Positions 1 to 25,341 of a stretch of 25,341 bases of DNA are shown piece by piece. The position numbers and the translations under genes were made by a program. The notes under the pieces are model-generated. The model was not told where the DNA came from, made no database searches, and saw nothing but the letters and a program-made list of their open reading frames with translations. The stretch is taken from the NCBI GenBank assembly GCA_964035545.1, contig CAXIUT010000182.1, positions 1 to 25,341 on the forward strand, in the 5' to 3' direction. The stretch comes from Bugula neritina (taxonomy: Eukaryota > Animalia > Bryozoa). How positions within the stretch are numbered: the first letter of the stretch is position 1; each line of letters starts with the position of its first letter.

Positions 1-650
1 GCTATAATTAGAAATTAATGTAATTTAAAATATTTTTTAGTGATTGCGTTGGTTGTAATTACAAATCCATACTAGAATCCTTTATTTTTACCTAATTCAA
101 TCATCAACTCTATTATCTTTTTGCCTATTCCATGTCCCAAATGTTCTAATTTGGTAGATATTCCATGAAAATCAAGTACTTTCCCTTTCTATCTAAGCAA
201 CGCCTTAACTTTCTAATCAATTTTATCAAGTAAACTCCCAAACATAGCATCTTCCATTTACAATAAATAATTATTTTGATTTTGATAGACTCCTTAACAC
301 CTACTATAATCGACAGCTGCACCAACTCCTATCACCTAGTCACTCTTATTTCTATTACAAACCACTATACTCAGTTAATTTGTTGTCAATTACTATATAC
401 AATGGTTCCAATACCTAGTCGCTGCTCTAGTGGCTAGTTCTACTAGTTATGGCCTCTGTTTTGAGATTGATTTTATAATTGGATTTTATTATGACATTGA
501 TTTTATTATCAATTCAAGAGTTTGTTTTTTGTGATTGGGAGTCATTATTCTGAAGGAATAACTTTTATATCTATAAAGCTATTTAAAAGGATGTGAAGTT
601 TTATATTGGCTGTTGCTGAATTGTTGCTATAGATGCAATAGTTGATGCAT
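1..650 (-). CDS. GNAT-family (AANAT-like) acetyltransferase, 3' end runs off the window, apparent 1-nt indels near 60-135
   Basis: With TAR=Glu, ATG at 650 opens a ~175-codon frame (MHQLLHLEQQF...LSIVVCNRNKSDEVIGVGAAVD...GKVLDFHGISTKLEHLGHE). Small A-run corrections continue it as IGKRIIELMIELGKNKGFEYGFVITTNAITKK, resembling GNAT motifs A and B. Confidence 0.55.
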
Positions 651-661
651 TGTCCTCTACT

Positions 662-906
662 AAATATAGTTCAATTAAATCTTATCAAATATAGTTCAAT
701 TATATCTTATCTAATATAGTTCAATTATATCTTATCAAATATAGTTCAATTATATCTTATCTAATATAGTTCAATTATATCTTATCAAATATAGTTCAAC
801 TAAATCTTATCTAATATAGTTCAATTATATCTTATCAAATATAGTTCAATTAAATCTTTACTAAATATAGTTCGATTAAATCTTATCTAATATAGTTCAA
901 TTATAC
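662..906. repeat. 25-bp tandem minisatellite, about 9.7 copies
   Basis: Unit (A/T)AATATAGTTCAATTA(A/T)ATCTTATC repeated head to tail without spacers, between divergent ATGs at 650 (-) and 1018 (+). Confidence 0.95.
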
Positions 907-1017
907 CTTTTGTATATTGTTTAGTGATATTGAGCAATATGATATAAGACGAAGCATTCCAATAAAGCTTGATATTAAAATATAAAATGATGAATAGTAA
1001 TATAATATTTATCAACA

Positions 1018-3920
1018 ATGAAGAAGAAGATAGACAGTCGGATTCAAACATTGATTTAGAATGGTTATAAATCAAACCAAAGGACTATGCTGATGATAGT
1101 GGGAGATCGTGCTCGATACCAGGTGGTGAATTTACATTACATGTTATCGAAATTATCAACAACAAGAAACAAACCTAAGGTACTCTGGTGCTACAAATCT
1201 TAACTTTAATTTTCTAGTCATCAAAAAAAAAGAATGAAAATGGTTAAAAATATGCAAACGAAAGGACTATATGATTAAAATGTGGATGACCCCTTCTAGT
1301 TGTTTATCGGATCCACTTAAATCAGGTATACCTACTACAAATAATCTCACAAAATACTAGGAAATACCTATCAAATGCTTATCCTACAAGACTTTGAGGC
1401 ACTAAACCCTAACTTGCTCTGTAGGACTATCTAGACAGTTGAAGGCGGAGGAATTATAGTCTTTTTGATGAGAACTATGACCAGTCTTAAACAGCTCTAT
1501 ACCCTAACAATGGACGTACATCAAAGGTACAGGACTGATGCTTTCTAATAAATATAGCCTAGATTCAACTAAAGATTCTTACTATCCTTGAGTAAAAATA
1601 AAAATTGCATCATAATGGACGACGAACTCAATATTTTGCCTATTTCTGGACATATTGACGATATCAAGCCTCTCTAGTCCAAGACTATTATCGATCACAA
1701 AGTTCAAGAAGAATTATAGTCTTTGAAGAAAGGGCTATAGACCAAATAGATCATAGGTAAGTTGATAAATAAGTCTAAGACGATGGACCAGGCCAAAATA
1801 GTAATGACTTTGGTTGATATATTAAACGAAAAGAGCAATAAATCGACTGTGTCTGTGACGGCAGGTCGAGGTCGAGGTAAATCAGCATCAATAGGTCTAT
1901 GTTTAGCTAGTGGTATTGAGATGGGCTACAGCAATATATTTGTGACAGCTCCTTCTCCTGAAAACTTGAGGACATTGTTCGAGTTTGTTTGTTTGGGGTT
2001 ATAATGTTTAGAGTACAAGTAGAGACAAGATTTCGATAGAGTTTACAGTACCAATAAATAGTATGATAAAACTATAATAAGGATAGATGTCTATAAACAT
2101 CATACACAGTTTATACAATTTGTATTTCCCAACGATGCTGATAAAATTGGACATACTGATTTGGTTGTTATTGACTAAGCCGCAGCTATTCCACTTCCTT
2201 ATGTTAAATCATTCTTTGGCTCACATCATCTCTTCATGGCTAGCACTATCAATGGCTATGAGGGCACTGGCCGCTCATTGTCTTTGAAACTTATAGAATA
2301 AATAAGACAAAAAAATGCCAGAGGAGGCAGTTAGTTGAACAGTTATAAAAAGTTCAAAGAAATGACCATGACTGATCCCATAAGGTATGCACTAAACGAC
2401 TAGATCTAGCGATGGCTCAATGAATTACTTCTTTTGAATGCTACTGAAGCTGTAGCATTGAAGGGAGAGAGGTTGCCTCATCCTAGTGAGTGTGAGTTAT
2501 ATATTGTAAATAGAGATACTTTGTTCAGTTATAAGACAAGTAGTTAAAAATTTTTATTTAACTTGATGTCTCTATTTATATCCTCTCATTACAAGAATAG
2601 TCCAAATGACTTGCAACTGCTATCAGATTCACCCTCGCATTTGATATTTGTACTGCTGGGACCATTGCTAAAAAATTCATAAGGAAAGGTGGAGTTGCCT
2701 GATGTATTGTGTGCTGTTCAGTTGGCCTTAGAGGGAAATTTATCAAAAATAGCTATAAATCATAACACTCAAAGAGGAATAAAGCCATCAGGAGACTTGA
2801 TTCCTTGGAATATAAGATAGCAATTTCAAAATAGTTAGTTTCCCTAGCTAGCTGGCGGGAGAATAGTGAGGATAGCTACTCATGCTAAAACTGTTAAAAT
2901 GGGTTATGGATCTAGAGCTTTATAGCAACTTAGCGACTTTTTTGAGGGGAAGTTAGTTTCTCTTGACAAAGAAGTCGATATGTACCACTGTTATAGTATA
3001 GAGTTGATTATGATTTCAGAGGAGAAGGAGTTAGAAAGCCTTTGCTTAAAAAATTGGATTAAGTCAGACCTCCAACTCTTCACTACCTAGGAACATCTTT
3101 TGGATTCACTTAGATATTACTTAAGTTTTGGAGAAAAAACAAATACTAGCCAGTGTATTTGAGACAGACTATTAATGATATAACTTCTGAGCATAGTGGT
3201 ATAATGTTGAAGGCACTATAGAATAGTGAGAAGAAGATCTGTTTGGATGAATTCGTATTTGATTTTAAGAAGAGGCTGACTAATTTATTAGGCTACTAGT
3301 TTAGAAAGCTAAATGTTGGTTTGGCTTTGTAGATACTTCATTTTAAGAGAGTGGACCTTCCTTCAGATTAAGCTGAGTCTAATTTACTTGAGAGAGATAT
3401 TTTGGCTTATTTTATATCTTTGGCTGACATGAATCGCCTCAAAAGTTATACTAGAAATCAGGTCGACTACCATTTGATTGTTGACTTGATTCCAGTTATA
3501 TCTAAGTTGTATTTTACTGGTAGACTTGGAAAATAACTTAACTTAGGTTATATTAACCAAGCCATTTTGGTTGGCCTAGGACTGCAAATGAAAACCTTTG
3601 ATTAAATATGTAAAGATCTAAAAGATCTATAAGTTAAAAATGCTCTACCTATCTTTCAAAAAACTATGATTAAATTTTATAGATTAATCTAGAAGTGCTA
3701 TAGTGTACTATTTGATATTATATAGAAAGAGGCTGTGAGTAAGTTACCTGAACAGATGGCAGCCAAGGGAAACAGAGTATTACCTCAGAAGGGAGTCGAG
3801 ATGGATGACAATATAGAACTAAATGCTGAATTATTGGCTGAATAGAAAGTTGAAGGATCTAAAAGGTTGTTTTCTAGAGATAGTGAGAAGATTTCAGGGA
3901 AGAAGAAGGTTAAATTATGA
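1018..3920 (+). CDS. NAT10: RNA cytidine acetyltransferase NAT10/Kre33
   Basis: MKKKIDSRIQTLIENG...VLWCYK...LQDFEALNPNLLCRTIETVEGGG...TAGRGRGKSAS...VVIDEAAAIP...STINGYEGTGRSLSLK...SSHYKNSPNDLQ...PSGDLIPW...VYLRQT with TAR=Glu. One 20-nt intron (2982-3001) restores the frame. Ends TGA TGA. Confidence 0.97.
2982..3001 (+). other. 20-nt spliceosomal intron in NAT10
   Basis: GTACCACTGTTATAGTATAG. Removal joins the upstream frame to the conserved RKPLL...LHYLGTSFG frame. Confidence 0.88.
3705..3725 (+). other. candidate 21-nt in-frame intron in NAT10
   Basis: GTACTATTTGATATTATATAG matches the GTAC...TAG pattern but is 3n and stop-free, so frame does not require it. Confidence 0.5.
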
Positions 3921-3984
3921 TGATTTACTTATCAAGTTCGATTATAGGATATGAATGATAATATAATTATTAAATTGGCGGCAA

Positions 3985-5199
3985 ATGTAGTAACCACACC
4001 CAGTAGTCGACACCACTCTTAACGCGAATATAACCAAAGAGTTGATATGGAGAAGAAATGCTCCTTACTTCTATCAAACTCTATACACACAAGTTTTGGA
4101 GTGGCCTTCTTTAGCTATCGAGTGGTGGACTGATGAATATTCTAGTTCTACTGTCCATAGTAGCAAAGAAGAGAAGTCACTTTGTTATGTCACTTATGGC
4201 ACCCACACCTCTGGGTCAGATAAAAACTACCTTATCATGGCTAAAGTATATCTCCCTAACCAGCAATACATCAAAAAACTTCATCGATAAAGTAAACATA
4301 AAGCTATGATAGAAACTATCAAGCCTAGTGATGCTATAAAGAAAAACGATGGCACAATGGAAGATAGGATAGTTGTGCAACATGAAGTATAACATGATGG
4401 TGAAGTAAATCGCATCAAACACCATCCAAGGAAAACCAACCTGATAGCAACAAGGACTCCATTGGGTGAGGTGCATATCTTCGATAAGACCACTTTCAAG
4501 ACGGGAAGAGTCAAAGTAAATCCTTCAATAGTGCTGATGGGTCACTAGACTGAAGGATACTCTCTTTAGTGGAATCCCCATCGAGACGGCTATATTGTGG
4601 CTGGCAGCTATGATGGCAACTTGACTCTTTGGGACATATCTACTAAAGAATAGAACAATAGAGTGCAGCCTCTGTGCTATTTCAATTACCATCAGAAATA
4701 GATTGAGGATGTGAGTCATAACCAGTATCATGATTGTATATTTGGTTCATGCGATGATGAAGGCCAGGTGGTCTTATGGGACACTAGAAATGCTAAATAC
4801 CCTGTCTATCACTTCCATGCTGATAAGTCATAGTTATATTCTATTCAGTTTTCTCCAATGAATAGAAATATCTTCTGTACTGGTGGAACTTAAAAAACTA
4901 TCAAACTATGGGATGTTAGAAATATGTCAGAGCCAATAGCCCTGATGAAAGACCTCAACAACTAGTAAATAACTCAATTGAAATGGAGTCACACCTAGAA
5001 AGAGATGTTGTGGTCTGTGAGTGGCAACAGTTTGACTATGTGGGACTTGAATGACGCTAAGGCTAAATTCGTTCATGCCGGTCATATGCAAAACATCAAC
5101 CAAATCGACCTGCATCCAATCGAACCAAGAACTGTTGCTTCTGTCGATAACTAAAATTAAATACATGTGTTTCAGCCTTCTAAAAATGCAACTATATGA
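3985..5199 (+). CDS. RBBP4/MSI1/p55-like WD40 histone-binding protein (404 aa)
   Basis: Starts ATG TAG TAA (MEE). IWRRNAPYFYQTLYTQVLEWPSL, GTHTSGSDKNYL, HDGEVNR, GHETEGYSLEWNP, LWD repeats, FVHAGH. Uninterrupted frame ending TGA TGA. Confidence 0.92.
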
Positions 5200-5245
5200 T
5201 GATCAAATTTAACTATTATTAATTTATTTATGCATTGAGTGATAA

Positions 5246-8200
5246 TCATTTCTGCTGACTCAAATTCTACTTGTTTACATCTTCAACTGTTAATTGCTTT
5301 ATCTCTTATACCCTTTTCAAGTCTTATACTTGAGGCCTTTTCAAGTCTTATACTTGAAACTTTTTCAGCTCTTAAACTTGAGGCTTTTTCAGGTCTTATA
5401 GTTGAGGCTTTTTCAAGTCTTACAATGGGGTCTTGGTACCATATGCTGGCTTTAAGCTACTGATATAGCTATGAGTTTTTATGGTACTTTTTTGTTCTGT
5501 TTTTATTTTTTTCAATTAGTTTTTGTATTTTTCTTAATTTTTTTAGCATTTTTTGATTTTATCTTTAAGATTGCTAATTTCTTAGTTCATGAGATCTTTT
5601 TAGTAATTCCATTTGGATCTTTATTTTTCTAGTTAGAATTTGATGGTCATTTTTTATTGTTCTAGATCTTTATTTTTGATTTAGATGAGATTCATTTTGT
5701 TTTTATGGTTTTATTTTTCCTGACTTTATTTTTTAAGATATTAATTATCTTTTTATTAATTAGCGTTTCTTAATCTTTAGGTTTATTATCTTAATTTTTT
5801 TTAATTTTGTTATTTTTAGTGTTCCAATTTATCTAGTTTCATACTATAGAACTATTTTTGATTTCTTTCTAATTAATATTTTTATCTTAACTATTTTATT
5901 AATTGTTCTCTTTATTTTATATTTATTCTGTACTAACTTAGATTCTTTTATACTTAACTTTTCAGCTATGTTATTTGGCTGGTTAGTTTGGTCTAAGTTA
6001 CTCTTATTGTCTAGTTATAAGTATTATTAGCTGCATTTTTCTAATTATTTCTATAAGTTCTAATGTTCTATAATTAAAGTTACAAGTTCTTTATTCTTTA
6101 CTAGCTATCTTTCTTATTCTCATCTTTTGATTTTGTTAAAAACTATATTCTTTGCTCATTTAAACTGTTTTGCTTTTATGATTATAGTTTTAGGACCTGA
6201 TGATCATTTTATAGTTTCTAAAAATCATGTCTTGTTTTCTTTATCTATCTCTAGTAACTATCTCTTGTACTATTTATTGTCTATTTTTGTTGAGACACTT
6301 GCAATTTGAGTTTATTGATTTAAGACTATTTCTATTTTTAATAACTTTTATATTTCTATTCGGCTCTAGTTATTCTGATGTTTAAATCTTATTTTTATCT
6401 TGAAAACTAATTCATGTGTTTAAGATATTCTGCATCTTTTTATTTAGATACTGTTTTGAGAGATCGATATTTGGTTTAAAGTTATCTTTTTTAATTATTT
6501 ATTTTTTATAAGTTATTTTTATACTCCAATTCTTTTTATTCTTTATAATTAGCCATCTTTTATTCATAATTGCGATCACTTATTTATATTTTATGTTAAA
6601 GTTATTTGCTATTGTTGAAGAAATCTTTTTGAGTTAACAAGCATTTTGAGTTTAGAAGTTGGATAGTTTTTTAGTGATTTTACCTTATATTTGTGCATGT
6701 TTTGATTCTTAGTTTTTCATTTTATGTTTATAAATTTTGCTTTAAAGAGATAAACTCTCTCTATAGATCAACTAACTTCCTCTATTTAGTCTATGAAGAA
6801 TTATAGTAGTTATCTCTTTAATGAGTAAGATCTAAATTCTATTTTTATTTATCATTTACTTTCTTATGTAATTCTTCTATCTTTCTCTACCAATTTTTAT
6901 TTATCTACTTTATATTAACTATTCAATGTCTAATATCTATAGTTGAAATCCAACTCTTTCTTTTATAGTTCTTATCTTATCTGCTTATATTGCTTTTATA
7001 ATGTTTATAGTTTCTTTGTGGTGTTATCTAGCTATTATTGCATCTTTTTGGTCGTGTTAGCCAACATTTCTTCAGTATTTGATTTCTTTCTTTAAGTTAT
7101 TATATCTAATTTCTATATTCTTCAGCTTATTCCTTCGAGTTTCTTTTAGTGTTCATCATTTAACTCATCTATTCTATTCTCATATTTATCTTTCCTACTT
7201 TCTCAACCTTCTCTATAAGTTCTCTTTCTCAAGCTCATAATTATTTCTATCTGAGCAATGTTCTGATCGCACACTCGACCCAAATCACTCTTCTCATTCT
7301 CTGCCTTCTACTTCACCTCCTATATCTCATTCTATAGTTAACTTATCCTTTTCTTCATGTGAGCTATCATCTTGAAGTTTTGACTTTATTTCTCATGTTT
7401 TTATGATTTTTGAGTAGTTTCAAGATGAATGAGATTTCTTTTATATTCCTCAATAGCATTTTGACTCTCTATCTTTAAATCTTAATATTCTTTTGATATT
7501 TTTTTAAGTTCCTCCTACAAAGACACCTTCTACTATCTCATAGTTTCCAGTTCAAAGTTAAGTTTTGTACAAGTACTTTAAAAGGTACTTTTCATGGAGG
7601 TTATTTCCATCTAACATTAGCTTTTATTGATGTTATTTGTATTTTCACTGTTTATTAATTTTTGTTTTGATAATTTTTTTACATATTCTCAATATTCCAT
7701 TTATGTTTTTATTTCATCTGTTTATAATTTTATTTCAATGTCTCAAACTCTACGTGTTCCATCTAGTTCTTTTGTTTTTAAAGACTTAGTTATTTCTAAT
7801 AGTCAGCTTGAGCAGTAGTTGAAGCATTCAATATTTATTTTATTTTTATTTCAAGTTATTTTACTCTTTCTGCACTAGAATTAGAACCATTATATAGTTA
7901 TTCTTTTAGTTTTAGAATTTTATCTTGAAGTTATTTTTTTTCTAGTTCAAAATTATATTTTATGTTTTAAAGTTATCTGTTTTTATTGTAAATATCATTT
8001 TTATAATTTTTTTATTTATCGTTAAAGTTTTAAAGTGTTTTGGTCATTTATTTATTTATTACTTCAAGTTATTTTTATAGATTTTATTGTTTTTATTAAT
8101 ATTATTTTATTCTTTTATTCAATTATTATTTTACCTTTATTTCCTTTAAGTTACTTCTTTTACCTTCTTTATCATCTAATTTTATACCTTGCTAGAATTT

Positions 8201-10101
8201 GTTTATAAATCTTTCTATTTCTTACTAAGTTTATTAAGTTTGATAGCTTAAATCTTTTATCTTAAAATCTAGTATTGTCTTTTATTTCTACCAAGTTCTT
8301 TTCTATTTATTAAAGTTACTTTAATTCTATTCTATCTTTACATCATCTCTCTCAACTTTTCCTTATAATATCTTTCTATTACTTTACTGTTCATGATATT
8401 TAGTTGAAAATTATCTTTACATCTTTCTTTACTATTATTCTTTTGATTTTGAAGTAAGTGATAATTGAGTGGATATTGTCTATATTTTATGACTAAGTTA
8501 TGATATCTTTTGATCACTTGAGTAGTAGATTCAATATATTATTTCTTTAGTTGTTATTTTTATTATTTAGTGATTAGAGTTGATCTGTTAATTATTTTTA
8601 TTTCGTCTTGAACATTTATTTGTCTTTTATTGATTTCTAGTAAAGTTTTGAAGAGAAATCTGCTCCTTGCGCTGATAATTTTTTCGTAGCTTATAAGTAT
8701 ATGACTTTGTAGTTATGTAATTTAGGACCTTATTGATTTAATCTTTAAGTAAGCACAGCTATTTCTTGTTAGAATTCAAAAAAAGTTTTATATTCTTGAT
8801 GATTTATTTTCTTTCTAATTGCTTGTACTTCTTTTATTATATAAGATCTTAAATTCTAATTTGATAATCTTATATTTTCCTCTTTAACTTATTTTGTCTG
8901 ATTCCTTATTCTTGACTTTAATTATTTCAGTACAAAAGCTGACTTCTATCCTAAGGCCTTTTATCTAAACGTTTATATTGCTTTCTCTCAGCTTCACTTA
9001 TTATTTTATAAAATTCTTCTTCAGGTTTAGGAAAGTCTCTAAACCCATCTTTTATTTCTTTGATAAATAACTCATAACAATCATCAAGTGATTTTTGACA
9101 TTGCTACTCACACATATAATTCCATGCATTCTATATATTAGGAACAGCTCCTTCGTTAATAGCACTAACATAAGAATTTATCATTGAACAATACATGTCC
9201 GTTAAGTTATTTATTTTGAAGACTTTTCACTTAGCTGAGGACAATATTCTCTTTCTAAAGTTCATTGCTTGTTGGACAAACTAAGGACGAAGTTCATCGT
9301 GACTCATTTTATCTAGGTTTTGTAGTTTTTGTTAATCAACAAGAGGTCTGATCATAGTAAAGCAATCTCTATCTTTAAAGAAAGCAGTTAGTAATCTTCT
9401 TATTCTATTCTTTTATTCAATGTCTTCTGAAAAGCCATTTTGAGGAGCTAAAGCCTTCTCAAGGTATTCTTTTGAATTTATAGCATTTCCCCTGAGCATC
9501 TTGTAGTTGAAGAGAAAAATCTCTTACCACCCAATAAAATGTTGGGAAAACATAAAGATATTTCATCTGGATCTTCTCCATCTTCCTATTGTCCATTGGC
9601 CTTCAGTTGAATGTTCTTAGTCAAGTTTACTACAAGACTCAAGTTTTGAAGAGCATTCTAGTCAATAGACCCAACAGAGTTATAGATAAAACAACTTGAA
9701 GCCCAAATATTGCTAAAGTAAAAATTTTAGTGTCATGAGTTTGATCTTCATCTAAGCTCCAATTCCTTAGGTATCGATGACGATGATGTTGATAGGGTCT
9801 CCATCTGACGATGTTCCTTTGATGGGAGTTCCCCAACACCATAGACCTTTAGTGCAAGGATTGACAGTAGGTCCAACTCCAAAGCCGTTGCTTCTGTTGA
9901 GAAGGACTCGGTTGAGAAGGTATGATTTTCCTGTTCTGTAGATGCCTGCAACAGATACAACAGAGATGGGTCCTTGTATGGCTTTGAAGAACTTGATGGC
10001 TTGGTTGGTGAGGACGTATTCTGAATAGATGAAGGAGTACTTCCTGTGTTTTAGTGGACTTAGACCATGGGGATGGCCTGTTCTATGAAGGGCGAGTCCA
10101 T
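5246..10101 (-). CDS. Guanylate-binding protein (GBP/atlastin-type GTPase) with very long coiled-coil C-terminus (~1600 aa), several apparent 1-nt indels
   Basis: MDSPFIEQAIPMVEVHENTG, intron, KYVLT...VAGIYRTGKSYLLN (P-loop), CTKGLW, IDTEGIG, FIYNSVGSIDE, WVVRDFSL, AINEGAVPNIENAW, then K/E-rich coiled coil to a TGA at 5248-5246. Continuity of the whole coiled coil was not checked codon by codon. Confidence 0.85.
5312..5423 (-). repeat. 24-bp coding repeat at the GBP C-terminus
   Basis: Encodes EDLKKPQL EDLKKPQV EELKKFQV EDLKRPQV EDLKR, with TAA as the first Glu of each unit. Confidence 0.85.
10021..10040 (-). other. 20-nt intron in GBP
   Basis: Minus strand GTACTCCTTCATCTATTCAG. Removal joins ATG 10101 to the GTPase frame. 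Confidence 0.88.
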
Positions 10102-10382
10102 GATTCAAATTCAAATTTATTTATATTGTTAGATAAATTCAAATTGATTTAAGAGTGTTTTAGTTTAATTCAAATTATAACCAAAACACAATAAATAAAT
10201 ATTAAACATCTAATATCAATCGATACTCTAGCACTAGACATTTAAATAATAATACTATATGGCAATAATATTTATGAAATGAACAGAATTGTTTAATAAA
10301 AATTATTAGCATGATCCAAAGAATAGTATCTTATCATTGGTTCATCATTAGTTATTAAATTACGACTAATATTTTGCTTTTT

Positions 10383-10553
10383 ATTTATTCATCTATCTGA
10401 ACTAAAATTTGTTATTCTATTAAGGTTAGCATTTATTCATCTATTTAAGCTAGCATTTATTGATCTATTAAGGTAAGCATTTGTTATTCTATTTAGGTTA
10501 GCATTTATTCATCTATTTAGGTTAGCATTTGTTGATCTATTGAGGTTGGCATT
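10383..10553. repeat. 24-bp degenerate tandem repeat, about 7 copies, possibly coding on the minus strand
   Basis: Unit ~TTAGCATTTATTCATCTATTTAGG. One minus-strand frame is open: MLTEIDEE-like octapeptides. Confidence 0.85.
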
Positions 10554-12619
10554 TCAGGATGGAAAAGTGTTTGAGGAGAGATTGTATCTCAAGTCGACAG
10601 AAGTTAGCACTACAACATTGGGATGATAATTTTTATGAGGCAATCTCGGTCCTCCTCCATAGAATTTATTTAAAAAATACCAAACTTCAGGAGATATTTT
10701 TTTATGCGATACACTCATATTCTAGACTATTTATTAATTGGAGATTGGTCCAGGTCGAGGGTGTCCAAATATTTTATATCCTTTCTTGTTTTATTTATAA
10801 ACAAAGCTTTTCCATTGCGACAACCAGTTTCTATTGATGTAGACCCACTATTTTTTATGGGAGAGTTTATCTGCAAAACTAGCCATTTATTTTTCTGACA
10901 TTTTGATATCATTTAAGCTGGTTAATTTGAGTTGACATTATTAGCACTGATCTTTATCCGACTGTATTGCTATTTGTCTTCCTCCAAATATTTATAGTAG
11001 ATATTTATATATTTCTATTGGTATTTTATGAGGTCCATTGGCTACTTTTGATTGACTGGGTTTTAATCTTCCATGGGAACAGACGAAGGGATTCACTAAC
11101 GGTGGTATCTAGCAGTGCTATTTGAGATAGATATTCCAAAAATCAGGTAAAGGCATGATTGGATTCACATTCACCTCTAGACAACTCATGATGTTGCGAT
11201 ATAGAGGTTGATTTTTAGGTTATGACCTTCTTCTAAACAATGCTATCTTTATATTTGATTTTGGCTTCTCCTTCTATTGAATACTCTAGTCACTAATACT
11301 CAGTTCTTTATTGCTTGCAAGGATGTGAGTAAAAAACCTTTTGTCTTTGCGACTGATACAGCCCAGATATTCGAATATAGTGTTTGTTGTTGGTTTTTTA
11401 TTATCTTTAATGTACTATCTTGTGTATTTGGACAGGTCTATTTGGTCAGGAAGGTCTATATTCAATCCGTTTATTTATTATCCAAATTAGAGGATGAGGT
11501 TGTTGGGCAGATTGACATAGTTTTTATATTGGCTTATTTTTGAATCACATTTCTAACATATAATTTTACCTTGTTCAAGCGACTGCACTTTGAGTTGGTG
11601 GCTATTTCTCCAGTTAAGAGCCTATTCAATCAAACCCTATAAGGCTCCTTTATAATTAGACTATTGAAAGAATTTGTTGTCATAACTCACTTTCAAACAC
11701 TCAAAACGATTTATAGTAGTCGACTACTGATGGCAATTGCTGCATATTTGCTACAAGACGCATTACCCTCCAAATATCTATTTGACGATATTGTAGTTTT
11801 TTGTTTTAGTTGACTTCCATTCGTCATATTCTCCATGGATGAGAGTAGAAGCAGGACAGGGCAGTTCTTAGAAATGGAATTACTCGAATAGTATTTTAAG
11901 CAAGTAGTAGAGGACTCTTTGGGGTGTTTTTAATGCATATTATTTAAAACTTTAATCTTGTCTTATCAACTACTCTTATAGCCTACTTGTGTTGTATATT
12001 CGATATCTACCTGACCAAATTGTGCCGATTGTTTATATGAGATGCTTTACCAGAAGGTCATCTATTTTTTAGAGGTCTGCGACTTGGGATATTTCAGCTA
12101 TCGTTGGGACGTAGGCTAGGAGTTGGAGGACTGAGTTGAGGTAGCCGGTTACTCCGTTGTTTTTTAGTCCGCAGAGTCCTCTTTTTTATTTTGAAAGGAT
12201 GGAGGGTACTAATAATTAGCTCCAAAGATGACTGATTCTGTTTGCATGGGCAGCAGCAGATGTTGTCTGATCCAGTAGGTATTTATTTTTTTGATCTTTT
12301 GTTTTTCTCATTGATAATCCTCAGTTAATGATTGTTTACTCGGTGTCGTCATGTACTTATTTTTGACAAATAGTGCAAAATATCTACAGTGTCTAGCAGT
12401 GTATCATCACTCGATGTGCTGTTTCTAATTCTATGCTGGGTATGGGGGGTACTTTAGCCATATGAGATGAGCTACTCTTTGGTGAGTTGCTTTTTAGCTT
12501 GAAGCAGCCATCCTGAGTAGAGTTTCGGATACGTAGAGACAGATCCAAGTGATTTTGTTGAGATTCGGGTTGAGGAAAGTGGGCTCGTTGTTATATATAT
12601 GTATGTGCTCACAAGTCAT
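10554..12619 (-). CDS. USP20/USP33-architecture ubiquitin-specific protease homologue (ZnF-UBP-like, USP, 2x DUSP), predicted inactive, in-frame TGA at 12323-12321
   Basis: MTCEH...WICLY...IFCTIC; Cys box RGLCGLKNNGVTGYLNSVLQLL; IVKEIFGG...ICSNC; ICEKC...LPNNLIL; DUSP motifs FVCSHG...IFGG and WLSQWKSFV...PGPISN...VWYFLNKFYGGGP. Confidence 0.8.
12513..12532 (-). other. 20-nt intron in the USP-like gene
   Basis: Minus strand GTATCCGAAACTCTACTCAG. Removal puts ATG 12619 in frame with the zinc-finger and USP motifs. Confidence 0.8.
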
Positions 12620-12774
12620 TTTAAATTATATATTATTTAGAACTCCAATTATCAAATACAAATGATATATAAGATAGTGCAATCTTAGATATTAATATAT
12701 TTATTGAAGGAAGTACTTTTGTTTTTTCTTGTGACTATTTATATCTTTATAGTGATAGATGAGGGATATGAAGA

Positions 12775-12957
12775 TCAGGAGGTCTACGAGGTATAGTTTT
12801 TGCTTTTTATTTATAAATATATCAAAATAAGGAAGAGAATTGATGCTAACATCAGTCCGTATTCGATGTGTTCAGCTCCAACTGCTCCTCTAAAGTAAGC
12901 AGAAAATCCTTTGTGTTATATTTATTCGATATCTCTATCTTTTCTTTCTTCTTTCAT
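12775..12957 (-). CDS. possible small membrane protein (60 aa, or longer if a 1-nt indel is corrected)
   Basis: MKEERKDRDIEEIEHKGFSAYFRGAVGAEHIEYGLMLASILFLILIYL. Higher GC than the flanks, with a hydrophobic segment. No family recognised. Confidence 0.35.
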
Positions 12958-13014
12958 TGTTTATTAATTATATGATAGCAGATGATTAATTTAATTTCTT
13001 ATATTTTAAATTAG

Positions 13015-14495
13015 ATGAGTAGTTAGGTAATTTCCAGCAAGATAAAATCTCAAAACAGTCGATCGCAGATGAGTTTCGAAGAGGTGTTGGATCCCAAGAA
13101 GAGGTATCAGATAGTGAACGAATCAGAGCGTGAGAAGGAAAGAAAGAAGGCTCATCGCAAAGATGAAATCAAAAAGAAACAATAAAATAAGGTACATAAG
13201 AAACATTTGATGCACTAATTGATTAAAAAACGAAAAGAGCTGTTAGAACTAGAGCAGGCAGAAGAAAGTGGGATTGTTACTGAGAATTAGGCTCAGAAGT
13301 GTGCGATAGTTAAATTGGAAAAAGATAGGATAAGGAAGCTATAAAAATAAATATAAATATAAAATGCAAACTAGCTAGCTGTAAATCGACAAAGATAGGC
13401 GTTAAAACGTTTATAGAAGTAGCAAAGATAGCTAAACTACAAGAATTAATAGGCAAAAAACCTTCGAAAAAAGCATTGTCAAAGTCAAAAGAAGTAAAGA
13501 GTCAATGCAGTGAAGTATTCTAGATCAATGGAGTACAATAAAACAGTAGATCAGAGAAATAAAAAGAAAAATAGTCAAACTCAAACTACTTATTATGTAA
13601 CTGGAATGAATAAACATGGAGTCCATAAGTAACCTCCTAACTCGTTTTCTAATCCTAACATCATCATAACAAAATAAAACTAAGAAGATAATCATGGTAG
13701 ATTTTATCTTATTTAGCAATGAGAAGAGCATAAAATTATAACAAAGCAAAATAAGAGCAGTAGAACTAGTTGAGTAAGAAGCAGGAAGATAATCGGAGGA
13801 AGGCAATCGAAAGGGGAGAGAAGGTAATGGCAGAAATGAGAAGATAACGTGAATATGATGAATACTGCAAGTAGACATAGAAGTAGCAGGTGAGATATAA
13901 TATGAAAAGGGTAGTTTGTGGCAGGTAGAATCAAAGGACGTATTGTTTGATATAATATAGAGGAGTAAAACCGATGACTCTGAGTCAAATGGAAATGAAC
14001 AAAAAGTTAAGAACTGAATAGGAGTTTTAACAAATATTTTTCAAAGGAAAAAAGATAGTCAAAAATACAAAAGTACTTAGTAAATATGCAATCACATAAA
14101 ACAAGATGAAAGAAGCAGTTGAAGTAAAGGAATAGATAAGACCAAAGCCAAGATAGCCAATTAACTATGTTTAATAATAAAGTTTGATTCCCAATGATTC
14201 TGATGGACACTATTCCTTTGAATAATAGCGACAGTGGAGTAAAGACCAATTGTAGTAGTTGCTAAAGTAGAGAGAGAACTAGTTGAAATAGAGAGAGAGC
14301 CAGTTTAAATAGAGAGAGAACCAGTTTAGATAGAGAGAGGACTAATTAAAGCCGATAATGAAGGAAACTAGTCCTAATTAGACAAAGAATAATTTGAAGA
14401 AGACTCGCGCTCCAGGTAGATAAAAATAAAACAAGGCCTAATTAGACTATTCTGATTCATAGGAGTAAGATTCTTAGGTCGTGTATGATAGGTGA
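13015..14495 (+). CDS. hypothetical K/E/R-rich coiled-coil protein (~480 aa)
   Basis: Open from ATG 13015 to TGA 14493-14495 under TAR=Glu after removing the 20-nt intron at 13697-13716. 21-bp KERENEL-like repeats near 14265-14345. Confidence 0.8.
13697..13716 (+). other. 20-nt intron
   Basis: GTAGATTTTATCTTATTTAG. Required to maintain the frame. Confidence 0.8.
13940..13960 (+). other. candidate 21-nt in-frame intron
   Basis: GTATTGTTTGATATAATATAG. T-rich island in purine-rich coding sequence, 3n and stop-free. Confidence 0.5.
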
Positions 14496-14576
14496 TATTT
14501 GATATTTGATATTTGATAAGTGTGATATATTTGATATATTTGATATATTTGATATATTTATATTTATATTATTATA

Positions 14577-15835
14577 TCAGGTGTGGTGTTTGGAGTTGAA
14601 GGCTGGTAGAGTGACTTCCATGAGTTTTAGCTTTTAGTAGTGTTATTTTTGTTTTCCTAGTTTATTTTCAATGTCGTATATTTTTAAATCATACTATCCA
14701 AAGGGCACTTTGTTATGATTTCTGATGGTTGATCTGGGAGCTATGCCGAATTGGTGGATCTTTTATGGTCTACGAGCAAATGACCCTTTGCTTTTGAACT
14801 TCATATCGTCTTACTTTATCATAGTGAATCTGTTTTGCATGTATTGACCTGGACCTGGCAAACTTATCTATCTATATCATAGATTAGTACTTTTCTAGGT
14901 TAAGTAGAGACAAATCTTTAGGCTTTGGATATCGTTCCTAAAGGTTATTTTTTACCTATTTTTTATGAATCTAATATTTAGTAGTATCCAGGTCCTAACT
15001 AACTTAGTTTAGATGTCTTTCCTTCTGTATTGTCGATAGGTGCATAGTTGTAGTGCATTGATGATTTGGGGAGTTTATTTTAGACAGATTTTTAATGTTT
15101 TTCTGTTGAATATGAGCCAGGTCCAATTATATGTGAAGACGAATTATTATGTATCAATTCAGGTCTTCTACTTTTGGAGAGAAATACTGAAGTCATTTTA
15201 TCTATCTTTTTTACTATCGCATATTCTGTCTAATCGAATTTTACGACCTCATCTGGAATATCTTATTAATCTTATGGATTTTTTGACTTATTTTTGTTTA
15301 ATTTTTGATTTTTTGTTATCATTTCTTAAATAAAAGATTTAGGACTCTTACTTTTGAATACTGATAAAGCTGTACTATTATTCAATGACACAATTGGATT
15401 GTACTAGCCTGGTCCTACTTTATTTTTATTTGTTTTCTATTCCTAAAATCTAGATCCTTTACTCCAATTAGAATGGATATTACCAGGTTATTTCAATATT
15501 TATCCATACTCTCCAGGACCTAATCTACTTTGAGACATATTGTTAAGAGCAAATGAGAGTCGATTGCTGCCATAGATCCATGCATGTTATCTAGGCAGTT
15601 TCGTAGACTATTTATTTATTTTTTGATTTTTAGAATCCATTGTATTTTTCTATGTGATGATTGAAGTATAGGAGCCTGGACCGGGAGTTGATTGGATTGG
15701 GGAGTTGAATCTTTATACTTTAGAGATGAAGGTGTTTTTATTGATGGTTTGTGGCTGTTACGGGGGTGGTTTTGATAAACTTTTAGTAAATTTTTGAGAT
15801 AAAGTAGGGGGAGGCTACTGAAGATTGATTTTCAT
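14577..15835 (-). CDS. STPG/ODF3 (SHIPPO) PGPGxY-repeat axonemal-type protein (~410 aa)
   Basis: Repeated TPGPGSY, LGPGEY, VGPGEY, LGPGYY, LPGPGQY motifs. ATG 15835, TGA 14579-14577, one 23-nt intron. Confidence 0.85.
14868..14890 (-). other. 23-nt intron
   Basis: Minus strand GTACTAATCTATGATATAGATAG. The distal AG restores the PGPGQY frame, whereas the AG at 19 nt does not. Confidence 0.75.
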
Positions 15836-16063
15836 TATTTTTATTTATTAGTTTATAAACATAAAACATCAAAACCAATAATACTATAGTAATATTAAAG
15901 TAATACTAGTCATCTACTAGATAAACCATATTTAGCCATTTAGAAAGTATTTTAAACAATTGAATACTATTTATTCATGTGTTGCTGTTTTTATGAGATA
16001 ATAGGTTGTGAGTTATCAAATACATTTTATGATATATATTTATAGAGTTATTTAACGATATAG

Positions 16064-16855
16064 ATGGCAGAAGATAAAGTTAAAAAACGAGTGCATTCTT
16101 ATAAATCTAATAAACACAAATAATAGTCAAAGGAAAATTCTCTAGTCAAAAAGAAGAAAGTCGATCGTAAAAGAGTGTTATCATCCAATATGATTCATAA
16201 GTCAACTGTCAAAAGCCAATCAGTAATAGACAAGACAAGTCAATCAGTTATAGACAAGACAAGTCAATCAGTTATAGATAAGACAAGCAAAATATCAAAA
16301 AGATAACAATCATGCTAGTAGCAATTGCATCCTCACTTCATGACTGTAGCTGATTTGATTGATACTGGAGGAGATAAGTTAGTAGAAACGCCTGTAAACC
16401 AATACCAGTAGGATTCTTACTTGAAAGTGGATGAGAGTAGTCGATAGATGGGTAAATCTCATGGCTCATATCCATTAGATGCGGTTGATAAATTCTAGCA
16501 GACAATAGGCAAGTTAAAAAGCAGACAGGACACCATGGATGTACTTAATCGGACAAAGAATACTCGGCTGGTCGATACAAGTGCCAACAGGTTGTCTTTG
16601 TCTAAGAAGTTGGACATGTATGAGGTGGAGATTAATTTTTATGTGGATAAGATATCTCAGTTGCAGAAAGAACTGCATTAAAAAAATAAATCAAACAAAG
16701 GTGATAGAAATGGATAGTTTTAGATTGTAGTTAAAAATAATAGAAAACTAATTGGAGAGAATCATCGGCTGAGAGAGGAAAAAGAACTTTTGGAAAGATA
16801 AAATTTAGCCTTGAAGAAAGTTTTGGATAAACAGTTTGATAAAACGATGCATTGA
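16064..16855 (+). CDS. hypothetical protein (263 aa), C-terminal coiled coil, three SQSVIDKT repeats
   Basis: Uninterrupted ATG-to-TGA frame under TAR=Glu. 24-bp repeat at about 16214-16288. Confidence 0.8.
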
Positions 16856-16934
16856 TAGTTATTCATATCTATTTTTAGCAGTCTTTATTGGCTACTTATT
16901 GTTTATTTGTTCATTTATTTGTTTCTATTTACTT

Positions 16935-17010
16935 ATTTGATTTGATTGTGATTGATTGTTATTTGATTTGATTGTGATTGATTGTTATTTGATTTGATTG
17001 TGATTGATTT
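16935..17010. repeat. 26-bp tandem repeat, about 3 copies, intergenic
   Basis: ATTTGATTTGATTGTGATTGATTGTT repeated upstream of SEC63. Confidence 0.85.
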
Positions 17011-17026
17011 ACGTGTAATACTATAG

Positions 17027-19006
17027 ATGTCATTTTTCCAACAGGAAGGTGATGATAGCAATCTTCAATACGATGACGCAGCATTTCTTTATTTTATCGC
17101 AAGTGCCCTTTCCCTTTCAGTTCTGGGTCTGGTCATATCAATAGTAAATGATCTTTTGGGTTTAAGATTTCAGCAGTAATGGAAATTTGCCAAATCCCCT
17201 ATCTTCAAGCATAAAATAAGAAAGGTGAAATCCTAAAAAAGAAGAATGAATTTAACAAGTAGCTTCTTATTGAAGTTATTGTCACTAGCATTGGTTTTAG
17301 TTTTGTTTATGTGGGTATATAACTAATCCCAAAAAGTATAAAACAAACTCAAAGGATTTGATCCTTACTAGATATTAGAGGTAACCAAAGAGGCATCTCT
17401 GTCTCAAATTAAAAAATCCTATAGAAAGTTGGCTTTGAAATACCACCCAGATAAAAACAAGGGAAACGCATAGGCTCAAAACAAATTCATACTGATATCC
17501 AAAAGCTACTAGTGCTTTACTAATTAATAAAAGAAAGCTAATTGCTTCAAATATGGCAATCCTGATGGTGTCTAGTCATATAGAGTTGGGATTGGACTAC
17601 CTAAATTTTTTATTGACGTAGATTATCAATATTACGTTCTTCCTTTAGTTTTAGTCATCTTGCTGGTGATTGTACCTGGATTGATGATCAGATGGAACAA
17701 CAAGACTAAAACTCTCGATCAGAATGGCATATCTGTTGGCAGTTATCCTACTTTATTCAAAGTGCTACAAACTCCAGTGGATAAATATAGTTTTCCTTAC
17801 ATAATGGCTGGATATCCATAGCTTTACTAGGATTAAAACTATGGTCCGATATCAGAGTAAAACAAAATAAAATTGATGTAACTCATAAAATAGAATCCTA
17901 GGTTGTAAAAACCAGTTCTACACTAGCTATCAGATAACCAGCTATTGATCTTATGGTAGGTATTGAAATACGCATGTCACTGTGGCTAATTCAGTGTACC
18001 TGATATGAGATATCGCTTTTAGGGATATTTGAATATGACTCTTAGCGTTATTCAAATGTTTACCATCAAATAACTTGATGGAAATATCCTCTACGGCAAT
18101 GTCGATTGGAAAGTTACCTATATAGGAGTCCCCATCTTCAATACCTTCATGGAATTTCAAAGAGATTTCTTCAATAGAACCCTCATCATACCCGCCACCA
18201 ACGATAACTGGATCTATGGCCTAAGTCTATCAGAAAATACGAGAGTCACTCTCAGAAAAGCTATCAGAAATGGTGGAGTTATGAACAATTTGTACGACAG
18301 TTTGAGCAACTAGTAGAGATTGAAGATTTTATGCGAGCAGATTCCTTCTGAGGAGAGGTAGAGTGTGGAGGGGCAGTTGAGGAGTTGGCCTGTGTACCAG
18401 TTATAGATGAAGATGAAGTTAGAGGGGAAGTAGATCACTTAGATGAGCAATTTGGATTTTACAATGTTGTATTTTAAGGTGATTCAGGAGAACAAGACTC
18501 CAGGTTTCAGTTATATTCACAATGAACCTATGCCAAGAAAAGACAAAATATTTGTTTTGGGACTCGATAACCAAGAAATAGTTTTTATCAGAGCAGTACT
18601 CATATCCTAAAGTAGATTGTTTTTAGAGAGAAAGAGAATAATTATGTCTTTAAGGTTCCCTTTAGAAGTGGAAAGATAGGAGAGCATTGTATGCGAGTAT
18701 TCGTTATTCACTAGACATGTTGGAATTTGGATATCGTGAAGGAGATGAAGTTTAGAGTGAGAGAAGCCTCTGCTGAAGAAGCAGTACCTATATTGTTATT
18801 TAGAATAAGCCTGTCCAATTTCATAAGGAAGATATAAATCTCGAGAGGATGTTTAAGACCTTTTTGAGGAGTTGATCGACTTGTCGATGGATCCCGAATA
18901 AAATTAGTTGTCGGATAGTGAAGAGTAATAGAAAAAAGAAGAACCTGGTCGAATAGAAGAGTAGTCTGAGAATTAAGAAGAAGAAGAGGAACACAGTGAT
19001 GACTGA
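17027..19006 (+). CDS. SEC63: Translocon J-domain protein SEC63
   Basis: [11 protein letters not shown], three hydrophobic segments, J-domain FDPYEILEV...[13 protein letters not shown]...KYGNPDG...VGIGLP, acidic tail. Two 20-nt introns and one apparent missing A near 18836. Confidence 0.93.
18596..18615 (+). other. 20-nt intron in SEC63
   Basis: GTACTCATATCCTAAAGTAG. Restores the open frame. Confidence 0.8.
18784..18803 (+). other. 20-nt intron in SEC63
   Basis: GTACCTATATTGTTATTTAG. Matches the pattern, but one further indel is needed to reach the acidic tail. Confidence 0.7.
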
Positions 19007-19018
19007 ATAAATAAATAA

Positions 19019-19065
<47 letters not shown>

Positions 19066-19070
19066 ATGAA

Positions 19071-19101
<31 letters not shown>

Positions 19102-19136
19102 ATGAATAAATAAATAAATAAATAAATAAATAAATA
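19006..19136. repeat. (AAAT)n microsatellite, about 32 units with a few GAAT variants
   Basis: Directly follows the SEC63 stop codon and generates the spurious YLFI-repeat ORFs in the track. Confidence 0.97.
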
Positions 19137-19346
19137 CACATCATATCATATGAATATGAATATGAATATAAATAATGTATAATGAATAATATTGATGAAT
19201 AATAGTTAATGAATAGCATTGATAAATAGTATTGATAAATAATATTGATAGATAGGTGAAATATATAAAGAAATGGGTATTAGTTCTTATATTTATGTAC
19301 TGTTTTGATATAGGCTGTTTGAGGTATTGACTGACAATTGGTTTTG

Positions 19347-21192
19347 ATGAGTGGAAATATCTAAAGAGATAGGTTATTTGTAATTTTATATTTATTTAGG
19401 TGTGTGAGGTGGCAGAAAGGGTGTAACTATTTCTGAAAAAAATGAAATTTTAACTAGAAGAAACAGTCTATTCTGCATCATAAAAATTTATAAAAATAGA
19501 CAAATAAAAAATATAGATTAATAAATTAGAAAATAAAGATAAAGATAGCTAGCCAGTTAACTAAGGATAAAACTATCCGATTCCTTATGGATAAAGTGAA
19601 TCTATCCATTAATCAGATAAAAAAATAAAATAGAAACAAGTTTAATCATAACTAGAGAAGCATTAAGACAATGCTAGACAAGAAAGTTAATAAATGTCAA
19701 AAAACAACTTTTGTAAATAAAAAATTAGAGCAATAAATAAGAAGATAGTGAATCAATAAGATCTTGGGAATCGTCTTTGCATTAATAGATCAGAAGTAAA
19801 GACAAATAATTATAAAATGAAGAAGATAAATAATTATAAAATAAAGAAGATAAATAATTATAAAATGAAGAAGATAAATAGATAAAGCAATTTTAAGTTA
19901 ATAGTATTCAAAATAAATCTTAACATTAACATTTATCATCAATATAGCTTAAATAATCATAAGGTAGAAATAATAAAAGTGAATAAAATGTTTAATGGTT
20001 GTAGTAGTAATAGATTTAATAAAAAAGTTAGATTTAAATAAAATATTCTTTATTAAATTAATAAAAGCATAAAGAGTTTTTAAGTAATATAGAAAGAGAA
20101 TATTCTCTATAATCATCAATTAGTCAATAAGAATAGTACTAGTCCTGTTAAGTTATTAAATAAAGAAAATAATAATCCCTTCATCAGTATTAAAATTATC
20201 AATTGCATGAATAAAGATCAATTAATCAACAAGAAAGCTAAGAGAAATCCTCGTTTTATCGTCCTTAATAAGACTATTAATAGCTATAAAATAGTATAAA
20301 ATAAAGAGAATAATCAAAACAATCATCATATCATTCTTCATAAGAATATTAATCAAGATCATATAGCCAAAGAGGACAGTATAATTAATCCTAACATCCT
20401 TAATAGCAATAAGATAAAAAAGATTAAAAAGACTTTTAATGTGAACCAGAGTAGTTTAAATAAATAGTTTAGGATTCTTAAATGATGTTAGTTAGAAAGA
20501 ATAAAAAAATAAAATATCTACTAGAAGAGTCATAAATATAAGAATAACAATAAAAAGGAATAAATATATAAAATATAAAAGAGATATAACAACCAATAAA
20601 TGCCTAATAATAAGATATAAAATAAAATAAATATGACTAGTAACATCTATAATTAAATAAATAACTTGAGTAAATCAATAGACCAAAAAGAGATAAAGAC
20701 GCAGACAATCTAAAAAGTAAAAATAGAAAAAGTCTAAAAATAGAACAATTTATCAACTCAAAAGTAAGATCAAAGAAGATAAGTAAAGAAAAATATCAAG
20801 CAAAAAGATAATACTAGTATTTATAAGACAAAAAGGTCTGATATTCAAATTGATAAGCCTAAGTATATAACAGGATATATGATGTTTTATCAGAGAAATA
20901 AAAAGCTTTTAGGTTAAAGATTTGGTCTTACTCAGGCATCCAAAATATCAAAGATGGCTTCTATTTAATGAAAAGTTTATCAGATAACGAAAGAAGTAAA
21001 TATTAAATATTAGCTAAATAATAAAAAATCAAATCACAACATAAAGTAGACAACATCAAATATTCACATCCTTTTCAAGCTAAAGACATAAAGAGGAAAG
21101 AAAGACCTCGAGATAGAATAAAATAAATAAAATAAAAGGACAGAATGAGGATACAAGAAAATGAGAGTGATAATTTTTATGATTCTTAGTGA
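19347..21192 (+). CDS. HMG-box protein with long low-complexity N/K/E-rich N-terminus (start and internal frame uncertain)
   Basis: KPKYITGYMMFYQRNKKLLGERFGLTQASKISKMASIE(W)KSLSDNERSKYEILAKEEK at about 20855-21025. The Trp codon needs one G restored at 20970. 20-nt intron at 19380-19399. Ends TAG TGA. Confidence 0.7.
19380..19399 (+). other. 20-nt intron
   Basis: GTAATTTTATATTTATTTAG. Joins MSGNIERDRLF to VCEVAERVELFLKK. Confidence 0.7.
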
Positions 21193-21245
21193 ATGATAAG
21201 TAATATCTCTTTTTTATATAAATTAAATTAATTTTGAATAATTAG

Positions 21246-21839
21246 ATGCAAAGAAAATCAAATTCAAAACCTCGAGTTAGTCGTAAGTCACTAAAAGCAG
21301 ATAAAAAAGAGCCAGCCTAAAAGGTATATGATCCCTAGTTGGACAACTTTTAATTTATAAACAAAGACATTACACATCATTTATTGTGTCCTCAGTGTAA
21401 GAAATTGATGAAGGATCCTTTTAGATTGCATCCATGTGGTGATACTTTTTGTTCCTAGTGTTTGCCGACTAACAAGAAATGTTCTAAATGTATGGGTAAA
21501 GTAAAATCTATTCAAAAAGATTTGATTGGATAGAAATTAGTTAATTAACTGATAGTTAAATGTACGAATGAAGGTTGTCCTTATCAAGATACTTTTGATC
21601 ATTTCAAAGGATGGCATTTTGGTAAATGCAAACTTAAAGTTGGACTTGACTAGTGGCTAAAAGGAATCAAAAGCACATTAAATTAACATAACTAAAATAA
21701 GTAAAAACATATTAGTTAAAGTTCATCAGAAGAGGAAGATAGTTAAACAGAAAAGAAAGCCAATCTTTAATTGCCTCAACCTTCTGCAATCGATAAAAAG
21801 TTAAATCAATCAGAATAATATAATAAAATTTATTAGTGA
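21246..21839 (+). CDS. RING-finger plus TRAF-type zinc-finger protein (197 aa)
   Basis: LLCPQCKKLMKDPFRLHPCGDTFCSECLPTNKKCSKC followed by VNELIVKCTNEGCPY...WHFGKC. Uninterrupted frame. Confidence 0.88.
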
Positions 21840-21933
21840 TATTGATATTGATATTGATATGATTTAATGAATAATATGATATATAAGTGTTTCTATTTTG
21901 AATTGATAGTGTTATAATTCGATAACGACAATA

Positions 21934-22591
21934 ATGAAGAAAAGTGATAGATAGAAATAGAACAGATCAGTTCAGATAAAACTAACAGACAGACACACTA
22001 GTGACTAGACCAGAGAGAAACCATTTAAACCTTGCATCAAGTACATTCAATTAGATAAAGAGTTGATTATCATCCTGCTGAATCGAATTAAAAAATAATA
22101 AGAAGATATAAAAAACCTGTTATGATTGTCAAACACGTGCCTAATGAACGATTGGGTGTCAAAAGAGTTAATAATAATCAAGTCAGTTCAAGATTATTTG
22201 CTGATTCTGAGTATACTACTGGTCATCAAGAGGGAAAAGCGAATAGTTATCATAAGAAAGGAGTTGTGTAGGTTCAGGAGAATACTTATAGAGGCAAACA
22301 GGTTGATTAGCAACTGAGAAAACAGTTTATTGTGAGGAGTCGATCAGCTGTTTTCGGGAGGTCTCTAGAAATAAGAGCAGTAGGACAAAAGGAGAAGAGA
22401 CAAAGAGAAGTTATGAGTGGAAGTAGGAGTCTAGGAATGAGATGAAAGGGATTATGGAATATCGACATGTTGGAGCATTCAAAGACAATAAGATAGCATA
22501 GAAATGTACAAATGAAAGTGTAGGTAGCCGGAAGTTCAGGTTTTAGGACTTGCATCAGTATGACTTCAGGAAGAGCAAGAAGATGCTTTGA
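21934..22591 (+). CDS. hypothetical basic protein (~210 aa)
   Basis: Open after removing 20-nt intron 22041-22060. One apparent missing T near 22352. Without that correction the frame stops near 22445. Confidence 0.6.
22041..22060 (+). other. 20-nt intron
   Basis: GTACATTCAATTAGATAAAG. Removal extends the ORF well beyond the TGA near 22102. Confidence 0.65.
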
Positions 22592-22719
22592 ATGATATTG
22601 TAACTAAAATTATCTATTATTGATAATGAATGATATGAAAGATATAATGATAATATATGGTACAATAATATGATAATATATGATATATTAAGGATGATAA
22701 AAAGGATAAAATAGGTATA

Positions 22720-25145
22720 TCAGGCACAGATTTATTTCAAGAGGTTGTCAAAAGTGATTTTTTGGCTGAAGAGGTGAGTCTTTTAAAGATCAGAAAGATA
22801 TCTCTGTTTCTGTAGAAGGTTCCTGACTAAATATTCAACAATCTCACTAGATCTTACAGCTAAATAAACCCTTTCCTTTCCAAATCTATCTTAGCATTGG
22901 TAAATCCTTCAGAAATCAAGCTTTATCTGTCAAAAGAGTGAATTATTTTATTGTTCCAGTGATGATCTGCTTCTTTGTATGCCTTAGCTAGTAGCTATAT
23001 AGATCCATTGAAGTTGTCACTGCTGAAAAAGGGATTGTTTTATAGTTATTCTACTTTAAATATGCATTGACACTATTTCTATGACATAATGATGTTTTTA
23101 TCTTGTAGTTGCTTGATAATCTACTATATTTGTTCACTGATGAACACTATTAGAACCATTCTTTGAGGTTTCTCAGTTATTAGTCTAACTTGGTTTGATT
23201 ACAAAACAAACTAACTAATTTTTTGAGAGCATCAGTTTTTATAACTTAATTATTACCATATTGTTGTTGTTTTAGTTTATTCTTTCTTTATTAGATGCCA
23301 TTATCAATATTTTTTTTAAAGTTATCATAAGAAGACAATGTACTCTTTTTCATCTATGAAGACAGTTTACTATCCAATAATACATTATAATCCTGCTTGT
23401 TTGCTTGAAATGTTTTGATATCATTTCTATCTAACTTGAAATCATGGCTTATTTTATCTTTTATATCTATCTATTTATTACTACTTGTTTTTGGTTATTG
23501 CTATTATCTGAAATGGGCAGTTGATGGTCTCTAGTTTACCTTGTTTGATGTTCCGAAGTGAGGTACAAAATATTTATCGTTTGTATTTTAGTTGTTTTTA
23601 TGGGGTTATTGATGACTTTTGGTGACATTGACGCTGGTTGACCTATTTTTCATGACGAATGGGGTGAAGTCAATGTTGAGTCTTTTTTTTTAAGTTTATA
23701 ACTATTTTATTTTATTTTGGATTTTAGAAATTTACTCATTGACTTTCTTGCCACTCTTGAGTACATCAGCACTGTCAGTTAATACTGATTTAGATGTGGA
23801 GTTATTGAGATATGATCTTGAATTTTTGTAGCCTAGATTTTTAAATTGAGCACAACTATTGGCTCTAGAACAATCTATATTTTTATTTTAGTGTAATCTT
23901 GATATATAAGTCTCATCTGTCTTATCTGCTGAATACTCAAAGGTTCTTCTCTGCTTTTCACTGTCATTCTATCTATCTCTGAATCTCTCGATCTCCACCT
24001 GCTTCACCTATAATCTAGTCTATGGAGTCAAAATACTATGCTGGTATTTTGATGATATCATCAACTACTTATTCTATGACCTATTATGTTTCACATCATT
24101 AAGTCTGTTTCCCCTCAACATAAGATCTATTGACGTCTATATTTGATCTATTGACATCTATGTGAGATTTATTGACATCTACATTTGTTCTATTCACATC
24201 AACATTAGATCTATTGACATCTATGTGAGATTTATTGATATTGAGATTTACTTGATTATTACTATATTATTTTTCGTAGTTATGTTGATAAATTTAGTGT
24301 TTACTGGGCTAGTTGACAGTGGTATTGGTTCTTGAGTGATTATGTTTGATTTATTGATGATTTTATCTATGACTTTATATCTTATTAAGTTGATATTTAT
24401 TATTAGGTGTTTTCTAGTTCTCATTTAAACACGATAAAATAGATTTTATTTTAGAATTGATTTTATCTATATTATTCACTCTAGAGTCAAAATGTTTAAT
24501 ATTCTATTTTGTCTTATATATCTATTTATCTTTATATGACGATGATACCCTTCCCCTATTCACTGACTACTTCATGCTGTTCTTATTTACCAATGACTAT
24601 TTCATGTTATTTTTGTTAGTTAGTGATTATTTCATCTATCTGACTTTAGTTAGTAAAACCTATTATTACTATCTTGAATATTATTTCATTTTTGAAAAGT
24701 TTTGTCGGTGTTATTCATTTGTAAAACTACCTTTATGAAGACTGTCAAACTGTTTGTAGTCGAAATCGTTCTTCAAAGTACTTTTTTGGAGTCTGTTTAA
24801 AGCAAATGACTCTTTAAGAGGATCAGTATCAGCTATAGAAGTTAACTAAAATCGAGATTAATCTTGTTTTAAAGGAGATCTTTATTTGAATGGAGAAATA
24901 TTTTCTTTATAGGCATTGTTTTAAACAATTTGTCTTGATTTAATAGAATGATCTTGACTTCTATTGAGATGTTAAGTTCTTTGTCTACGAGAAGGAGTAT
25001 CATATTTTCTTTTGATTTAGTCTATTCTTTTTCTATCTTAGTTGGCTTTCACCTAAGAGTGACGATAACATGATGAAAGGTCACTCCTTTTGACTGCTTG
25101 ATAAGGATCTTAAGAAGATGCGTTGGAAAAGTTAAAGTTTTTCAT
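22720..25145 (-). CDS. hypothetical low-complexity protein (~800 aa) with C-terminal EF-hand-like pair, apparent indels
   Basis: ATG 25145 MKNFNFSNASSEDPYQAVKR. C-terminus IDLERKGFIELEDLVRLLNIESGTFYRNRDIFLIFKRL...ITFDNLLKEICA. Single-base corrections needed near 24410 and 22760. Confidence 0.6.
24118..24245 (-). repeat. 21-bp coding repeat (VNRSNID-like heptapeptides), about 6 copies
   Basis: INKSHID VNRSNVD VNRTNVD VNKSHID VNRSNID VNRSYVE on the minus strand. Confidence 0.8.
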
Positions 25146-25272
25146 AGGATGTAATATTTAACGAATAATAATAGCAGTTAAAATAATAACAACTAAATAA
25201 AATTATAAACTACCAATATAAATAGTAAATAATAGTGATTCGATATTTAATTAAATAATTTTTTGATAATTA

Positions 25273-25341
25273 GGGGTTGGGGTTGGGGTTGGGGTTGGGG
25301 TTGGGGTTGGGGTTGGGGTTGGGGTTGGGGTTGGGGTTGGG
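25273..25341 (+). repeat. Telomere (TTGGGG)n, 11.5 units
   Basis: Perfect GGGGTT repeats to the last base with the G-rich strand running 5'->3' toward the end. Same repeat as Tetrahymena. Confidence 0.99.

Follow-up and report, generated by a model that had tools for sequence, protein, structure and literature searches.

Can TAA and TAG be sense codons in this stretch of DNA and, if so, for which amino acid and in whose genome? The window (the whole stretch that was analysed, 25,341 nt) holds no open frame of 300 codons or more under the standard code, the longest reaching 171 codons. When a single codon was taken as the sole stop, 15 frames of at least 300 codons were found with TGA, six with TAG and one with TAA. 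As TGA and TAG are equally frequent among the trinucleotides of the window (2.2% each), the excess of long frames that are closed by TGA alone is not due to chance.

The sequence-only reading had proposed that TAA and TAG both encode glutamate and that TGA is the stop, and the six codons cited in its support all lie in frame where it placed them. Four are in a gene for NAT10 (RNA cytidine acetyltransferase; 1018–3920, forward strand; Pfam PF05127 on 1750–2001), which ends in a TGA at 3918–3920 and contains introns at 2982–3001 (20 nt) and 3705–3725 (21 nt). When compared with 36 full-length homologues, these four fall at glutamate columns as claimed. The TAG at 1432–1434 (CRTI-TAG-TVEG) is at the invariant glutamate of RTI-E-TVEGGG (34/34 homologues) and the TAA at 2176–2178 (VVID-TAA-AAAI) is at the invariant Walker B glutamate of VVID-E-AAAIP (35/35), a position also occupied by TAA in one related ciliate (L071). 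The TAA at 1570 (PRFN-TAA-RFLL) and the TAG at 1057 (QTLI-TAG-NGYK) are at columns with glutamate in 30 of 36 and 16 of 26 homologues, respectively. Further glutamate columns were found at the TAG at 2020 (31/36) and, invariant, at the TAG at 2407–2409 and the TAA at 2545–2547 (34/34 each). The NAT10 frame contains 18 TAA and 25 TAG codons, a count made with the second intron, and the one TAG inside it, still in place.

The two remaining cited codons are in other genes. The TAA at 9767–9769 on the reverse strand (VIDT-TAA-GIGA) lies within the G3 motif IDT-TAA-G of the 5′ portion of a gene for a guanylate-binding-protein-like GTPase (9665–10138, reverse strand; Pfam PF02263 on 9770–10120). The TAG at 17369–17371 (FDPY-TAG-ILEV) is in a gene for a membrane J-domain protein (17027–18739, forward strand), an open frame with an HPD motif, 13 TAA and 17 TAG codons. 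This gene is a candidate SEC63, an assignment for which the two pieces searched gave no Pfam match. An RBBP4/CAF1C-like WD40 gene (3955–5199, forward strand; Pfam PF12265) includes 8 TAA and 8 TAG codons in frame and an intron at 4292–4312 (21 nt), and the gene order NAT10–RBBP4 is maintained in at least five related ciliates. An open frame with a weak DUSP match, from a USP/DUSP-like gene (10554–12320, reverse strand), includes 21 TAA and 15 TAG codons. The J-domain, RBBP4/CAF1C-like and USP/DUSP-like genes all end in TGA. UAA and UAG together make up 41–69% of the glutamate codons in ordinary genes, and 0–17% in the two tubulin genes that use them sparingly.

The meaning of each codon was assessed in a profile tally using the 36 NAT10 homologues together with 120 alpha-tubulin homologues. 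TAA (33 columns) scored +55.8 for glutamate, with aspartate next best at −38.8 and glutamine at −45.7, and TAG (27 columns) scored +21.2 for glutamate against −10.5 for lysine. The columns with at least 80% conservation under these codons, 22 in total, were all glutamate (TAA 17/17, TAG 5/5). The first tally included a TAG at 3723 that was later placed within the 21-nt intron, at a column that is not conserved. GAA and GAG scored glutamate, and CAA and CAG scored glutamine, in agreement with the earlier observation that conserved glutamines use these two codons. All 58 of the sense codons with at least three usable columns had their standard meaning, and three rare codons fell below that column count.

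Two other ciliate codes had been set aside in the sequence-only reading, and the profile tally rules out both by wide margins. The usual code (table 6), in which UAA and UAG are glutamine, is the commonest ciliate variant, and a few variable NAT10 columns do favour glutamine (19/33 at the TAG at 2818 and 16/35 at the TAA at 2299). However, neither codon was found under a conserved glutamine column, glutamine ranked below both lysine and aspartate for TAG, and the strongly negative glutamine score of TAA stands against a strongly positive one for glutamate. This code is extremely unlikely here. A split code, with UAA as lysine and UAG as glutamate, is used by Oligohymenophorea sp. PL0344; it has the reading of UAG in common with the window, whose organism is probably an oligohymenophorean too. 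Against it, lysine scored behind glutamate, aspartate and glutamine for TAA, and no conserved lysine column was found under a codon that occupies only glutamate among its conserved columns. TAA and TAG also swap freely between orthologues, and we consider the chance that the split code applies to be vanishingly small.

Paralogues and orthologues point to glutamate for both codons. Contigs C16 and C87 each carry an alpha-tubulin paralogue, in which TAA or TAG is found at 12 of 14 and 5 of 7 sites, respectively, where glutamate is near-universal among the 120 homologues. TAA and TAG interchange with GAA and GAG between paralogues, as well as between orthologues from related ciliates, at least five in number. 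In in-frame comparisons with three relatives, the partners of TAA were glutamate (46), TAA (30), TAG (19) and glutamine (10), and those of TAG were glutamate (32), TAG (30), TAA (19) and glutamine (9), a pattern that resembles that of GAA. Both codons score glutamate in every relative. Two NAT10 fragments (L083 and L084) were set aside as they come from unrelated organisms rather than relatives; one of them reads UAG as glutamine.

The earlier observation that every complete gene model ends in TGA also held. All six (four genes of the window, eRF1 and one alpha-tubulin) do so, with no internal TGA, and no TGA was found inside the NAT10 and alpha-tubulin alignments. Two apparent in-frame TGA codons in relatives coincide with a conserved intron. 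In this small sample of six gene models and the alignments, UGA is the only stop and has no sense reading.

Pseudogene decay, assembly error or correction of the codons by RNA editing would leave the code itself unchanged. However, three studies contributed independent runs whose contigs carry the same codons and differ only by scattered single bases, none of which converts TAA or TAG into GAA or GAG. The codons are also specific to glutamate columns, and the frames stay open in the orthologues of at least five species. TAA and TAG persist in spliced transcripts, as contigs from one run (X4) lack exactly the three GTA..TAG introns of the NAT10 and RBBP4/CAF1C-like genes (20, 21 and 21 nt) and retain the TAA and TAG codons unchanged. 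None of the runs that hold the ciliate is on record as RNA, but because the introns have been lost exactly we infer that X4 is RNA-derived. The probability that no code change is involved is negligible. The profile tally, the codon swaps, the spliced RNA-derived contigs and a comparison with the eRF1 of the host thus agree that TAA and TAG mean glutamate and that TGA is the stop.

In this last comparison, the ciliate eRF1 (on contig C314) has four TAG and one TAA opposite glutamate of the host protein in conserved motifs, which include RLR-E-KRHNY and DF-E-PFKP. Inspection of eRF1 had been proposed as a check, and the stop-recognition motifs were found to be altered, with NIKS replaced by QIKD, GTS by GSV and YLCDNKF by YNCDSRF. 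Judged from these replacements, the altered eRF1 is probably blind to UAA and UAG.

The proposed search for tRNA genes with UUA and CUA anticodons was successful for CUA, while tRNA(UUA) was found in relatives only. The assembly contains two genes for tRNA(CUA), both with an oligo-T stretch after them. The copy on contig C10 is downstream of a GH3 gene, a location that is syntenic in two relatives, and its family shows compensatory changes at pairs 4:69 and 50:64 across relatives, the copy of the window's ciliate having an A4.A69 mismatch. In relatives that read UAA and UAG as glutamate, the family is represented by tRNA(UUA) genes that adjoin the orthologous kinesin gene, and the kinesins of these relatives have TAA at the switch II glutamate (DLAGS-E) and within the switch I motif. 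One syntenic locus is occupied by tRNA(UUA) in relatives and by tRNA(CUA) in the window's ciliate. No tRNA(UUA) was found in the assembly, including with a family-specific pattern that allowed two mismatches; with the first pattern, the only matches were tRNA-Lys of the host and, on contig C73, an unusual organellar tRNA, and the matches to a relaxed pattern were dominated by a host repeat. TAA nonetheless matches TAG in frequency. Ciliate sequence is evidently missing from the assembly, and a tRNA(UUA) probably exists in this ciliate outside it. The small contigs searched gave no canonical nuclear tRNA-Glu(UUC) of the ciliate.

The tRNA(CUA) is 74% identical to host tRNA-Lys and 72% identical to host tRNA-Gln, with a lower value for tRNA-Glu, and this similarity does not decide the isotype. 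The suppressor tRNAs do not have the acceptor and D arm of tRNA-Gln that are seen in the host tRNA-Gln and in the glutamine-type tRNA(UUA) of another ciliate, a further argument against UAA and UAG as glutamine. The tRNA(CUA) and tRNA(UUA) species are presumably charged with glutamate. UAA and UAG serve as ordinary glutamate codons; in the mechanism proposed, the amino acid would be supplied at UAG by the conserved tRNA(CUA) and at UAA by tRNA(UUA). UGA ends the genes, and an eRF1 with QIKD, GSV and YNCDSRF would have lost the recognition of UAA and UAG.

The assembly, of 216 Mb, combines host chromosomes of several megabases with numerous small contigs from the ciliate. The TTGGGG telomere claimed previously was found as an array of (GGGGTT)x11.5 that caps the end of the contig at 25273–25341 (forward strand). 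The best explanation is that the window is a piece of a macronuclear chromosome from a ciliate cobiont associated with the sequenced host, and that the nuclear code of this ciliate is that of peritrichs (NCBI table 30), with UAA and UAG as glutamate and UGA as the sole terminator. We consider these two statements, taken jointly, to be very probably correct.

That the ciliate is itself a peritrich is likely, though unproven because ciliate rRNA is absent from the assembly. Neither a 5′-end 18S primer pattern nor a universal 18S core pattern detected a ciliate 18S gene there. The core pattern matched only the rDNA of the host on C6 and C135, a pseudo-copy of host origin on C9 and, on C73, an SSU of mitochondrial type. 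Protein matches to NAT10 and alpha-tubulin were metagenome or Logan fragments or came from unrelated taxa, with no peritrich names among them. The G4T2 telomere, the tiny introns of 20–21 nt and the cobiont lifestyle fit a peritrich-like oligohymenophorean, and PMC13685798 gives the intron-length distributions of three peritrich genomes as narrow. The same code could have a separate origin in some other lineage of oligohymenophoreans, with this ciliate and its relatives lying outside Peritrichia; there is no ciliate 18S in the assembly by which to place them, and UAG as glutamate did arise at least once outside the peritrichs, in Oligohymenophorea sp. PL0344 (PMC10553269). However, UAA and UAG jointly as glutamate have so far been reported in the literature for peritrichs only. 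The telomere, the narrow range of tiny intron lengths and the presence of the ciliate in runs whose labels name three different organisms also fit an epibiotic peritrich, and an independent origin appears improbable. If the clade of at least five relatives were outside Peritrichia, UAA and UAG as glutamate would have evolved a second time.

The related ciliates, at least five, were found in many public runs, in metagenomes and in two NCBI assemblies (GCA_020054605.1 and GCA_041443025.1), and for this reason the clade may be a recurrent, overlooked passenger in other genomes. Their public protein records consist only of pieces of 56–162 residues. Gene callers using the standard code would fragment ciliate cobiont contigs in a host assembly, and such contigs should be set apart from host sequence, with table 30 used for their annotation. 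For code evolution, the features of interest are the syntenic suppressor tRNA with compensatory changes, the locus that switches between UUA and CUA, and the replacement of NIKS by QIKD in eRF1.

Sense UAA and UAG codons in a ciliate are shared with the codes that have no dedicated stop (Condylostoma and karyorelicts; tables 27 and 28), but here no in-frame UGA was seen, and TAA and TAG end no gene model. The table 6 code of Tetrahymena, Paramecium and Oxytricha likewise has sense UAA and UAG, UGA as sole stop and UUA/CUA suppressor tRNAs, and the G4T2 telomere is of the Tetrahymena type, but the amino acid here is glutamate rather than glutamine and the suppressor tRNAs are not tRNA-Gln-like. 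The code of PL0344 (PMC10553269) has UAG as glutamate, UGA as stop and several suppressor tRNA genes in common with the one described here. It differs in that UAA is also glutamate here, and the introns of PL0344 have a median of 57 bp, compared with 20–21 nt.

The match with table 30, claimed at the outset, is complete for the codons tested: UAA and UAG are glutamate and UGA only a stop, as in the peritrichs Vorticella, Opisthonecta, Carchesium and Campanella, and the other 58 are standard. The variant is real but not new, as peritrichs have been known to use it since 2003 and NCBI lists it under a table of its own. The 2003 peritrich report reportedly described TAA at invariant glutamate positions of alpha-tubulin, like those seen here. 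UAA and UAG as glutamate in peritrichs are on record in PMC11687900, and PMC4967479 cites Sanchez-Silva 2003 for this. Relative to what is known of the peritrich code, the conserved synteny of tRNA(CUA) and the changes in the eRF1 motifs are presented here as new, and may already have been published. The ciliate described here also differs from the known users of this code in being a cobiont in the assembly of another eukaryote.

The meaning of TAA and TAG was determined by a Codetta-style tally, in which both codons were masked as X in translations, the translations were aligned to references, and the reference residues were counted for each codon. The reference sets were 36 full-length NAT10 homologues, obtained with a stop-free 84-residue piece as the query, and 120 partial alpha-tubulins. 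The standard meaning was recovered for 58 of the 58 sense codons with enough columns. TAA was scored as Glu with log-odds of +55.8 over 33 columns (runner-up Asp, −38.8) and TAG as Glu with +21.2 over 27 columns (runner-up Lys, −10.5). Where at least 80% of the references agreed, the residue was Glu at 17/17 columns under TAA and 5/5 under TAG. Glu columns in NAT10 include TAG at 1432 (E in 34/34) and 2407 (34/34) and TAA at 2176 (35/35) and 2545 (34/34), and no TGA fell inside any NAT10 or alpha-tubulin alignment. The alpha-tubulin paralogues in contigs C16 and C87 carry TAA or TAG at invariant Glu sites, for example in MR-E, FFS-E-TGAGK, TVID-E-VRTG and WYVG-E-GME-E-G-E-F, and GAA in one paralogue often faces TAA in the other. 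Five codons of the ciliate eRF1 (contig C314), four TAG and one TAA, lie opposite Glu in the exons of the host eRF1. These lines of evidence agree with each other and with the orthologue comparison below that both codons specify Glu. The observation made in the sequence-only reading is confirmed and its interpretation supported.

All six codons singled out in that reading are in frame, at the coordinates it gave. Pfam matches were found for NAT10 (1018–3920, + strand), an RBBP4/CAF1C-like protein (3955–5199, + strand) and a GBP-like GTPase; the earlier identification of NAT10 and the GBP-like protein therefore stands, while that of the J-domain protein (17027–18739, + strand) as SEC63 had no Pfam support. 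The window is AT-rich (20–39% G+C in 1-kb windows) and includes intergenic tandem repeats at 662–909 (25-nt unit, 9.9 copies), at 10383–10554 (24-nt unit, 6.2 copies), directly downstream of the USP-like gene, and at 19006–19136 ((AATA)x33). Frames of at least 300 codons numbered 15 with TGA as the sole stop, six with TAG only, one with TAA only and none with the standard code. In the window, TGA and TAG occur equally often as trinucleotides (2.2% each), so base composition does not explain why long frames favour TGA as the only stop. TGA terminates all 6 of the complete gene models, as had been proposed, and is absent internally, and two apparent in-frame TGAs in relatives were traced to alignments extending through a conserved intron. 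Of Glu codons, TAA and TAG together account for 41–69% in ordinary genes. Their share is 17% in the C87 alpha-tubulin and zero in the C10 beta-tubulin, whereas the C16 alpha-tubulin paralogue is exceptional at 44%. Counting both as Glu raises Glu content from 3–4% to a normal 8–9%.

Three introns, of 20 nt (2982–3001), 21 nt (3705–3725) and 21 nt (4292–4312), begin with GTA, end with TAG and are precisely missing from contigs of sequencing run X4. Retention of either 21-nt intron would cause no frameshift. The X4 contigs thus appear to carry the signature of spliced transcripts, though the run is not recorded as RNA. Their TAA and TAG codons are the same as those in the window, and the sole differences are two polymorphisms common to other runs. 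RNA editing or assembly error as the source of the in-frame TAA and TAG is excluded, because the spliced contigs retain these codons unaltered.

The window, contig C191, ends in a telomere repeat ((GGGGTT)x11.5, 25273–25341). The whole assembly (216 Mb, 321 contigs) is a mixture of multi-megabase host eukaryote chromosomes and many small ciliate contigs, including C10, C16, C87, C255, C256 and C314. The host eRF1 is split by introns and has no in-frame stops, and the host 18S rDNA is tandem (1850 nt, 55% G+C). A host 18S pseudo-copy in C9 (L074, bases 1475000–1479500), 97% identical to the main rDNA, ends at about position 1620, where a reverse-transcriptase-like ORF follows; upstream of the copy, in head-to-head orientation, is an LSU gene's 5′ part. 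18S rDNA of the ciliate is absent from the assembly. As the window's sequence is contained in runs labelled with three different organisms, from three studies, the ciliate is a cobiont and not the sequenced organism. Contig C73 (70.6 kb, 19% G+C; L014, L056, L057, L076) has organelle-type SSU and LSU rRNA and is probably the ciliate mitochondrial genome. It also carries, in duplicate, an odd tRNA whose anticodon loop has 6 nt (TTTAAG); ARAGORN could not name this tRNA, and it was rejected as the nuclear UAA decoder. Another small contig, C214 (about 35% G+C; L006, L017, L058), has at least 11 tRNA genes within 1.2 kb, a cluster likely to derive from another organelle or from a bacterial cobiont.

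Contigs from at least five related ciliates were reached via fragments in a public protein collection. They share 70–75% nucleotide identity with the window over 4.2 kb, and the order NAT10 then RBBP4 (window 1018–5199) is kept in at least five (L091, L095, L096, L101, L102, L103). Relatives also turn up in numerous Logan run assemblies, in ENA metagenomes and in the NCBI assemblies GCA_020054605.1 and GCA_041443025.1, where they may be passengers that have gone unrecognised. TAA and TAG score as Glu in every related ciliate examined. When three of these relatives were aligned in the coding frame, TAA was paired with Glu codons (46), TAA (30), TAG (19), Gln (10), Asp (9) and Lys (5), and TAG with Glu codons (32), TAG (30), TAA (19) and Gln (9), a pattern resembling that of GAA. 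The code is therefore a trait of a clade rather than of a single genome.

The ciliate eRF1 gene (L001:592–1926, − strand) itself holds 11 TAA and 7 TAG. It has QIKD, GSV and YNCDSRF where the host exons have NIKS, the GTS loop and YLCDNKF, positions known to be the three stop-codon recognition elements of eRF1, and these changes may limit recognition to UGA.

Pattern searches revealed two tRNA(CUA) genes, each followed by an oligo-T run. One, in C10 (L036:1469–1540, + strand), is immediately downstream of a GH3 beta-glucosidase gene, a position kept in two related ciliates (L106:3525–3596, L110:3494–3565). The D and anticodon arms are identical in all three, and pairs 4:69 (T-A versus C-G) and 50:64 show compensatory changes; in this genome's copy the acceptor stem contains an A4.A69 mismatch. 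The other, in C256 (L039:1490–1561, − strand; tRNA(UUA) in relatives at L123:4578–4649, L117:7042–7113, L114:4724–4796), adjoins a kinesin gene and is strongly diverged in the acceptor and anticodon stems. Similarity to host tRNAs does not discriminate the amino acid carried, and a search of the small contigs for a canonical ciliate tRNA-Glu found none. No tRNA(UUA) was detected in this assembly using the family pattern with up to two mismatches. A scan of metagenome contigs yielded eleven, ten of them from the same family as tRNA(CUA), with the same D and T arms, and one, in a different ciliate, clearly derived from tRNA-Gln. Three of the tRNA(UUA) contigs carry an orthologue of the C256-side kinesin in the same divergent arrangement (geometry checked on L123). 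In these orthologues TAA occupies the switch II Glu position (DLAGS-E) and also occurs within the switch I motif (N-x-E-SSRSH). This points to a clade possessing both decoders, with tRNA(UUA) at the C256 locus in relatives but tRNA(CUA) in this genome.

Among known codes, the usual ciliate code (UAR = Gln) was rejected by the codon tally, which gives Glu, and the PL0344 code (UAA = Lys, UAG = Glu; PMC10553269) because TAA is also Glu here. A peritrich identity fits the G4T2 telomere, the cobiont habit and the tiny introns, whose length is nearly fixed; narrow intron-length distributions are described for three peritrich genomes (PMC13685798). The ciliate is likely a peritrich. The main value of these findings is practical, in that the ciliate contigs need table 30 and separation from the host. 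The code itself is already known: as the sequence-only reading proposed, it matches the peritrich nuclear code (NCBI table 30; UAR = Glu, UGA stop), first shown in 2003 for alpha-tubulin of Vorticella and Opisthonecta and later in Carchesium and Campanella transcriptomes (PMC11687900, PMC4967479).
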